Source of the DNA: Alphaproteobacteria bacterium
Lineage (GTDB): Bacteria; Pseudomonadota; Alphaproteobacteria; UBA828
Direction of reading: 5' to 3'
DNA length: 64,000 bases
NCBI GenBank assembly: GCA_965221125.1
Contig: CBDCRW010000003.1
Span: 1-64,000 of the forward strand
In this document: piece after piece, positions 1-64,000 of the stretch
Layout: every line of letters starts with the position of its first letter
Position numbering within the stretch: position 1 is the first letter of the stretch
Notes under the pieces: model-generated
Told to the model about the DNA's origin: nothing
Seen by the model: the letters and a program-made list of their open reading frames with translations, nothing else
Databases searched by the model: none
Translations under genes and position numbers: made by a program

Positions 1-3000
1 GCGGTCCTCGCCGCCCCGGCCGCCGCGCAGACGCCCAACGCCGACGGCTCCTACACGGTGTCCCAAGGCTGGCCGCTCAAGCCTTCGGGCCTCGAGGGCG
101 GTGACAAGTTTCGGTTGCTCTTCGTTACTTCCACGAGGCGCAACGCGCAGTCGAGCAACATCGACGATTACAACACTTTTGTGCAGGACAGGGCCGCGGC
201 CGGGCATACGGCCATCCGTCTCTACAGCGCGCAATTCAGGGTGCTCGGCTCGACCTCCACGGTCGATGCGCGCGACAACACCGAGACCACCGGAACGGGC
301 GTGCCGATCTACTGGATGGATGGGCAGAAAGCTGCGGACAACTACGCCGACTTCTATGACGGCACCTGGGACAGTGGCAGCCACTCGGTTAATGAAGACG
401 GGGCATTTAAAAGGGCGTTTGTGTGGACGGGCAGCAATGCAGATGGGACAAAATTCAACAATCAATATCTTGGCGCCGGTACGGTGAGACAGGGTTCCGT
501 GCTCTATGCTGCGCTTTCCCATGGTCAGTTTGCGTCCAACGCTACAAGATCCTTATATGCCCTCTCTCCGGTGTTCCAGGTGGAGCCACCCCCCGCCGAG
601 CTGTCCCTGATCTGGACGGAGACCATTCCGGCACCGCCCGACCCTAACCCGAACCTATCGACGGGCCGTCCTGTTGCGAAGCAGGTCAAGGAGGGCGATT
701 CGGGCACGAGGGACGTGCATTTCTACGTCCGCACCGAGCGTCTGCATTCATCGAAGCTGCCGTTCCGTGTGTGCGTGTCGGGCAACGCCACGCAGTCCAC
801 CACGAACAGCCCGCGGCCGGAAGACGGGGACGACTACCAGCTGGTGGTGGACAATGCGGTGCAGGGCCGGTGCGTCGACACGTCGATCCCGGCCAATACG
901 CGCTACAAGCGGATGACGATCCGGGTTCTCAACGACGACCGTCTGGAGGACCGGTTCCGGGACACGGAGCAGGTGCTCCTGACCCTGTCGCAGGCTCCGG
1001 GCAGTCCGCTTCCCTCGCCGTACAGGATCGTCTCCCGGGAAAGCGGGTACTGGAAGCTGCAGCTGAACATCGTCGACGACGACTTCGGTCAGCAGCCGGT
1101 CCAGTTTTCTCCCGCCGAGTACGAGATCGTCCACGCGAAGTCGGTGGTCGGCCGCGCGCAGACAAGGCGCGTGAAGGAGGCGCACCGCGGCGGGCGCGTC
1201 GGGCTCATGTTCACGAAGGGGCCGGACTACACCCCCTACACCGTGACCTACAGGGTGGTGCATGCCGAGAGCACGGCGACCTACGGCGCCGACTACACGC
1301 TGGTCGGCTACAACCGGAACACCGACCGGGGCACGATCCGGGTGCCGCGGCCGAGTGAGCGGCAGGGCGGCGCCGCCCTCCGGGTGAACGTCGTCGACGA
1401 CCGCCGGGTCGAGGGCGAGGAGCAGTTCGTCATCGAGATGGTGAGTGTCTCGAGCCCGTTATGGGTGAACAAGGAGAACGACCGCCACAAGCTCTCCATT
1501 AAGGTCGACGACAACAGCCCGCGGAGCGAGCTGAATTTCGACTGGCTGGAGCGGACCGTGCAGGAAGGCCACGGGGCCGACACCCATGACGTCCGGGTGT
1601 CGCTGCGGCCGCAGCGCGGGTCGAACAGCGATCCCCGGCTGCCCGAGGACACCCACTTCGAGTATTGCGTGGAGAGTTCCGCCACGCTGGGGACGGAGTA
1701 TCAGAGACTCTACCGTCCCGCCACGCCGGGTTCGGACTACGAGATAACCAACCGTGCCGGCGACTTCGTCGACCGGACCGGGGGGACGGAGTGCTGGCTC
1801 GCCACCATCCCGGCGGGCCAGACGACGCTGCGCCTGATGACGCTCCGGGTTCTTTCCGACAAGGACATGCGGGAGCGGCCCGAGCGGGTGACGGTTCGCC
1901 TGAAGCCGAGCACGGTGTCGGCCAAGCCGACCTCGGGCTTCATGGGCATCGTGCCCATCCCGCCCAGGGGCCAGGCCCAGCCGCCCTACACGTCCTCGAT
2001 GCTGATCATCAAGGACGACTTCCCCTTTGTGCGGGTCGAGCTGTCCGGCATCGACGGGTCGGGAAGGCTGCTTTACGACGTGCGGGTCACGAGCGGCTGG
2101 ACGGTGGGCTACCCGAGGATTCACTGGGTGGTGGAGGACGACAGCAGCGGCACGATCGGGAGCGGCTCGTTCTCGTTCCAGAGGGGGCAATACCGCCCTT
2201 CCAGGACGGTGCGCTTCAAGCCTCCGCTCTATGATGCGTCGCATAACGGCTATATGATTTTCAGGCTGACGGACGGCGAGTACCGGCTGGCGGATCCCTC
2301 GCACGGAACCGTCTGCTTGCCGCTCGGCTTCCACGGTTCGTGTCCCCAGCTCCAGACGCCGGGCAGCAGCGACGACGCTGTCGAGGTCCCGGACACGCCG
2401 GTCGCCAACGTCCAGGTGACGGCGGTCGACGCCGCCAGCGCGACGGTGACGTGGGACGCGGTGGAGCACGCAACGTCCTACCGGGTGGAGTACGAGTCGA
2501 CCGGCACCCTGGCGTATCAGGGGAACTACGTTCAGGGCGCCTCGAACGGCCACACCGGCACGAGCTGGACGTTCACCCACAATGCCGCCGAGGCCATGAC
2601 GCTCACTGTGACCGTGACGCCGGAGGTCCGGGAGGACGGCAATGTGCAGCTGTTCGACGACCTCGCGGGGACGGCGACCATCGACGTGGCGCCCGCCGGG
2701 ACGCAGGACACCGTTCAGGCGCACGGCTGCGATCTGACATCGGTCAAGGCGGACGTGAACCGCTATATCGGGGAGACGCAGTACGGTAATGCGCACGTGG
2801 CGCGCTGGAAGCAGGCACTGGCCGGGCTGAACGAAGAGACCGGCGGCATGACGGCGGCGCAGGCGCGGCAGATGATGGCGACGTATTCGCCGGGCCGCTG
2901 GCAGCCGGTGGTGGACGCGCTCGACTGCCTGGAGGAAGCTGCCGCGGCGCAGCCGGAGACGCCGGCGGCGGTTCCCGAGGTTACGGTCTCGGGCGGCAGC

Positions 3001-5979
3001 GGGGTGACGGAGGGTGCCTCGGCGTCCTTCACCGTCACGGCGACACCCGCGCCTGCCGCACCGCTCGCGGTGACGCTGACGGTGGGCCAGAGCGGGGATT
3101 ACGCCGCATCGGGCGAGACCGGCACGCGGCAGGTCACCATCCCGACCGGGGGCAGCGTGGCGATAGAGGTCGCGACGGCGGACGACGCCGTGGACGAGCC
3201 GGACGGCTCGGTGAGCGCGACGGTCGAGGCCGACACGGGCTACACGGTCGGCGGCGCCGGCACAGCCTCGGTGGCCGTGGCCGACGATGACGACCCGGTT
3301 CCGGACCCCGTGACGCCCGAGCTCCGGCTCTCGGCCGGGAGCCCCGTGGACGAGGGCGGCAACGCGGTCTTCACCGTCCATGCCGACCCGGCGCCGGCGG
3401 CGGAGCTCACGGTCGCCTTCACCGTCGCCCAGACCGGCGACATGCTGAGCGCGCCCGGCGCGGGCAGCCGGCAGCTGACGCTGGCGGCGGGCGCGACAAG
3501 CGCGACGCTCGCCCTTGCCACGGCGGACGACGGCGTGGACGAGCCGGACGGCTCGGTGAGCGTCACGCTCGATGCGGGCGCGGGCTACACGGTGGCGGCG
3601 GGCCAGGCGGCCGGCGCGGTCGTGGTGCGCGACAATGACGAGCCGGTCATAAGCATCGCCGGTGGAGCCGGCGTGACGGAGGGAGCCCCGGCCTCGTTCA
3701 CCCTCACGGCGAACCCGGTGCCGCACGCGGCGCTGACGGTGAGCCTCGCGGTGATCCAGAGCGGGGACTACGCGGCTTCGGGCCAGACCGGCACGCGGCA
3801 GGTCACGATCCCGACCGGGGGCAGCGCGTCCTTCGAGGTCGCGACGGAGAACGACACGGCGGACGAGCCCGACGGCTCGGTCACGGCGACCCTCACGGCC
3901 GGCAGCGGCTACGCGGTGGCGGCGTCGCCCAATGACGCGGCCTCTGTTTCGGTCGCGGACGACGACGTGGCGGCGGCGGGCGTGCCGACGCTCTCGGTGA
4001 ACGACGTCGAGGTGAAGGAGGGTCCGTACCGGCGGGTCGAGTTCACGGTGACGCTCAGCAAGGCGTTGGAGAAGGGCGCCTGGTTCTACTACCGGGTGCG
4101 GGAGTCGAGCCCGGTGTCGGCGAAGCGGGGCGTGGACTTTTCGGCCTCTGCCGGAAAGAAATTTGCGTCCATGAGGCCGGGCGCGACCGAGCACCGGATC
4201 ATGGCGGCCCTGGTGATCGACGACAGCCACGACGAGGATCCGGAGACCTTCGAGATCGTGCTTTCGGACGCGCACGGCGCGGCGATCGCCGACGGGGTGG
4301 GCGTGGCGACGATCGTCAACGACGACCCGATGCCGGCGGCGTGGCTCGCGCGGTTCGGTCGCACGGTGGCGGAGCAGGCGCTCGACGGCATTGCGGGCCG
4401 CATCGCGGCGCCGCGCGAAGCCGGTGCCCAGGGGACGATCGCAGGCCAGTCCCTGAGCTTCGGAACGGGCTCGGGGGCTGACGGCGCGGCCAACGGGTTC
4501 GGGGCGAGGTCCTTCGGATCGTTGTCCGGGGCGGCGAACGACAATGCCGCCCTTGGCGGCGCCGGTCTCTCCGGCAGTGGCCTCGGCTCGCAATCCGGGA
4601 CGGGCCTGCTTCTGGTATTGTCCGAGTTCGGCACGCACGTCGAGGACCCCGGATCGGGTCCGGCTTTCGGCGGCGGCCATGGGCTGGACGATGCCTACGG
4701 GCCGGGCGAATCCCGCACCGTGACGTCGCACGAGCTGCTGCTGGGCTCGAGCTTCACCGCGACGGGGGAGCAGGACGGCAGCGGCGGCAGCCTTGCCTTC
4801 TGGGGCCGTGCGGCGCAGTCGAGCTTCGACGGCCGCGAGGGCACGTTCTCGCTCGACGGCGAGACGACCACCGCCATGCTGGGCGCGGACTACGCGCGCG
4901 GCAACTGGCTGGCCGGGCTCGCGCTGATGCAGAGCAGCGGCGAGGGCGGCTACAACGATAGCGGCATCGGTCCGCAGCACTGTCCCGACGACATGGACCC
5001 CGGCATGATGGAGTACCTGTGCGGCGGCGCGGTGCAGGAGGGCGACGGCGACGTTGAGGCGTCGCTGACGGCGGCGGTTCCCTATGCGGCCATCCAGGCC
5101 TCGGAGCATCTCAAGCTCTGGGGCTCGCTGGGCTACGGCACGGGCGAGGTGACGCTGAAGCCCGCCATGGGCGGCTCTCTCAGCTCCGATATCTCCTGGA
5201 CGATGGCGGCGGCAGGCGCGCGCAGCGACCTTGTGACGCTGTCCAAGGAGGGGAGCGGCCTTGCGCTGGCGCTGACGTCGGACGCCTTGTGGGCGCGGAC
5301 GAGCTCGGAGAAGACGCACGAGCTTGCGGCGTCGGACTCCGACGTGACGCGGCTCCGGGTCGGCCTGGAGGGCAGCTACGCCATCGCCACGGAGGGCGAT
5401 GGCCATCTCACGCCCAGGCTCGAGATCGGCGCGCGCCATGACGGCGGCGACGCCGAGACCGGCTTCGGTGTGGAGCTCGGCGGCGGCATCGCCTGGGTCG
5501 ATCCCGCGATGGGGCTCAGCCTCGATCTCTCGGGCCGCACGTTGATCGCGCACGGTGACGACGACCTGGAAGACGAGGGCTTCGCGGCCTCGATGGTCTT
5601 CGACCCCGATCCGGACACCGAGCGCGGTCTGTCGCTCACGCTGCGCCAGGACTGGGGCGGTTCGGCACAGGGCGGTCTCGACGCGCTGTTCGCGACCGAC
5701 CCGCTGTCGGACCGTGCGGGCACGGCCGAGGCGACCAGCCGCTGGCAGGCGGAGGCGGCGTACGGCCTCCCGGCCTTCGGCGGGGCCTTCACCGGCAGTC
5801 CGCATGTCGGGCTGGGGCTTGCCACGGGCTCGCGCGACTACACGCTCGGCTGGCGGCTGTCGCCCGCGGCCAATGCCAACGCGCCCGATGTCTCCTTCGG
5901 GGTAAAGGCGACGCGTCATGAGAGCGACGGGGCGGAGCCTGTGCATACCACCGGGCTGGAGGGCGTTCTCCGATGGTAG
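1..5979 (+). CDS. Large autotransporter/adhesin (5'-partial): N-terminal lectin/endostatin-like domain, Calx-beta repeats, FN3-like domain, C-terminal beta-barrel
   Basis: Frame is open from base 1 (AVLAAPAAAQ resembles a signal-peptide end). Repeated DD-x-x-x-E-x-D Calx-beta motifs, VTWDAV..ATSYRVEY FN3 motif, AWLARFGRTVAEQ linker, amphipathic barrel ending in W. Confidence 0.85.
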   Translation, partial: AVLAAPAAAQTPNADGSYTVSQGWPLKPSGLEGGDKFRLLFVTSTRRNAQSSNIDDYNTFVQDRAAAGHTAIRLYSAQFRVLGSTSTVDARDNTETTGTGVPIYWMDGQKAADNYADFYDGTWDSGSHSVNEDGAFKRAFVWTGSNADGTKFNNQYLGAGTVRQGSVLYAALSHGQFASNATRSLYALSPVFQVEPPPAELSLIWTETIPAPPDPNPNLSTGRPVAKQVKEGDSGTRDVHFYVRTERLHSSKLPFRVCVSGNATQSTTNSPRPEDGDDYQLVVDNAVQGRCVDTSIPANTRYKRMTIRVLNDDRLEDRFRDTEQVLLTLSQAPGSPLPSPYRIVSRESGYWKLQLNIVDDDFGQQPVQFSPAEYEIVHAKSVVGRAQTRRVKEAHRGGRVGLMFTKGPDYTPYTVTYRVVHAESTATYGADYTLVGYNRNTDRGTIRVPRPSERQGGAALRVNVVDDRRVEGEEQFVIEMVSVSSPLWVNKENDRHKLSIKVDDNSPRSELNFDWLERTVQEGHGADTHDVRVSLRPQRGSNSDPRLPEDTHFEYCVESSATLGTEYQRLYRPATPGSDYEITNRAGDFVDRTGGTECWLATIPAGQTTLRLMTLRVLSDKDMRERPERVTVRLKPSTVSAKPTSGFMGIVPIPPRGQAQPPYTSSMLIIKDDFPFVRVELSGIDGSGRLLYDVRVTSGWTVGYPRIHWVVEDDSSGTIGSGSFSFQRGQYRPSRTVRFKPPLYDASHNGYMIFRLTDGEYRLADPSHGTVCLPLGFHGSCPQLQTPGSSDDAVEVPDTPVANVQVTAVDAASATVTWDAVEHATSYRVEYESTGTLAYQGNYVQGASNGHTGTSWTFTHNAAEAMTLTVTVTPEVREDGNVQLFDDLAGTATIDVAPAGTQDTVQAHGCDLTSVKADVNRYIGETQYGNAHVARWKQALAGLNEETGGMTAAQARQMMATYSPGRWQPVVDALDCLEEAAAAQPETPAAVPEVTVSGGSGVTEGASASFTVTATPAPAAPLAVTLTVGQSGDYAASGETGTRQVTIPTGGSVAIEVATADDAVDEPDGSVSATVEADTGYTVGGAGTASVAVADDDDPVPDPVTPELRLSAGSPVDEGGNAVFTVHADPAPAAELTVAFTVAQTGDMLSAPGAGSRQLTLAAGATSATLALATADDGVDEPDGSVSVTLDAGAGYTVAAGQAAGAVVVRDNDEPVISIAGGAGVTEGAPASFTLTANPVPHAALTVSLAVIQSGDYAASGQTGTRQVTIPTGGSASFEVATENDTADEPDGSVTATLTAGSGYAVAASPNDAASVSVADDDVAAAGVPTLSVNDVEVKEGPYRRVEFTVTLSKALEKGAWFYYRVRESSPVSAKRGVDFSASAGKKFASMRPGATEHRIMAALVIDDSHDEDPETFEIVLSDAHGAAIADGVGVATIVNDDPMPAAWLARFGRTVAEQALDGIAGRIAAPREAGAQGTIAGQSLSFGTGSGADGAANGFGARSFGSLSGAANDNAALGGAGLSGSGLGSQSGTGLLLVLSEFGTHVEDPGSGPAFGGGHGLDDAYGPGESRTVTSHELLLGSSFTATGEQDGSGGSLAFWGRAAQSSFDGREGTFSLDGETTTAMLGADYARGNWLAGLALMQSSGEGGYNDSGIGPQHCPDDMDPGMMEYLCGGAVQEGDGDVEASLTAAVPYAAIQASEHLKLWGSLGYGTGEVTLKPAMGGSLSSDISWTMAAAGARSDLVTLSKEGSGLALALTSDALWARTSSEKTHELAASDSDVTRLRVGLEGSYAIATEGDGHLTPRLEIGARHDGGDAETGFGVELGGGIAWVDPAMGLSLDLSGRTLIAHGDDDLEDEGFAASMVFDPDPDTERGLSLTLRQDWGGSAQGGLDALFATDPLSDRAGTAEATSRWQAEAAYGLPAFGGAFTGSPHVGLGLATGSRDYTLGWRLSPAANANAPDVSFGVKATRHESDGAEPVHTTGLEGVLRW
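2974..3970 (+). repeat. Three tandem ~110-aa Calx-beta-like repeats within the adhesin
   Basis: Near-identical DNA at 3087 and 3756 (ccagagcgggga..ggcacgcggcaggtcac..atcccgaccgggggcagc); gacgagcc.gacggctcggt recurs at ~3193, ~3538 and ~3862. Confidence 0.8.
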
Positions 5980-6054
5980 GGACGGTACGCCGGGATAGTT
6001 CCTGTGAGCGGCGGCCTCGCGGCCTTCGGCGCGGTCACCGCGTGGCGCACCCGC

Positions 6055-6255
6055 AAGCGGCACCCCGACTACCGCGAGCAGTGGCTGGCGGCGGCGGGGC
6101 GCACGGGACGCGCTGAGGGCGGGCCCGTCCCGGTTCGCACCCAGACCGAGGCCGACCTCGAGGCTGTGTCCTGGGGCCTGCTCGCTTGGGAGGACCCCTT
6201 CGTGGACGACGGCCCGGCCTCGACCCCTTCCGGGCAGACGCCACGATACCCTGCC
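6055..6255 (+). pseudogene. Remnant of a DUF6499/DUF2285 (FseA-like) ICE-type regulator
   Basis: KRHPDYREQW...VRTQTEADLEAVSWGLLAWEDP resembles the RRNPxYR..WGL..EDP pattern; no proper start; apparent frameshift near 6223. Confidence 0.5.
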
Positions 6256-6293
6256 GGGCGCCGGGCTCGGATAGCGTCATCCGGCTGTGGCCG

Positions 6294-6368
6294 TTACAGG
6301 TCCATCAAGGTGGCGATCTCCTCGCCGACCCTTTCTGCGGCGGCCTCGATGTCGCGGTCTCCGAGGTG
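6294..6368 (-). pseudogene. Detached 3' end of tyrosine integrase 2 (HLGDRDIEAAAERVGEEIATLMDL*)
   Basis: Removing the IS21 and one AGGTG copy rejoins ..LRYAHL in frame to GDRDIEAAAERVG..TAA, a typical integrase C-terminal helix. Confidence 0.9.
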
Positions 6369-6462
6369 TGCCGAATCTCACGAAAGTAGCCACCCAATCT
6401 CAGGCAAAGTAGCCACCGAATCTCATCGAAAGTAGCCACCCAGTCTCACCAAAGTAGCCACC
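6369..6462 (+). repeat. IS21 left end, four ~22-bp transposase-binding repeats
   Basis: Four copies of A(A/G)TCTCA-N2-3-AAAGTAGCCACC. Confidence 0.9.
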
Positions 6463-6544
6463 CCCTCGGGGCGGCGGCTTTTGGAGCGACTCAGAGCGCC
6501 GTCCTACCCGTCGGATTTCGCGATTCATCCGAGGGGGGGCTGGG

Positions 6545-8080
6545 ATGGCACGGGGAAGGCTGCCGATGAGAAAGGTGAAGAAGGTTCTTGGGTTCCATTT
6601 CGAGGAGGGACGTAGCGCCCGCGCGATCGCAACCCACTGCGGTATGGCGCGTCGCTCGGTGGCGTCGGTCTTGGAGCGCTTCGCGGCATCTGGTCTGAGT
6701 TGGCCGGAAGCCGGCGACATGGCCGACGAGGCGCTGGAGGCGACACTGTTTCCGGCGCCCACGCAAGCCGCGCCGCAGCAGCAGGAGGTGGACTGGGCGA
6801 AGGTCGAGACGGACCTGTCCGAGCCGGGCGTGACCCTGAAACTACTGTGGGAGGAATGGCGCGAGACCCATCCCGGCGGCATGAGCTATCCGACCTGGTG
6901 CCGCCGCTTCCGCGAGTGGCGGCCGCGCCGGGACGCGACGATGCGCCAGAACCGCCGTCCCGGCGAGAGGCTGTTCGTCGATTACGCCGGCATGACGATC
7001 CCGATCATGATCGACGGGGGCGAGCACGAGGCGCAGGTGTTCGTGGCCTCGATGGGCGTCTCGGGGCGGCTCTACGCCGAGGCGACGCTCAGCCAGAAGA
7101 TCGAGGACTGGTGCGCCTCGCACGTGCGCTGCTTCGAGGATATGGGCTGCGTGCCGCAGGTCGTGGTGCCCGACAACATCAAGCCGGCGGTGATCAAGCC
7201 CTCGCGCTACGAGCCGGTCCTCAACGAGACCTACGCCGATCTGCTCGACCACTATGACGTTCGGGGCTTCCCGGCGCGCGTGAAGAAGCCGCGCGACAAG
7301 GCCCTGGTCGAGAACGGCGTGCTCCAGGGCGAGCGCTGGATCCTGGCGCCCCTGCGCAAGCGCGTCTTCCATGACCTGGCGTCGGCAAACCGGGAGATCG
7401 GCGAGCAGGTCAGGAAGATCAACAGCCGGCCCTATGCCGACGGCACCGGCGAGAACCGCTACGGCCGCTTCGAGAGCGTCGACCTCCCCCACATGAAGCC
7501 GCTGCCGAAGCGGCGGTGGCAACGCACGGTATGGCGCAAGAACACGGTCCACCGCGATTATCACATCGCCATCGATTACCACTTCTACTCGGTGCCTCAC
7601 GAGCTCATCGGCAAGGAGGTCGACGTCCGCCTGCGCGACAACCTGATCGATGTCTTCGTTCGGGGCCGGCACGTCGCCAGCCATATCCGCAGCTCAGCCA
7701 GGGGCCGCGCCACCACCGTCGAAGAGCACAAACCGAAGGCGCACCAACGCGCCGGCGTCGAGGCCACCCGCGCCCACCTGGAGAAGAGCGCGCGCGATAT
7801 CGGGCCCCATGTCCACGCCTACGTCGTCGTGCTCATGAAGCGGCAGAACAATCCGGAGTTCGGCTTCCGTGCCTGCTACGGCGTCCTCCGGCTGGCCAAA
7901 AGCTACGAGCAGGACCGCTTCGACGGCGCCTGCCGCTACGCGCTCGAGCTCGGCACGCGGAGCTACCGCGGGCTCGAGAACATCCTGCGCACCGGCGCCG
8001 ACCGCGTCGACGCCGAGCAGGAACCCGACACCATGCCCATCGATCATTCCAACATCAGAGGACCGGAGGCCTACCGATGA
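6545..8080 (+). CDS. istA: IS21 transposase IstA
   Basis: N-terminal HTH, DDE motifs FVDYAG / VPDNIK / KALVENGV, C-terminal HSNIRGPEAY. Confidence 0.96.
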   Translation: MARGRLPMRKVKKVLGFHFEEGRSARAIATHCGMARRSVASVLERFAASGLSWPEAGDMADEALEATLFPAPTQAAPQQQEVDWAKVETDLSEPGVTLKLLWEEWRETHPGGMSYPTWCRRFREWRPRRDATMRQNRRPGERLFVDYAGMTIPIMIDGGEHEAQVFVASMGVSGRLYAEATLSQKIEDWCASHVRCFEDMGCVPQVVVPDNIKPAVIKPSRYEPVLNETYADLLDHYDVRGFPARVKKPRDKALVENGVLQGERWILAPLRKRVFHDLASANREIGEQVRKINSRPYADGTGENRYGRFESVDLPHMKPLPKRRWQRTVWRKNTVHRDYHIAIDYHFYSVPHELIGKEVDVRLRDNLIDVFVRGRHVASHIRSSARGRATTVEEHKPKAHQRAGVEATRAHLEKSARDIGPHVHAYVVVLMKRQNNPEFGFRACYGVLRLAKSYEQDRFDGACRYALELGTRSYRGLENILRTGADRVDAEQEPDTMPIDHSNIRGPEAYR

Positions 8081-8838
8081 CCGAAAACCCCGTCTCCCAC
8101 CCGCTGGCCGAGCGCATCGCCTCGCTGCGCCTGCCAGGCATGCACGCCGCCTTCCTCGAGCAGGTGGCGCGCAACGATCTCGGCGACATGCCCTTCGAGG
8201 ATCGGCTCGCGCTGCTGATCGACCGCGAGATCGCAGAGCGCCGTTCCAGGGCCCTGCAGCGGCGCCTCAAGAGGGCACAGCTGCGCCATCAGGACGCCTG
8301 CTTCGAGGATATCAACCTGAGCCGCCCGCGCGGCCTCGACCGCAGCCTCGTGCTCGGCCTCGCAGACTGCGCCTGGGTCCGCAACGGCGCCAACATCCTG
8401 GTCACGGGTCCGTGCGGCACGGGCAAGAGTTGGATCTCGTGCGCCCTCGGCCACAAGGCGTGCCTCGAGGGTCACATCGCCCAGTACCACCGCGTGCCCA
8501 GGCTACTCACCGAGCTGCGCATCGCCCATGGCGAGGGCACGATCCCGAAGCTCTACCGCGATCTCGCCCGCATCGCGGTGCTGATCCTTGACGATTGGGG
8601 CATCGCGCCCATCGATGCGGCTCGCGCGCGCGATCTCCTCGAAATCCTCGACGACCGCTTCGGCCGGCGCTCGGTGATCGTCACCAGCCAGTTGCCCGTG
8701 GCCGACTGGCACCGCCAGCTCAACGACCCCACCGTCGCTGACGCCATCCTCGACCGCCTCGTCCACGGCGCCATCCGCATCGAGCTGCACGGCACGTCCA
8801 TGCGCATCGACGACGCTGCCGCCGGAACAAAGGCATGA
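8077..8838 (+). CDS. istB: IS21 helper AAA+ ATPase IstB
   Basis: ATGA overlap with istA; Walker A GPCGTGKS, Walker B LILDDWG, ADAILDRLVH. Confidence 0.96.
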   Translation: MTENPVSHPLAERIASLRLPGMHAAFLEQVARNDLGDMPFEDRLALLIDREIAERRSRALQRRLKRAQLRHQDACFEDINLSRPRGLDRSLVLGLADCAWVRNGANILVTGPCGTGKSWISCALGHKACLEGHIAQYHRVPRLLTELRIAHGEGTIPKLYRDLARIAVLILDDWGIAPIDAARARDLLEILDDRFGRRSVIVTSQLPVADWHRQLNDPTVADAILDRLVHGAIRIELHGTSMRIDDAAAGTKA

Positions 8839-9084
8839 GCGCGACTACAGAGCGCCGCGCTGCGCGCGGCGCGAACGTCGCTCCGCTCCGGGGCGTCGGA
8901 GAGGCGGGGCCGGTGGTGCCAGGCATGGTGCGCGCGCGCCGCCAGACTCGTGAGGGGTCTCACGCGTCGCGCGCGCACCATGCTCCACCGCCTTGCCACT
9001 GTGCCTTCGGCGGTGGTACCGATCACGGAGAACTCGCGGAAGGAGAACCGCTGACAACAACGTAACCGCGTCGCTTCGCTCCGG

Positions 9085-9178
9085 GGTGGCTACTTTGCTG
9101 AGATTGAGTGGCTACTTTGGATGAGATTCGCCGGCTACTTCGGGTGAGATTCACCGGCTACATTGGTGAGACTGGGCA
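9085..9178 (-). repeat. IS21 right end, four inverted copies of the terminal repeat
   Basis: GGCTAC(T/A)TT..TGAGA repeated four times, inverted relative to the left end. Confidence 0.9.
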
Positions 9179-10254
9179 AGGTGGGCGTAGCGCAGCGTCA
9201 TCCGGGTGTTGGAGTGCCCCAGCATGCGGGAGACCACGGGCACCGGAACGCCGTTCATCACCGCGTGGCTGGCATGAGTATGCCGGAGATCGTGAAGGCG
9301 CACGTCCTCGATGCCGACCTCGCGCCGGACCCGCTCCCAGAGAGGGAGTATGCGGCCGCGCGGCCGCGAAGGGTCGCGCGGCGAGGGGAACACGTAGGAG
9401 CTCTCCGTGCGCGGCTGGCGTTCGAGGATGCGCCGGGCCTCGGTGCCGAGGGGGATCTTCCTCGGCCCGGTCTTGGTATCGACAAGCACGAGCATGTCGC
9501 CATGAACCTCCGACCGGCGCAGCTCGACGATCTCGCCCCTGCGGCACCCGGTGAGCAGCAGGAGCCGGACAATGTCGGCCTGCTGGCGGAACCTGTTTCC
9601 CTTCGCGGCCTCCCTGTCGAGCGCCGCGTGCAGGCGCTCTACCTCCTCGCGCGACAGGAAGCGGGTGAGCGCCGGGCGGGGGTTCGGCTTGATGCCGCGC
9701 GCCGGGTTGGCGCCGACATGGCCGTGCGCGCCGGCGAAGTTCATGATCTGGCGCAGGAGGGCGAGAGCGTGGTTGGCGTTGCCCGGCGCGGTCCGGCTGA
9801 ACGCGTCGAACCAGCGCCTGACATCGGCCTGGGCGATGCGGTCGAGCGGCTTCGGCCCGAAGGCGGGCAGCAGCCGGGCGTCGAGCAGCGAACGGTAGCC
9901 CTTCCTGGTCGAGGGCTTGCATCGCTCGAATTGAACCTCCCTCCACTCGCCCTCGACGAACTCCCGGAACAGGGGAACGGCCCGCGCAGGCGCCGGTTCC
10001 GTTTCCGGGCTCGCGCGCCGCGCGTGGCACTCCCGGCGCGCCTCCTCGACGCCCATTGCCGAGACCGGGCCGAGCGTCGTCCGCCGCGACCCGTCCGCCG
10101 CTGCCCGCAGCAGGACCCAGCTCTTCCCTCCGGAAGGACGCACCCGGACCCCGAGGCCGGGCATACGGCTGTCCCAGACCGTGTATTCGCGCTTGCGCGG
10201 GCGCAACCGGGCGACCGCCGTATCGGTAAGGCGCACGCGGCGCGCGGCGCTCAT
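9179..10254 (-). pseudogene. Tyrosine integrase 2 (arm-binding N-terminus), interrupted by IS21 near its 3' end
   Basis: YTVWDSRMPGLGVRVRPSGGKSW arm domain; TGCRRGE, TKTG, HDLRHT, LGH, LRYAH catalytic set; IS follows YAHL. Confidence 0.92.
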
Positions 10255-11378
10255 GGCCGGCCCCCAAGCACGATACCGATGGTTTCGGCGGCGTCCATCG
10301 CCATGGCGTCGGCGAAATGAGTATATGCGAGGGTGGTCTGGGGGCTTCGGTGTCCGAGCAGCCGGGCGATGGCGAGAACGGTCTCGCCGTTCTTCAACGC
10401 GATGCTGGCGTAACTATGCCGCAGATCGTGAAGGCGGACATCCCGAAGACCGGCTTCCGAGCGCAGCGCGTACCAGAAGCGGTCGAGGGAGCCCTTGCTC
10501 CGCGGGCCTGCCGCGCGATGTGCGGGAAAGACCCAGCTTCCCTTTCGATCCAGGGAATCGAGAACATTCCTGGCGGGCTGGGAGAGCCAGACGGTTCTGG
10601 GTCCGGACTTGGAGTCCCGGAGGAACAGGCGTCCTTCGCGGTAGTCCGACCATCGGAGCGTGAGGATTTCGTTCTTGCGGCATCCGGTCAGCAGAAGAAG
10701 GCGGACCGCGGCGACCTGCCGGGGATACTGATCGGCGTGGGCCGACAGCCGTTCGGACAGTCTCCGGATCTCGTCGTCGGAGAGGAAGCGCGCGCGCCCC
10801 TTTCGGCGGTATCGCCGGATGCCTCGGCACGGATTGGAGCCCTCGGGACGGAGACCCATGGCCTCGGCCTCGCGCATGATGACGGAGAGCACCGGCATGG
10901 AGCGGTCGGCGGCTACCGGCGTGGCGTGGAGGGATGCGAACCAGTTCTTGACCTCGCGCGCGTCGATGTCGGCGATGGGGCGTTTGGCGAAGTGGGGCAG
11001 GATCTGGTTGCGCAGGTAGTTGCGGTTGACCGTGAGCGTCCCCGCCTTCCAGAGCCGCCGGTGGCGATCGAACGCGGTCTGGGCGACAGTCTCGAAGAGC
11101 GTCTCTTCGGGCAGGGCCGGCGCGGGCTCGCCCCGCCGGATCGCAGCGAGCATCTGGGCCGCGCGGGACCGCGCTTCTGCGACGCTCATCCCGGCGGCAT
11201 CGCCGATGATCTTCCAGACGCGCTCGCCGTCGTACTGGCAGTGGACGAAGAAGCGCTTGCGGCCCGAGGGCAGCACCCTGACGCCGAAGCCCTTGAGCTT
11301 GCCGTCTCGGATGTCGCGGGCGGTCTTGCGGGGATTGAGTGCGGCTATGCGGGCGTCCGTGAGGTTGGTTCTGGGCAT
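10251..11378 (-). CDS. Tyrosine integrase 1 (arm-binding N-terminus)
   Basis: RBS GGAGAA; DGKLKGFGVRVLPSGRKRF; TGCRKNE, SKSG, HDLRHSY, LGH, LAYTH; ATGA overlap with integrase 2. Confidence 0.94.
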   Translation of the reverse strand: MPRTNLTDARIAALNPRKTARDIRDGKLKGFGVRVLPSGRKRFFVHCQYDGERVWKIIGDAAGMSVAEARSRAAQMLAAIRRGEPAPALPEETLFETVAQTAFDRHRRLWKAGTLTVNRNYLRNQILPHFAKRPIADIDAREVKNWFASLHATPVAADRSMPVLSVIMREAEAMGLRPEGSNPCRGIRRYRRKGRARFLSDDEIRRLSERLSAHADQYPRQVAAVRLLLLTGCRKNEILTLRWSDYREGRLFLRDSKSGPRTVWLSQPARNVLDSLDRKGSWVFPAHRAAGPRSKGSLDRFWYALRSEAGLRDVRLHDLRHSYASIALKNGETVLAIARLLGHRSPQTTLAYTHFADAMAMDAAETIGIVLGGRP

Positions 11379-11388
11379 CGCATTCTCC

Positions 11389-11444
11389 CGGTTGCGGTTG
11401 CAGCCGGGGGAACGGACGGTTGCAGCATCCGTCACCCGGTTGCA
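11389..11444. repeat. CGGTTGCA direct repeats upstream of the integrases (candidate arm-type sites)
   Basis: CGGTTGCA at 11395, 11417 and 11437 plus CGGTTGC at 11389. Confidence 0.6.
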
Positions 11445-11487
11445 CGGTGAGGGAGAAAAAGAGACCCTGTGTCAGATAGTTAGCACC

Positions 11488-11874
11488 GAAGGTGCGTCGC
11501 ATGGTGTCGCACTTCGCGAACGCGCAGTCGCTCACTACGCCGATGCAACGGTCCGGGTACTTCGCCGCGAACTTCAGCGCGATCATGCCGCCGGCGGACG
11601 TGCCCATCACGTGCGCCCGCTCGATCTGAAGCGCATCGAGCAGCGCCGCGAGGTCGTCCGCCCAGATATCGAGGTCGTAGCGCATCAGCGGACGGTCGCT
11701 CTGCCCGTAGCCCCGCTGGTCGTAGCTGATGAGCTGGAACGACTCGGCGAGTCCTTCCCAGACCATCGCGAAGTTCTGGCGCCCGAAGAGCGAGCCGCCG
11801 ATCAGCGCCAGCGGGTCGCCTTTGCCCATCAGCTCGTAGTAAATATTGATCCCGTTGGCATTGACCTTCGGCAT
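11488..11874 (-). pseudogene. Alpha/beta hydrolase, 5' half only (truncated by the integrase element)
   Basis: MPKVNANGINIYYE..YDQRGYGQS..GTSAGG nucleophile elbow; family-like sequence stops after ~129 aa, with no catalytic His region. Confidence 0.85.
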
Positions 11875-11978
11875 GACGTGTCCCTCCCGATCACCTGCCC
11901 CCGCCATCCGGCGCGCTGCCGGTTGCACATGCCGGCGCGCGCCCAAGGGCCATGCACCATGATGGACCGGGATCGCCC

Positions 11979-14900
11979 ATGAACCTAGCGCCGGAATGGA
12001 AGGACGCCGCGCGGCCGCCCCTGCCTGCGGACGAGGATGCGCTCGCGCTCTGCTGGGAGCGCTGGCGCGAAAATGCAGAGCGAAGCGAGGATGACGTCCT
12101 CGTCGCGTTCGCCGAAGCGTGCGAGGGCGATGCCAGCGCCAATGCGCTGCTGAGCGCGCTCTTCGGCAACAGCCGCTATCTCAGCCATTGCCTCATCGCC
12201 GACCAGGCATTTGCCCGATTGCTGGTCGAGCAGGGCGCGGAGGCCGCCTACGCAGCTGCCCGCGAGATGGCGGCGGATACTAGTGCCCTGGGCGAGGAAT
12301 CGCGGCAGCAGGTGATGAAGCGCCTCCGCGTCGCCAAGCGCCGCGCCAGCCTCGCCATCGGCATGGCCGACATCGTCTCGGTGTGGCCGCTGGAGCGCGT
12401 CACGGGGGCTCTCTCCGACATCGCGTCCACGACGCTCAGCGCCGTTTGCACCCACCTGCTGCGGAACCTGCACGACCGCGGCAAGCTCGCCCTGCCCGAT
12501 CCGGCAGCGCCCGAGAAGAGCTCCGGCCTCATCATCCTCGGCATGGGCAAGCTCGGCGCGGGCGAGCTCAACTACTCGAGCGACGTGGACATCATCGTCC
12601 TCTTCGACGAGGAGATCGCGTCCGACGCCAGCGGCGACGGCTTGCAGCAGACTTTTGCGCGCCTGGCCCGCAACCTCGTCACGATCATGGACGAGCGAAC
12701 GGCCGACGGATACGTCTTCCGCACCGACCTCCGTCTCCGCCCGGACCCCGGCTCCACTGCGGCCGCCCTCTCGGTCCGCGCCGCCGAGGCCTACTACGCG
12801 ACCACCGGCGAGAACTGGGAGCGGGCCGCCATGATCAAGGCGAAGCCCGTGGCCGGCGACATCGAGGCCGGGAACGGCTTCCTGGAGCGGCTCGAGCCCT
12901 TCATCTGGCGCCGCCACCTCGACTTCGCCGCGATCCAGAACATCCGCGCCATCAAGCGCCAGATCGACGCCCACCGCGGCGGCGGCCAGGTCGCCGTCGC
13001 CGGGCACAACATCAAGCTCGGCCGCGGCGGCATTCGCGAGATCGAGTTCCTCGCGCAGACCCAGCAGCTCATCTGGGGCGGGCGGGATCCGGCGCTCCGC
13101 GTGCGCGGCACGCGCGAGGCGTTCGACCTGCTCGTCGAAGCCGGCCATGTGCGCCGGCAGGCGGTGACGGAGCTGATGGAGGCCTACACCTTCCATCGCA
13201 CCGTCGAGCACCGCCTGCAGATGGCGGACGACCGCCAGACCCACAGCATGCCGGAGGATGACGAGGGGGTCGCACAGGTCGCGACCTTCCTCGGTTTCGA
13301 ATCGAGCGAATCGTTCGCCGAGACGCTCCTGGGCTACCTGAGAACGGTGGAGCGCCACTACACGACACTCTTCGACGACGACGCGACCCTCACGACGTCA
13401 GGCACGCTCGACGTCAGTGCCGAGGGCGACGGCGACGCCACGCTGGAGACCCTCGCGGCGATGGGCTACGCGCACCCCGAGCGCGCGTTCGAGACGCTGC
13501 GCGCCTGGCACGAGGGCCGCTATCGCGCCATGCGGAGCGAGGAGGCGCGCGAGCGGTTGGCCGAGCTGGTGCCGACCATTCTGGACGTCCTGGCCGCGTG
13601 GCCGGACCCCGATTCGGCGCTCGCGCTCTTCGACGGGTTCCTCGCGCGTCTGCCGGCCGGCTCCCACCTCTTCTCAATGTTTGCCGCCCACCCGGAGCTG
13701 TTCGACCTGATCACGGAGATCATGGGCTCGGCACCCCGCCTCGCCGGCTGGCTGGAGCATCGGCCGATGCTGCTCGACAGCGTGCTGAGCCGCGAGTTTT
13801 CCGATCTGGACGTGCCGGACGCCGACGAGCTGGGACCCGAGCTTGCGACCATGGCACGCCGCGGCCTCGTGCGCGTCTTCTACCAGCGCGAGTTCGGCGC
13901 GGCGGAAATGAAAGCCGAGCTTGCCGACGAGGCGCTCCGCGCGCGGGACCTGCAGGATTTTCTGGATGCCGAGAGACGCTGGGCCAACGACAAGATTTTT
14001 CATATCGGCGTCCACATGCTTCGCGGGCTGCTCTTCCCCGTCGAGGCCGCCGTTCCGCTCTCCGATATTGCGGACGCATGCCTCGGCGCGGCGCTCCCCG
14101 TCGTCGCCAAGGCCTTCGCCGCGACGCACGGTCATATTCCGGGCGGCCGCTTCGCCGTGGTCGCGCTGGGCCGGCTCGGCAGCCGGCAGATGACGGTGAC
14201 CGCGCCCCTCGACCTCATGCTCGTCTACGACCACCCGCAGAACGCATCGGAATCCGACGGCCGCAAGGCCCTCAGGCCCGACCGCTATTACGGGCAGTTG
14301 AGCCGGCGCTTCATCGCCGCAATCCGGGCGGCGACGGCGGAGGGCACGCTCTACGACATGGACATGCGCCCGCGTCCCTCGGGCAACGCCGGCCCCATCG
14401 TCACCTCGCTCGCATCCTTCGTGAAGCATTTTGAGGCCGGCGTCCCGGCCTGGCAGCACCAGGCGCTGACGCGCGCGCGCGTGGTCTGGGCGGGGGGCGA
14501 CCTCGGCGAGCGGTTCGAGCAGGCGCGCCGCTCCATCCTCAGCCGGGAGCGTACCCGCGAGGATCTCGTGGCCCAGCTTGCCGAGGTGCGCGAGGACCTG
14601 CGTGGCGACGACCCCGACGAGGACATCTGGGCGGTCGAGCAGAAGCGCGGCGGCCTGATGGACACGGAGTTCATCGCGCAATACCTGCAGCTGCTGCATG
14701 CGGCGGAGACCGAGGACATCCTTGCCGGCACCACGGTCTCCGTCTTCGAGGCCGCGGGCAGCCGGGGTTTGATCGAGCCAGAGGCCGCGCGCGAGCTGGC
14801 CGACGCCGCGACGCTCTGGCACAACCTGCACGGCATCCTGAGCCTGACGGTGGAAGAGCGCTTCGTCGAGGCGACGGCGCCGCCGGCGCTGCTCGCCGTC

Positions 14901-15014
14901 ATCGAGCGGGCCTGCGACATGGCGGGCATCGACTCGCTCAAGGAGGCGATGCGCGAGACGACGGCCCGCACCGCCGCTCACTACGACCGCCTGCTGGGGA
15001 ATGGCGGGGCCTGA
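11979..15014 (+). CDS. glnE: Glutamine synthetase adenylyltransferase/adenylyl-removing enzyme
   Basis: GMGKLGAGELNYSSDVD, FRTDLRLRPDP, NIKLGRGGIREIEF; second NT domain present but degenerate; start uncertain (11952 or 11979). Confidence 0.93.
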   Translation: MNLAPEWKDAARPPLPADEDALALCWERWRENAERSEDDVLVAFAEACEGDASANALLSALFGNSRYLSHCLIADQAFARLLVEQGAEAAYAAAREMAADTSALGEESRQQVMKRLRVAKRRASLAIGMADIVSVWPLERVTGALSDIASTTLSAVCTHLLRNLHDRGKLALPDPAAPEKSSGLIILGMGKLGAGELNYSSDVDIIVLFDEEIASDASGDGLQQTFARLARNLVTIMDERTADGYVFRTDLRLRPDPGSTAAALSVRAAEAYYATTGENWERAAMIKAKPVAGDIEAGNGFLERLEPFIWRRHLDFAAIQNIRAIKRQIDAHRGGGQVAVAGHNIKLGRGGIREIEFLAQTQQLIWGGRDPALRVRGTREAFDLLVEAGHVRRQAVTELMEAYTFHRTVEHRLQMADDRQTHSMPEDDEGVAQVATFLGFESSESFAETLLGYLRTVERHYTTLFDDDATLTTSGTLDVSAEGDGDATLETLAAMGYAHPERAFETLRAWHEGRYRAMRSEEARERLAELVPTILDVLAAWPDPDSALALFDGFLARLPAGSHLFSMFAAHPELFDLITEIMGSAPRLAGWLEHRPMLLDSVLSREFSDLDVPDADELGPELATMARRGLVRVFYQREFGAAEMKAELADEALRARDLQDFLDAERRWANDKIFHIGVHMLRGLLFPVEAAVPLSDIADACLGAALPVVAKAFAATHGHIPGGRFAVVALGRLGSRQMTVTAPLDLMLVYDHPQNASESDGRKALRPDRYYGQLSRRFIAAIRAATAEGTLYDMDMRPRPSGNAGPIVTSLASFVKHFEAGVPAWQHQALTRARVVWAGGDLGERFEQARRSILSRERTREDLVAQLAEVREDLRGDDPDEDIWAVEQKRGGLMDTEFIAQYLQLLHAAETEDILAGTTVSVFEAAGSRGLIEPEAARELADAATLWHNLHGILSLTVEERFVEATAPPALLAVIERACDMAGIDSLKEAMRETTARTAAHYDRLLGNGGA

Positions 15015-15036
15015 CCTGCGCCCGCGCGTTGTGGTG

Positions 15037-16287
15037 CTAGAAACGGTCCGGTGAGAGGCCCGCCATGTCGATCCCGGGCTCCCGGCCCGAGACGATGTCG
15101 GCGATGATCCGGCCGGAGCCGGACGAGTAGGTCCAGCCCGTGCTGCCGTGGCCGGTGTCCATGTAAAGCCCCGGAATGCGGGTCTTGCCGATGACCGGCA
15201 GGCAATCCGGCGTCATCGGCCGGAAGCCGATCCAGCGCTCGGCCCTGGTGCGGTCACCGCAGCCCGGAAACACCGCCATCGCCGCGTCCAGCGTTGCGGT
15301 CGCACGGTCTGGCCGGATCGTCGCGTTGTGCCCGTCGAGCTCGGCGGTGCCGGCGCAGCGCAGCCGGTCGCCGAGCCGGCTCATGACGATGCGCCGGTGG
15401 CCGTCGTGGATGGCGCGGGTGGGTGCGCCGTTGTAGCCGGTGGTCGGGATGGTCACCGAGTAGCCCTTGAGCGGGTAGATCGGCACCCGGAGCCCGAGGC
15501 GCTTGAGAAAGGCCGCGCTGTAGCTCGCGAGACTCATCACCACCGCATCGGCCTCGATGGCGCCCTTGTCGGTCTCCGCGCCGGTCACCCGCCGGCGGTC
15601 GCCGGTCAGCCGACGCACCGTCTCGCCATAGCGGAAGGTCACGCCGTTCGCCGCCGCGGCCGCGGCGAGGGCCTGCGTGAACTTGTGTGCATCGCCCGAC
15701 TCGTCGTTCGCGAAGTAGACCGCGCCTGCGAACTGGTCCGCCGTCTGCTGCAGCGCAGGTTCGGCCTCGAGCATCGCCTCCCTGTCGAGGCGCTTGGGAT
15801 GGAAGTGCGTGTCCGCCATCCGCGTCTCGTACCTGTAGGACGCATCCAGCGACGCGCTATCGCGGTAGAGGTGGAGCACCCCTTCGGCGCGCTGGTCGTA
15901 GGCCAATCCCTCCTTCTCGCGCAGCGTCTTCAGGCAGTCGTAGCTGTAGGTCGAGAGCCTGAGCGAGACCTGCTGCGAGCGCTCGAATTGCGCCCGCGTG
16001 CAATGGCGCAGGAAGCTCACGGCCCAGCGCCACTGGGCGAGGTCGGGGCGGAGGCGGAACAGGTAGGGCGCATCCTCGCGCCCGAACCACTTGACCAGCA
16101 TGCGGGGCACTTCGGGGTGCGCCCAGGGGCGGGAGCTGTAGGCGCCCACGATGCCGCCGTTGGCGAAGCTGGTCTCCAGGCCGGCGCCGCCCTGCCGCTC
16201 CACCACGGTGACCTCGTGGCCGGCCTCGTTCAGGAAGTAGGCGGCCGCGGTGCCGACGACTCCGGCGCCCAGCACCAGGACGCGCAT
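15037..16287 (-). CDS. dadA: D-amino acid dehydrogenase (DadA family)
   Basis: GAGVVG FAD motif, ETSFANGG, DESGDAHKFT, GFRPMTPD, TGHGSTGWT. Confidence 0.88.
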   Translation of the reverse strand: MRVLVLGAGVVGTAAAYFLNEAGHEVTVVERQGGAGLETSFANGGIVGAYSSRPWAHPEVPRMLVKWFGREDAPYLFRLRPDLAQWRWAVSFLRHCTRAQFERSQQVSLRLSTYSYDCLKTLREKEGLAYDQRAEGVLHLYRDSASLDASYRYETRMADTHFHPKRLDREAMLEAEPALQQTADQFAGAVYFANDESGDAHKFTQALAAAAAANGVTFRYGETVRRLTGDRRRVTGAETDKGAIEADAVVMSLASYSAAFLKRLGLRVPIYPLKGYSVTIPTTGYNGAPTRAIHDGHRRIVMSRLGDRLRCAGTAELDGHNATIRPDRATATLDAAMAVFPGCGDRTRAERWIGFRPMTPDCLPVIGKTRIPGLYMDTGHGSTGWTYSSGSGRIIADIVSGREPGIDMAGLSPDRF

Positions 16288-16324
16288 TGCCTGCCTCCGG
16301 CCGCCGGCGCCTGCGGTGGGCGGC

Positions 16325-16540
16325 CTACCCTATCTCCACCGCGAGCTGGCCCACGTCCACGGCGTCTTCCTCCTTGACGTGGAGCTTCTTGACCACACCG
16401 TCGCTCTCGGCGTCGTGGGGCACCTCGGTCTTCATCACTTCGAGGATGAACAGCGTGTCCCCCGCCTTGACCGAATCGCCCTCGTTCACCAGGACCTTCC
16501 ACACGTTGCCCGGAGCCTGGGTCAGAACCTCCTCCGCCAT
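16325..16540 (-). CDS. Stand-alone biotin carboxyl carrier (biotinyl domain) protein
   Basis: 71 aa, PGNVWKVLVNEGDSV..ILEVMKTE biotinylation motif; RBS GGAGG. Confidence 0.85.
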   Translation of the reverse strand: MAEEVLTQAPGNVWKVLVNEGDSVKAGDTLFILEVMKTEVPHDAESDGVVKKLHVKEEDAVDVGQLAVEIG

Positions 16541-16554
16541 GAACTGGCCTCCCT

Positions 16555-17523
16555 CTATTCGATGCTGTCGTGCGTGCAGGCCTCGTCGAGGGCGAATCGC
16601 AGCGCCTGCGCTTCGCCCACCGAGACCTCGCGGAACTTGATGGATTCGTTGGGCTTCATCTGCCCGAGCTTCCAGAAGGCGGCGGACGGCACCGTGTAGG
16701 GGCAGATGAAGCCGCCCATGCTGGGGCCGTCGTTCATCAGGATGATCGGCGTCTGGCCGCCCAGGTTCACCGCGCCCAGCGGATAGCCCTGGTCGATGAT
16801 GTTGGAGGGGAAGTCGCCGTGCTCGGGCAGCTTGTCGGTGGCCTTCTCGGTGAAGGTCCAGTCCGGCCCCCTGAGCCGATAGCCGGTGCGGTCGCTCCGC
16901 GCTTCGAGCAGCCATGCCGTCTCCGTGAAGCGGTCGTGGCCGGCGTCGTCGATCCAGTCGTCGTTGGGGCCCCGCACCGCTTCGACCTCCCAGGTCTTGC
17001 CGCCCGGGAAGGCCGGCCGCGCGCGCTCCGCGACCCTGCGGCCCGGCGTGCCGGCGGCCTCCTTGACCGGGAGCACCTGCCCCGCCTGCACCGCGTGGCC
17101 ATCCAGCCCGCCGACGCCGGCCTTGTGGAAGGTCGACGCCGAGCCGAGCCATTGCGGCGCGTCGATGCCGCCCGCCACAGCCAGATAGCCGCGCGCGCCG
17201 GCGACCGCCGGGCCCATCACCAGCGTCTGACCGGCCTCCACTGCGACGCTCTCCCACATCGGTATGGGCTGCCCGTCGAGGATCGGGCGCATGTTGGCTC
17301 CCGTCACCGCGATCACGCCGGCCCGCTCGAAGCGGATCGTCGGGCCCATGAACTGAGCCTCCAGCCCCGGCGCGCCCTCGTCGTTGCCGACCACGAGATT
17401 GGCCAGCCGGAACGACCACATGTCCATCGGGCCGGAGGGCGGAAACCCCTGGTTCCAGTAGCCGATGCGGCCGGGAAAATCCTGGATGCTGGTCTCAAGG
17501 CCCGGCTTGACGATCTCAAGCAT
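16555..17523 (-). CDS. Carboxyltransferase / 5-oxoprolinase subunit C (PxpC/KipA, urea-amidolyase-like)
   Basis: TSIQDFPGRIGYW..PPSGPMD, SDRTGYRL, PIILMNDGPSMGGF. Confidence 0.87.
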   Translation of the reverse strand: MLEIVKPGLETSIQDFPGRIGYWNQGFPPSGPMDMWSFRLANLVVGNDEGAPGLEAQFMGPTIRFERAGVIAVTGANMRPILDGQPIPMWESVAVEAGQTLVMGPAVAGARGYLAVAGGIDAPQWLGSASTFHKAGVGGLDGHAVQAGQVLPVKEAAGTPGRRVAERARPAFPGGKTWEVEAVRGPNDDWIDDAGHDRFTETAWLLEARSDRTGYRLRGPDWTFTEKATDKLPEHGDFPSNIIDQGYPLGAVNLGGQTPIILMNDGPSMGGFICPYTVPSAAFWKLGQMKPNESIKFREVSVGEAQALRFALDEACTHDSIE

Positions 17524-17535
17524 GGACGCGCGCTC

Positions 17536-18465
17536 CTAGTTCAGGTGCTTGAGGTACTGGTTCACGAAATCGAAGCCGATGAGCTTGCAATAGAGACCCA
17601 TCAGCCGCTCCGTCAACGGGCCGGGGATCCTCCGCTCGCCGAAGGGCACGTCGTTGATGGTCGCCACCGGGCAGATGCAGAAGCTGGTGGACGTGATGAA
17701 GGCCTCGTCGGCGCCGTGCGCGTCGAAGAGGTCGAGGTCGCACTTCACCACCTCGATCTCCGCCTCCTCGGCAAGCTCCAGCACGGTCTCGCGGCTGATG
17801 CCGTTGAGCACGTAGCGGTCCTGCGGCGTGTAGAGCACGCCGTCGTCGACGAGAAAGATGTTCGAGCCGACGCCCTCGGAGAGATTGCCGTTGTGGTCGA
17901 GGAACAGCGCCAGGGCATTGGGATCACGGCGGCGCACCTCGTCGTTGCCGACGAACAGGCTCAGGTAGTTGTGGGTCTTCGCCCTGGGTGAGATCGAATC
18001 CGGCGCGGCCCGGCGGTTCGAGGGAATCATCAGCGGAATGCCGTCGCGGTAGTAGTGGGCCCGCTGGGCGATGGGAAGCGGCGTGCAGTCGATGATGAGC
18101 ACAGGGTCGGTCGAGCCGTGGAAATCGCCGCCCGCAGGCTCGAGCCCGCGGGAGATGCGCTGAAAAACCCAGTAGTCGTCGTCCGGCCCCAGCAGGTGCA
18201 GGTTGCGGGCGAGCACCTCCTCGGTGTGGCGCTTCATCTCCGACGGCGCCATGCCGGGGTCGATCCGGAGGTAACGCAGGGTCTTGTAGAAGCGCACGAT
18301 GTGCTCTTCGAGCTTGAAGATGCGGTGTCCGAAGGTGCGGGTCGTGTCGAAGGCGCCGTCGCCGTAGCGGAAACTTCGATCGCGGAAGGAGACCAGGGCC
18401 CGGCTCTCCGGCACGATCTCCCCGTTGAAGTAGCAGACCCGCTCGTTCGCGCGTTCAGCGACCAT
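17536..18465 (-). CDS. Class IV PLP aminotransferase (branched-chain/D-amino acid type)
   Basis: DRSFRYGDGAFDTTRT, AKTHNYL, EGVGSNIF, LNGISR, ADEAFITST. Confidence 0.9.
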   Translation of the reverse strand: MVAERANERVCYFNGEIVPESRALVSFRDRSFRYGDGAFDTTRTFGHRIFKLEEHIVRFYKTLRYLRIDPGMAPSEMKRHTEEVLARNLHLLGPDDDYWVFQRISRGLEPAGGDFHGSTDPVLIIDCTPLPIAQRAHYYRDGIPLMIPSNRRAAPDSISPRAKTHNYLSLFVGNDEVRRRDPNALALFLDHNGNLSEGVGSNIFLVDDGVLYTPQDRYVLNGISRETVLELAEEAEIEVVKCDLDLFDAHGADEAFITSTSFCICPVATINDVPFGERRIPGPLTERLMGLYCKLIGFDFVNQYLKHLN

Positions 18466-18557
18466 CCCTTCGCCCCCCGAACCTTCCGACTCTCCTGCCG
18501 GCCGGGGCGCGATCATGGCGCAAAAGCCCGGACGGTGCGAGTGCCCAGCGCGCGCCC

Positions 18558-19097
18558 TTATATGACACGGGGCGGCCGGCGCACCACCAGGCAGCGCGCC
18601 AGCATGTCGTGCAGGCCCTGCTTGCGGCGGTTGAAGGCGACCGCGATACAGGCGGCGACGGCGGCGAATCCGACGACGTAATTCAGACCGACGACCATGC
18701 TGACGAGGCCGGGAAGCCAGAGCGGCCAGCAACGAAAGATCGCCACGTGCGGCGAGATACGGGCGCCGTCGAGCCCCATGACCCGAAGCCCCAGCATGCG
18801 CTTGCCTATGGTCGCCTGGGCCCGCCCGCTCTCCTGCAGCGCCGTGTAGACACCGAGGGCGACGCCGAAGACTGCGGTGCCGAGCGTAGACAGCGCGTAG
18901 CTCACGACCTCCAGCCGGGCGCCGTCGCTCTCGGAAACATGCGTGGTGGTCTTCACCAGGTCGGGCCAGAGGAACGAGCCCACGAGGTAGACGCCCACCA
19001 GCACGATGATCGTGTCGATGACCCACGCCGCGACGCGCCGCCAGAAGCCGGCGGGGACGACGCCCAGTGTCGCGCCCTCCGGCGCTCCGTCGGTCAC
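18558..19097 (-). CDS. RDD family membrane protein
   Basis: AGFWRRVAAWVID, QATIGKRMLGLRV, KQGLHDMLA. Confidence 0.9.
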   Translation of the reverse strand: MTDGAPEGATLGVVPAGFWRRVAAWVIDTIIVLVGVYLVGSFLWPDLVKTTTHVSESDGARLEVVSYALSTLGTAVFGVALGVYTALQESGRAQATIGKRMLGLRVMGLDGARISPHVAIFRCWPLWLPGLVSMVVGLNYVVGFAAVAACIAVAFNRRKQGLHDMLARCLVVRRPPRVI

Positions 19098-19111
19098 GGG
19101 GCCGTAACGTT

Positions 19112-19142
19112 GGAAGGGCCGCCCGGTTGCGGCGGCCCTTCC
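19112..19142 (-). terminator. 12-bp GC-rich hairpin, possible terminator of the mini transcript
   Basis: GGAAGGGCCGCC-N7-GGCGGCCCTTCC; no U tract. Confidence 0.5.
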
Positions 19143-19178
19143 CCGTCAATCCGCGATCCGCAGATCGCGTCGTCACCG

Positions 19179-19253
19179 TCAGCCGTGGGCCCCATCGCAG
19201 GGGGAGACCCAGTTCACGGTGACCGCCGATCGCGGTTTACGACAGTCTGACAC
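19179..19253 (-). CDS. Putative 24-aa peptide MSDCRKPRSAVTVNWVSPCDGAHG (or sRNA) with an extended Shine-Dalgarno
   Basis: GAAAGGAGGTGATCCA immediately before GTG; own promoter-like motif upstream and hairpins downstream. Confidence 0.55.
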   Translation of the reverse strand: MSDCRKPRSAVTVNWVSPCDGAHG

Positions 19254-19287
19254 TGGATCACCTCCTTTCGTTGTTGACGACACCGCG

Positions 19288-19317
19288 TATATGGCGCGCC
19301 CGACCTGGCCGTGCAAG
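19288..19317 (-). promoter_or_regulatory. Sigma70/sigma32-type promoter for the mini transcript
   Basis: CTTGCAC-N17-CATATA on the minus strand. Confidence 0.55.
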
Positions 19318-19322
19318 CGCCA

Positions 19323-19427
19323 TCAAGTGGCCGATGGCGTCGCAGGTCTCGGCACGTTGTTCCAGCCCTCGCCGATCACCTCGCCGTCGCGCACGATGAT
19401 CGTCGCGCAGCAGCCTTCGTGGTCCAT
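19323..19427 (-). pseudogene. Nucleoside/guanine deaminase stub
   Basis: RBS plus MDHEG..ATIIVRDGEVIGEGWNNV, then a frameshifted ETCDAIGH; HxE/PCxxC core missing. Confidence 0.65.
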
Positions 19428-19441
19428 CGTCGCCTCCCCTG

Positions 19442-20401
19442 TCATCCCTTGCGGCCAGCCACCGCCTCCGCAAGCACGCACAGGATTTCGAACATCATGG
19501 TGGCGCCCACGAGCGCCGTGTTGCCGCTCGGGTCGAAGGGCGGCGCCACCTCCACCACGTCGCCGCCCACCAGATTGAGACCGCGCGCACCCCGCAGCAT
19601 GCGCTGCGCCTCGTGGGTCGAAAAACCGCCGATCTCGGGCGTGCCGGTGCCCGGCGCGTAGACCGGATCGAGCCCGTCCACGTCGAAGCTGATGTAGGTC
19701 GGGCCGTCGCCGACGACGGCGCGCGCCTCGGCCACCACCTTCTCCCAGCCGATGTCGAAATACTCCTCGATGGTGATGACGCGCATGCCCGAATCGTGCG
19801 CGAAGTCCATGTCGTGGAGGTCGTAGACCGAGCCGCGAATGCCGATCTGGATGGTGCGCTTCGGGTCGAGCAGGCCCTCCTCGACCGCCCGGCGGAAAAG
19901 CGTGCCGTGCGTGATCTTGTAGCCCCCGAAGTAGCTGTCCCAGGTATCGGAATGAGCGTCGAAATGGATCAGGCCGACGGGCCGGTCCTTGGCGATCGCC
20001 CGCATGATCGGGAGCGTGATGAGGTGGTCGCCGCCGGCCGAGAGCGGCACCGCGCCGGCCTCGTGCAGCGTGGTGAAGAAGCGCTCGACGCGCCCGATGG
20101 TGTCGTTGAGGTCGATGGGGTTGACGCTGGCGTCGCCGCAGTCGGCGACCCGGCAAAGCTCGTAGGGGCAGATGCCGAGCACGTGATGGGTCCGCCGCAT
20201 CAGGCTCGACATGTTGCGAATCTCGCGCGGGCCGTGGCGGGCGCCAGCACGGTTGGTGGTGCCGTTGTCCCAGGGCACGCCGACCAGCGCGATGTCCACG
20301 GCCGAGAAGTCGGTGACGTGCGGCAGCCGCATGAAGGTCGGCATCGCGCTGAAGCGCGGCATGTCCATGCCGCTCACCGGCTCGTAAAAGCCCTCACTCA
20401 T
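19442..20401 (-). CDS. Ureohydrolase, agmatinase/guanidinopropionase (GpuA-like)
   Basis: GARHGPREIRNMSSLMR, GGDHLIT, HFDAHSD, SFDVDGLDP, PGTGTPE. Confidence 0.93.
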   Translation of the reverse strand: MSEGFYEPVSGMDMPRFSAMPTFMRLPHVTDFSAVDIALVGVPWDNGTTNRAGARHGPREIRNMSSLMRRTHHVLGICPYELCRVADCGDASVNPIDLNDTIGRVERFFTTLHEAGAVPLSAGGDHLITLPIMRAIAKDRPVGLIHFDAHSDTWDSYFGGYKITHGTLFRRAVEEGLLDPKRTIQIGIRGSVYDLHDMDFAHDSGMRVITIEEYFDIGWEKVVAEARAVVGDGPTYISFDVDGLDPVYAPGTGTPEIGGFSTHEAQRMLRGARGLNLVGGDVVEVAPPFDPSGNTALVGATMMFEILCVLAEAVAGRKG

Positions 20402-20502
20402 CGCTGGCGTCTCCTTCCCTTCTCGGCCGCGACGTCAGGGTCGCGCACCCTGCGGTCGTGCTCGGTCCAGTTGATTTCGGCCACGCGCACGGGGCGGGTC
20501 AT
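20398..20502 (-). pseudogene. Creatininase-family N-terminal stub
   Basis: RBS GAGGAGG plus MTRPVRVAEINWTEHDRRVRD, like creatininase N-termini (ELxWxEYxxRV); only 34 aa, stop overlaps the ureohydrolase start. Confidence 0.55.
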
Positions 20503-20534
20503 GGCGGCCTCCTCGTCAGGCTCGGCCGGGCGGG

Positions 20535-22061
20535 CTAGCGGTTGGTCGGCCAGCGCGGCTGATTGTCGCTGCCCCAGCGGTTGATGCCGATATCGGTCTG
20601 AGCGCAGCGGCGCCAGACCTCCGCGAGCGGCGGAATGAACGCCCTGTTCTTGGCCTCGAGTCGCTCCTGATCGGCCTTGATCGCCGGCATCAGGTCGCGC
20701 AGCTCGTCCATCAGCGCCTGCTCGTCGACCCGCGTGAGCGAGCCGCCCTCCACCATGACCTCGCCGTTCACGATCACCGTCTCCACGGAAGAGCCGTTCT
20801 CGCAATAGACGAGGTGGTTGCGCACGTCGTTGAGCGGCGTGAAGTTGGCGGTGCGCATGTCGAGGATCGCCATGTCGGCGCGCTTGCCGGGCTCCAGCGA
20901 GCCGATCTCGTCCTCCATGAGCACGCTGTAGGCGCCGCCGAGCGTGGCCGCGTGCAGCACCTCGTGGGCATCGAGCCAGTAGGCGTTGTCCGGCGAGGAA
21001 ATATTGTGCATGAGGCCCGCGCACTGCATCACGCTGAACATGCGCGGCGTGTCGCTGGTGGAAATCCCGTCCGAGCCCAGCGCCAGGTTCACGCCCGCAT
21101 CCAGCAGGCGGCGCACGGGGCAGATCCCCGAGCCGAGCTTGAGATTGGAGAGCGCGTTGTGCACCACCGAGCAGCGCGCCTCGCCCATCAGCGCGATATC
21201 GTCGTCTGTGAGCCAGATCCCGTGCGCGATGGTGGTGTTGCGGGTGAGCAGGCCGAGGTCGTGCATGTAGCGGATCAGGGTCTTGCCGTAGAGCTCGCGG
21301 CCGGTGACCGCCTGCACCTTCGATTCGAGGATGTGGGTGTGGAAGGGCAGCCCGTTCGCGCGTGCGAATTCGTCGGCCGCGCGCATCAGGGGCTCGGTGC
21401 AGCGTTGCGGGCCGGAGGGTGCCGGCATGAAGCGGAGCCTGCCGGCGCGGTCGTGATAGAGGGAGAGCGCCTCCTCGCAGAAGGCGGTGAACTCATCCGC
21501 CGTCGGCGGCACCATCTCGTCGATCTCGTCCTTGAGGTCGCCCGGCAGGTGGTCGTTCAGATAGACGATCGTGTCGGGCAGCTTGCGGTCGATCACGTGG
21601 CCCGAGATCGAGGCGCGCAGGCCCACGTCCTCGTAGGCCTGGAACACCGCCCCGATGGTCTCCATGGACTGCAGCGGGAACTCCAGGATGTCGTCCGAGA
21701 AGAACGTGACGCCGGTCTTGATCGCGTCCATGGCGCAAAGCGCGGAGCGCAGGTAGATCATGCGCGGGGTCAGCTCGGCGGCGCCCAGGATGCCGTAGGC
21801 AAGCGTCATCCACAGCTCCAGCGGCATGTTGTCGTAGCGCCCCTTGGCGAAGGCTTCCGGCGTGTGGATGTGGCCGTTGACGAGGCCGGGAATCACGAGC
21901 TTGCCCGCGCCGGAGATCACGCGCTCGGCCTCGACGCCGGATGCGGTCTCGCCGATGGCGGCGATGCGCTCTCCCTCGATCAGGATGTCGCCCTGGAACG
22001 GCTCGCTCCCATGCGTGGGGTCCATCGAGACGATGGTGGCTCCCTCAATCAGTATCGACAT
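20535..22061 (-). CDS. Metal-dependent amidohydrolase (Atz/Trz/MTA-SAH deaminase family)
   Basis: PGLVNGHIH, FHTHILES, IAHGIWL, SNLKLGSG, ALGSDG, GSLEPGKRAD. Confidence 0.92.
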   Translation of the reverse strand: MSILIEGATIVSMDPTHGSEPFQGDILIEGERIAAIGETASGVEAERVISGAGKLVIPGLVNGHIHTPEAFAKGRYDNMPLELWMTLAYGILGAAELTPRMIYLRSALCAMDAIKTGVTFFSDDILEFPLQSMETIGAVFQAYEDVGLRASISGHVIDRKLPDTIVYLNDHLPGDLKDEIDEMVPPTADEFTAFCEEALSLYHDRAGRLRFMPAPSGPQRCTEPLMRAADEFARANGLPFHTHILESKVQAVTGRELYGKTLIRYMHDLGLLTRNTTIAHGIWLTDDDIALMGEARCSVVHNALSNLKLGSGICPVRRLLDAGVNLALGSDGISTSDTPRMFSVMQCAGLMHNISSPDNAYWLDAHEVLHAATLGGAYSVLMEDEIGSLEPGKRADMAILDMRTANFTPLNDVRNHLVYCENGSSVETVIVNGEVMVEGGSLTRVDEQALMDELRDLMPAIKADQERLEAKNRAFIPPLAEVWRRCAQTDIGINRWGSDNQPRWPTNR

Positions 22062-22210
22062 GCACTCCCCTCCCCCGTGTCGCACGCCCCCGGCTCACGC
22101 CGGCAGCACATAAGTATCCTCCGCCCGCCAGGATGGCATCGCCGCCGAGCGGGTTCACCTGTCAGCAGCCGCACGAGGATCGAGGTGTCAATCCCGAAGC
22201 GCTGGGTCAC
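22049..22210 (-). pseudogene. Truncated PIN/VapC toxin
   Basis: VTQRFGIDTSILVRLLTGEP PIN start overlapping the antitoxin 3' end; family-like sequence lost after ~20 aa. Confidence 0.7.
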
Positions 22211-22430
22211 GAGCCTGCTCGCGGATGATCCCGATGTCGAACGTTCCGTGCCCCCGCCCGAGCTTTCCGCGCAACGGTGCAAGCCGCGCGGGGTCGAGAC
22301 GCCGAGGCCGCAGAACAAAGCCGTCGGGACTTTCCTCCAGTTCGAGTTGGTCGCCGAGCTTCACCCCGAGTGCCTCCAGCACGCGGGCGGGAAATGTAAC
22401 CTGCCGCTTCGACGTGATCCTTACAAACAC
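22188..22430 (-). CDS. AbrB/MazE/SpoVT-family antitoxin
   Basis: VRITSKRQVTFPARVLEALGVKLGDQL; RBS GAGGAG. Confidence 0.88.
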   Translation of the reverse strand: MFVRITSKRQVTFPARVLEALGVKLGDQLELEESPDGFVLRPRRLDPARLAPLRGKLGRGHGTFDIGIIREQARDPALRD

Positions 22431-22452
22431 GGGGCTCCTCCCCAAGCTATTG

Positions 22453-22479
22453 CCTTACTATAGCGGTATTTCGGTAAGG
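22453..22479 (-). promoter_or_regulatory. Putative TA operator palindrome overlapping a -10 box
   Basis: CCTTAC-N15-GTAAGG with TATAGT on the minus strand. Confidence 0.5.
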
Positions 22480-22646
22480 TGATCCGGTCAGTCCCGCACA
22501 CATCGCGCTCCTCTACACCGGCACCTCGTTCCACGTGTTGCCCGTGGTCTCCTCCCTTTCTAGTTTGCTGGCCATTGTGGCAGAAGTGACCTATCTCCCT
22601 ACCTCATCCGCGCGACCGCCGCCGCGCGCGCCACAGGAGAAGAGCA

Positions 22647-23690
22647 GTGCTGCAACTCGGGCTCGTGCTCGGCTATTCGGGCCGGGACTTCGCCATCGAC
22701 ATCGACCTGATCCAGGAGGCCGAGGCGCTCGGCTACCAATCGATCTGGACCTCCGAGGCCTATGGCTCGGATGCCGTGACGCCGGCCGCGTGGATCCTGG
22801 CGCAGACCGAGCGAATAACGGTCGGCACCGCGCTGATGCAGATGCCGGCACGCACGCCGGCCTGCGCCGCCATGACGGCGATGACCCTGCAGGCGCTCTC
22901 CGGCGGTCGCTTCGTTCTCGGCGTCGGGCCGTCGGGCCCGCAGGTCATCGAGGGCTGGCACGGGGTGGCTTACGGCAAGCCCCATGAGCGCCTGCGCGAA
23001 TACGTCTCCATCGTCCGCAAGATCGTCGCCCGCGAGGAGCCGGTCGTCCACGAGGGCATGCACTATGCCCTCCCCTATCGCGGCCCCGACGCAACCGGGC
23101 TCGGCAAGCCCCTGAAGAGCATCATCCACGCCCGCCAGCCGCTGCCGATCTATACCGGATCGGTCTCCCCTGCGGGGCTGAGGCTCGCGGGCGAAATCAC
23201 CGACGGCCTGTTTCCGCTCTTCATGATGCCGGAGCGCGCCCACGTCTACCGCGCGCCGCTGGTGGAGGGCTTCCGCAAGGGCGGCCACGGTGAGAAGCGC
23301 GAGGGCTTCGCCATCGCCCCCTTCGTGGATGTGAAGATCGACGACGATCACGCACGTGCGCTGCTCAGGGTCAAGCAGTCGCTCGCGCTCTATGTCGGCG
23401 GCATGGGCGCGCGCGGCCGCAACTTCTACAACGACTACGCGAAGCGGCTGGGATTCGGCGAGGCCGCGGAGACCATCCAGGACCGTTTCCTATCCGGCGA
23501 CAGGGAGGGCGCGGTTGCGGCCGTGCCGAACGAGTTCGCCGACGGCATCGCCCTGGTCGGGCCGAAAGCGCACATCAGGGAGCGCCTTGCGGCATGGAAG
23601 AAGGCGGCGGCGGACGGCTCCGTGACGGCGCTCCTGCTCGCCGGCGCCGGGCGCGAGGAAATCCGCTTCGTCGCCGAGGAGGTGCTGTAG
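22647..23690 (+). CDS. LLM-class (F420-dependent-type) oxidoreductase
   Basis: WTSEAYGSDA, QMPARTPA, GRFVLGVGPSGPQVIEGWHG. Confidence 0.9.
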   Translation: MLQLGLVLGYSGRDFAIDIDLIQEAEALGYQSIWTSEAYGSDAVTPAAWILAQTERITVGTALMQMPARTPACAAMTAMTLQALSGGRFVLGVGPSGPQVIEGWHGVAYGKPHERLREYVSIVRKIVAREEPVVHEGMHYALPYRGPDATGLGKPLKSIIHARQPLPIYTGSVSPAGLRLAGEITDGLFPLFMMPERAHVYRAPLVEGFRKGGHGEKREGFAIAPFVDVKIDDDHARALLRVKQSLALYVGGMGARGRNFYNDYAKRLGFGEAAETIQDRFLSGDREGAVAAVPNEFADGIALVGPKAHIRERLAAWKKAAADGSVTALLLAGAGREEIRFVAEEVL

Positions 23691-23720
23691 CGCGGCGGAG
23701 GACGGTGCAGGGCGGGCGCC

Positions 23721-24371
23721 GTGAAGCGCTGGCTGCTCTGGCCGGCGCTCGCGCTCTGCACCGTCTGGCTTGCCACCTGCGAGACGGCGCCGCCCCTGCC
23801 TTCCGAAGACCACGGCCCGCGCACCCACCCCATACAGGTGGCGAGCAACGGCTGGCACACGGCGATTATTGTGCCCGTCCCTGCCCTCGCCGCGACTGGC
23901 GTGCTTCCCGAGGCGGCGGATTTTCCCGACGCAGCGTTTCTCGAATTCGGCTGGGGAGACCGCACCTACTATCCGGCGAAGGAGAAAACGCTGGGCATGA
24001 CCCTTGCCGCCGCCCTTGTACCGACCCCGGCAGTCATGCACATGGCCGGCCACGCCACCGCTCCGGCGGCCGCGAGCGGCGGCTTCGAGGTCGTGCCGGT
24101 AGCCCTGAGCGAAGCGGGATTCCGGAGTCTGGTGGACGCAATTGCGGCGACGTTCGAGCGCCCTTCAGGCGGCCGGGCCGAGTCCGTTTCTCCCGGTCTC
24201 TACCCCGACAGCCGCTTCTATCATGCGCAGGGAGAATTTCACCTGTTCAACACGTGCAACACCTGGACGGCACGCATGCTGCGCGCCGGCGGCGTCGCCA
24301 TCTCTCCTTCCGGTATCGTGACGGCGGACGGGCTGATGGCCCGCCTGAGGGCCGCGTTAGCTGTCGAGTGA
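23721..24371 (+). CDS. DUF2459 family protein (probably exported)
   Basis: SNGWHTAI, EFGWGDRTYY, FHLFNTCNTWTA. Confidence 0.82.
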   Translation: MKRWLLWPALALCTVWLATCETAPPLPSEDHGPRTHPIQVASNGWHTAIIVPVPALAATGVLPEAADFPDAAFLEFGWGDRTYYPAKEKTLGMTLAAALVPTPAVMHMAGHATAPAAASGGFEVVPVALSEAGFRSLVDAIAATFERPSGGRAESVSPGLYPDSRFYHAQGEFHLFNTCNTWTARMLRAGGVAISPSGIVTADGLMARLRAALAVE

Positions 24372-24701
24372 GCTCAGCGCTCCATCCCGGGTATCGTGGA
24401 TCGGGATGATCTTGTCGAAGCCGCTGATCTCGAACACTTCCTTGACCGGGCCCGAAAGCGAGCAGAGCGCGAACTTCGCGTCCCGCTTCCACAGGGTCTT
24501 CGCGGTCATCAGCACGGCGCGAAGGCCTGCGGAACTGATATAGGAAAGTTTCTCGAAGTCCATGATCACGGCGTGGTCGCCGTCTTCGATCTTGGTCCGG
24601 ATCGCTTCTTCGAAATCCCGAGCGTTGGTACTGTCGATACGCCCGTTCACCTTGGCGGTCACGGCGCTACCGTCGCGCTCGATCGTCAACTCCATTGCCA
24701 T
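24357..24701 (-). CDS. STAS-domain anti-sigma factor antagonist
   Basis: GRIDSTNA, LSYISSAGLR, VKEVFEISGF. Confidence 0.92.
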   Translation of the reverse strand: MAMELTIERDGSAVTAKVNGRIDSTNARDFEEAIRTKIEDGDHAVIMDFEKLSYISSAGLRAVLMTAKTLWKRDAKFALCSLSGPVKEVFEISGFDKIIPIHDTRDGALSSLDS

Positions 24702-24771
24702 CGTCTCCTGTCGCCGTGGCGCGCCCGATCATACAGCGTGTTCGAGGAAGGACACACCCAAAATATCCTGC

Positions 24772-24804
24772 CTGCCGCGGTGGTGCGGCGACACACCGCG
24801 GCAG
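24772..24804 (-). terminator. 11-bp hairpin downstream of amtB
   Basis: CTGCCGCGGTG-N11-CACCGCGGCAG right after the amtB stop. Confidence 0.4.
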
Positions 24805-24811
24805 CGCGAAA

Positions 24812-26239
24812 TCAGTCGTCGACTTCGGGCATCAGCACGAACTCGGGATAGGACTCGATTCCGAGTTCCGCCGCATCCTGGCCAAGCTCCTCGTGAACGG
24901 GCGGAATCCGCGCGCCCAGGGTCTTGTCGATGATGAACCACGCCAGGAGCGACGTGCCGAACACGAAGGCCCCGATGGCAAGGATGCCGATAATCTGCAC
25001 GCCGGGGTCGCCTCCGGCGGCTATGCAGACGGCCAGCGTTCCCCACACGCCCGCGAAGAGGTGGGCCGGAACCGCGCCGACCACGTCGTCCACCTTGACG
25101 ATTTCGAGCAGCTTGACGCCGAGGACGACGATGGCGCCGCCGATCGCGCCGATGATGACGGCAAAATAGTGATCGACGATGTCGGGTCCGGCCGTTATCG
25201 CCACGAGGCCGGCGATGGCGCCGTTCAGGCTGGTGATGAGGTCGACCCGGCCCATGATCGGCCGCGACAGCGTGATTGCCGCGAGCACGCCGGCGGCGGC
25301 GGCCAGGTTGGTGTTGGCCAGGATGTTGCTCAACGCCACGGCATCGATCGCGCCGCTCAAGGCAAGCTGCGAGCCACCGTTGAACCCGAACCAGCCGAGC
25401 CAGAGGATGAACACGCCTAGCGTCACGGCCGGCACGTTGGAGGGCGCCGTCGCCTTGACGCTGCCGTCGGCGCGGAACTTGCCTTTCCGGGCGCCCACGA
25501 TGAGGGCGCCGGCCAGCGCCGCCCAGCCGCCGGTCGAATGCACGATCGTGGATCCGGCGAAATCCTGGAAGCCCATCTCGCTGAGCCAGCCGCCGCCCCA
25601 TGTCCAGGAACCGATCACCGGATAGATGAAGGCGGTCAACAGCGTGATGTAAATGAAGAAGGACCAGAGCTTGACCCGTTCTGCCAGCGTGCCCGAGACG
25701 ATCGAGGCGGTCGTCGCCACGAACACCATCTGGAAGAACCAGTCGGACATCGTGGAATAGCCGCCCTCGATCACGGCCTCGGCAGCGGCCTCGTCACCGC
25801 CGAGAAGGGCGATCTCTTCGGCGGTGGTCGAGTACGGCAGGGCGAACGATCCGACCCAGCTCCCGACATCGACGTACATGAGGTTGTAGCCGACCAGGTA
25901 ATAGGTGAGCCCCGCGATGGAATAGAGGCCTATGTTCTTGAGGCAGATGACCGATGCGTTCTTGGTGCGGACCGAGCCGGCCTCCAGCATCGTGAAGCCG
26001 GCGCACATCCACATCACCAGCGCGCCCCAGATGAGGAACGAGAAGCTGTTGAGGATGAACTGCGTCTCGGCGGTGACCGCCGCATAGGCCTGCGGCACCA
26101 CGAACACCAGAGAGACGGTGAACATGAGGACCAGACCTGCGGCCCTCCACCGCGATCTGCCTGACGATCTGAAGGGTGCCAGACCCAGGCGAAAGACGTC
26201 CGTCAACATTCCGCGCGTGGTTCTGGAGTCTCCCCGCAT
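24812..26239 (-). CDS. amtB: Ammonium transporter
   Basis: FFQMVFVAT, DFAGSTIVHSTGG, LWLGWFGFNGGS, DDVVGAVPAH; start uncertain (26239, 26209 or 26125). Confidence 0.95.
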   Translation of the reverse strand: MRGDSRTTRGMLTDVFRLGLAPFRSSGRSRWRAAGLVLMFTVSLVFVVPQAYAAVTAETQFILNSFSFLIWGALVMWMCAGFTMLEAGSVRTKNASVICLKNIGLYSIAGLTYYLVGYNLMYVDVGSWVGSFALPYSTTAEEIALLGGDEAAAEAVIEGGYSTMSDWFFQMVFVATTASIVSGTLAERVKLWSFFIYITLLTAFIYPVIGSWTWGGGWLSEMGFQDFAGSTIVHSTGGWAALAGALIVGARKGKFRADGSVKATAPSNVPAVTLGVFILWLGWFGFNGGSQLALSGAIDAVALSNILANTNLAAAAGVLAAITLSRPIMGRVDLITSLNGAIAGLVAITAGPDIVDHYFAVIIGAIGGAIVVLGVKLLEIVKVDDVVGAVPAHLFAGVWGTLAVCIAAGGDPGVQIIGILAIGAFVFGTSLLAWFIIDKTLGARIPPVHEELGQDAAELGIESYPEFVLMPEVDD

Positions 26240-26320
26240 TGTCCGATCCCTGTCCTCGATTCGCATTTTCGTGAACCTTGACCATTTCGAATGCACTGTC
26301 AATCCGAGCGTACTGATATA

Positions 26321-26337
26321 GGCAATAGACATGCCTG
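26321..26337 (-). promoter_or_regulatory. Sigma54 (-24/-12) promoter of amtB
   Basis: AGGCATG-TCTA-TTGCC fits TGGCACG-N4-TTGC with exact GG-N10-GC spacing. Confidence 0.7.
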
Positions 26338-26433
26338 GCTTCGAATTCACACGTCGCTCGAATTGGGTTCGCCTCCCGTAACCCCTTGACACGATGCGCT
26401 TCCGACATCGCTTCCTGGCGACCGATGAACGTC

Positions 26434-27894
26434 TTATCCGGCCAATTTCCTGAGAACGGAGGGGAGGGTCTCCGTCAGGTCCTCGGCGATCAGTCCGGGG
26501 CCGAAGGCGGCCGCGGCAGCGCCATGCAGCCAGACACCCGCCGCCGCTGCCTCGAACGCCGGCATTCCCTGCGCCAGCAGGCCGAGGATGAACCCAGCCA
26601 GAACGTCGCCTGAGCCTGCCGTCGCCAGCGTCGGCGGCGCGTTGGCGTTGATGGCGGCGCGGCCATCGGGGGCCGCGATCACGCTGTCAGCGCCCTTGAG
26701 GACCACCACGGCATCGCTCTCGGCGGCCGCGGCGCGGGCACGGGCGAGCCTGTCCCCCTCATGGGCGAACAGGCGCCGGTATTCGCCCTCGTGGGGGGTC
26801 AAAACGGACTCGGGTGTGAGTGCGGCAAAGAGCGCTGCCGGCTCGTCGCGGAATGCGGTCAACGCGTCGGCGTCGAGGACGCAGCGCTTCCCCGCACGAA
26901 GTGCCTGGATGGCCTGTGAACGTGTCGTGGGGCTCACGCCGCAGCCGGGGCCGATCAGTAGAGCATTGCGGCGCTCGTCGGCGAGCGCTTCTCCCAGGTC
27001 CGCCGTGGACGCGACCATCACCGCCGTCAACTGAGCGGCATAGACGGGGATAGCATCGTCCGGCGCGTGAACGGTGACGAGACCGGCGCCTGCCCGGAGT
27101 GCCGCGCGGGCCGCGAGCCTCGCCGCGCCCGAGTGTGCGCTATCGCCGCCGACCACCAGCGCATGACCGCGGCTGTACTTGTGATCGACCGGCGACGGCC
27201 CGGGCATATGTGCTTGCCACAGCCCCGGCCCGTTCTCGTGTACTCGCAGCTTCAGCGCCTCGATTGCCGACACCGGAATGCCGATGTCGGCGACCGCCAC
27301 CTCGCCGGCGTGCTCCCGCCCCGGCAACAGCAGGTGCCCGTACTTGCGCCGGGCGAAGGTAACGGTCGCCGCCGCGCGAAACGCCCCGCCGAGCGCGGCG
27401 CCCGTGTCGCCGTGAATGCCGCTCGGGATGTCGACCGCGACGCACGGCAGATTGCGCCCGGCGCTCGCCTCGGCGAGCGTCAGCGCGACGCCGTCCAACG
27501 GCCGGGCAAGGCCGGCGCCGAACAGCGCGTCGACGACCAGCGGCTCGCCGTCGAGAAGCGCCAGGTCGAGCGGCTCGACCGGCTGCGGCCATTGCGCGGC
27601 TACGGCGGCGGCATCGCCCTTGAGCCGGTCCCGGCTGCCCATGAGCCCGAGGCGCACCGGCCAGCCGGCATCGGCCAGCAGCCGGGCCGCCACGAATCCG
27701 TCCCCACCGTTGTTGCCGGGACCGCAGAGCACGGAGACGGGCCGCGGCCCCCAGCGCCGCACGACGCCGTCCGCGACCGCGCGGCCGGCGTTCTCCATCA
27801 GCGTCAGCCCCGGAATCCCGGCCTTCGCGGCCGCCGCATCGGCCGCATACATCTCGGCGACGGAAAGCAGGGCGAGCGCGCCGGCGTCTCTCAT
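26434..27894 (-). CDS. nnr: Bifunctional NAD(P)HX epimerase/dehydratase
   Basis: LMENAG, CGPGNNGGDG, HKYSRG, LTPHEGE, LATAGSGDVLAG. Confidence 0.95.
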   Translation of the reverse strand: MRDAGALALLSVAEMYAADAAAAKAGIPGLTLMENAGRAVADGVVRRWGPRPVSVLCGPGNNGGDGFVAARLLADAGWPVRLGLMGSRDRLKGDAAAVAAQWPQPVEPLDLALLDGEPLVVDALFGAGLARPLDGVALTLAEASAGRNLPCVAVDIPSGIHGDTGAALGGAFRAAATVTFARRKYGHLLLPGREHAGEVAVADIGIPVSAIEALKLRVHENGPGLWQAHMPGPSPVDHKYSRGHALVVGGDSAHSGAARLAARAALRAGAGLVTVHAPDDAIPVYAAQLTAVMVASTADLGEALADERRNALLIGPGCGVSPTTRSQAIQALRAGKRCVLDADALTAFRDEPAALFAALTPESVLTPHEGEYRRLFAHEGDRLARARAAAAESDAVVVLKGADSVIAAPDGRAAINANAPPTLATAGSGDVLAGFILGLLAQGMPAFEAAAAGVWLHGAAAAAFGPGLIAEDLTETLPSVLRKLAG

Positions 27895-28592
27895 TCGCGC
27901 TCGGTGTGGAACAGATCGACCCGCATCGGCTGCACGAAGGCGTAGTCGCCCGCATCCGTCCGCCCGGCTTCGAACAGGCGCTTCACGGTCTCGCTCCGCA
28001 CCGCGTCGGCACCGTAGCTGTTGTAGGAGAGGCCGGAGAAGAGATCGACGAAGGCCGCGTGACTCTCGAAGCGTCTCTCGACCTCGTAGTGGATCTCCTG
28101 CGCGCCGGCGAAAAGCGGCGCCGAATCGGCCAGCGCCTCCCGCGCCTGCCGGCGGACCTCGGTCTCGTCGTGAAAGGGCTTCATGACGGTGGAGAACGCC
28201 CCCTCCATCACCGGCTCCAGCACGTAGAGGAAGCCGCCTGCAGCGAGCACCCTCCGTGCTTCCTTGAGCGCCGGCCGCATCGCCGCTTCCGGCACGTGGT
28301 GCAGGGAGCGGCCGAAGATCACCCCGTCGACCGCACCGTCGCCCACCGGCAGCGCCTCGGCGCGCCCTTCGGCGAAGCTCACGCCGTCGGCCTCGGGCGC
28401 GTCGCGGTTGCGCTCGGCCTGGACCGGATCGGGCTCGACTCCGAGCACCGTGGCGCCCCGCTCGGCGAGCGAGCGGGCAAGGGCGCCCGCGCCGCAGCCG
28501 ACATCGACGATCGACCGCCCGCGCACCTGCACCAGCCGGTCCAGCACCGCGAGATCGGTGCTCAGCCCCCAGTGTTCGACGGTCCCCGGCAT
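27891..28592 (-). CDS. Class I SAM-dependent methyltransferase
   Basis: VDVGCGAG, AEALP, SLHHVP. Confidence 0.9.
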   Translation of the reverse strand: MPGTVEHWGLSTDLAVLDRLVQVRGRSIVDVGCGAGALARSLAERGATVLGVEPDPVQAERNRDAPEADGVSFAEGRAEALPVGDGAVDGVIFGRSLHHVPEAAMRPALKEARRVLAAGGFLYVLEPVMEGAFSTVMKPFHDETEVRRQAREALADSAPLFAGAQEIHYEVERRFESHAAFVDLFSGLSYNSYGADAVRSETVKRLFEAGRTDAGDYAFVQPMRVDLFHTERE

Positions 28593-28748
28593 GAGCCGAG
28601 AATAGCCCCCGCCCCGCCCGCGGGCCAGCATCGACCGACGCCTGCTAACCGGACGGGCTGCACGATCATATCAAATCGGATATGAAAGCCGGTGAGTGCT
28701 TGCGCCCGGCCGATGACGGGTGCGTGTCCGATCGGCCGGAGTCGCCGC

Positions 28749-30269
28749 ATGGTCGCCCATATCGAGACCGTCGCCTTCCAGGGCATCGAGGCCCTGCCGG
28801 TCGACGTTCAGGTGCATATCGGCGCGGGCCTGCCCGCGTTCATGGTCGTCGGCCTTCCCGACAAGGCGGTGGCCGAGAGCCGGGAGCGGGTGCGTGGCGC
28901 GCTCGCGGGTCTCGGCCTGGCCCTGCCGGTGCGGCGGATCACGGTGAACCTCGCGCCGGCGGACATGCAGAAGGAAGGCAGCCACTTCGACCTTCCCATC
29001 GCGCTCGGTCTCCTGGTGGCGATGGACGTGCTGGCGGCGGACGATCTCGGGACCTACGTCGCGCTGGGCGAGCTTGGACTCGACGGCGCGCTGATCCCGG
29101 TGGCAGGCGTGTTGCCCGCCGCCATCGGCGCCAACGCACGCGAACGCGGCCTGATCTGCCCGGCCGCGAACGGCGCCGAGGCCGCCTGGGCCGGCGGCGG
29201 CGAGGTCGTGGCGCCCACCGACCTGCTCGCGCTCATCAATCATTTCAGGGGCACGCAATTGCAGGCGCCGCCAGGCTCGGTGACGCTGGCGGCGCGGCCG
29301 CGCTACCCCGACCTCCGCGACGTCAAGGGGCAGGAGACCGCCAAGCGCGCCCTCGAGCTCGCGGCTGCGGGCGGCCACAACCTGCTGATGATCGGCCCGC
29401 CCGGCACGGGCAAGTCGATGCTGGCGTCGCGCCTGCCCGGCATCCTGCCGCCGCTGGAGCCCGAGGAGGCGCTGAGCGTCAGCATGATCGCCTCGGTCGC
29501 GGGTCTCATCGGGGACAACGGCCTCACCCGAAGCCGCCCCTTCCGCGACCCGCACCATTCGGCCTCGATGGCGGCGATGGTCGGCGGCGGCACCCGCGCG
29601 CGGCCCGGCGAGGTCTCGCTCGCGCATCTCGGCGTCCTCTTTCTGGACGAGTTGCCCGAGTTCCCGCGCCCCGTGCTCGACGCGTTGCGCCAACCCATCG
29701 AGAGCGGCTCCGTGGCAGTGGCCCGCGCCAACGCCCACGTGCGCTATCCCGCGCGCTTCCAGCTCGTCGCCGCGATGAACCCGTGCCGTTGCGGCTACCT
29801 GTCGGACCCCGCGCGGGCCTGCTCCCGCGCGCCCCACTGCGCGCGCGACTACCAGGTCCGCATCTCAGGCCCGCTCTACGACCGGATCGACCTGCACGTC
29901 GAGGTCCCGGAGCTTTCCGCTGCCGATCTCTCGCTGCCGCCACCCGCCGAGGGATCGGCCGAGGTCGCGGCCCGGGTGTCGGCCGCCCGCCTGCGCCAGC
30001 GAGAGCGCTTCAAGGCGACGGACGCCGCACCCGACGTGCGGACCAACGCCGAGGCGGAAGGCGAATTGCTTACCCGAATTGCGACGCCCGACGAGGGCGG
30101 GCGGGCGCTGCTTGCCGAAGCGACCGACCGGCTGAGGTTGTCCGCGCGCGGCCATCACCGCGTGCTCAAGGTCGCGCGCACGATCGCGGACCTCGTGGGC
30201 GCGGAGACCGTCGCACGACGGCACATCGCGGAGGCGCTCTCCTACCGCCGCATCGGCCCTTACGGATAG
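28749..30269 (+). CDS. comM: YifB/ComM Mg-chelatase-like AAA+ ATPase
   Basis: VGLPDKAVAESRERV, GPPGTGKS, PGEVSLAH, LFLDELPEF, NPCRCG. Confidence 0.95.
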   Translation: MVAHIETVAFQGIEALPVDVQVHIGAGLPAFMVVGLPDKAVAESRERVRGALAGLGLALPVRRITVNLAPADMQKEGSHFDLPIALGLLVAMDVLAADDLGTYVALGELGLDGALIPVAGVLPAAIGANARERGLICPAANGAEAAWAGGGEVVAPTDLLALINHFRGTQLQAPPGSVTLAARPRYPDLRDVKGQETAKRALELAAAGGHNLLMIGPPGTGKSMLASRLPGILPPLEPEEALSVSMIASVAGLIGDNGLTRSRPFRDPHHSASMAAMVGGGTRARPGEVSLAHLGVLFLDELPEFPRPVLDALRQPIESGSVAVARANAHVRYPARFQLVAAMNPCRCGYLSDPARACSRAPHCARDYQVRISGPLYDRIDLHVEVPELSAADLSLPPPAEGSAEVAARVSAARLRQRERFKATDAAPDVRTNAEAEGELLTRIATPDEGGRALLAEATDRLRLSARGHHRVLKVARTIADLVGAETVARRHIAEALSYRRIGPYG

Positions 30270-30304
30270 AAGGTGGCCGCCGGCGTCGCGGCTCTCGCTG
30301 GCGG

Positions 30305-30667
30305 TCAGGCCTGGGGGATCATGCGCCCCAGGCGGCGCCCGCCGCAGAGGTGAACGTGGAAGTGAGGCACTTCTTGGCCGCCGTGGACCCCGGTGTTGGC
30401 GATCGTGCGAAAGCCATCCTTCTCCAGCCCGAGCGAGCGGGCGATCTCGCCCACCGTCTTGAAGAAATTGCCGACCTCCTCCGCCGCCGCGTTGCGGGTG
30501 AAGTCGTCGAGCGAGACGTAGGCGCCCTTCGGAATCACCAGGACGTGCACCGGCGCCTGCGGCGCGATGTCGCGAAACGCAAGCACCATATCGTCCTCGT
30601 AGACGGTGTCGTTGGGGATTTCGCCACGCAGTATCCTGGCGAAGATATTGTTGTCGTCGTAGCTCAT
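30305..30667 (-). CDS. Histidine triad (HIT) nucleotide-binding protein
   Basis: YDDNNIFARILRGEIP, QEVPHFHVH. Confidence 0.95.
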   Translation of the reverse strand: MSYDDNNIFARILRGEIPNDTVYEDDMVLAFRDIAPQAPVHVLVIPKGAYVSLDDFTRNAAAEEVGNFFKTVGEIARSLGLEKDGFRTIANTGVHGGQEVPHFHVHLCGGRRLGRMIPQA

Positions 30668-31011
30668 CGCCCTTCCCCGGCCTTGCCTCTCGCCGCGTCG
30701 CGCTCGAATCCGGAGATGCCGCGCCTCTTCGCGAGCTCTTCGAGAACCTCGGCCGGCGAGACGCCCGCGGCCGACCACAGGATCATGAGATGAAACAGCA
30801 GGTCGGCACTCTCGGAGACGACGCCCTGCCTGTCGCCGAGGGCACCCGCAAGCGCCACCTCGACGCCCTCCTCACCCACCTTCTTCGCCACGTGCTCGCG
30901 CCCCCGCGCGAACGTGCGCGCGACGTAGGATTCGTCCGGATCGGCGCCCTTGCGCTGCTCGATGACGCCGAACAGCTCGTCGATGACGTTGCCGGCCTCG
31001 TCCTGCTTCAT
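30664..31011 (-). CDS. hisE: Phosphoribosyl-ATP pyrophosphatase
   Basis: KKVGEEGVE, ESADLLFH. Confidence 0.95.
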   Translation of the reverse strand: MKQDEAGNVIDELFGVIEQRKGADPDESYVARTFARGREHVAKKVGEEGVEVALAGALGDRQGVVSESADLLFHLMILWSAAGVSPAEVLEELAKRRGISGFERDAARGKAGEGR

Positions 31012-31064
31012 CGTGCCGTCCCGCTCCGCTCAGAGGGCTTGGGTAGCAAAATTTGCGCGCGCCG

Positions 31065-31823
<759 letters not shown>

Positions 31824-31841
31824 GGGAGCGGCCCCGCCGGT

Positions 31842-32567
31842 TCAGGTGGCGAGCAGCGCCAGCGCCTGCGCCGGGTCGATGCGGCCGTCGTAGAGGGCGC
31901 GGCCGCAGATCACGCCGCAGACGCCGTCCGCCTCGTATGCCTTTAGCGCGGCGAGATCATCATGGGAGGCGACGCCGCCCGAGGCGATGACCGGCGTGGC
32001 GAGCGCTTGCGCGAGCGCGCCCGTCGCCGCGGCGGCAACCCCTTGGAGCGCCCCGTCGCGGGCGATGTCCGTGTGGATGATCGCGGCGGCGCCGGCATCC
32101 TCGAACCGGCATGCTAGGTCCAGCGCGCTCATGTCCACCGTCTCCGCCCAGCCTTCGACGGCGACCCGTCCGTCGCGCGCATCGATGCCGACGGCGATGC
32201 GGCCGGGAAAGGCCCGGCAGGCGTCGCGCACAAGATCGGGATCGCGAACCGCCACCGTGCCGAGGATCACCCGCTGCACGCCGGCCCCGAGCCACGCCTC
32301 GATGGTGGCCATGTCGCGGATGCCGCCGCCGAGCTGCACCGGAATGTCGACGGCGTCCACGATGGCGCCGACCGCGTCGGCGTTGACCGGCTTGCCCGCG
32401 AAGGCGCCGTCGAGGTCGACGATGTGGAGCCAGGCGAAGCCCGCCGCCGCGAAGGCCCGCGCCTGGGCCGGCGGATCGTCGGAGAAGACCGTCGCCCGCG
32501 CCATGTCTCCCTGCACGAGCCGCACACAGGCGCCGTCCTTGAGGTCGATGGCGGGGAAGAGGATCAC
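31842..32567 (-). CDS. hisA: ProFAR isomerase
   Basis: [31 protein letters not shown]. Confidence 0.97.
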
Positions 32568-33127
32568 GGTGCCGCGACCGGCGGCCGGTCCGTCAGATCC
32601 TTGCAGTAGTAGTGGCCGGCGATGGATTGCCCGTCCACGAACGCGTACTTGGGATGCGTGCCCCAGCGCTCAAATCCGAGAGATTCGTAGAGCGCGATGG
32701 CGGCCTCCTGGGTCTCCCGCACGCTGAGGTTCATCACCTTGAAGCCGCGCGCCTGCGCTTCCGCTTCGGCCTCCTCCAGCAACCGCCGGGCCAGGCCGTG
32801 CCCGCGCGCCCACGGTGCGACGAAGTGCGTGTCGATGAGGCACGACAGGCGCCACGCCTCCTTCTGCGGCGGCGCCGAGACGAGCTGCACCGATCCCGCC
32901 ACCACCCCGTCCATGCGGCCGATAAAGAGCATCCGCTCCGGCACCACGGTCACGCCCCGCCAGTAGCGCTCGAAGGCAGCAGGCTCGGGCGGACGCACCC
33001 AGCCGAACCCGGCGCCGTCGTTGATCGCGGCGGCGGCAGCCTCGCAGAGCTCGGCAAGCTCGCGCTTGCGCAGACGCTCGACAGTGCCGACCTCGATGCG
33101 CGGGCCCACTGTCGCGAGCTGGCTCAT
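32564..33127 (-). CDS. GNAT acetyltransferase
   Basis: [23 protein letters not shown]; sits between hisH and hisA. Confidence 0.9.
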
Positions 33128-33768
33128 GGCTGCCACCGAAGGAAATTCTCGATCAGGGTCAATCCGACCTCCTGGCTCTTCTCGGGGTGAAACTGGGTGC
33201 CGACCATGTTGTCCCGGCCCGCGACTGCGGTGACCGGGCCGCCGTAATCCACGGTCGCGAAAACCTCGTCGTTACGGCGGCACGTCAGTCCGTAGCTGTG
33301 GACGAAATAGGCATGGGCGTCGCCGGGCAGGTCCTTCAGGATCGGGTGCGCTTCGCCCATGAGAGCGAGATCGTTCCACCCCATGTGGGGCACCTTCAGC
33401 GTCTCGTCATCGGGCTCGAGCGGCCCCACTTCGCCGTCGATCCAGCCGAGCCCCTCGTGCTCGCCGTGCTCGTGACCCACGCGCGCCATGAGCTGCATGC
33501 CGACGCAGATGCCGAGGAAGGGCACGCCCCGCCGCAACACCGCGTCTTCCAGCGCCTCGACCATGCCGTCGCGCGCGGCGAGGCCGGCCTTGCAGTCGGC
33601 GAAGGCGCCGACACCGGGCAGCACGATCCGCTCGGCGTTTCGCACCCGGTCGGGATCGTCGGTCACGACCACCGGCGTGGTCGGCGCAGCGTCGGCGGCG
33701 GCGCGCTCGAAGGCCTTGGCGGCGGAGCGCAGGTTGCCCGAGCCGTAGTCGATGATCGCGGTGGCCAC
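33124..33768 (-). CDS. hisH: Imidazole glycerol phosphate synthase glutaminase subunit
   Basis: [23 protein letters not shown]. Confidence 0.97.
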
Positions 33769-33774
33769 GGCGCG

Positions 33775-34245
33775 TCAGCTCCAGAAGCCGGGATCGGGGT
33801 CCAGGCCACGCGTGCCGGTCGCACGGGCCCCGAAGGGCGACGGCCGCGGCTGCGGCGCCGCTGCGGGCGTCAGGGCTTCGGCGTAGCGGATGAGCGCCTG
33901 CGCGCGGCTCGGCGCAGCCACCACCTCCACCAGGCGATAGCCGCGAGCCGCGAGGCCGGCCCGGCGCAGATCGTTGCCCGACATGCCTGCGAGCACGCCG
34001 TAGCCGAGGCCGAGGATCACCGGGAGCAGCGGCCCCAGACCCAGCACATGGGGCACGACGACGATCGCCGCCAGCGAGCCGATCAACGCGACGGCGGCGA
34101 GCCACAATCCCTCCGCCAGAGCCCAGAACGGCGCGAAGAAGAACGCGAGCCAGTTGAACCCCTCGCGCACGAGAATCGCGCGTCCCAGCGCGCCGTCCTC
34201 CGCGCCCTCGTCGCTGGCCGGGAGGTGAACCGTGTAGAAGCGCAC
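33775..34245 (-). CDS. DUF2628 membrane protein
   Basis: VREGFNWLAFFFAPFWAL; position between hisB and hisH. Confidence 0.8.
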   Translation of the reverse strand: MRFYTVHLPASDEGAEDGALGRAILVREGFNWLAFFFAPFWALAEGLWLAAVALIGSLAAIVVVPHVLGLGPLLPVILGLGYGVLAGMSGNDLRRAGLAARGYRLVEVVAAPSRAQALIRYAEALTPAAAPQPRPSPFGARATGTRGLDPDPGFWS

Positions 34246-34249
34246 CGCC

Positions 34250-34867
34250 TCAGACCTCCAGGCTGCCGCCCAGCACGCCCTTGGTAGACGGCACCTCCCC
34301 CGCCATGCGCGGGTCGGGCTCGATCGCCTGCCTCAGCGCCCGCGCGAGGCCCTTGTAGCAGGCCTCGATCATGTGGTGGCTGTTCTCGCCGTACATGACC
34401 TCGACGTGGAGCGTCAGCCCCGCCGCCTGCGCGAACGCCTGGAACCACTCCTTGAAGTGCTCGGTGTCCATGCCGTCGAGGCGCGGCCTCTCGAACTGCA
34501 CCCGCCAGATCAGGTAGGGCCGGTTGCTCGCATCCAGGGAGACACGCGCGCAGGCCTCGTCCATGGGGATCACGGCGCTGCCGTAGCGGCGGATGCCGCG
34601 CCGCTCGCCGAGGGCCTGGCTCACGGCTTCGCCGATGGTGATCCCCGTGTCTTCGACCGTGTGGTGCAGCGTCACGTCGATATCGCCTTCGGCCGTGCAC
34701 TCGATATCGATCAGGCTGTGGCGCGAGAGCTGCTCCAGCATGTGGTCGAGGAAGCCGATTCCGGTCGCAATCCGCGAGCGGCCACTGCCGTCCAGATCGA
34801 CCGCAACGGCAATGCTCGTCTCCTTGGTAACCCGCTCGACGCGGGCCGTGCGCGCAGGCTCGCTCAT
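34250..34867 (-). CDS. hisB: Imidazoleglycerol-phosphate dehydratase
   Basis: [29 protein letters not shown]. Confidence 0.96.
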
Positions 34868-35018
34868 GACGCAGACCAGTGATCCGGGGGGAACGGCGAT
34901 CTTTTAGCAAGAACCGCTGCCGGCTGCCAGCCTCCAGCAGCCCCTCCGCTTCGGGCTTTGCGGCGCGCGCACGCCGGGGCATGATGGCGCGAGACTGCGC
35001 AAACGGGGAGATTGCGGC

Positions 35019-35816
35019 ATGGCCGGAACCTTCGACATCAACATCGATTGCGGTGAGAGCTTCGGCAACTGGGTCATGGGGGCGGACGAGGCGCTCATGC
35101 CCCACGTCACCACGGCGAATGTCGCCTGCGGCTTTCACGCGGGCGATCCCATGACGATGATGCAGACCATCGCGCTGGCCAAGGCGAACGGTGTCGCGGT
35201 GGGCTCCCATCCCGGGCTGCCGGACCTCATGGGCTTCGGGCGGCGGGTCATGGCGATCACGCCGGAGGAGCTCTATGCCTACGTGATCTATCAGACCGGC
35301 GCGCTCAAGTCGGCGCTCGAGGCCCACGGCATGGCCCTGCACCACGTCAAGCCGCACGGCGCGCTCTATCGCATGCTGAACGGCGACGAGGCGCTGGGCG
35401 AGGCATTCGCCCGCGCGGTGATCGATCTCTGTCCCGAGCCGATGATCTACTACCCCGCGCCGGTGGAGCGTCACGCGGTGACGAAGATCGCGGCGGCCAT
35501 GGGGATCGACGTGGTGCCCGAGCTCTATTTCGATCTTCCCTACGAGGACGACGGGACCCTCGCGCTGAAGCGCTCCAACGAAGGGGCGGACCTCGACGAG
35601 ACCCGGCAGAAGCTCGGGCTCTTCCTCGAGACCGGCAACACGCTCAGCATGAACGGCGCGCGCGTGCCGATTTCGGCGCGCAGCATCTGCCTGCACGGGG
35701 ACGGGCCGAACGCGGTGGAGCTCGCCACGACCATCGGCGACACGCTCAAGGAGTGCGGCTACGCGCTTCAGCCGCTCGAGCCCGCACCGACGATTCGGCA
35801 CCAGGCCGCCGAGTAG
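35019..35816 (+). CDS. pxpA: 5-oxoprolinase subunit A (LamB/YcsF)
   Basis: DINIDCGESFG, NVACGFHAGDP, HVKPHGALY, ICLHGD. Confidence 0.9.
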   Translation: MAGTFDINIDCGESFGNWVMGADEALMPHVTTANVACGFHAGDPMTMMQTIALAKANGVAVGSHPGLPDLMGFGRRVMAITPEELYAYVIYQTGALKSALEAHGMALHHVKPHGALYRMLNGDEALGEAFARAVIDLCPEPMIYYPAPVERHAVTKIAAAMGIDVVPELYFDLPYEDDGTLALKRSNEGADLDETRQKLGLFLETGNTLSMNGARVPISARSICLHGDGPNAVELATTIGDTLKECGYALQPLEPAPTIRHQAAE

Positions 35817-35897
35817 GGGCTGGAATCGCGGCGCCGGTTGGGGCATGTTCCGCCCGCAGCCGGCGCGCGCCGAGTCTGAGGAGAGAAGGAGACGTCG

Positions 35898-36029
35898 ATG
35901 AGCGACGATCACGGCCCCTCGCTCGAGGAGCTGACACGGGCACGAATCCCTTATGTGGTGGGGCTCGGCCTCGCCGTCGTCATCATCGGCGTCCTCGCCG
36001 GGCTCTCGGCAGGCGGAATCGTTCCGTAA
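35898..36029 (+). CDS. 43-aa single-pass membrane microprotein
   Basis: RBS AAGGAG, ATG; MSDDHGPSLEELTRARIPYVVGLGLAVVIIGVLAGLSAGGIVP*; fills the intergenic gap. Confidence 0.65.
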   Translation: MSDDHGPSLEELTRARIPYVVGLGLAVVIIGVLAGLSAGGIVP

Positions 36030-36035
36030 GACGAT

Positions 36036-36974
36036 TCAGGAGGCGGGCAGCAGCCCCTCCTCCTTCATCCAGCCGCACAGATCCTCGAACATGGTGCGGA
36101 GCGGCACCGGCTTGAAGCCGAGCTCCCGCACCGCCTTGTCGCAGAGCATGATCTGCGTCCGGTTCGACGTGTACTGAATCTCGGGGCTCGCGTCGGGGTT
36201 GGGCTCGCTCGTCACCACCGGCGCCTCCACGCCGACGAGTTCCGCGACGATGGCGGCAACCGTCTCGTACTTCTCGTTGGCGCCGGCGAGGATATAGCGC
36301 TCCCCTCGCCTGCCCCGCTCGCAGGCGCTGATGTGCGCCTTTGCGGTCTCGTCGACATGGCAGTAGGCCCCTCCGCCGGTGCCGACGGTGGTCATGGCGC
36401 CGCTCGCGATCGCCTGGACGAAGGGGCCCCAGATCACCCGGTCGTAGGGACCGACGACGTTGCCGGGATTGACGCAGACGGCGTCCAAGTCGCCGGCCGC
36501 GGCCTCCAGCACGATGTCCTCCGCCGCCTTCTTGGTGCGGTAGTAGTTGACCGGGATATCGTCGGCGTTGGACGGCGCGGTCTCGTCAATGGGCACGCCG
36601 TCGTGGAGGCCGAAGACGGCGCCTGTGGACGTGTGGACAAAGCGGCCCACATTCCTGGCCTGCGCCGCCGCGACCACGGCGCGGGTGCCCGCCACGTGGG
36701 CGTGAGTCTGCGCCTCGTCGCCGGACGAAGCGAAGCTCACGTTGCCGGCCACGTGGAAGAGGGCATCGACGCCGTCAGGGATCGCGCTCTCGAGAAAATC
36801 TCGGTCTCCGATGTCCCCCACCACGCGCGTCGCCGGAAATTGGCGCAGATAGGTGAGGTCCGAGGTTTCCCGGTGCATCGCGATCACCGACCAGCCGGCC
36901 TCGCCGAGCTGCTTCACCAGGTTGACGCCGATGAAGCCGGACGCGCCGGTGACGAATGCCGTCTTGCCTGTCAT
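36036..36974 (-). CDS. NAD-dependent epimerase/dehydratase (extended SDR, HpnA/DFR-like)
   Basis: VTGASGFIG, YYRTKKAAE, VNPGNVVGP. Confidence 0.9.
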   Translation of the reverse strand: MTGKTAFVTGASGFIGVNLVKQLGEAGWSVIAMHRETSDLTYLRQFPATRVVGDIGDRDFLESAIPDGVDALFHVAGNVSFASSGDEAQTHAHVAGTRAVVAAAQARNVGRFVHTSTGAVFGLHDGVPIDETAPSNADDIPVNYYRTKKAAEDIVLEAAAGDLDAVCVNPGNVVGPYDRVIWGPFVQAIASGAMTTVGTGGGAYCHVDETAKAHISACERGRRGERYILAGANEKYETVAAIVAELVGVEAPVVTSEPNPDASPEIQYTSNRTQIMLCDKAVRELGFKPVPLRTMFEDLCGWMKEEGLLPAS

Positions 36975-37000
36975 GTCGAATATCCTTGCGTGTGTGCGGC

Positions 37001-38509
37001 TCAGCGCCAGATCGGCTTGCCGGAGCCCGGCAGGCCGTAGGACTCCCACTTGCCGCTCACCCGCTCCACGATCTCGTCCGCCATGTGGATGCGCTGCCCC
37101 CAGGCGCGGCTGGTCTCCGGCCCGATCTTCGTCGTGGCATCGAGGCCGATCTTGGCGCCGAGCCCAGGCTCAGGGCTGGCAAAGTCGAGGTAGTCGATCG
37201 GCGTGTTTTCGACGACCGTGATGTCGCGCGCCGGGTCCATGCGGGTGGAGACCGCCCACATCACGTCCTTCCAGTCGCGAGCATCGATGTCGTCGTCCAC
37301 CACGATCACCCATTTCGTATACATGAACTGCCGCAAATAGGACCAGACGGCCATCATCACCCGCTTGGCATGGCCCGCGTAGGATTTCTTGATGGAGACC
37401 ACGGCGATTCGGTAGCTGCAGCCTTCCGGCGGCAGCCAGAAGTCGACGATCTCGGGGAACTGCTGGATGAGGAGCGGGATGAAGACCTCGTTCAGCGCCT
37501 CGCCGAGGATGCTCGGCTCGTCCGGCGGGCGCCCGGTATAGGTCGAGAGATAGATCGGCTCGCGCCGCATGGTGATGGCGGAGACCGTGAACACCGGGAA
37601 CGGCTCGACCGCGTTGTAGTAGCCTGTATGATCGCCGTAGGGGCCTTCGTCCTCGTAGTCGTCGAGGCTGACATGGCCTTCAATGACGATCTCGGCCTCG
37701 GCCGGAACCTCGAGCGGCACCGTCTTGGCCCGCACGAGTTCCACCTTCTGGCCGCGCAGGAGGCCCGCAAACTGGTATTCCGAGAGCGTATCCGGCACCG
37801 GCGTCACGGCGGCGAGAATGGTGCCGGGGTCGGCACCGATCACGGCCGCGGCCGGCAGCGGTTCGCGCTTCTCTTCTGCCCAGCGCCGATGCTGCTGGGC
37901 GCCGCCGCGGTGCGCGAGCCAGCGCATCAGCGTCGTGTTTCGGCCGGTGACCTGCATCCGGTAGATGCCGAGGTTGTAGTTGTCGATGCGGGAGCGGCTC
38001 GGCCCCCTGGTGACGACCAGCGGCCAAGTGATGAGCGGCGCCGGCTCCCCCGGCCAGCATGTCTGAATCGGGAGCCGGCCGAGGTCGATGTCGTCGCCGG
38101 TGAGCACCACCTCCTGCACCGGGCCGTCGCCCACCGTGCGGGGCTTCATCGCGCGCACCGTGTTGAGCAGCGGCAGCATTTCGACCGCCTCGCGCCAGCC
38201 GCTCGGCGGCTCGGGCTGACGCAGGAAGGCCAGGGTCTCGCCTACCTCGCGAAGCTGGTCCGGCTCCCGGTTCATGCCCCAGGCGACGCGCTCCACGGTG
38301 CCGAAGAGGTTGACCAGCACCGGCATGTCGAAGCGTCCGCCGTCATCGCCGATGACGTTCTCGAAGAGCACTGCCGGCCCCTGCTCCGCGATGAGGCGGG
38401 TCTGGATCTCGGTCATCTCCAGATGGGGCGAGACCGGCGCCTGGACCCGGCTCAAACGTCCCGCACTCTCCAGGCGGGCGATGAATTCGCGCAGCGATCG
38501 ATAGGCCAT
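37001..38509 (-). CDS. ubiD: UbiD family decarboxylase
   Basis: [35 protein letters not shown]. Confidence 0.96.
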
Positions 38510-38598
38510 GGGCACCTCGGCGAGTCGCCGCCATTCATGGGCACCCGCGGGCGCCCGTCAAGCCCGTGCCGGCGAACGGCGGCGACGCGCGGCGGCCG

Positions 38599-39435
38599 AT
38601 GACCCGGCCGCCAACCGGGACGGTGGAGATCGCGAAACGCTATCCCTTCCCGCGGCCGGGATACTCGTTTCTCTACGTGGACGGCGAGGCGCTGCCCCTC
38701 CTCTCCCTCGGCGAGTCGCTGGAGGATGCCGAGATCGAGGTCGACGGGCGATCCGTGCCGGCCGGTTCGTTGATGCGCCAACGAGGGATTGCCACGCCGG
38801 CGCCAATGAGTTTACGCACATCCGTCCTCGCCTACGGCGCCAACGCCGCGCCCGAGCGGCTGCGGCGGAAGTTCGCGCCCATCGGCCAGGCGGTCTTCCC
38901 GGTGCTGCAGGCGCGGCTGCACGATTTCGACGTCGTCCACGCCGCCCATATCTCGAGCTACGGCGCGGTGCCGGCCACCATCGAATACGCGCCCGGCACG
39001 GTGTGTGACATCGCCATCACCTGCCTCGACGAGCGCGAGCTCGCCCGCATGCACGAGACCGAGTTCCGCCGGCACACGTACCTGTTCGGCCTGCTGAGCA
39101 ACGTCAAGCTGGAGCCCGACCTGCTGCCGGCCATGGATTGGGTGAGCACCTACGTCGGCGGGTTCGGCCATATCGCGCCGGAGGGGGAGCCACTTGCGCT
39201 CGCCGCCATTCGAGCCGAGGGGCGGCGCTTCCGCACCTGCTCGCAGACGGAGGCGCTGGAGACGGTTCAGGCCATGCTGGGCGTGCCGGGGCCGCTGGAT
39301 GCGTTCGTTCAAGCGGCGATCGACGACGATGCGGTCAGGCGCGCACGCACGGAACGCCTCAGGGCGCAGGCGCAGCCCTTCTCCTACGGCGACTTTGCGT
39401 CCGTCGCGCCGGAGGCGCGCGACATCAAAGAATAG
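38599..39435 (+). CDS. Hypothetical protein, possible gamma-glutamylcyclotransferase-like fold
   Basis: VLAYGANAAPERL and YGAVPATI motifs; GC-rich codon use. Confidence 0.6.
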   Translation: MTRPPTGTVEIAKRYPFPRPGYSFLYVDGEALPLLSLGESLEDAEIEVDGRSVPAGSLMRQRGIATPAPMSLRTSVLAYGANAAPERLRRKFAPIGQAVFPVLQARLHDFDVVHAAHISSYGAVPATIEYAPGTVCDIAITCLDERELARMHETEFRRHTYLFGLLSNVKLEPDLLPAMDWVSTYVGGFGHIAPEGEPLALAAIRAEGRRFRTCSQTEALETVQAMLGVPGPLDAFVQAAIDDDAVRRARTERLRAQAQPFSYGDFASVAPEARDIKE

Positions 39436-39451
39436 TCGATCGCCGTGACAG

Positions 39452-40387
39452 TCAGCCGAGCGCCTGCGCGGCGACGATTCCGGCGAAGAGCGCAAGGCCG
39501 ACCAGGCTGTTGTTCTTGAACTTGGCCAGGCAGTCGGCGGGGCTGTCGATCCGCACGCGCAGTGCCTGCCAGGCGAGCAGCAACGCCGCCACCGCCACGC
39601 CCGCGTAGTAGGGCCAGGCCACGGCCGCGGCGGCTCCGGCGCCGGCAAAGCCCGCCACGGCGATCACGTAGAACGCGATCAGGAAGGGCCGCGTCCGCTG
39701 GCCGAGCGCGATGGCGCTGGATTTCACCCCGATCAGGAGGTCGTCCTCCTTGTCCTGATGCGCGTAGATCGTGTCGTAGCCCAGGGTCCAGGCGATGCCG
39801 CCGACGTAGAGCAGCCCCGCCGGCCAGCCGATTCCGCCCTCCACCGCGGCCCAGCCAAGCAGCGCGCCGTAGTTGAAAGTGATGCCGAGAAATGCCTGCG
39901 GCCAGTAGGTGATGCGCTTCATCAGCGGGTAGAGAACCACCAGCAGCAGCGACGCCGCGCCGAGCACGACCGCGAACAGGTTGAACTGCAGGAGGATGGC
40001 GAGGCCCGCGCCGAGCAGCACCGCCATGAAGGCGACGGCGCCCTTCAGCCCGATGGCGCCGGAGGCCAGCGGGCGCCGGCGGGTGCGCTCCACGCGGGCG
40101 TCGAAGTCGCGGTCGAAGATGTCGTTCAGCGTGCAGCCGGCGGCCCGCATCACGAACGCGCCGACGGTGAAGAGAACCAGTATCTCCAGACTCGGCAGGC
40201 CGTCCGAGGCGAGCCCAATGGCCCAGAGGCAGGGCCAGAGCAGGAGCCACACGCCCACCGGCTGGTCCAGCCTGGCCAGCGCGACGAAGGGGCGCGCGAA
40301 AGGCGGCATCGCCCGCTCGATCGGCCCAGGCCCTCCGGCTCCACGCCCGGCGGGCGATTCGGCCGCGTTGTGCAGGCGCTCGACCAT
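39452..40387 (-). CDS. ubiA: 4-hydroxybenzoate polyprenyltransferase
   Basis: ARLDQPVG, GCTLNDIFDRDFD, YDTIYAHQDKEDD. Confidence 0.96.
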   Translation of the reverse strand: MVERLHNAAESPAGRGAGGPGPIERAMPPFARPFVALARLDQPVGVWLLLWPCLWAIGLASDGLPSLEILVLFTVGAFVMRAAGCTLNDIFDRDFDARVERTRRRPLASGAIGLKGAVAFMAVLLGAGLAILLQFNLFAVVLGAASLLLVVLYPLMKRITYWPQAFLGITFNYGALLGWAAVEGGIGWPAGLLYVGGIAWTLGYDTIYAHQDKEDDLLIGVKSSAIALGQRTRPFLIAFYVIAVAGFAGAGAAAAVAWPYYAGVAVAALLLAWQALRVRIDSPADCLAKFKNNSLVGLALFAGIVAAQALG

Positions 40388-40410
40388 GGCCGCTGGTGTA
40401 TCGTGGCGCC

Positions 40411-41193
40411 ATGACAGTGACAAGCGGAGAGCCGCAAGTGGACGGGCCGGAGCGCGAGCATGAAGACGGCCGGCCCACGATCCGGCTCTTCGTCGAGGAC
40501 GCGCTCGAATCGGGCGCGACGCTCGCGCTCGGGCCAGGGCAGATCCACTACCTCCGCAACGTGATGCGCCGGGCGCCGGGCGACCGAGTCCGCCTCTTCA
40601 ACGGACGCGACGGGGAGTGGGAGGGCATCGTCGAGAGCATCGCGCCCCGCCGTGCCACCGTTCGCCTCGGCATGCAAACCGCAGAGCAAACGCCGGCGCC
40701 CGACGTGCGGCTCCTCTTCGCGCCGCTCAAGGCGACCCGCACCCGCTTCGTGGTGGAGAAGGCGACGGAGCTGGGGGCAGGCCGCATCCACCCGATCCTC
40801 ACCCGGCATGGCCAGACTGCGCGCGTCAATGTCGAGCGGCTCCGCGGCCACGCCATCGAGGCGGCGGAGCAGTGCGGCCGCCTGGACGTGCCGGCGATTG
40901 CGCCCCCCTGCCCCCTCACAGAGGCGCTTGCCGCCTGGCCGCCGGAACGCCGACTGCTGGTATGCGATCCCGATGCCGAGTCGTCGATCGCCGAGGCGTT
41001 GGCCGGCGCGCCGGCAGCGTCCTGGGCGATCCTGATCGGGCCGGAAGGCGGCTTCGCGCCCGACGAGCGCCGCTTGCTCGCCGACCATCCGGCAGCCGTG
41101 CGCGCCCGCCTCGGCCCGCGCATCTTGCGCGCTGAGACCGCCGTCGCGGCCGCCCTCGCCTGCTGGCAGGCTCTCGCGGGCGACTGGCGATGA
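40411..41193 (+). CDS. rsmE: 16S rRNA m3U1498 methyltransferase
   Basis: HYLRNVMR, EKATELG, EAAEQC, IGPEGG, LGPRILRAETA. Confidence 0.96.
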   Translation: MTVTSGEPQVDGPEREHEDGRPTIRLFVEDALESGATLALGPGQIHYLRNVMRRAPGDRVRLFNGRDGEWEGIVESIAPRRATVRLGMQTAEQTPAPDVRLLFAPLKATRTRFVVEKATELGAGRIHPILTRHGQTARVNVERLRGHAIEAAEQCGRLDVPAIAPPCPLTEALAAWPPERRLLVCDPDAESSIAEALAGAPAASWAILIGPEGGFAPDERRLLADHPAAVRARLGPRILRAETAVAAALACWQALAGDWR

Positions 41194-41311
41194 GGCCGCG
41201 CGGCGCAAGACACAGACCTGCCATGTCCCGGTTCGCAGTCCGACAAGCTGGACAGCGGCGCCCGAATAGGGGAAACCCCGCACAGCTTTGACGCGAGAGT
41301 TGGGAGGGGGC

Positions 41312-42673
41312 GTGAACGACAGCGCCACCAGGCAAGGCGAGGCGCTCACCCGCCGCGACCTGATCGAGTACCTCGAATCCGGCTGCAAGCCGCGCTCCGC
41401 GTGGCGCATCGGCACGGAGCACGAGAAATTCGGCCACCGCCTCGCGGACCATGCGCCGCTCCCCTACGACGGACCGTGGGGTATCCGCGCGCTTCTGGAA
41501 GGGCTGCAGCGCTACGGCTGGACCCCGTACCTGGAGAACGGCAACCCCATCGCCCTCCTCAAGGACGGACAGTCGGTGACGCTGGAGCCGGGCGGCCAGC
41601 TTGAGCTTTCGGGCGCCCCGCTCCACAACCTGCACCGCACCTGCGACGAGGTGCACGCGCATCTCGATCAGGTGCGCACGGTCTCCGGGGAGCTGGGCAT
41701 CGGCTTCTACGGCGTGGGCTTCCGCCCCGACGCGCCGCGCGACGCGATCCCCTGGATGCCCAAGGGCCGCTACAAGATCATGCGCCGCTACATGCCGACG
41801 CGCGGCAGCCTCGGCCTCGACATGATGACGCGCACCTGCACCGTGCAGGTCAATCTCGACTTCGACTCGGAAACCGACATGGTGCGCAAGATGCGCGTCG
41901 CCATGGCCCTGCAGCCGGTCGCGACTGCGCTCTTCGCCAACTCGCCCTTCGTCGAGCGCAAGCCCAGCGGCTTCCGCAGCTACCGGAGCCATGTCTGGAC
42001 CGATACGGACCCCGATCGCTGCGGCCTTCTCGGCTTCGTTTTCGAGCCCGGCATGGGGTTCGAGCGCTACGCCGATTACGTGCTCGACGTGCCCATGTAC
42101 TTCGTGGCGCGCGACGGCGGCTACGTCGACGTGGCGGGCGAATCGTTCCGCGACTTCCTCGACGGCGCCCTGCCCCAGCTCCCCGGCGAGCGGCCGACCA
42201 TGAAGGACTGGGAGGATCACCTGACCACGGTGTTCCCAGAGGTGCGCCTCAAGACGTTCATCGAGATGCGCGGCACCGACAGCGGGCCGTGGGGCAAGAT
42301 CTGCTCGCTGCCGGCGCTCTGGGTCGGCCTGCTCTACGATTCGACGGCGCTCAACGAGGCCGAGGCGCTCATCGCCTCCTGGTCGGCCGACGATGTCGCG
42401 GCATTGCACCGCGCCGCGCCGCGGGAGGCGCTGGGCGCCAGCATCGGCGGGCGGACGGCCCAGGAGGTGGCGCGCGATGCCGTGGAGATCGCGGCCGGGG
42501 GCCTGAAGCGCCGCGCCGTCGCCGGCAATCTCGACGTGGACGAACGCTCCTACATCACCTACCTGCGCCAGATCGCGGAAACCGGGCGGACCGCCGCCGA
42601 CGACATGCTGGAGGCCTACGAGGGCCGCTGGGGCCGCAGCATCGAGCCGCTCTTCGAGGAATACGCCTATTAG
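41312..42673 (+). CDS. gshA: Glutamate-cysteine ligase (alphaproteobacterial/plant type)
   Basis: WRIGTEHEKF, LEPGGQLELSG, CTVQVNLD, FPEVRLK. Confidence 0.95.
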   Translation: MNDSATRQGEALTRRDLIEYLESGCKPRSAWRIGTEHEKFGHRLADHAPLPYDGPWGIRALLEGLQRYGWTPYLENGNPIALLKDGQSVTLEPGGQLELSGAPLHNLHRTCDEVHAHLDQVRTVSGELGIGFYGVGFRPDAPRDAIPWMPKGRYKIMRRYMPTRGSLGLDMMTRTCTVQVNLDFDSETDMVRKMRVAMALQPVATALFANSPFVERKPSGFRSYRSHVWTDTDPDRCGLLGFVFEPGMGFERYADYVLDVPMYFVARDGGYVDVAGESFRDFLDGALPQLPGERPTMKDWEDHLTTVFPEVRLKTFIEMRGTDSGPWGKICSLPALWVGLLYDSTALNEAEALIASWSADDVAALHRAAPREALGASIGGRTAQEVARDAVEIAAGGLKRRAVAGNLDVDERSYITYLRQIAETGRTAADDMLEAYEGRWGRSIEPLFEEYAY

Positions 42674-43877
42674 CGCAGAGGGCACACCCCCGACCGGCGG
42701 CATCGCCTACCGCATCAACCCGGCCGTCCGCGCCGTCATCCCGCCGCCCATCGCCGCGATTGCGCGTCTCGCAGCGGGCCGCGACTTTCCCCCCGACAAG
42801 CCGCTGCTCGACCTGGCCCAGGCAGTGCCGGCCTACCCGCCGGCGGAGGCGCTGACCGCCCATCTCGCGAGCGTCATCCGCAAGCCGGAGATGGCGCGCT
42901 ATACCCCGATCGTCGGCCGGGACGATCTTCGCCATGCGCTCGCGGCGGCGCTCAGCGAAACCTACGGCGGCCGGGTCGCGCCCGATCAGATCGCGATCAC
43001 GGCGGGCTGCAACCAGGCCTTCTGCCTCGCGCTCATGGCGCTTGCCGGGCCGGGCGACGAGGCGATCCTGGCCGGGCCCTCGTACTTCAACTATCAGATG
43101 TGGCTGGAGATGCTGGGCGTCTCGCCCGTCTACCTTCCCTTCCGCCCGGAGCGCGGCGGCGTGCCGGACCCGGCGGACGCACGCGCATGGATCACGCCAC
43201 GTACGCGGGCCATCGTGCTCGTGACGCCCAACAACCCCACGGGCGCCATATACCCGCCGGAGACCATCGACGGCTTCCATCGCCTGGCGCGCGAGGCCGG
43301 CGTGGCGCTGGTGCTCGACGAGACCTACCGCGACTTCCTGCCGGGCGACGGCCCGCCCCACGGCCTGTTCGCGCGCTCCGATTGGGACGAGACGCTGGTC
43401 CACCTCTACAGCTTCTCCAAGGTCTACAGCCTCACCGGCTATCGCGTCGGCGCCCTCGTCGCGGGAAGCGGTCTTCTCGCCGAGGTCGCCAAGGCCGCCG
43501 ACTGCGTCGCAATCTGCGCGCCCGCCATCGCGCAGGAGGCGGCGCTCTACGGCCTTCGCAACCTCGCGGATTTCCGGGCCGAGAAGCGGCGCCTCGTGCT
43601 GGAGCGCGTCACGCAGTTCCGTGCCGTCTTCGAGCGTCGGGACCTGGGCTACGAGCTGATCTGCGCTGGCGCGTTCTTTGCCTACGTGCGCCACCCCTTC
43701 GCCGGCACGCCGGCCGTCGACGTCGCCCACCGGCTCATCCAGGAAGAGAACGTGCTCTGCCTGCCCGGTAGCGCCTTCGGCCCGGACCAGGAGAATTATC
43801 TGCGCTTCGCTCTCGCGAACATCGACGGCGCCGCGATGGTGGCGCTCGGCGACCGTCTGGTCGCCAGCCAGAAATAG
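42669..43877 (+). CDS. Class I/II PLP aminotransferase, probable non-canonical ATT start
   Basis: VTPNNPTG, DETYRDF, SFSKVYSLTGYRVG; family-like N-terminus extends ~50 codons upstream of the first GTG (42825). Confidence 0.88.
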   Translation: MSAEGTPPTGGIAYRINPAVRAVIPPPIAAIARLAAGRDFPPDKPLLDLAQAVPAYPPAEALTAHLASVIRKPEMARYTPIVGRDDLRHALAAALSETYGGRVAPDQIAITAGCNQAFCLALMALAGPGDEAILAGPSYFNYQMWLEMLGVSPVYLPFRPERGGVPDPADARAWITPRTRAIVLVTPNNPTGAIYPPETIDGFHRLAREAGVALVLDETYRDFLPGDGPPHGLFARSDWDETLVHLYSFSKVYSLTGYRVGALVAGSGLLAEVAKAADCVAICAPAIAQEAALYGLRNLADFRAEKRRLVLERVTQFRAVFERRDLGYELICAGAFFAYVRHPFAGTPAVDVAHRLIQEENVLCLPGSAFGPDQENYLRFALANIDGAAMVALGDRLVASQK

Positions 43878-43882
43878 TCAGG

Positions 43883-45016
43883 TTAGGGCGCGACCTCGGT
43901 CTGCGCTTCGGTGAAGCGGCCGATATCGAAGCCCTCGATCGGCGTCTCGGTGCGGCCGTCGAGAGCAAGCTCCGCCGCCACCGCGCCGGACGCCGGGCCC
44001 AGGCAGAAGCCGTGACCGCTGAAGCCGAAGGCGTGCACCAGGCCGGGCGTGGTGCGGCTCGGGCAGAGCACCGGCAGGTGGTCCCGCGTGCAGCCCTCGA
44101 CCCCGCTCCAGAAGCGGATCACGGCGAGGTCTGCGATACGGGGGATGATCTCGATCGTTCGCGCCAGCGTGGTGAGGTTCTCCTCGGCGTTGACCTTGCC
44201 GAAGCCGACATCGAGATCGGCGGTGCCGCTGCGCCCGCCGAAGATCACGTTGCCGCGCGGGATCTGGCGGGCATAGACGTCGCCACCCACCACGGCGAGC
44301 ACGGGCTCCATGAAATAGGGCGCGGGCTCGGTGACGACCATCTGCGGCTCCATCGGCCAGATCTCGACCGGCTCGCCGAAGCGCGCCGAAAGCCGCCCGC
44401 CCCATGCGCCCGAGCTGTTGATCAGCGTGTCCCCACGCAGCGTGCGGCCCGACTCGGTCTCAACCGCGAAGCTCGCGCCGTCGCGCTCCACGTGCTTCGC
44501 GCCGTCATGCTCGATCAGCACCGCGCCCGCCGCCCGCGCCGCGCGGGCGAAGGCGGGGCCGACGAGGCGCGGATTGGCCTGCCCATCACTCGCGCAATAG
44601 GCGGCGCCGAGGGCGCTCGGGCCGAGCCAGGGGTAGCGGTCGCGCAGCGTGTTCCGGCCCAGCATCTGGACCTCGACCCCGTACTCGGATTGCGCTTCGG
44701 CATGGGCCGCGATCTGGTCCATGTCCTCGTCGCTGCGCGCGACCTTGATGTTGCCCGTGACCTCGTACTCGCAGTCGCTGCCGACGAGCTCCGGCAGGCG
44801 CTGCCAGATCGCGATCGCGCGGGCGGCGATGGGAAGCTCGGCGAGCTTGCGCCCGTTGCGCCGCACGCCGCCGAAATTGACGCCGCTCGCCGCGGCGCCG
44901 AGCTGGTTCTTCTCCACGACCGCGACGCTCGCGCCACGCTCACGCAGGCAGAGCGCCGCAGCGCAGCCGACCAGGCCGCCGCCGACGATGACCACGTCGG
45001 TTCGCGAATCGCTCAT
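43883..45016 (-). CDS. FAD-dependent oxidoreductase (HcnC/OoxB-like)
   Basis: VGGGLVG, ASGVNFGGVR, GQANPRL, FGFSGHGF. Confidence 0.88.
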   Translation of the reverse strand: MSDSRTDVVIVGGGLVGCAAALCLRERGASVAVVEKNQLGAAASGVNFGGVRRNGRKLAELPIAARAIAIWQRLPELVGSDCEYEVTGNIKVARSDEDMDQIAAHAEAQSEYGVEVQMLGRNTLRDRYPWLGPSALGAAYCASDGQANPRLVGPAFARAARAAGAVLIEHDGAKHVERDGASFAVETESGRTLRGDTLINSSGAWGGRLSARFGEPVEIWPMEPQMVVTEPAPYFMEPVLAVVGGDVYARQIPRGNVIFGGRSGTADLDVGFGKVNAEENLTTLARTIEIIPRIADLAVIRFWSGVEGCTRDHLPVLCPSRTTPGLVHAFGFSGHGFCLGPASGAVAAELALDGRTETPIEGFDIGRFTEAQTEVAP

Positions 45017-46416
45017 ATCGAGGCCGCCCGCGAGCGTTCCTCGACCGCTGCCTCCGCGCCTGCACGGATGGAGAGCGGCTTGACCGGGGCCTGGCCCCGC
45101 AGGCGGCCCACCTCCTCCACCGCGCACCCGCGCGCGTCCGCGAGGATCTGAGCGGCAGCCAGGCCGCACACACGGCCTTGGCAGCGGCCCATGCCGACGC
45201 GGGTGAACGCCTTGGCCCGGTTCATCTCCGCCGGCGACAGGGCGCGGCCCTCACGGATGTCGCCGGCCGTGATCGCCTCGCAGCGGCAGACGACGGTCTC
45301 GTCCGGCAGCGCTCGCGCCAGGTGGAAGGGCGCCGGCAGCGCCCGCTCCAGCGCGTTGCGGAAGCGCATGATGCGCCGCAGCTTCGCCCGCAGCCTCGCC
45401 CGCTGCGCGCGCTCCACCGCGATGTCGTGGTCGGCGAGCAGAGCCAGCGCGGCGAGCCGGCCGCGCAGCTCCGCCGCATCGGCGCCGGCGACCCCGGCCC
45501 CATCGCCCGCAAGGTAGACGGAGCCCGTGAGCGCGCGGCCGTCCTCGTCGGCCTGGGGCAGCCATTGCTGCGCCAGCGGGTCGAACGCCATCTCGCAGCC
45601 GGCAAGCTCGGCAAGCTGCACCTCGGACTTCACGCTGTAGCCGATACCGAGTCCGGTGCAGGCGACTCGGTGCTCGCGTCCGCGCCGGTCCCGGTAGCGC
45701 ACGGCCTCCAGGGCGGAGTCGCCCTCGGCGGCGACGGGCATGATGCCGGCCCGCACCGCTAACCCCGCCGCCCTGAGCCAGGTCATGTACCAGACCCCCT
45801 TGGCGAAGGTCCGCCCGCCCGAGAGCAGACCCGGAATCACCGGGATCGCCTGGCTCATGCGGGAGGTGTCGAGCACCGCCGCCACGCGCGCGCCCGCGTG
45901 GACGTACTGGTAGGCGACGAGGTAGAGCAGCGGCCCGGTGCCCATGAAGACGACCGGATCGCCGATGGCACAGCCCTGCGCCTTCAACGCGACCTGGGAG
46001 CCGCCCATGGTGAAGACGCCGGGGAGCGTCCAGCCCGGAAACGGGATGACCCGATCCATGGCGCCGGTGGCGAGGATGATCGCGTCGAACGCGATCCGCT
46101 CGATGCCGTCCGGGCCGAGCGTCTGGGCGACGCCACCCTCGATGTTCCAGATCAACGTGTCGGGGCGATAATCGATCCGCCCCCGCATGCCGTCGAGCGC
46201 GGCATGCACGGCTTGCGCCTTGCCCGCCTCGAAGCCGTAGAGCTTGGCGGCAGGTCTCCGGAACCCTTCCGGCGGCCGGCGATAGATCTGGCCGCCGCTG
46301 CGTGCGCCCTCATCGACGACGATCGGCGCGATGCCGTGACTGACGAGCGTTTCGGCCGCCCGCGTTCCCGCCGGACCGGCGCCGACGATCAGCACGGTGG
46401 GATTGCCGCCGCTCAT
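45013..46416 (-). CDS. FAD/NAD oxidoreductase with BFD-like Fe-S tail (HcnB/OoxA-like)
   Basis: GAGPAG, GGQIYR, VVCRCE, GMGRCQGRVC. Confidence 0.88.
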   Translation of the reverse strand: MSGGNPTVLIVGAGPAGTRAAETLVSHGIAPIVVDEGARSGGQIYRRPPEGFRRPAAKLYGFEAGKAQAVHAALDGMRGRIDYRPDTLIWNIEGGVAQTLGPDGIERIAFDAIILATGAMDRVIPFPGWTLPGVFTMGGSQVALKAQGCAIGDPVVFMGTGPLLYLVAYQYVHAGARVAAVLDTSRMSQAIPVIPGLLSGGRTFAKGVWYMTWLRAAGLAVRAGIMPVAAEGDSALEAVRYRDRRGREHRVACTGLGIGYSVKSEVQLAELAGCEMAFDPLAQQWLPQADEDGRALTGSVYLAGDGAGVAGADAAELRGRLAALALLADHDIAVERAQRARLRAKLRRIMRFRNALERALPAPFHLARALPDETVVCRCEAITAGDIREGRALSPAEMNRAKAFTRVGMGRCQGRVCGLAAAQILADARGCAVEEVGRLRGQAPVKPLSIRAGAEAAVEERSRAASI

Positions 46417-46733
46417 GACCCGCCGTCGGGCGCGCAGACGCGCATGCCGTCCCGCACCTCCGTCGTGCACGCGCGGGCACGGCTCCCGTCCTCGAGCACG
46501 ACCCAGCAGTCCTGGCACGCGCCCATGTTGCAGAACCCGGCGCGCGGTCCGCCGTCGAACTCGTTGCGCCGAAGGGCGACGCCGTTGCAGAGAAGCGCGG
46601 TCAGGAGGGTATCGCCGGCAAGCGCGGCAAGCGGCCGCCCGCCGTGAAAAATCGTGACGCCCGGCCGGCCGGTCTCGGCCAGACGAACGAGGCGGCACCC
46701 AGCGCCCGACGGCTGTTCGGCAGGCTGCGACAT
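46413..46733 (-). CDS. 2Fe-2S subunit (HcnA-like)
   Basis: GDTLLTAL, FCNMGACQDC..RAC. Confidence 0.88.
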   Translation of the reverse strand: MSQPAEQPSGAGCRLVRLAETGRPGVTIFHGGRPLAALAGDTLLTALLCNGVALRRNEFDGGPRAGFCNMGACQDCWVVLEDGSRARACTTEVRDGMRVCAPDGGS

Positions 46734-46790
46734 GCGCCCGTGCTGACACGCCGCTCTGCGCGCGTCAAGAAAGGCGCGCGCCGCTGCCCC

Positions 46791-47954
46791 TCACACCGCC
46801 GGGCGACCCTCCGATTCCCGCCCGTAGACGCGCCCCTTCCACACGCTCCGCCGCCCGCCCCAGTCGCGCAGCGCCGAGTGCCAGGTCATGGCGAGGTACA
46901 ACGTGCCGATGAGCGGCAAAGCCAGCGACCAGGCGGGCGAGAGCCGGTAGTAGCGGAGGGTTGGCACGTAGCAGACCCACATGGCGACCAGCCCGGCGGC
47001 TGCCGCGATCCGTGCCGCAAGGGGTCCGGCCAGTCCCGCAATCGGCGCCCAGAATGCGAGCGCCATGAGCAGCGTGCAGAGCAGCAATAGCGCAGGCGAA
47101 TAGCGGAGCTGGGTGTAGGCGGTGCGGGCGACCATCTGCCACATCGCGCCCAGCGTCGGATAGGCCCGGTGACTCACCGCGCCGGAGGTGACGCCCACCC
47201 AGGTTCGCAACCCGGCGTCCTTCACCGCACGCGCCAGCGCGCAGTCGTCGATGAGCGCCCCCCGAATGGCGTCGAAGCCGCCGATCCTGTCGAGCGCGGC
47301 CGTTTCCATCAGTACGCAGCCGCCCGCCGCGGCGGCGACCCACCGGCTCGGCCTGTTCGCCAGGTGGAATGGATAGAGCAGGCGGAAGAAGAAGATGAAG
47401 GCGGGCAGCAGGAGCCGCTCCCAGCCTCTCTGCATGCGAAGCGCCGCCATGACCGAGACGAGCGCCGCGCCGCTTTCTTCCTTCCTGGCAAGCAGCGCCC
47501 GGATCATTCCGGGCCGGAGCGTGATATCGGCGTCCAGCAACAGGATCAGCGGCGTCTCGACGTGCCGGCGCCCCTGCTCCAGAGCCCACAGCTTGCCGGT
47601 CCAGCCGTCCGCCAGCGGCGCGCCGCTGTAGACGTCGAGGTTGAGCGACTCGGTGGCAGCACGGCGGGCGACCTCCGCCGTGCCGTCGCTGGAGCGGTCG
47701 TCGACCAGGATCACGCGAAGGCCCCGGCCCTGTCGACCGAGCGCCGCCAGAGTATCGCCGATGACCGCCGCCTCGTCCCGCGCCGGGATGAGAACGGTCA
47801 CGTCGGCGAGCCCGGTCTCCGCCCCGTCGCCCGCAGTCTCCGGCTCCAGCCGCTCCCGCACGCGCCAGGGCTGCCAGGGCAGCACGAGGATGCAGAGCCA
47901 GATTGCGGCGCCCGCCGCGGCGAGGCCGCTCCAGAGCATCATCGTACCGCTCAT
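46791..47954 (-). CDS. hpnB: GT2 glycosyltransferase, hopene-associated HpnB-like
   Basis: IPARDE, VDDRSSDGT, GWTGKLWAL, LIDDCALA, MVARTAYTQL, WKGR. Confidence 0.82.
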   Translation of the reverse strand: MSGTMMLWSGLAAAGAAIWLCILVLPWQPWRVRERLEPETAGDGAETGLADVTVLIPARDEAAVIGDTLAALGRQGRGLRVILVDDRSSDGTAEVARRAATESLNLDVYSGAPLADGWTGKLWALEQGRRHVETPLILLLDADITLRPGMIRALLARKEESGAALVSVMAALRMQRGWERLLLPAFIFFFRLLYPFHLANRPSRWVAAAAGGCVLMETAALDRIGGFDAIRGALIDDCALARAVKDAGLRTWVGVTSGAVSHRAYPTLGAMWQMVARTAYTQLRYSPALLLLCTLLMALAFWAPIAGLAGPLAARIAAAAGLVAMWVCYVPTLRYYRLSPAWSLALPLIGTLYLAMTWHSALRDWGGRRSVWKGRVYGRESEGRPAV

Positions 47955-48056
47955 CGGCGGGGTTCGCGCGCCGCCCTTGGGCGACGGCTCAGGAGGATTG
48001 CGCCCGTGCCGCAGCCGTCGCGATCGGCGCTGCAGAGACAGACAGACGCCGGCACA

Positions 48057-48479
48057 TCAAGTATCCCTGCGCTTGGTCAAGGTGACGATGTTCCGCCCGT
48101 CCTCGCGCCGGTAGCTGGCCTCGTCCATCAGCTGCAGCACGAGATAGACGCCGAGCCCGCCGATCGGACGTTCCGGTATCGGCGAATCGAGATCGGGCGG
48201 CGGCGCTTCGTTGAACGGATCATACGGCTTGCCGTCGTCAATGACCTCCATGGTGAGAGCGTCCTTCTCCGAAGTCAGCGTGATCTGGATATCGCTGTCC
48301 CCCTGCTCATCGTATCCGTACTTCACGATATTGGTGCCGATCTCCTCGAGCACGAGCTTGATCTGAAACACCAGCCCGGACTCCCAGCCTTCGGCCTCGG
48401 CCAACAGATCGACCGCCGTGTGAATGCGGTCGATCTCGTCAAGCCGGGCTTCCATATTGAGGGTAAGGTTCGCGCCCAC
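48057..48479 (-). CDS. Anti-sigma factor Ser/Thr kinase (RsbW-like HATPase)
   Basis: EEIGTNIVKYG, DDGKPYDP, GGLGVYLV. Confidence 0.9.
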   Translation of the reverse strand: MGANLTLNMEARLDEIDRIHTAVDLLAEAEGWESGLVFQIKLVLEEIGTNIVKYGYDEQGDSDIQITLTSEKDALTMEVIDDGKPYDPFNEAPPPDLDSPIPERPIGGLGVYLVLQLMDEASYRREDGRNIVTLTKRRDT

Positions 48480-48714
48480 TCTCTGGTCCTCGCTCGAATA
48501 GAGGCCATGCAGGCTACCGTCGCGTTGGCTGGAGCCAATCCCGCGTGGCCTACCGCGCCGCAGCCTGGCCGGCGCCCTATAGCAATGTCACGAGGCGCAG
48601 ACTCGTCGACGGCCGATGCAACACGCTGCTATACCTGCCCGCGCTTGGCAAGCACTCGTTCTTGCCGGGCAGGGACCGTGCCGTCGGAGAGGTGAAATCG
48701 TGGAGCAGGCAGGG

Positions 48715-48792
<78 letters not shown>

Positions 48793-48803
48793 GCCGCCGG
48801 CCT

Positions 48804-48832
48804 GACTTAGTGAAGCGCCGGTGCCGCGTCAA
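48804..48832 (-). promoter_or_regulatory. Putative sigma70 promoter of tRNA-His
   Basis: TTGACG-N17-TAAGTC just upstream of the tRNA. Confidence 0.45.
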
Positions 48833-48878
48833 GCGGAGGCCCGTCTTGCGGACGAGTTCAGCGAACCAGTGGTGGGGC

Positions 48879-50588
48879 ATGCGGGCGAGACTCGCCGCGC
48901 TGCTTCTTGTCGCGCCGGCCATCGTGGGGATGCCGGTGGAGGCTGGCGGAGCCGACGCGCCGGTGCTTGCTGAGCACGCGATGATCGCTGCGGCGCACCC
49001 TGCAGCGGCCGAAGCCGGCGCCCGCATCCTCGCGGAGGGCGGCGGTGCCATCGACGCGGCGATCGCGGCGCAGATGGTGCTGGGTCTGGTCGAGCCCCAG
49101 TCGTCGGGCATCGGCGGCGGCGGGTTCCTGCTCTACCACGACGCCGAGCGGGAGCGCGTGGAAAGCTACGACGGGAGGGAGACCGCACCGGCTGCCGTCG
49201 ACGAACGCCTGTTCATGGCCGGGGACGGCATGCCGAAGGCATGGCCGGAAGCTGCCGTCGGCGGATTGCCGGTGGGCGTGCCGGGCGTCGTCCGTATGCT
49301 CGAACGCGCGCACCGCGCCCATGGCCGCATGCCCTGGGCGCGACTCTTCGAGCCCGCAGCGGCTCTCGCCGAACAGGGCTTCACCATTTCGCCGCGGCTC
49401 GCCTCGATGATCGAGCGCAATCCCGATCTGGCGCGCTTCCCCGCCGCCCGACGCTATTTCTTTCACCCGGACGGCGTGCCGAAACGCGCTGGCGAGACAC
49501 TGGTCAATCCGACCTATGCCGGGACGATGAGGGCGGTTGCCCGCGAGGGCGCGGACGCTCTCCACGAAGGACCCATCGCGGCCCAAATCGTCGCAGCCGT
49601 GCGTGGCGATTCGCTCAATCCGGGGTTCCTCGCCCTCGCCGATCTCGCCGGCTACCGCGCCCGCGAGCGGCCGCCGGTGTGCCTCGACTATCGGCGACAC
49701 AGGGTATGCAGCATGGGGCCGCCGAGCTCCGGCGGGGTGACGATGCTGCAGATCCTGGGCTTGCTGCGGCGTTTCGACCTCGCCTCTCTTGCGCCCGGCT
49801 CCACGAGAGCGGTCCACCTCGTCAGCGAGACGAGCCGCCTCGCCTTCGCCGACCGCAACCGCTATCTGGCCGACTCGGACTTCGTGACGGTTCCGGTCGA
49901 AGGGCTGCTGGATCCCGCATACCTGCGGCGGCGCTCTCTCCTGATCGATCCCGGCCGCACCATGGGCAGGGCGGAGCCGGGCGTTCCGCCGGGCTCCGAA
50001 GACGTCGAGCGTGCCGATGCCGCATCGCCGGAACTTGCCTCCACGAGTCATCTCTCGGTCGTCGATTCGCGCGGCAACGCCGTCTCGTTCACCACCAGCG
50101 TCGAGCGCGCCTTCGGCTCCCGACTCATGGCCGCTGGCTTCATCCTGAACAGCCAGCTCACCGATTTTTCCTTCGCGTCCACGGACGCACACGGCCCCGT
50201 CGCCAACCGGGTGCAGCCGGGCAAGCGGCCGCGTTCATCGATGACGCCGACGTTGATATTCGATGAGAACGGCGAACTGGTCGCGGCCCTCGGTTCGCCC
50301 GGCGGACCGCGCATCATCGGCTTCGTCGCGCAGTCGGTCATCGCTCTCCTGGATTGGGGCCTCGACGCACAGGCCGCGCTCGGCCTGCCACGGCACGTCA
50401 ATCGGAACGGCGCGACCGAGCTGGAGGCGGGCACCGCGCTCGAGCAGCTCGCGCCTGCGCTGGAGGCACTCGGGCACGAGGTGCGTATCCGGCCGCTGGT
50501 GAGCGGCCTGCACGCCGTCCGCCGGGTCGAGGGCGGGCTGGAAGGCGGCGCCGACCCCCGCCGTGAGGGGATCGCGCTCGGGCATTGA
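48879..50588 (+). CDS. ggt: Gamma-glutamyltransferase
   Basis: Signal peptide, EPQSSGIGGGGF, DGRETAP, STSHLSVVD nucleophile, PGKRPRSSM. Confidence 0.95.
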   Translation: MRARLAALLLVAPAIVGMPVEAGGADAPVLAEHAMIAAAHPAAAEAGARILAEGGGAIDAAIAAQMVLGLVEPQSSGIGGGGFLLYHDAERERVESYDGRETAPAAVDERLFMAGDGMPKAWPEAAVGGLPVGVPGVVRMLERAHRAHGRMPWARLFEPAAALAEQGFTISPRLASMIERNPDLARFPAARRYFFHPDGVPKRAGETLVNPTYAGTMRAVAREGADALHEGPIAAQIVAAVRGDSLNPGFLALADLAGYRARERPPVCLDYRRHRVCSMGPPSSGGVTMLQILGLLRRFDLASLAPGSTRAVHLVSETSRLAFADRNRYLADSDFVTVPVEGLLDPAYLRRRSLLIDPGRTMGRAEPGVPPGSEDVERADAASPELASTSHLSVVDSRGNAVSFTTSVERAFGSRLMAAGFILNSQLTDFSFASTDAHGPVANRVQPGKRPRSSMTPTLIFDENGELVAALGSPGGPRIIGFVAQSVIALLDWGLDAQAALGLPRHVNRNGATELEAGTALEQLAPALEALGHEVRIRPLVSGLHAVRRVEGGLEGGADPRREGIALGH

Positions 50589-50614
50589 TCGGGGACGCGC
50601 GTTCCCCGATCCGC

Positions 50615-52057
50615 TTACCGTTCGCGCTCTTCCGAACCGCCGTGATCGGGAAAGTCCGGCACGCGCAGCCTGAAGACCGTGCCCGAGGAATCCGAGCGTT
50701 CCAGGTGAATGTCACCGCCGAGGTTGCGCATGAGGTCACGGGCGATGGCGAGGCCGAGGCCCGTGCCGTCGCTGCGTCCGCCGTCCGCAAAGGCTTCGAA
50801 CAGGTGATCGCGCACCGAGGCCGGAATGCCGGAGCCGGTATCGGCGATCTCGACCACCGTGTCGCCCGTATCGCGCCAGGCGCTCACGCGCACCGTCCCG
50901 CCGCCGACATGGCAGGCAAGCGCCTGCACCGCGTTCTGCGCCAGATTGATGATGACCCTGTAGAGCTGGTCTCGGTCGGCAGCGACCTCGAGGTCCTGCG
51001 GCACGTCGTTGCGCCAGACCACCGAGTCGTCGTCGACGTGAAGCGCCGCCCGGACTTCGTCCACCAATGGCGCGAGCGCGAAGGACGTCTGTCGCGGCGA
51101 CGGCAGGCGCCCGGTCGCAAAGCTCAGCGTGTGGGTGCACAAGGCGATGGCCCGGTCGATCGCCGCGACGAGAGGATGCGCGAGCCTTTGCACCTCCGGA
51201 TCGCGCGCCGTCGCCAGGCGGTCGGTCAGCACGGCCGCCGTCGTCAGCATGTTGCGGAGATCGTGGTTGATCTTCGCAACGCCGGACCCCACTGCGGCGA
51301 GCCGCTCCCGCTGGCGAAGCGCCGCGCGGACGCGCCGCTGCATTACCTGAAGCTCGCGTTGCGCGAGCCCGATCTCGTCGCGCCTGCCGCTGACCCTGAC
51401 GGTCGCGGACGCATCCTCCGGCGCGCGGCGGAACGAGACCAGGCTGTCGGTCATGCGGCCGAGCGGCAGAACCATGAGCCAGTGCAGCGAGATGTAGACG
51501 AGGCCCGCGACGACAAAGGCGAGGATGATGGAGAGCACCAGGATCCGCCCGGAATAGTCGAGCATCGACGCGAACATCGGAGCCTCCGGCAGCACGATGT
51601 CGACCAGGGTGTCGTCGGGGTCGCCGCGTGCGATGCCCATCACGCGAATCGTCCGATCGCCGCCGTGGCGCAGCGCATCGGCGGCCTCCCCGATCAGGCC
51701 CATCGCCGTCTCTTCGCGCAGGTCGAAGCTCGCGTCGACGGTGATCGGCATGTCGTCCCCCAGCACCAGCCGGCGCGTGCCGGCCCGCTTGAGAGAGACC
51801 GCCCTCACCCCGGCGCGCTCCAGAAGGGCGGCGCGGAGCTCCTCGGTCACCATGCCGTCCGGCGATGCCTCGACCGCCAGCGCCGCGATCCGCGCGGCGT
51901 CGATCCGTTCTTCGAGATAGACCAGGCGGTGACGCGCTATGGACGGGACATAGATGAAGATTTCGCCCAGGAGGACGAAGAACACCGTGAGCACCAGAAG
52001 CCGCGCCGAGAGGCCGCTGACTGCCCGCGACAAGACCGAGAACTTTAAACCAGCCAC
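50615..52057 (-). CDS. Membrane sensor histidine kinase (HAMP-HisKA-HATPase)
   Basis: Two TM segments, KINHDLRN H-box, NLAQNA, DTGSGI, GTGLGLAI. Confidence 0.92.
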   Translation of the reverse strand: MAGLKFSVLSRAVSGLSARLLVLTVFFVLLGEIFIYVPSIARHRLVYLEERIDAARIAALAVEASPDGMVTEELRAALLERAGVRAVSLKRAGTRRLVLGDDMPITVDASFDLREETAMGLIGEAADALRHGGDRTIRVMGIARGDPDDTLVDIVLPEAPMFASMLDYSGRILVLSIILAFVVAGLVYISLHWLMVLPLGRMTDSLVSFRRAPEDASATVRVSGRRDEIGLAQRELQVMQRRVRAALRQRERLAAVGSGVAKINHDLRNMLTTAAVLTDRLATARDPEVQRLAHPLVAAIDRAIALCTHTLSFATGRLPSPRQTSFALAPLVDEVRAALHVDDDSVVWRNDVPQDLEVAADRDQLYRVIINLAQNAVQALACHVGGGTVRVSAWRDTGDTVVEIADTGSGIPASVRDHLFEAFADGGRSDGTGLGLAIARDLMRNLGGDIHLERSDSSGTVFRLRVPDFPDHGGSEERER

Positions 52058-52140
52058 GGTGATTCGAAGGAATCGCCTGTTGCTTTGCCTGCTCGACTAT
52101 AAGGCGGGCGCCGGATTGGCGCCACGCTCACCGCATGCGA

Positions 52141-53550
52141 TCAGCCAAGGCGGGCGAGCAGACGCACCAGCCGCTTGGTGCGCGCGCTGAAGAGCATCGG
52201 TGCGTGGAAGCTGCCGGCGGCGCGAGCGCTGACCTCGCTGAAGGTCGGGTACGGCACGATCGCCTGGGACAGCTTGCCGACTCCGAGCTTGTATTTCACT
52301 GCCAGGACCCACGGGAGAATCAGCTCGCCGGCATGGGCGCCGACGATGGAGGCGCCGAGCACCCTGCCCCGCTTCGTCGCCACGACCTTGATCAGCCCGT
52401 TCGTGGCGTCCTCGGCAATGGCGCGGTCGTTCTCTTCGAACGGGAAGCGCAGCACGCGCACCTCGTCGCCCCTGGCGCGGGCCTCCGCCTCGCTCAGGCC
52501 GACGTGGGCGAGTTCCGGATCGGTGTACGTGACCCACGGCACCGCGTCGTAGCGTGCCCGCGCCGGCAGCCGGAACAGCGCGTTGGTGATCACGATCCGC
52601 GCCTGATAGCTGGCCGTGTGGGTGAAGCGGTAGGGCCCGACGACATCGCCGATGGCGAATATCCGCTTGTTGGTCGTGCGCAGGCGCGCGTCCACCAGCG
52701 GCACGCCGTCGTTGAGCGCGACGCCGGCGTCCTCCAGCCCGAGACCGTCGATCTTCGGCCGCCGCCCTGCCGCGACCAGCAGATGAGAGCCGGAGAGGTG
52801 CAGGTTCGCCTCGCCCGATCCGCTGGTCAGCGCAACGCCGCCGTCACCCGTCTCCGCGACCGCCGTGACCGGCGTGTCCTCGTGGATCGTCACGCCGTCC
52901 TCGATCAGCTGCGCGCGCACGAAGGCCGCCATCTCGGGATCGTCGCGACCGAGGACCCGCCCTTTTTCGATCAGCGTGACCTCGGCGCCGAGCCGGCGAT
53001 AGGCCTGGGACATCTCGACGCCCACCGGGCCGCCGCCCAGCACCAGCAGATGGCTCGGCTCGGGCGCCGAATCGAACAGGGTCTCGTTGGTGAGGTAGGG
53101 CACCGTTTCGAGACCCGGAACGGCGGGGACGACCGGCGCGGAGCCGGTGGCGACGACGAAGCGCCGCGCCGTCACGCTGGTATCGCCCACCTCCAGGAAG
53201 CGCGGCGCGACGAAACGGGCCTTGCCGAGCACCACGTGGACGCCGAGACCGCGGAAGCGCTCAACCGAGTCGTGCGGCTCGATGGCCGCAATCGCGCCGC
53301 GCATGTGATCGTAGGCCGCGGCGAAATCGTCGCCTCGCGCGGCGGCGGCCAGCAGAGCCTTGGAGGGGACGCAGCCGGTGTTGAGGCACTCGCCGCCCAT
53401 CCGGGACTGCTCGATCAGGATCACCGAAGCACCCATCTGCACGGCGCCGGCAGCAATCGAAAGTCCGCCCGAGCCCGCCCCGATCACACAGAGATCCGCC
53501 CGGATCCTGTCGCTGATGGTCCTCGACCGATCTACGCCCGCCGCTCCCAT
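52141..53550 (-). CDS. Pyridine nucleotide-disulfide oxidoreductase (lipoamide dehydrogenase/MerA-like)
   Basis: IGAGSGG, GGECLNTGCVPSK, GGGPVGVE, YTDPELA. Confidence 0.9.
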   Translation of the reverse strand: MGAAGVDRSRTISDRIRADLCVIGAGSGGLSIAAGAVQMGASVILIEQSRMGGECLNTGCVPSKALLAAAARGDDFAAAYDHMRGAIAAIEPHDSVERFRGLGVHVVLGKARFVAPRFLEVGDTSVTARRFVVATGSAPVVPAVPGLETVPYLTNETLFDSAPEPSHLLVLGGGPVGVEMSQAYRRLGAEVTLIEKGRVLGRDDPEMAAFVRAQLIEDGVTIHEDTPVTAVAETGDGGVALTSGSGEANLHLSGSHLLVAAGRRPKIDGLGLEDAGVALNDGVPLVDARLRTTNKRIFAIGDVVGPYRFTHTASYQARIVITNALFRLPARARYDAVPWVTYTDPELAHVGLSEAEARARGDEVRVLRFPFEENDRAIAEDATNGLIKVVATKRGRVLGASIVGAHAGELILPWVLAVKYKLGVGKLSQAIVPYPTFSEVSARAAGSFHAPMLFSARTKRLVRLLARLG

Positions 53551-53981
53551 GCTCCGCCCTGCGTCTGCTCCCAATAGGTGACGGTGTCGCCGCGATCCTT
53601 GTGCGCCCGCCATCTGCCGCGTGCAGCCTCCAGCGTCGCGGGATCGCTCCCGTCGAACATGTCGAGGCAGCGTTCGAATCGATTGAGTTCTGCGGGTGCA
53701 ATGCCGTCGACCATGACGGCAATCTCGGCGCCGTTGGGATTGGTGTCGTCGGTTGCGAGGAAGATCGGCTGGCGCTCAGGACTGCCGTCCCGCGCCGTGC
53801 CGTGGGGCAGGAAGGAGCCCTGCTCGTAGGTCCACAACGCCGCGTTCAGCGCCTCGGCGCGCTCCTCCGACGCGGCGAGCACCACCGCGCGGCGGCCGCT
53901 CTCCAGGACCTTTTCCAACAGTTTAGGGAGCGCTTTCTCCAGCGGCGTGCGGCGAAGCTGGTAGAAGGCGATCTCGACCAT
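53532..53981 (-). CDS. holC: DNA polymerase III subunit chi
   Basis: FYQL, LWTYEQGSFLPHG, ARGRW; directly downstream of pepA. Confidence 0.93.
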   Translation of the reverse strand: MVEIAFYQLRRTPLEKALPKLLEKVLESGRRAVVLAASEERAEALNAALWTYEQGSFLPHGTARDGSPERQPIFLATDDTNPNGAEIAVMVDGIAPAELNRFERCLDMFDGSDPATLEAARGRWRAHKDRGDTVTYWEQTQGGAWERRA

Positions 53982-53990
53982 TGCCGGGCT

Positions 53991-55493
53991 TCAGGCCTCG
54001 TAGTGCGAGCGCACCAGTTGATCGAGAAGCCGGACGCCGTAGCCCGACGCGCCCTTCGGCACGGTCGGGTCGTCTCCCCGCTTCATCCAGGCCATGCCCG
54101 CGATGTCGAGATGCGCCCACGGCACGTCGTTGACGAAGCGTTGCAGGAACTGGGCGGCCGTCACGCTGCCGGCCTCGCGCCCCTTGCCGACATTCTTCAT
54201 GTCCGCGATGGCCGAGTTGATGTCCTTGTCGTAGCGCTCGCTGAGCGGCAGGCGCCAGACCTCCTCGCCGCTCTCCTTGCCCGCCGCGATCAGCCGCTCC
54301 GAGAGCTCGTCGTCGTTGCTGAAGAGGCCGGCCTGGAAGGTGCCGAGGCTGATGATGATGGCGCCTGTGAGCGTCGCCAGATCGACCATGAACTGGGGCT
54401 TGAACGTCTCCTGCGTGTACCAGAGCGCATCGGCGAGCACGAGGCGGCCCTCGGCGTCGGTGTTGATGACCTCGATGGTCTGGCCCGACATGGAGGTGAC
54501 GACGTCGCCGGGGCGCTGCGCCTTGCCGTCGGGCATGTTCTCGACCAGTCCCACGACGCCGACCGCGTTCACCCGCGCCTTGCGGCCGGCCAGGCACTTC
54601 ATCAGGCCGATCACGGTCGCAGCGCCGGCCATGTCGTACTTCATCTCCTCCATGCCCTGGCTCGGCTTGATGGAGATGCCGCCGGTATCGAAGGTCACGC
54701 CCTTGCCGACGAAGGCGACGGGCTGCGCGTCCAGCCCTTCCGGCGCGCCGTTCCAGCGCATGATCGCGAGATAGGGCTCGTGCTCGCTGCCCTGGGCGAC
54801 GCCGAGCAGCGAGCCCATGCCGAGCGAGGCCATCCTCTCGCGGTCGAAGAGCTCGACCTCCACCCCGTCCTCGGCGAGCGCCTCGATGTCCTGGGTGATG
54901 GTCTTCGGATACTTCACGTTGCTCGGCTCGGAGACCAGATCGCGCGTGACGAAGACGCCCGTGGCGAGACTGTCGTTGGGCTTGAAGGCCGCTTCCGCCG
55001 CCGCCGGCTCGTCGAGCATCACGGTCAGCTGGCCGAGCGTCTTCTTGTCCTCGTCCTTCTTCTTGGTGTGGTACTTGTCGAAGCTGTAGCTGCCGAGGCG
55101 CGCGCCGAGCGCGATTTCGGCAGCCATCGCCTTCGGCGCCAGCTCCGCGCCGTCGACCGCGTCGACGACGAGCGCCGCCGTCTTTGCGCCGGTGGCGTTC
55201 ACCTTGCGAACGACCGAGCCCCCGAGCGCCCGCAGCTGGCGGCCGTCGATCTTGGCGGGCTGACCGAGCCCGACCAGGATCACGGCGTCGACGTCGAGCC
55301 CGTGCGGCGCGACGATCGTCGACGACGTCCCCTTCTTGCCGCTGAAGCGGCCGCTGCCGAGCGCACGGCTCAGCACGCCGCCGCTCTGCTCGTCCAGCGC
55401 GCGCGCGGTCATGCCCAGGGTGCGATCGTCCGTCACGCCGACGGCGATGACGCCCGTGGACGGTGTCGAAATCTCGGAAAATGCAATCTTCAT
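53991..55493 (-). CDS. pepA: Leucyl aminopeptidase
   Basis: VGKGVTFDTGGISIK, MKYDMAG, NTDAEGRL, WAHLDIAG. Confidence 0.97.
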   Translation of the reverse strand: MKIAFSEISTPSTGVIAVGVTDDRTLGMTARALDEQSGGVLSRALGSGRFSGKKGTSSTIVAPHGLDVDAVILVGLGQPAKIDGRQLRALGGSVVRKVNATGAKTAALVVDAVDGAELAPKAMAAEIALGARLGSYSFDKYHTKKKDEDKKTLGQLTVMLDEPAAAEAAFKPNDSLATGVFVTRDLVSEPSNVKYPKTITQDIEALAEDGVEVELFDRERMASLGMGSLLGVAQGSEHEPYLAIMRWNGAPEGLDAQPVAFVGKGVTFDTGGISIKPSQGMEEMKYDMAGAATVIGLMKCLAGRKARVNAVGVVGLVENMPDGKAQRPGDVVTSMSGQTIEVINTDAEGRLVLADALWYTQETFKPQFMVDLATLTGAIIISLGTFQAGLFSNDDELSERLIAAGKESGEEVWRLPLSERYDKDINSAIADMKNVGKGREAGSVTAAQFLQRFVNDVPWAHLDIAGMAWMKRGDDPTVPKGASGYGVRLLDQLVRSHYEA

Positions 55494-55593
55494 TGGGTCA
55501 TCCATCCTGACGATGCCTGCACGGGCCACACGGTCTGCGAGAGCACCGTATAGCTAACGTGGTGCTTCGGGTGAAGGGAGGCAAGGCGTGGGG

Positions 55594-57201
<1,608 letters not shown>

Positions 57202-57247
57202 CGGCTGCTCTCGGGCAGGGAGACCGGGCCTATCGCCCCGCTGCTCG

Positions 57248-57510
57248 CCCGCATTTCTCACCGTGGTCACGGTCTGCGCGGCGCTGTCCGGCTGACAGGC
57301 AAGGAGAGGCGCGCAGCGCGATGTGGGGCATCGGGCAAGCGCATCGACGTAGCATGTCGGCCGGAGAGCGCCGCCCTTCGGGTCGCGCCCAGGCGCCCGC
57401 CCGCGGCGTCGCGGGCCTCAACCGTATTCCCCGATACGCTTTTCGGCCCGCTTCTGGCGGATCGAACGCCTGGGCGCGACGCAGGCCGTGACTACGGTGA
57501 GAAATGCGGG
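57248..57510. mobile_element. 263-bp MITE-like element
   Basis: 31-bp terminal inverted repeats CCCGCATTTCTCACCGT(G/A)GTCACGG(T/C)CTGCG (29/31); flanks CTCG and CTGG; no transposase. Confidence 0.8.
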
Positions 57511-57844
57511 CTGGACCTCCGTCGGCCCGCCACGCGCAGGGTTGAGCGAAAACGCTGCTTGAGATGTTCATGAGTGCCGGTCGAGGCGTATGACGCTGAT
57601 CGTACTCGCTGGTGCCGTGCATAACAGGATTCGCCCTCCCATGACAACGAGATGACTCTCATCGCCGAAAGAGCGCAACTGGACGGGGGATCGGGCTTCG
57701 GCGGCAGGGTGAAATCGCGCGCCCACCGTGCCGCCGCCGCCGCTCGACCCCGGCGGCGGAACTGCCTATCCTCTGCGCGCATCGCGGTCCCGAGACGTCG
57801 GCGAGGCCGCGTACCCGGCAGCAGAATGGCCAGGAGGTCGCACG

Positions 57845-59506
57845 ATGGAGATCGCTTCGGCGGAGCCGCCGGTCTGGAAGTACCAGCGGCAGTTCGATTA
57901 CGGAGAGGGTGTTTCGACGCTCGCGCAGCGCCCCGACCTGATGCACGACACGGCCTTGAAGCGGTTGTCGGACGAGCAGGTGCGGACCTTCATCGCAAAC
58001 GGCCACATCACGCTTCAGCCCGACCTGCCCGCCGCGTTCCACCGCGAGATGTTCGACCGCTTCGTCGGAATCATCGGAGAGGACAACGACCACAACCCCG
58101 GCAACAACCTTCTGCCCCTGGTGCCCGAGCTTCAGCTCGTCTTCGACGATCCCGTCATCAGTGGTGCGCTGACGAGCGTGCTCGGCGAGGACTACATGAT
58201 GCACCCGCACCGGGTGCTGCACGACAACCCGCCCGGCAGCGATCCCCAGCTCTGGCACCACGACAGCTACTGGGGCTACAAGCGCAAGGTGCACAACCAT
58301 CACCCGTGGTGGGTGATGATCATGTACTACCCCCAGGACATCTATGAAGAGATCGGCCCGACCGGGGTTATCCCCGGCAGCCAGTACATCGCGCAGAGGC
58401 TCGAGGACATCGAACAGCTCGGCAGCCACACGCGTGGCACGGGCGGCGCCTGCGTGATGATTCACTACGACATCTGGCACCGGAAGATGAAGAACTTCAC
58501 CAACCTCAAGCGCTTCATGGTGAAGTTCGAGTTCATGCGGATGCGGCGCCCGCAGGGCGTGACCTGGGACAGTGACGACGATGCATGGAGCAACCCGAGC
58601 GAGCTGCCGGGATACCGCATGGAGCCCGCGTGGCGTTCCACCTGGCACTGGCTGGGGGGAAGCCTGCTTCCCTCGCTGCCTCCCGATCCCGCCGTTGCGT
58701 TGGACGAAGCCCTCGCCGCGGCGCGCGACCGCTCAGGCGATGTGGACCATCGCGCGCGCGCCGAAGCGCTTGCCGATATCGCCCGCCTCGGCGCCGACGC
58801 CGCACCGGCGATCCCGGCGCTGGTCGAGCTTCTCGGCGACGACAACGAGGCGGTCGGTCTCAACGCGGCCTACGCTCTGGCCCACGTCGGCGAGGCGGGA
58901 ATCGCTCCCCTCGTCGCGGCCATGCGCGGCAACGACGGCGAGAACGTGGACGACGCGCGCTGCTTCATCGACCAGGGCGAGAAGAGCGAGCTCGAGATGG
59001 TGGCGCGAAACGCCGCCCACGGCCTGGTTGCGGCCGGACTGCCGGCCCTGCCCGCGCTCCTTGATTGCGCGCGCGAGGGCGGGCCGCGGGTGCGCAAGTA
59101 CGCCCTCTTCGCGCTGGGCGAACTCGATACCGACGACGACGCGGCCATCGACGCGCTCGTCGCGGGCTGCCGCGACGAGGATCCCGCGGTGCGCCTGAAC
59201 GCCGTTGAAGGGCTCGGCCTCAAGAAGGGAAGCCCGACCGCCGCCGAGGCCCTGGCCGCCGCCCTCTTCGACGGTGACGACGAGGTCCGCTTCAACGCCT
59301 CGCTCGCCCTCGCCCGCCTCGGCCCGGCCGCCGCTCCCGCGATCGGCGCCCTCGTCGAGGCGCTGCGCGACGGCAACCGCTACACCATGGGCTATGCGGT
59401 CGAGGCGCTGGAGCGCATCGGCACGCCCGAGGCGCACCAGGCCCTGATCCGCTTCCTCAAGATTGCGCGCTGGTGTCCGATCACCACCACCGGCAACCTG
59501 TTCTGA
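57845..59506 (+). CDS. Phytanoyl-CoA dioxygenase-like (Fe/2OG) domain fused to HEAT repeats
   Basis: RBS AGGAGG; WHHDSY HxD motif, GPTGVIPGSQ, YDIWHR distal His; C-terminal repeats such as AIPALVELLGD and VRFNASLALARLG. Confidence 0.85.
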   Translation: MEIASAEPPVWKYQRQFDYGEGVSTLAQRPDLMHDTALKRLSDEQVRTFIANGHITLQPDLPAAFHREMFDRFVGIIGEDNDHNPGNNLLPLVPELQLVFDDPVISGALTSVLGEDYMMHPHRVLHDNPPGSDPQLWHHDSYWGYKRKVHNHHPWWVMIMYYPQDIYEEIGPTGVIPGSQYIAQRLEDIEQLGSHTRGTGGACVMIHYDIWHRKMKNFTNLKRFMVKFEFMRMRRPQGVTWDSDDDAWSNPSELPGYRMEPAWRSTWHWLGGSLLPSLPPDPAVALDEALAAARDRSGDVDHRARAEALADIARLGADAAPAIPALVELLGDDNEAVGLNAAYALAHVGEAGIAPLVAAMRGNDGENVDDARCFIDQGEKSELEMVARNAAHGLVAAGLPALPALLDCAREGGPRVRKYALFALGELDTDDDAAIDALVAGCRDEDPAVRLNAVEGLGLKKGSPTAAEALAAALFDGDDEVRFNASLALARLGPAAAPAIGALVEALRDGNRYTMGYAVEALERIGTPEAHQALIRFLKIARWCPITTTGNLF

Positions 59507-59529
59507 CCCGCCCCCGTTAGCGGGCAAGG

Positions 59530-59559
59530 AAAAAAGGGAGGGGCGTTTGCCCCTCCCTT
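59530..59559 (-). terminator. Rho-independent terminator of the ABC operon
   Basis: AAGGGAGGGGC-GTTT-GCCCCTCCCTT stem with A6 on the plus strand (U tract on minus). Confidence 0.85.
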
Positions 59560-59576
59560 CATGTTGGCAACGGAAA

Positions 59577-61130
59577 CTAAACGTCGAAGTTGAGTCCGGC
59601 GCGCTTCGTCGCCTCCAGGAACTTGTCGTGCTGCGACTTCTGCGAGTCGTAGCCGAGCTTCTGCGTGATCTGCACCCACTCTTCCGCCGCCTCGTCGAGC
59701 GCGTCCTGCGCACCGATCTCGTCGGAAATGAAGCGCGAGATTGCGCGGCCGAGGGCATCGCCGTATTCGCCCGCACCTTCCCAGTAAATCTGCGGGAAGG
59801 CGTTCTCCACATTGGCCTGGCAGCCGTCGAGGTGACGCCGTGCCTGGTCGAATGTCTTGAAGATGCCGTCGTTGACCGGCCACAGCTCGTCGGTGCCGCG
59901 CTGCGGGTTGGGCTCGGTGTACATCTGCGCCGCTTCGTCGGTGAAGTGGGTCTTCCCATAGGGGTCGGAACCGCAGAACGGGTCGGCCACGATGTTCATC
60001 GAGTAGTCCGGGTGGGACATGCGGTAGATGAAGTACGCGGCGGCTTCCTTCACTTCTTCCGAGGCGTTGGCAGGCACGGCGAGTGTCCGGCTGTAGAGCG
60101 CGACCGGCGTGTGCTTCATGCTGCCGTCGGCCTGCTGGGTGCCGGGCACCAGCGCGGTCGCCTGATCCGACGCCCGCTCGAGGCCCTGACTGCGCACCGT
60201 GAACTCGGCCAGGTCGATCCACCAGACCGACATGACGTCCGCGCCCGATTCCCAGCGCGCGATCGTTTCGCCGATCGACATGGAGGTCTTCCCTGGCGGG
60301 CCGGTCTCCACGATCTCCTTGAACATCTCGAGCGATTCCGCGGCACGGCCCTGGTTGATCTGCGGGTTCATGTTGCGGTCGAAATAGGTGACGCCGTAGC
60401 TCCCCGCGACGTCGATCCAGAACCCCCATGAGAAGTTCGGCGGGTTCATGACGACCGACGTGCCGTAGATGTCCTGCGAGCTGTACTTGTCGGTGAAGAA
60501 GCGCGCCGTGTCGCGATACTCTTCCCACGTGGTGGGCACGGTCAGCTCGCGCTGGAAGCGCTTCGAGAACTCCTTCTGGTTGTCCGCATCGGCGAAATAG
60601 CTCGGCCGATAGTGCAGGTTGTGGATGTCGCCATCGACCATCAGACCATAGGTCTGGCCGCCCCACTGCGAATAGAATTCGCCGTAGCCCGGCATGATCC
60701 AGTCGAAGTACTCCGCGGATCCGCCGAAGTTATCGAGGTACTGGTCGAGCGGCTCGAGCAATCCGACTTCCGCGAAGAGGCCGAAGTAGAGGCTCGGCAT
60801 GCAGAACCAGTCGAAGCGCGGGTTGTTGGACAGGAGCTGCGGCACGATCTTCGCCGTGGTCTCACCCGCGTCGTAGAGCTCGCGGCTCTTCAGGCTGACG
60901 CCGGCTTCCGCCTGAAGCAGCGGCGACAGCCACATCGGCGCGTTCTGCCAGTTGTTGTCCCAGAGGCCCGCGACCTCGATGTCGTTGAAGCGCTTGTCGG
61001 CCTTGAGGCTGCCGGCGCCGAGGCCGGTTCCCATGCCGCCCAGCGCCAGCGCGCCGCCGGCCATGGCAGAGCCCTTGACGAAATCGCGGCGCGAGAGCCG
61101 CCTGTTAACGAGGTGTTTGAAAGCGCCCAT
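59577..61130 (-). CDS. Sugar-type ABC transporter substrate-binding protein, Tat-exported
   Basis: SRRDFVKG twin-arginine signal, GLLEPLD, VPTTWEEY, AQDALDEAAEEW. Confidence 0.88.
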   Translation of the reverse strand: MGAFKHLVNRRLSRRDFVKGSAMAGGALALGGMGTGLGAGSLKADKRFNDIEVAGLWDNNWQNAPMWLSPLLQAEAGVSLKSRELYDAGETTAKIVPQLLSNNPRFDWFCMPSLYFGLFAEVGLLEPLDQYLDNFGGSAEYFDWIMPGYGEFYSQWGGQTYGLMVDGDIHNLHYRPSYFADADNQKEFSKRFQRELTVPTTWEEYRDTARFFTDKYSSQDIYGTSVVMNPPNFSWGFWIDVAGSYGVTYFDRNMNPQINQGRAAESLEMFKEIVETGPPGKTSMSIGETIARWESGADVMSVWWIDLAEFTVRSQGLERASDQATALVPGTQQADGSMKHTPVALYSRTLAVPANASEEVKEAAAYFIYRMSHPDYSMNIVADPFCGSDPYGKTHFTDEAAQMYTEPNPQRGTDELWPVNDGIFKTFDQARRHLDGCQANVENAFPQIYWEGAGEYGDALGRAISRFISDEIGAQDALDEAAEEWVQITQKLGYDSQKSQHDKFLEATKRAGLNFDV

Positions 61131-61220
61131 GTTTCCCTCCTAGCTTTCCTGTCTCGGGGTTGGTGAATTTGCCGTGCGGAGCGAAGGCATCACTCGTTTC
61201 TCAGCCCAGCACGTCACGCG

Positions 61221-62327
61221 TCAAACAAGCAAGTCCTCCGTTTCGGCATCGAAAACCAGCACGTCGTCCGGGTGGTAGTAGAGTTCGACCTCTTCGTCCC
61301 GGCCGGCGCCATCGCTCGACGTGGTGACGGCCTGCAGCTGGGCGTCGCCACTGGTCAGCGTCAGGATCGAGCGCTCGCCGGAATACTCGTTGATGAGCAC
61401 CTTCGCGGTGATGCTGTTCTCCAGGCCATCCGCGAAGCGGGTCAGATTCTGCGGCCTGATTCCGACGATGTAGCCGTCGGCCCCGCGGCTGCGAATCTTC
61501 GTCATCCGTTCGGCCGACGGCTGAAACCGTGTGGCGCCGTCGTGGGTGACGAGCGTCACGTCGCCGCCCGCTTCCTCCGGCCGGACCTCGAAGAAGTTCG
61601 TCGGCGGCTCACCGATGAATCCGGCCACGAAGACGTTGTTCGGCGCATGGTACAGGTCGTCGCGCGTGCCGAACTGCTGCAGGCGGCCCTCGTGCATGAC
61701 CGCAACCCGGTCCGAGAGTGCGAGCGCCTCCATCTGGTCATGGGTGACGAACAGCATCGTGCGGCCCAACGACTGATGAATGCGGCGAAGCTCGATCATC
61801 ATCTGGAACTTCAGGTGGGCATCGAGATGGCTCATGACCTCGTCGAGGATGAACGCCGCCGGCTCGCGGATCAGCGCGCGGCCCAGCGATACCCGCTGCT
61901 GCTGGCCGCCCGAGAGCGCGCCGGGCTTCTGGTCGAGCACATCCTCGATCTGCAGGAGCCCGGCGATCCGCCGCACTTCCTGCCTCCTGTCCTCCTTGCT
62001 CACGCCCCGCACTTCCAGCGGGAATCCCAGGTTCTCCTCGATCGTGAAATTGGGATAGAGCGCGTAGGTCTCGAACGCCATGGCGACGTTGCGCTCCTGC
62101 GGCTCCATGTCGTTGACCACGGTGTCGTCGAAGCGGATTTCGCCCGACGTGACGGATTCGAGCCCGACGATCATCCTGAGCGTCGACGACTTGCCGCACC
62201 CCGACGGCCCCAGCAGCGAGACGAACTCGCCATCCGCGACGTTCAGCGAGAAGTCCTTGACCGCGTGCACGTTGCCCCGCCGGCTGCGGTAAATCTTGTC
62301 GATGCTGTCGAGCGTGACGCGGGCCAT
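61221..62327 (-). CDS. ABC transporter ATPase (MalK-like)
   Basis: GPSGCGKS, LSGGQQQR, FVTHDQ. Confidence 0.95.
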   Translation of the reverse strand: MARVTLDSIDKIYRSRRGNVHAVKDFSLNVADGEFVSLLGPSGCGKSSTLRMIVGLESVTSGEIRFDDTVVNDMEPQERNVAMAFETYALYPNFTIEENLGFPLEVRGVSKEDRRQEVRRIAGLLQIEDVLDQKPGALSGGQQQRVSLGRALIREPAAFILDEVMSHLDAHLKFQMMIELRRIHQSLGRTMLFVTHDQMEALALSDRVAVMHEGRLQQFGTRDDLYHAPNNVFVAGFIGEPPTNFFEVRPEEAGGDVTLVTHDGATRFQPSAERMTKIRSRGADGYIVGIRPQNLTRFADGLENSITAKVLINEYSGERSILTLTSGDAQLQAVTTSSDGAGRDEEVELYYHPDDVLVFDAETEDLLV

Positions 62328-62329
62328 GG

Positions 62330-63439
62330 CTAGAGCACCAGGTTCTTGCCGTCGTCGGGATCGAAGAAAAACGCCTGTGTCGTGTCGATGGCGAGGCGGA
62401 CGCGCTCGCCGTGCTCGTAGCGGTGTTCGGGCGACGACAGGGCCGTGATGGTGGCGCCGCCCGCCTCGGCGATCAGGATCGCGTGGGTGCCGAGCGGCTC
62501 GAACAGCGTGACGGTGCACTCGAAGACATGCTGATCGGCGCGGACGTCTTCTCCGTCCAGCACCACGGAGACATGCTGCGGGCGTATGCCGTAGGTGACC
62601 CGCCCCGTGCCCGCGCCGTTCAACCGCTGCACGTGGGGCCCTGCGACGGGCACGGCGAGCGAACTCTCGACGTGACGCGCGAGCAGGGCGCCGTTCTCCG
62701 AAGCCAGCTCGCAGCTGAGCACGTTGATCGACGGCTGGCCCATATGCTCGGCCACGAACAACGTCTCCGGTTTCTCGAACACCTCGTGGGCCCCGCCGAT
62801 CTGCACGAAACCGCCGGGGCCGGCGACGCCGATCCGATCCCCGAGAGAGAGCGCCTCCGCGTAATCGTGGGTGACGTAGATGGTCGCGACCTTGCGCAGC
62901 GCTTCGAGGGTGTGGAACTGCGCGCGCAGCTCGTGACGGATCTTGGCATCGAGGTGGCTGATCGGCTCGTCGAGCAGGAAGGCTTCCGGCTCCGCCACCA
63001 GCGTGCGCCCCAGCGCCGTGCGCTGCTTCTGCCCGCCCGATATCTCGGCCGGCCGGCGCCCGACCAGCTGGTCGATCTTGAGCAGGCGCGCCACGTCCAT
63101 CACGCGCTGCTGGACCTCGGCCCTCGGCAAGCGGCGTGCACGCAGGGGGCTCGCGATGTTCTCGAACACGCTGAGGTGGGGATAGAGCGCATAGGATTCG
63201 AAGGTCATCGCGACCCGGCGCCGGTAGGGCGGCAGCCGCGAGATGTCCTTGCCGCCCAGGATGATGCGCCCCTCGTTCGGCACCTCGAGGCCGGCGATCA
63301 GGCGAAGCAGCGTCGTCTTGCCGATGCCCGACGGCCCGACCACGACGAAGAACTCGCCCTCCTCGACGGTCAGGTCCATCCGGTCGATCACCGGAAAGTC
63401 CCAGCCCTTGCACAGTCCCTCGATTTCGAGCCGTGCCAT
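62330..63439 (-). CDS. ABC transporter ATPase (MalK-like), second subunit
   Basis: GPSGIGKT, ISGGQKQR, LLDEP, YVTHD. Confidence 0.95.
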   Translation of the reverse strand: MARLEIEGLCKGWDFPVIDRMDLTVEEGEFFVVVGPSGIGKTTLLRLIAGLEVPNEGRIILGGKDISRLPPYRRRVAMTFESYALYPHLSVFENIASPLRARRLPRAEVQQRVMDVARLLKIDQLVGRRPAEISGGQKQRTALGRTLVAEPEAFLLDEPISHLDAKIRHELRAQFHTLEALRKVATIYVTHDYAEALSLGDRIGVAGPGGFVQIGGAHEVFEKPETLFVAEHMGQPSINVLSCELASENGALLARHVESSLAVPVAGPHVQRLNGAGTGRVTYGIRPQHVSVVLDGEDVRADQHVFECTVTLFEPLGTHAILIAEAGGATITALSSPEHRYEHGERVRLAIDTTQAFFFDPDDGKNLVL

Positions 63440-63443
63440 GCGC

Positions 63444-64000
63444 CTAGCCCTTCACGACGCCGAGCGAGAGACCGCGCACCATGTAGCGGCGCAGCACCAG
63501 GAAGAGAATGACCGGCGGAAGCACCGCGATCAGCGAGAACAGCGCGGCGAGATTCCAGAGTTTTTGCGCACCCTGGACGAACCCCGGAGTCTGGATCGTG
63601 TTCACGGCCACGTTGGAGCCGACCAGCATGTTGGCGAACAGATACTCGTTCCAGGCGAAAATCCAGCAGAGCAGCGCCACCGACATCATGCCGGGCACGA
63701 CCTGCGGCAGGGTGATCTTGAAGAAGGCTCTGACCGGCGAGTAGCCGTCGAGGTACGCGGCTTCTTCCAGCTCGCGCGGCGCGTCGCGGAAGAAGACCAT
63801 CATCAACCAGGTCGCGAGCGGCATGTTGAAGACCAGGTAGAGGATGATCAGGGAAATGTGGTTGTCGGTCGATCCGAACACCGTGTCGAACGCGCGGAAC
63901 ATGGGCAGCAGGATCGCGACGGGCGGAAACATGCGGTTGGACAGGATCCAGAACGCCATGTTCTCGCCGCCGGCCTGGCGCGGGAAGCGCGCCAGGGCGT
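63444..64000 (-). CDS. Carbohydrate ABC permease (5'-partial)
   Basis: PRELEEAAYLDG EAA motif, FAWNEY, RGLSLGVVKG; frame runs off the window. Confidence 0.93.
   Translation of the reverse strand, partial: ALARFPRQAGGENMAFWILSNRMFPPVAILLPMFRAFDTVFGSTDNHISLIILYLVFNMPLATWLMMVFFRDAPRELEEAAYLDGYSPVRAFFKITLPQVVPGMMSVALLCWIFAWNEYLFANMLVGSNVAVNTIQTPGFVQGAQKLWNLAALFSLIAVLPPVILFLVLRRYMVRGLSLGVVKG

Follow-up and report, generated by a model that had tools for sequence, protein, structure and literature searches.

The first 64,000 nucleotides of contig C3 (CBDCRW010000003.1, from an alphaproteobacterial assembly), referred to here as the window, begin with a giant surface-protein gene, two tyrosine integrases and a hydrolase gene that breaks off midway, raising the question of what kind of mobile element lies here, how far it extends and how it selects its targets. 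A sequence-only reading had proposed a two-recombinase, transposon-like unit with relaxed targeting that moves surface-adhesin genes. Positions 1-11507 proved to be the right-hand part of a larger element, which is likely an integrative mobilizable element (IME), disabled-looking in this copy, with the same backbone as its relatives. Features of the element, its target and its complete relatives are collected in the table.

Table 1. Features of the element and its insertion site (window coordinates unless a contig is named) and sizes of complete relatives.
Feature	Position or size	Strand	Description
Giant surface protein gene	1..5979	+	1992 aa visible; 5′ end cut by contig start inside signal peptide
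Displaced intB 3′ end (..HLGDRDIEAAAERVGEEIATLMDL*)	6294..6368	-	Cut off by IS21
IS21-family insertion sequence	6369..9178	+	istA 6545-8080, istB about 8077-8838
intB 5′ portion	9179..10254	-	359 codons, all catalytic residues included
intA	10251..11378	-	375 aa from ATG 11378, arm-type tyrosine integrase; stop overlaps intB start (ATGA)
Element right end	11379..11497		Conserved GAGAAAAAGAGACCCT (11453-11468) and TTAGCACCGAAGGTGCG (11480-11496)
10-bp direct repeat CGCATGGTGT	11498..11507		Second copy C7:894056-894065, beside other hydrolase half
Hydrolase 5′ half	11498..11874	-	Start 11874; residues 1 to about 127
Hydrolase 3′ half	C7:893605-894063		On contig C7, 10.8 kb from contig end
C6 element	56.4 kb		Repeat TAGGCGGTGT; defence cargo
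C4 element	28.3 kb		Cargo type I-E CRISPR-Cas
L044 element	13.9 kb		Complete relative
G011:C3 element	about 29.1 kb		CRISPR-Cas cargo

The minus strand between 9151 and 11378 encodes the two adjoining integrases, IntA and IntB, each of which contains Arm-DNA-bind_3, Phage_int_M/SAM, and Phage_integrase domains. The proteins align with 38% identity over 363 aa (E 7e-61), and both retain R (TGCR), K (SK/TK-[ST]GPR), HDLRH, GH, and Y; their genes overlap by 4 bp (10254-10251). The earlier description of paralogous arm-domain integrases joined by an ATGA overlap therefore held, as did the R-K-HxxR-H-Y set reported for each, except that IntB is not intact. An IS21-family insertion sequence, overlooked in that reading, lies between the giant gene and the integrases; it was recognized by matches to IstB_IS21 (E 5.7e-64) and, for istA, to Mu-transpos_C_2 and an HTH domain, and by a flanking AGGTG duplication of 5 bp (6364-6368 and 9179-9183). 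The insertion splits intB three codons past the catalytic tyrosine, after ...RYAHL, leaving the codons for the native final 22 residues at minus-strand positions 6294-6365 and an intB open reading frame (9151-10254) that reads on to 9151 through eight IS-encoded residues. The intact form, 381 aa, is present on contig C2, where the paralogous element has no IS21, and a second, 100% identical copy of the insertion sequence was found at C7:37011-39821. Because this recent insertion removed the final 22 IntB residues, the window's copy of the element is probably crippled. Insertion sequences were often seen immediately after intB in related elements as well.

The interrupted host gene is a chromosomal alpha/beta hydrolase of 276 aa, broken at codon ∼127, and the portion in the window matches its orthologue only to about residue 127-129. 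C3:11874-11488 encodes residues 1-129 and, in matching orientation, C7:894063-893605 encodes residues 124-276; the gene is uninterrupted, at 276 aa, in L002 and L004, and an orthologue with 87-98% identity was present in all 18 same-genus genomes searched. Position 11497 is the last of the element and lies 119 bp from the ATG of IntA; TTAGCACCGAAGGTGCG at this end contains the palindrome GCACC-N3-GGTGC. The claims that the integrases adjoin a mid-gene break in a hydrolase and that the insertion lies within a protein-coding gene were thus both confirmed, and the 3′ half sought in order to define the left end was recovered on C7 together with the second 10-bp repeat. Perfect 10-bp direct repeats bordered five of the six elements that were examined at both ends. 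Among assembled contigs from four runs, a 481-nt piece spans the right junction without differences; nothing in the same contigs joins the two element ends or restores the hydrolase, which is uninformative either way.

Adjoining the hydrolase half on C7, the far end of the element carries genes for a MOBF/TrwC relaxase-helicase (TrwC E 5e-75; NCBIfam MobF NF041492, 255.9 bits against a cut-off of 100) and for NikA-like ribbon-helix-helix (RHH) proteins, the latter with weak matches to NikA or MobA. The assembled element spans at least 22.3 kb, from C7:894066-904845 across a gap to C3:1-11497. Direct abutment of the C7 tail and the C3 head was considered and rejected, as the tail breaks off within a zinc-ribbon-repeat gene on the minus strand; C3 begins inside the giant gene, and the gap is real. 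An IME comprises an integrase and a relaxase or oriT, with no secretion system of its own. The present element has recombinase genes at one end, repeats that split the target, and its own relaxase. The relaxase and NikA-like genes at the far end therefore point to an IME instead of a bare transposon, an assignment that also rests on four complete relatives sharing the backbone without a type IV secretion system. The sequence-only reading had noted no relaxase, which is accurate within the window but not for the element as a whole, and its two-recombinase transposon-like unit survives as a conserved pair but not as a relaxase-free one.

In the relatives, the backbone runs from the left end through two or three NikA-like RHH genes, MOBF/TrwC, and variable cargo to intB, intA, and the right end; all four complete members have this backbone and 10-bp repeats. 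Contig C2 holds a near-copy of the right half without an assembled left half; an open reading frame to its right was briefly considered ParB-like and dropped when Pfam gave no match. Left ends are conserved within sub-lineages only. When GAGARAAAGNGACCCT was tried as a marker for ends in general, the genome yielded only four, and a left-end search with TCAGTGCTCAGTGG matched only the C6 copy. For the copy at C7:305732-308100, no exact junction 10-mer for a left end was present within 150 kb, nor any 10-mer with up to two changes in 262-279 kb, and for the G011:C1 element near 422 kb, neither the junction 10-mer nor any left-end motif was present in L105.

In a narrower reading, only the ∼2.4-kb intA-intB module and its conserved end are mobile, as an IS-like two-integrase transposon, and the relaxase and cargo are mere neighbors. 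Six modules with 97-99% identity occupy six different sites in one genome and have ∼2.4 kb in common; they lose similarity no more than about 60 bp from the intB stop, with unrelated DNA beyond, so the integrase pair could move on its own, and across sub-lineages DNA-level alignment is likewise limited to the integrase module. However, perfect 10-bp repeats enclose the relaxase end too in five elements (the four complete relatives, at the sizes in the table, and the present element, at least 22.3 kb), the junction 10-mer was not repeated next to intB at any of 20 loci, and the frequent insertion sequences just past intB could themselves account for the loss of synteny. Movement of the module alone is accordingly judged unlikely.

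The alternative of a full integrative conjugative element (ICE), with its secretion genes hidden between C7 and C3, draws on the unassembled gap and on a genome that is 92% complete in seven contigs, yet it appears quite improbable: neither the assembled 22.3 kb nor the four complete relatives, which have matching ends and backbone, include a VirB4-type ATPase or coupling-protein family among their Pfam hits. For the IME reading, a VirB4-like gene, coupling-protein genes, and TrwC at C4:596-614 kb, outside the element, are a candidate helper; that the VirB4 profile PF03135 had no match across the source genome, at this completeness, counts against that reading. The sequence-only reading had held that a full ICE or prophage backbone upstream would speak against it; a mobilization backbone is indeed present there, which partly tells against that proposal, although it amounts to neither a full ICE nor a prophage.

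With the IME assignment preferred, the relationship between its two integrases can be considered. IntB directly follows IntA at all 20 related loci and at a further 46 of 46 informative loci (66/66), with a spacing of at most about 16 bp in relatives, and in the phylogeny IntA and IntB form two clades, both supported at 100/100 and branching in the same order. Because of this invariant adjacency and mirrored phylogeny, the two are regarded, by sequence comparison, as one conserved and co-diverging unit. Plasmids of Shewanella, Vibrio, and sphingomonads carry the two genes in this order too; on the Shewanella MR-1 megaplasmid, the A-B order and a 4-bp overlap are kept, and gene 1 is 38% identical to IntA and 29% to IntB, whereas gene 2 is 41% identical to IntB and 32% to IntA, both with reciprocal matches. 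That two unrelated islands with one integrase each were stacked by accident at one site, as the well-known tandem accretion of islands and the interpretation of multi-integrase ICEs as composites in the available part of PMC5587801 might suggest, is scarcely credible given the 4-bp gene overlap, adjacency in 66/66 loci, mirrored trees, and the A-B order retained in a gammaproteobacterial plasmid. One genome contains ∼18 copies. Related loci were found in metagenome-assembled genomes labeled Alphaproteobacteria or Defluviicoccus, and near-identical DNA was found in sponge metagenomes.

Target choice was assessed from 65 collected junctions, representing 51 distinct ones, 47 of which contain GGTGT, three a version one base off, and one no such motif. 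GGTGT is all that these 47 have in common and is the family-wide invariant of the repeat. With 51 distinct junctions and only this motif shared by 47, targeting is relaxed, in agreement with the sequence-only reading, and there is no single fixed att site.

The adhesin half of that reading fared differently. The reported intact autotransporter of ∼2000 aa corresponds to a genuine giant gene, but one cut at its 5′ end by the contig and without a Pfam autotransporter match. Weak Calx-beta, fn3, and LapA-like repeats were detected in the protein, whose C-terminal 392 aa form a conserved domain; for this domain, neither a Pfam autotransporter match (PF03797) nor a PDB sequence match was found. An AlphaFold2 model of this domain was all-beta at a poor pLDDT of 39.6, and the ESM Atlas gave a language-model feature score of 0.98 and placed all 30 hits in autotransporter clusters; the C-terminus is thus probably a beta-barrel of the autotransporter type. 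No homologue occurs within ∼16 kb of IntB at any of the 20 related loci, and in the source genome, only two of five close copies (C3 and C2, 95% identical) carry the gene, so this giant, autotransporter-like protein does not belong to the usual cargo and the element is not dedicated to moving adhesins. Among the four complete relatives, defence genes or CRISPR-Cas are present as cargo in three, and the fourth carries open reading frames without Pfam hits.

How such an IME might move can be outlined conditionally. IntA and IntB, as translationally coupled paralogues, would combine into a heteromeric recombinase comparable to XerC/XerD or to the TnpA/TnpB of Tn554, recombining the joined ends of an excised circular form with targets that need little beyond GGTGT; the relaxase and RHH proteins would nick an oriT, and a helper type IV secretion system would transfer the circle. 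Against this scheme, no excisionase was identified, and perfect repeats with variable middle bases are unexpected from conservative tyrosine recombination between unlike sites. A tentative extension, which we hold to be possible though somewhat doubtful, is that IntA/IntB represent an undescribed class, an obligate heteromeric arm-type pair distributed from Alphaproteobacteria to Shewanella and Vibrio plasmids that inserts large mobilizable islands at nearly any GGTGT and either leaves or demands a 10-bp repeat. If so, the element would behave as a transposon inside one genome and as an IME between genomes.

The textbook genomic island has one integrase and one att site. Elements with several recombinases, such as Tn554, RIT, SE, and GInt, are to our knowledge few and poorly understood. 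The family described here uses two integrases and has dozens of natural insertion sites, clear ends, and both complete and minimal (13.9 kb) members, which makes the sharing of work between paired tyrosine recombinases, relaxed target choice, and the origin of identical 10-bp repeats testable. The DNA it moves includes CRISPR-Cas loci, defence islands, and genes for large surface proteins, and it interrupts host genes; for genome engineering, a loosely targeted integrase pair that carries as much as 56 kb could be of interest.

No published description of the family was found in the main texts of the literature on paired or tandem integrases, DUF4102, and Defluviicoccus mobile elements, and a paired-integrase, multi-copy, loosely targeted element family of this kind seems to be undescribed. 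The IMEs taken for comparison are PIMEs, which, in the available part of their description (bioRxiv 10.64898/2026.01.12.698999), likewise have an integrase end, a relaxase, accessory genes, flanking repeats, and a large, variable cargo in which defence systems are frequent, and which, like the complete relatives here, lack a T4SS. As characterized there, however, PIMEs carry a single int plus alpA, repA, and trbJ/L, and membership was rejected on this basis: the present element has two obligately paired arm-type integrases and no alpA, repA, or trb genes, inserts into many genes, at a 5-bp motif and not at a single att site, and reaches up to about 18 copies per genome. Tn554 (TnpA, TnpB, TnpC), as covered in the available part of PMC10214605, also places two catalytic tyrosine recombinases side by side at the end of a transposon-like element, but it has a third gene, tnpC, whereas no third gene is conserved here, since conservation ends at the intB stop. 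The present element further differs from Tn554 in the N-terminal arm-binding domain of both integrases and in its relaxase. Tn554 itself uses one preferred site and is not known to leave a duplication.

[quoted passage not shown] SEs are described as gammaproteobacterial, non-mobilizable, and limited to few integration sites, and ginC-ginD blocks as not found in Alphaproteobacteria (PMC10214605, available part). RIT elements share a mobile core of co-transcribed tyrosine recombinase paralogues but, as presented in that source, these form a trio (PMC10214605), in contrast to the two genes in 66/66 loci here. XerC/XerD, also a paralogous pair, provide the working model for IntA/IntB. They are thought to work as a heterotetramer in which each partner cuts one strand pair; Xer proteins act at dif and have no arm domain, and they are usually not encoded side by side. 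The NCBIfam XerC/XerD equivalog models scored only 50-83 bits against cut-offs of 330-335, the best being 83.3 bits for XerD (cut-off 329.6) and 75.6 bits for XerC (cut-off 335.15). Finally, integrases of the CTnDOT/NBU type, as treated in the available part of PMC2817482, resemble the pair in tolerating unlike crossover sequences and in requiring just a short conserved motif next to a variable segment. They act as a single integrase, whereas the present element uses a pair. CTnDOT/NBU elements have different coupling sequences at their two ends, in contrast to the identical 10-bp repeats that border the family described here.

The alpha/beta hydrolase gene beside the integrases has an orthologue in all 18 same-genus genomes searched (87-98% identity), and in the two loci read through (L002 and L004) its product is an unbroken protein of 276 aa, the intact gene holding a single copy of CGCATGGTGT. 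In the genome under study (4.58 Mb, 69% G+C, seven contigs), the hydrolase is split between contig C3, of which the window forms the first 64 kb, and contig C7, where its fragment lies 10.8 kb from the contig tail, and the same 10 bp stand at both junctions; the mid-gene insertion is thus real. Region 1-11,507 begins at a contig end because the window lies at the start of C3, and its gene content was taken from an ORF listing and Pfam. The element, 22,277 bp as assembled, breaks off on C7 within the minus-strand gene of a zinc-ribbon-repeat protein and resumes on C3 within the giant gene, at its signal peptide; since both contig ends are inside genes, at least some sequence is missing between them. 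On the C7 side are genes for a 1725-aa MOBF/TrwC relaxase-helicase (TrwC, E 5e-75; NCBIfam MobF, 255.9 bits, cut-off 100) and a coiled-coil protein, together with small genes of ribbon-helix-helix type that match NikA or MobA weakly. The coiled-coil gene region also has a 335-351-bp direct repeat (95%) at its 5′ end, and the protein of repeated CxxC zinc-ribbon units runs past the end of C7. Sponge metagenome runs from several studies contained contigs matching the integrase pair and the hydrolase/glnE side (window 8800-13000) at 90-99% identity, one piece stopping at 11509, 2 bases beyond the 10-bp repeat.

IntA and IntB, the paired tyrosine integrases at the right end of the element, each contain Arm-DNA-bind_3, central and catalytic domains (Pfam), share 38% identity in pairwise alignment, keep R, K, HxxR, H and Y, and are encoded by genes overlapping at ATGA. 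The sequence-only reading, which had described these twin integrases with their overlap and full catalytic set and a hydrolase broken mid-gene, was largely right on both counts: ORFs, Pfam and alignment agree with the former, and the other half of the hydrolase has been located on C7, with the 10 bp at both junctions. It missed an IS21 element inside intB and the relaxase on the other contig, so that its claim of no relaxase holds for the window and fails for the whole element. The IS21 insertion point lies 3 codons past the catalytic tyrosine (...RYAHL), and an identical copy elsewhere on C7 marks the insertion as recent. Contig C2 has another element of this type, 94.6-94.9% identical, that is without IS21 and encodes an intact IntB of 381 aa with the C-terminal end GDRDIEAAAERVGQEIAALMDL; in the window, the last 22 residues are encoded on the other side of IS21, and the truncated ORF finishes with 8 residues encoded by it. 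In lambda Int, Cre and Xer, the segment past the tyrosine forms subunit-subunit contacts that control cleavage. Because IS21 removes this segment of IntB, the copy in the window is, by analogy, probably immobile. Insertion sequences (IS21, IS110) were found recurrently at or just past the 3′ end of intB in different elements of the family, which suggests a preferred landing spot.

Coordinates of the element, its relatives and associated features (C, contigs of the genome under study; G011, another genome; L, fetched loci)
Feature	Position	Strand	Details
Giant-protein open frame	C3:1-5979	plus	1992 codons; ORF listing; 5′ end missing
Giant-protein C-terminal domain	C3:4801-5976		392 aa
Last 22 IntB residues	C3:6294-6365
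IS21-family element	C3:6369-9178		istA 6545-8080; istB about 8077-8838 (IstB_IS21, E 5.7e-64); 5-bp duplication AGGTG
intB ORF	C3:9151-10254	minus	tyrosine integrase, Pfam
intA	C3:10251-11378	minus	tyrosine integrase, 375 aa, Pfam
Element, C3 part	C3:1-11497
10-bp repeat, right	C3:11498-11507		CGCATGGTGT
Hydrolase residues 1-129	C3:11874-11488	minus	start 11874; first ~127 codons by ORF listing and Pfam
glnE	begins at C3:11952
Hydrolase residues 124-276	C7:894063-893605	minus
10-bp repeat, left	C7:894056-894065		CGCATGGTGT
Element, C7 part	C7:894066-904845
Repeat at coiled-coil gene and zinc-ribbon protein	L011:15995-16752 (= C7:901994-902751); L011:17981-18844
IS21 copy	C7:37011-39821		100% identical
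Insertion sequences at intB 3′ end	C3:6369-9178; L103:4055-5158; L038:3972-6197
Close IntA/IntB pair	C2:4582-6788		94-96%
Close IntA/IntB pair	C6:236298-238535		69-71%
Close IntA/IntB pair	C7:305732-307969		60%
Close IntA/IntB pair	C4:444538-446744		56-60%
Second pair family	C4:11790-14163; C4:213560-215947; C5:9103-11417; C7:17985-20302; C7:62844-65252
C7/C3 element	C7 and C3		repeat CGCATGGTGT; at least 22.3 kb
C6 element	C6		repeat TAGGCGGTGT; 56.4 kb
L044 element	L044		repeat ACGCTGGTGT; 13.9 kb
G011:C3 element	G011:C3		repeat GACGTGGTGT; about 29.1 kb, computed from locus coordinates
C4 element	C4		repeat GTTTCCGTGT; 28.3 kb
Tandem 44-bp units	C6:182281-182368		GCAGTAACATAAGCGATCAGTCAGTGCTCAGTGGCTGACGCTGG
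REP-like palindromes	C4:444390-444430; 472700-472760; 515720-515790; 542760-542830		GAGCGTTTCCGT..ACGGAAACGCTC
Paralogues of C-terminal domain	C2:1-4206; C4:20-28 kb; C4:581-636 kb; C5:731-747 kb; C6:365-371 kb
Candidate helper region	C4:596244-614045		coupling-protein gene 610331-610801; TrwC gene 611229-614045

IntA was followed by IntB at all 20 loci fetched around IntA homologues in two further congeneric genomes, with intB damaged at two of these loci, and at 46 of 47 loci from metagenome-assembled, one-genome-per-species contigs labelled Alphaproteobacteria or Defluviicoccus, the remaining locus ending at a contig edge. When all 27 integrases of the genome under study were placed in a maximum-likelihood tree, the five IntA formed one clade and the five IntB the sister clade (support 100/100 each), both branching identically as (C4,(C7,(C6,(C2,C3)))), so that the two have diverged together as a pair. 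Two overlapping integrase genes on the Shewanella oneidensis MR-1 megaplasmid follow the same order, the first matching IntA at 38% and IntB at 29%, the second IntB at 41% and IntA at 32%, and adjoining A-like and B-like matches occur on plasmids of S. baltica, Vibrio, Polymorphobacter, Novosphingobium and Sphingobium; the pairing is old. The genome also holds five further tandem pairs of a different, phylogenetically separate arm-type family, the first members of which group together in the tree, and this genome seems to favour paired integrases generally.

The right ends of the family aligned well as GAGAAAAANCGACCCT, ~6 bases, GTCAGANAGTTAGCACC, 3-4 bases, GGTGCG, 5-6 variable bases and GGTGT, followed by unrelated flank. 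The 65 junctions examined reduced to 51 distinct ones when loci fetched twice were counted once; GGTGT was present in 47, one-base variants (GGTCT, GGAGT, CGTGT) in three, and neither in one. Flanks in the genome under study were the hydrolase gene and a phytanoyl-CoA dioxygenase gene, both entered mid-gene (the latter at its HxD motif) and identified by Pfam, the 5′ end of a putative old-yellow-enzyme-type oxidoreductase gene (identity by eye), an ORF without Pfam match, and a REP-like palindrome. Copies of an insertion-sequence transposase gene were entered several times at one and the same position, and one junction, in a putative LysR-type helix-turn-helix coding stretch (by eye), was found at four loci. 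With 51 distinct junctions, mostly sharing just GGTGT and some recurrent, targeting across the family is therefore loose, but not random. The REP-like palindromes form a family on C4, and the C4 element has inserted at one of them.

Both ends were sought for six elements, and five had perfect 10-bp direct repeats; for the copy at C7:305732-308100, no partner repeat was found. Conservative recombination between unlike crossover regions is expected to leave unlike sequences at the two ends; with perfect repeats, and with the 3 bases before GGTGT nonetheless varying among six near-identical integrase modules of one genome, either the target is chosen by identity to the joint of the circle or it is truly duplicated. 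In the 56-kb C6 element, the 10-bp repeat at the left end is directly followed by two tandem 44-bp units.

Four complete relatives have one common backbone, with two to three NikA-like genes and TrwC at the left and intB-intA at the right, and no VirB4-type or coupling-protein family was among their Pfam hits. Their cargo consists of a defence island (C5 methylase, HerA, PLD, SNF2 helicase, AddAB-like, OLD/UvrD and SbcC-like genes) plus insertion sequences in the C6 element, type I-E CRISPR-Cas in the C4 element, type I CRISPR-Cas in the G011 element, and five ORFs without Pfam match in the L044 element. The giant protein is confined to the C3 and C2 copies, and none of the 20 related loci had a homologue within ~16 kb of IntB, so adhesin transport is not the trade of this family. 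The proposed adhesin-moving transposon was thus wrong twice, the element being mobilizable by its relaxase and adhesins not being its usual cargo.

The giant protein is one of a large family: its C-terminal 392 aa matched 1629 proteins at E 0.001 or better among 8000 candidates scored, and eight additional regions of the genome matched the giant protein. Pfam and PDB sequence searches gave no placement of this domain, and its AlphaFold2 model was all-beta and unreliable (pLDDT 39.6); by language-model features it resembles autotransporter beta-domains (score 0.98, 30 of 30 hits), and the giant protein is likely an autotransporter. At least 1629 homologues bear the domain, preceded by passenger parts that vary (Calx-beta, LapA or LRR).

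IntA and IntB, being translationally coupled, co-diverging and catalytically complete, may act as a heteromer on asymmetric sites. These would be GGTGT on the target side and, on the element side, the palindrome GCACC-N3-GGTGC adjoining the spacer. The relaxase module would then make the excised circle transferable by a helper secretion system. On C4, a possible conjugative helper region contains a VirB4-like gene (TIGR00929, 194 bits, under the cut-off; PF12846, 50 bits) along with coupling-protein and TrwC genes; the PF03135 profile had no match in the genome. Four giant autotransporter-like paralogues ring this region. Six integrase modules in one genome, 97-99% identical and differing in the 3 bases immediately before GGTGT, have only about 2.4 kb in common, which keeps alive the alternative that the integrase pair is able to move alone, rather than as part of a mobilizable element.

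No description of paired arm-type integrases was found in the openly accessible portions of the literature, including those of PMC8138268, PMC5587801 and bioRxiv 10.64898/2026.01.13.699239 and 10.64898/2026.01.12.698999. The core idea of the sequence-only reading, a two-recombinase unit with relaxed targeting, has held (pairing at 20/20 and 46/47 loci; 51 distinct junctions), and IntA/IntB stands as an undescribed unit of this kind, broader than could be seen from the window. Judged from its assembled parts, the element is not a member of the ICE, Tn554, RIT, SE (strand-biased circularizing), GInt or Xer systems, a defining feature of each having been looked for and found lacking (passages of PMC10214605). 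On either side of the C7-C3 gap, the element agrees with an integrative mobilizable element (IME) in the features that could be tested, and it probably works like one.

Follow-up and report, generated by a model that had tools for sequence, protein, structure and literature searches.

The small mRNA rreB of Bradyrhizobiaceae, described by Hahn et al. in 2016 (RNA Biol 14:1353, PMC5711450; cited throughout from parts of the paper), is 165 nt long and carries a small open reading frame (sORF) of 14 codons. Its "17c" region of 17 nucleotides perfectly complements the 3' end of 16S rRNA and takes in the initial base of its start codon, GTG, and its ribosome-binding site (RBS) is predicted to be double-stranded save for five 5' nucleotides. 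The RNA is found in the P100/ribosome pellet, co-sediments with 30S on sucrose gradients and binds 30S strongly. Its translation, followed with rreB-egfp fusions, is weak and is hindered both by the long Shine-Dalgarno (SD) sequence and by the GTG, and a GUG-to-UAG exchange prolongs the half-life of the RNA from 10 to 37 min. Growth is unchanged upon rreB overexpression, and the RNA is far scarcer than ribosomes. The synthetic peptides RreB and RreR are unstructured, and putative overproduction of RreB is without effect on growth. Hahn et al. called the rreB promoter RpoD-like, proposed that the RNA docks through a toehold, and see rre peptides as conserved within clades. They reported analogues, each with a 16-17-nt complement and an sORF, in Caulobacterales, Rhizobiales, Rhodobacterales (rreR, 18 codons) and Rhodospirillales, with a genomic context that varies outside Bradyrhizobiaceae. 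For the small RNA CC2171, passages of a Methylorubrum preprint (bioRxiv 10.1101/2022.01.24.477521) report expression in Caulobacter and a Northern signal in M. extorquens, and state that no inducing condition was found.

We analyzed an element on the minus strand of the window, by which we mean the whole 64,000-nt stretch of DNA under study. The rre-type element at 19115-19276 is the local copy of an already described alphaproteobacterial small RNA, a family that was described as an sRNA in Caulobacter and that a 2016 paper presented as small mRNAs with a unique 17-nt SD. Its striking 17-nt feature has already been published and is therefore not to be counted as a discovery.

Anatomy of the locus

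The first-pass annotation of this DNA had described a stand-alone unit made up of a promoter-like motif, a leader, a GTG-started ORF of 24 codons with two Cys, and two hairpins, and all of these are present in the sequence (Table 1). As first read, the promoter-like motif comprised CTTGCA(C) at 19317-19311 and CATATA at 19293-19288, with a spacer of 16-17 nt. The 17-mer and the start codon (19253-19251) have G19253 in common, as the last base of the one and the first of the other. The 24-codon sORF lies in frame with a listed 45-aa TTG ORF. Past its stop codon, the 7-bp hairpin (19169-19152) is almost unchanging across an alignment of 18 sequences of the genus (17 relatives and the window), in all of which GCTTGC and CGCGCCATATAC are also identical. 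By eye, no SD precedes the start of the RDD gene downstream.

Table 1. Features of the rre-type locus, in coordinates of the 64,000-nt window.
Feature	Position	Strand	Basis or remark
-35-like hexamer CTTGCA, then C at 19311	19312..19317	minus	read in sequence
-10-like GCCATAT, within CGCGCCATATAC	19289..19295	minus	16 nt past the -35; read in sequence
Candidate RNA 5' end (weak hint)	19278	minus	end of one relative's RNA-library contig; Rfam match begins at 19276
A/C-rich leader TCAACAAC	19270..19277	minus	read in sequence
17-mer GAAAGGAGGTGATCCAG, complement of the 16S rRNA 3' end (17c region)	19253..19269	minus	sequence and own 16S gene
sORF MSDCRKPRSAVTVNWVSPCDGAHG, GTG start, 24 codons, two Cys	19179..19253	minus	TGA stop at 19181-19179
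Internal mimic of the 16S 3' end ACUGGGUCUCCCCCUG (codons 14-19)	19198..19213	minus	partner of 17c region and start codon in the minimum-free-energy (MFE) fold
7-bp hairpin CGCGAUC-UGCG-GAUCGCG, past the stop codon	19152..19169	minus	sequence and MFE fold
GC-rich terminal hairpin, 12-13 bp, terminator-like, no U run	19112..19142	minus	sequence and MFE fold
Rfam RF01867 (CC2171) match	19115..19276	minus	model positions 1-159 of 159, 62.1 bits
RDD-family membrane protein gene	18558..19097	minus	Pfam PF06271, E 1e-22; start 14 nt past the terminal hairpin

Complementarity to the 16S rRNA tail

Ordinary SD pairing extends over about 4-8 nt. At this locus, all 17 nucleotides of the 17-mer complement the 3' end of the 16S gene in the same assembly, and the exact complementarity noted at first pass thus holds against the organism's own rRNA. 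Throughout the 4.58-Mb assembly, the exact 17-mer occurs at two sites, 19269-19253 on the minus strand of the window and G000:C4:567590-567606, the latter being the final 16-17 bases of an Rfam SSU rRNA match (locus L002). With up to three mismatches allowed, the window holds one match against 0.06 expected, and at least one match arose in 6 of 100 shuffles; a chance origin of the 17-mer is unlikely. Identity to the 16S gene ends after the 17 nt, and the flanks of L002 differ. The resulting mRNA-rRNA duplex of 17 bp would be much longer than ordinary SD pairing, and the complementarity is kept across much of one bacterial class.

Family identity and distribution

A permissive Rfam scan matched the element to RF01867 over all 159 model positions (62.1 bits, E 2.5e-12), and this is the only match of the family in the genome at E <0.1 (next best, E 0.1 and 0.17). 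The Rfam consensus opens with the same leader, the identical 17-mer and GUGUC, and closes with the same type of hairpin. Rfam's own rule would leave the element unannotated because its score lies below the gathering score of 75; most relatives that look genuine also fall under that value, which is exceeded by just 3 of 19 matched loci in a chosen set and by 5 of 24 in a class sample. The chosen set comprised 20 hand-picked loci representing the motif-bearing lineages, over which the Rfam library was run. RF01867 matched 19 of them at full length, with 96.8 bits in Methylobacterium, 88.5 in Bosea and 82.9 in Roseiarcus, 49.4 and 47.4 bits at two 14-codon rreB-type loci adjoining a tRNA, and 37-40 bits at three Rhodobacterales loci with an rreR-type frame of 18 codons; the one of the 20 that it did not match is an Azospirillum locus with a 59-codon frame. 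Every score is owed in good part to the invariant 5' portion and to the terminal hairpin, so that weak matches call for caution. By sequence comparison, RF01867 and rre are one and the same family.

The first-pass annotation had suggested a comparison with Rfam and had taken a match to an already described family as counting against its reading; such a match exists (RF01867/CC2171 and, in parts of PMC5711450, rre). Within the literature searched, we did not find the link between RF01867 and rre in print. Hahn et al. 2016 (PMC5711450) contains no mention of "Rfam" or "Landt", the Methylorubrum preprint (bioRxiv 10.1101/2022.01.24.477521) contains none of "Shine", "16S" or "rreB", and the remaining papers found that name CC2171 or RF01867 merely list the family. 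For later work on rre function, the search turned up just citations from the same laboratory. The literatures on "sRNA CC2171" and on the "rre small mRNA" concern one subject, and the Rfam description could take an update.

Conservation across Alphaproteobacteria, which had been proposed as a check on the element, is substantiated at several ranks. One copy of RF01867 was found in each of 17 of the 20 other genomes of the genus, and the family of this genome has it in 19 of 24 genomes. Of 11 further families sampled from the class, 3 had it, and the only other family in the same order lacked it in all five genomes. An even sample of the class, searched under strict filters, gave matches at E <=0.001 in 23 out of 150 other alphaproteobacterial families, mostly in larger genomes. 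Scanning 185,579 species genomes with a pattern (a 15-nt core followed by N-R-T-G-T) returned at least 115 loci; among the matches listed, those with a named class are alphaproteobacterial, save for vague "Proteobacteria" labels and one metagenome-assembled genome labeled Gammaproteobacteria. Most lineages, like the Rfam consensus, have a CAACAA-like leader ahead of the 17-mer.

RNA structure

The 177-nt RNA folds with an MFE of -89.7 kcal/mol (z -4.4), and none of 200 shuffled sequences folds as well. In the MFE fold, ACUGGGUCUCCCCCUG, a stretch within the sORF that resembles the 16S tail itself, base-pairs with both the 17c region and the start codon. The duplex of 17c region and mimic is predicted at -18.3 kcal/mol, against -13.7 +/- 1.6 for shuffled partners. 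Among the elements with 23-26 codons, the best partner of the SD has the same location (nt +37 to +41) and the sequence CCUGGAUC...GCCUC. In an alignment of 37 relatives, 30-37 retain the SD:mimic helix (UGAUCC-AG : CUGGAUC). Compensatory changes occur in L086 (A-U to G-C) and in L014 (G-C to A-U), an AT-rich relative with an ATG start; these are the only two of the 37 sequences whose 5' strand strays from the 16S complement, and both compensate. Covariation in this helix rests on two single sequences because the 16S sequence fixes the 5' strand. The fold predicted here agrees with the toehold proposal made for rreB in the parts of Hahn et al. (PMC5711450) that we cite.

Compensatory changes were found at all five tested pairs of the terminal hairpin in the 37 relatives. 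Rfam further models a long-range helix between codons 3-5 and GACAAUG ahead of the terminator, paired in 84.8% of cases. This helix is short and often broken in the genus, and its covariation is weak, since 35 of 500 shuffles reach the same score; we dropped it as clear covariation support because it does not stand clearly above the shuffles.

Reading frame and selection

We surveyed the frame behind the 17-mer at 137 sites, made up of the window, 21 loci of relatives and 115 scan loci among the matches listed. In this set, the frame past the start spans 14-28 codons at 133 sites and 48-60 at four, and the start codon is GTG at 80 and ATG at 57; since the search pattern required a start codon, only the frame length is informative. 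Among the 135 distinct sequences from the matches listed, frame 0 is never closed ahead of codon 14 and has ended by codon 28 in 97%. The +1 and +2 frames of the same matches reach a stop by codon 28 in 65-67%, often within 1-11 codons, and their tenth percentiles are 5 and 1 codons; kindred sequences in this set are not independent. In the genus, the sORF is open at 24 codons in all 18 loci, and start and stop keep their function through changes of codon (GTG 16, ATG 2; TGA 17, TAA 1). The fixed position of the stop in the clade sets is partly a matter of construction, because the sets were picked by ORF length.

The peptides are clade-specific, and those of different orders are unrelated. 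Sphingomonadales encode 18 residues (MSHGSA...), Rhodobacterales another 18 (MSRVILERGVGT...) and rreB-type loci 14 (MS.(x)KRCHLAGIAR), and a peptide of 23-26 residues (MSHC...W[IV]...) occurs in many Hyphomicrobiales, in Acetobacteraceae and in this genus. Neither the peptide of the window nor those of two relatives fell into a Pfam or NCBIfam family (the L007 query was shifted by one codon at its ends). Neither Cys is fixed in the genus: Cys4 is replaced by Tyr or Ser, and Cys19 by Ser, Leu or Trp.

Selection tests were run on small sets of kindred sequences. Sixteen of the 18 genus sORFs are distinct; their variable columns are spread over the three codon positions as 10/14/10, and their codon variants comprise 9 synonymous and 37 non-synonymous changes (for random single changes, the expected synonymous fraction is 0.26). 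At the 14 gap-free loci, the sORF shows per-site differences of 0.028/0.133/0.066 at positions 1/2/3 and a synonymous fraction of 0.21, whereas the adjacent RDD gene at the same loci shows the usual protein signature (0.132/0.098/0.267; synonymous fraction 0.65). Synonymous fractions elsewhere are 0.26 for the Sphingomonadales type, 0.32 for the 25-codon type and 0.39 for the Rhodobacterales type, in which the codons of Ser2, Gly9 and Gly11 change at the third position while the residue is kept. These patterns indicate that in this genus selection maintains the RNA and the open frame, not the amino-acid sequence; the substitutions in Rhodobacterales leave room for a functional peptide there.

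An apparent peptide motif, MS[HD]C...W[IV], was considered and dropped as a conserved peptide, because its Trp codon belongs to the SD:mimic helix and its His-Cys codons to the Rfam long-range helix, and because the substitution patterns are not protein-like. The invariant Trp15 is thus explained at the level of RNA. Such a selection pattern favors the RNA and the act of initiation over the peptide, and it narrows the range of worthwhile experiments.

Promoter, transcripts and gene neighborhood

The hexamer CTTGCA matches the -35 motifs of both RpoH1 and RpoH2 at 5 of 6 positions, and GCCATAT matches the -10 motif of RpoH1 at 5 of 7 positions and that of RpoH2 at 4 of 7 (motifs of Barnett et al. 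as quoted in PMC4843759). The resemblance to sigma-32 promoters seen at first pass is therefore real, but it is not separable in silico from a sigma-70-type promoter. Schlüter et al. (PMC3616915) stress the overlap, in S. meliloti, between the consensus motifs for sigma-70 and RpoH and their need for experimental validation; because of this overlap, we gave up the choice between the two from sequence. By eye, motifs resembling CTT...N16-17...CC(C/T)ATAT are also present in other lineages. Scans for E. coli-type sigma-70 promoters and for simple terminators, both uninformative in a high-GC alphaproteobacterium, listed neither here; the terminal hairpin escapes such a scan because it has no T run.

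Together, the promoter-like motif and the covarying terminal hairpin predict a transcript of ~170 nt. Four metatranscriptome runs of one study contain parts of this stretch as contigs, the only form of these data considered. A 166-nt contig from an RNA library spans 19105-19270 with no differences; in two runs, contigs of 246-260 nt span 19102-19325 and then diverge; and one run gave a 337-nt contig from a relative that shows 17 differences and extends from 18962 to 19278, where adapter-like letters begin. DNA carry-over or upstream read-through may lie behind the contigs that cover the promoter (to 19325). The contigs are compatible with a small RNA that starts near 19278 and with some read-through into the RDD gene, and they prove neither.

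The upstream neighbors are an agmatinase-like gene of the arginase family (PF00491) and, as a 34-codon remnant, a cytidine-deaminase-family gene, which relatives carry in full (156 residues, PF00383). With positions 17500-20500 of the window as the query, a plasmid collection returned matches to the agmatinase only, at 72-77% identity. The RDD gene lies downstream on the same strand in all 18 genus loci and in none of 119 loci outside the genus. Between terminal hairpin and RDD gene, the gap is ~14 nt in the window and at 11 other loci, which therefore have no room for a separate RDD promoter; six genus loci have 30-80 nt more. This tight rre-RDD arrangement offers a concrete, testable downstream readout.

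Interpretation and alternatives

We conclude, with a probability of roughly 0.82, that the locus is an orthologue of the rre/CC2171 small mRNA, that is, a ribosome-docking, mimic-gated and poorly translated RNA of ~170 nt under RNA-level selection. A conserved promoter of sigma-70 or sigma-32 type would give rise to a stand-alone RNA from ~19278 to ~19110, ending in the GC-rich hairpin. Ten nucleotides from its 5' end, the 17-nt stretch would pair with the whole single-stranded tail of the 16S rRNA, the G of GTG forming the last pair, and by analogy with Bradyrhizobium rreB the RNA would dock to 30S. In the free RNA, the mimic (19213-19198) would hold most of the 17c stretch and the start codon in a helix, leaving the first few 17c bases free as a toehold, so that the 16S tail would have to displace the mimic to dock. 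As suggested by rreB, the over-long duplex and the GTG would make translation of the sORF inefficient, and initiation would be coupled to decay of the RNA. Read-through would perhaps also feed the RDD gene in this genus. Our best guess is that the element is a ribosome-gated regulatory RNA and not a peptide gene.

Among the alternatives, one gives the peptide the leading part: the functional product would be the 24 residues, possibly stress-induced, and the long SD would just tune their amount. The frame lengths in 133 of the 137 sites (among the matches listed), the exchanges of GTG for ATG and TGA for TAA in the genus without loss of function, the weak translation detected for rreB-egfp (in the cited parts of PMC5711450) and the third-position variation in Rhodobacterales all speak for it. 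The genus sORF, however, has no third-position excess; its synonymous fraction lies at or below the random value, against 0.65 for RDD; the Sphingomonadales type has 0.26 and the 25-codon set 0.32. Both Cys are variable, the peptides of different orders are unrelated and fall into no Pfam or NCBIfam family, and the invariant Trp15 codon sits in a covarying RNA helix. The parts of PMC5711450 cited also describe RreB and RreR as unstructured and putative RreB overproduction as having no effect on growth. We regard this alternative as quite improbable, and the highly translated stress peptide imagined at first pass is contradicted, as the long SD and GTG of rreB suppress translation (same parts of PMC5711450), selection of the protein type is missing and the Cys are not conserved. 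An origin in a chance SD-like sequence, a stray 16S fragment or an assembly or primer artefact would fit the identity of the 17-mer to the 16S 3' end on the opposite strand, but that identity stops after 17 nt, the flanks of L002 differ, and the whole 160-nt element recurs in 17 of 20 genus genomes, syntenic there and found class-wide, which makes it negligible.

Two further alternatives keep the RNA at the center and differ in what it would do. As chiefly a cis-acting leader in this genus, the element would let the RDD gene be expressed from the rre promoter through read-through of the hairpin, at a level set by ribosome binding or sORF translation. The constant position of RDD downstream in 18 of 18 genus loci, the gap of ~14 nt without a visible SD in the window and 11 others, the lack of a U run after the terminal hairpin and a relative's RNA-library contig unbroken from 19278 into RDD (18962) fit such a role. 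The contig, however, does not prove a single transcript merely by covering two features, and six genus loci have the longer spacer. A discrete RNA of ~165 nt in Bradyrhizobium, the Northern signal of CC2171 in Methylorubrum and the varied context outside Bradyrhizobiaceae also stand against it (parts of PMC5711450 and of the preprint). Because RDD adjoins the element only in this genus (0 of 119 loci elsewhere), a leader role cannot be family-wide; the suggestion made at first pass that the element controls RDD is thus possible locally, and as the chief function it is unlikely. The other alternative is a bulk decoy or sponge that titrates 30S or blocks the anti-SD under stress. A perfect complement spanning the whole single-stranded 16S tail, the strong binding of rreB to 30S (parts of PMC5711450) and a promoter resembling RpoH-type motifs would suit it. 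Yet rreB overproduction leaves growth unaltered and ribosomes far outnumber the RNA (same parts of PMC5711450), the gene is single-copy, the type of promoter is not decidable in silico, and, according to the preprint (bioRxiv 10.1101/2022.01.24.477521), no condition inducing CC2171 was found. Of the ribosome-sequestering sRNA first proposed, ribosome binding would fit the co-sedimentation of rreB with 30S, while bulk sequestering is disfavored by the unchanged growth and low abundance and is very unlikely.

A bolder version of the ribosome-gated RNA, which we offer tentatively and hold to be more doubtful than not by a good way, would make the peptide irrelevant altogether. Elements of the rre/CC2171 family would then be effectively non-coding switches, closed by the 16S mimic and opened only by free 30S via the 5' toehold, that report the idle 30S pool or the state of the 3' end, with their own decay and, here, RDD read-through as the output. 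If so, the apparent conservation of the peptide (MSHC..., Trp15) would be the shadow of RNA helices.

Comparison with known systems

Dual-function sRNAs are short structured RNAs that bear a translated sORF. The element likewise combines a short structured RNA with an sORF, but unlike theirs, its hallmark is pairing with the ribosome and not with mRNAs, no trans target being known. Rfam classes RF01867 as "Gene; sRNA" and handles it as non-coding, and the preprint passages on the family mention no 16S complementarity and no sORF.

Like the local element, the rreR RNAs of the Rhodobacter/Roseobacter clade have an extended SD ahead of GTG and an sORF, and they match RF01867 at full length, albeit weakly (37-40 bits). 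They differ in having 18 codons and another peptide (MSRVILERGVGT...), a promoter that looks sigma-70-like and bears a conserved palindrome, and their strongest SD partner far 3' of the sORF.

The closest counterpart is rreB. Its sORF has 14 codons as against 24 here, and the two peptides are unrelated; in rreB-type loci the SD helix has its partner at about codon 11 instead of codons 14-19; and rreB adjoins tRNA-Gly, whereas agmatinase, deaminase and RDD genes surround the element of the window. For rreB, 30S binding, weak translation and start-codon-dependent turnover are experimental (parts of PMC5711450), and the local element is known from sequence. In the features given in those parts of the paper, the two are alike: rreB is a stand-alone RNA of ~165 nt that has a promoter and a terminator of its own, as is predicted for the local element, each has a perfect 17-nt complement to the 16S tail that includes the G of GTG, followed by a tiny sORF, and each has an RBS that is mostly double-stranded save for its 5' nucleotides, as the MFE fold predicts for the RNA described here.

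Genomic neighborhood of the rre element

The rre element of the window (rre/CC2171 small mRNA, Rfam RF01867) is followed by a gene encoding an RDD membrane protein, and no Shine-Dalgarno sequence was visible by eye in the interval separating the two. The hairpin-to-RDD spacing of the window held in 12 of the 18 genus loci, the window included, the remaining six being longer by 30–80 nt. In most genus loci (15/18), the agmatinase gene was separated from the rre element by a complete gene for a deaminase-family protein of 156 residues. In the window, 28 alignable residues of this protein are left (67.9% identity to residues 24–51).

The same genome harbors a second complement of the 16S rRNA tail on contig C4. 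No ATG, GTG or TTG was present at start-codon distance from this site, which scored just 19.7 bits against RF01867. A 27-codon Cys-rich ORF with a CxxC...CxxC pattern lies ~110 nt downstream of it.

Coordinates of features in the window and in the two further loci
Feature	Position	Strand	Detail
Gap between terminal hairpin and RDD gene	window 19097-19112	-	14 nt before RDD gene start
Cytidine/deoxycytidylate-deaminase-family gene remnant	window 19323-19427	-	34 codons
Near-perfect 16S-tail complement	G000:C4:660600-660616 = L003 about 1501-1517	-	16/17, GAAAGGAGGTGATCCGG
rre element in L014	about 1493-1673	+	RF01867 60.7 bits

Variation among related loci

The rre element was retained at locus L014, in a ~1.6-Mb, AT-rich genome from the same GTDB family. 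Its 17-mer complementary to the 16S rRNA 3' end carries a single G-for-A change, matched by a change in the internal mimic (the stretch of the small ORF resembling the 16S tail), and its 25-codon frame (MSNCLK...IWIVTS...) starts with ATG.

Upstream of the 17-mer, the eight Rhodobacterales-type loci inspected by eye (L087, L050, L121, L138, L030, L067, L141, and L063) shared a TTGACA -35 box immediately followed by a conserved palindrome-like stretch, ACAC-AAAATC-TGTG, which may be an operator site. Sphingomonadales-type loci (e.g. L039, L051, and L080) contained an exact 16S complement of only 15 nt, because their ATG is preceded by CCG, as well as a longer, hairpin-containing leader and a CTTG...TCACA-type motif farther upstream.

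In four loci (L092, L125, L069, and L127), the same 17-mer and start were followed by frames of 48–60 codons. L092 had no match to RF01867. The long frames of L092 and L125, both Azospirillum-type, had signal-peptide-like N-termini; a plasmid-borne Azospirillum rre that starts with ATG is mentioned by Hahn et al. (PMC5711450).
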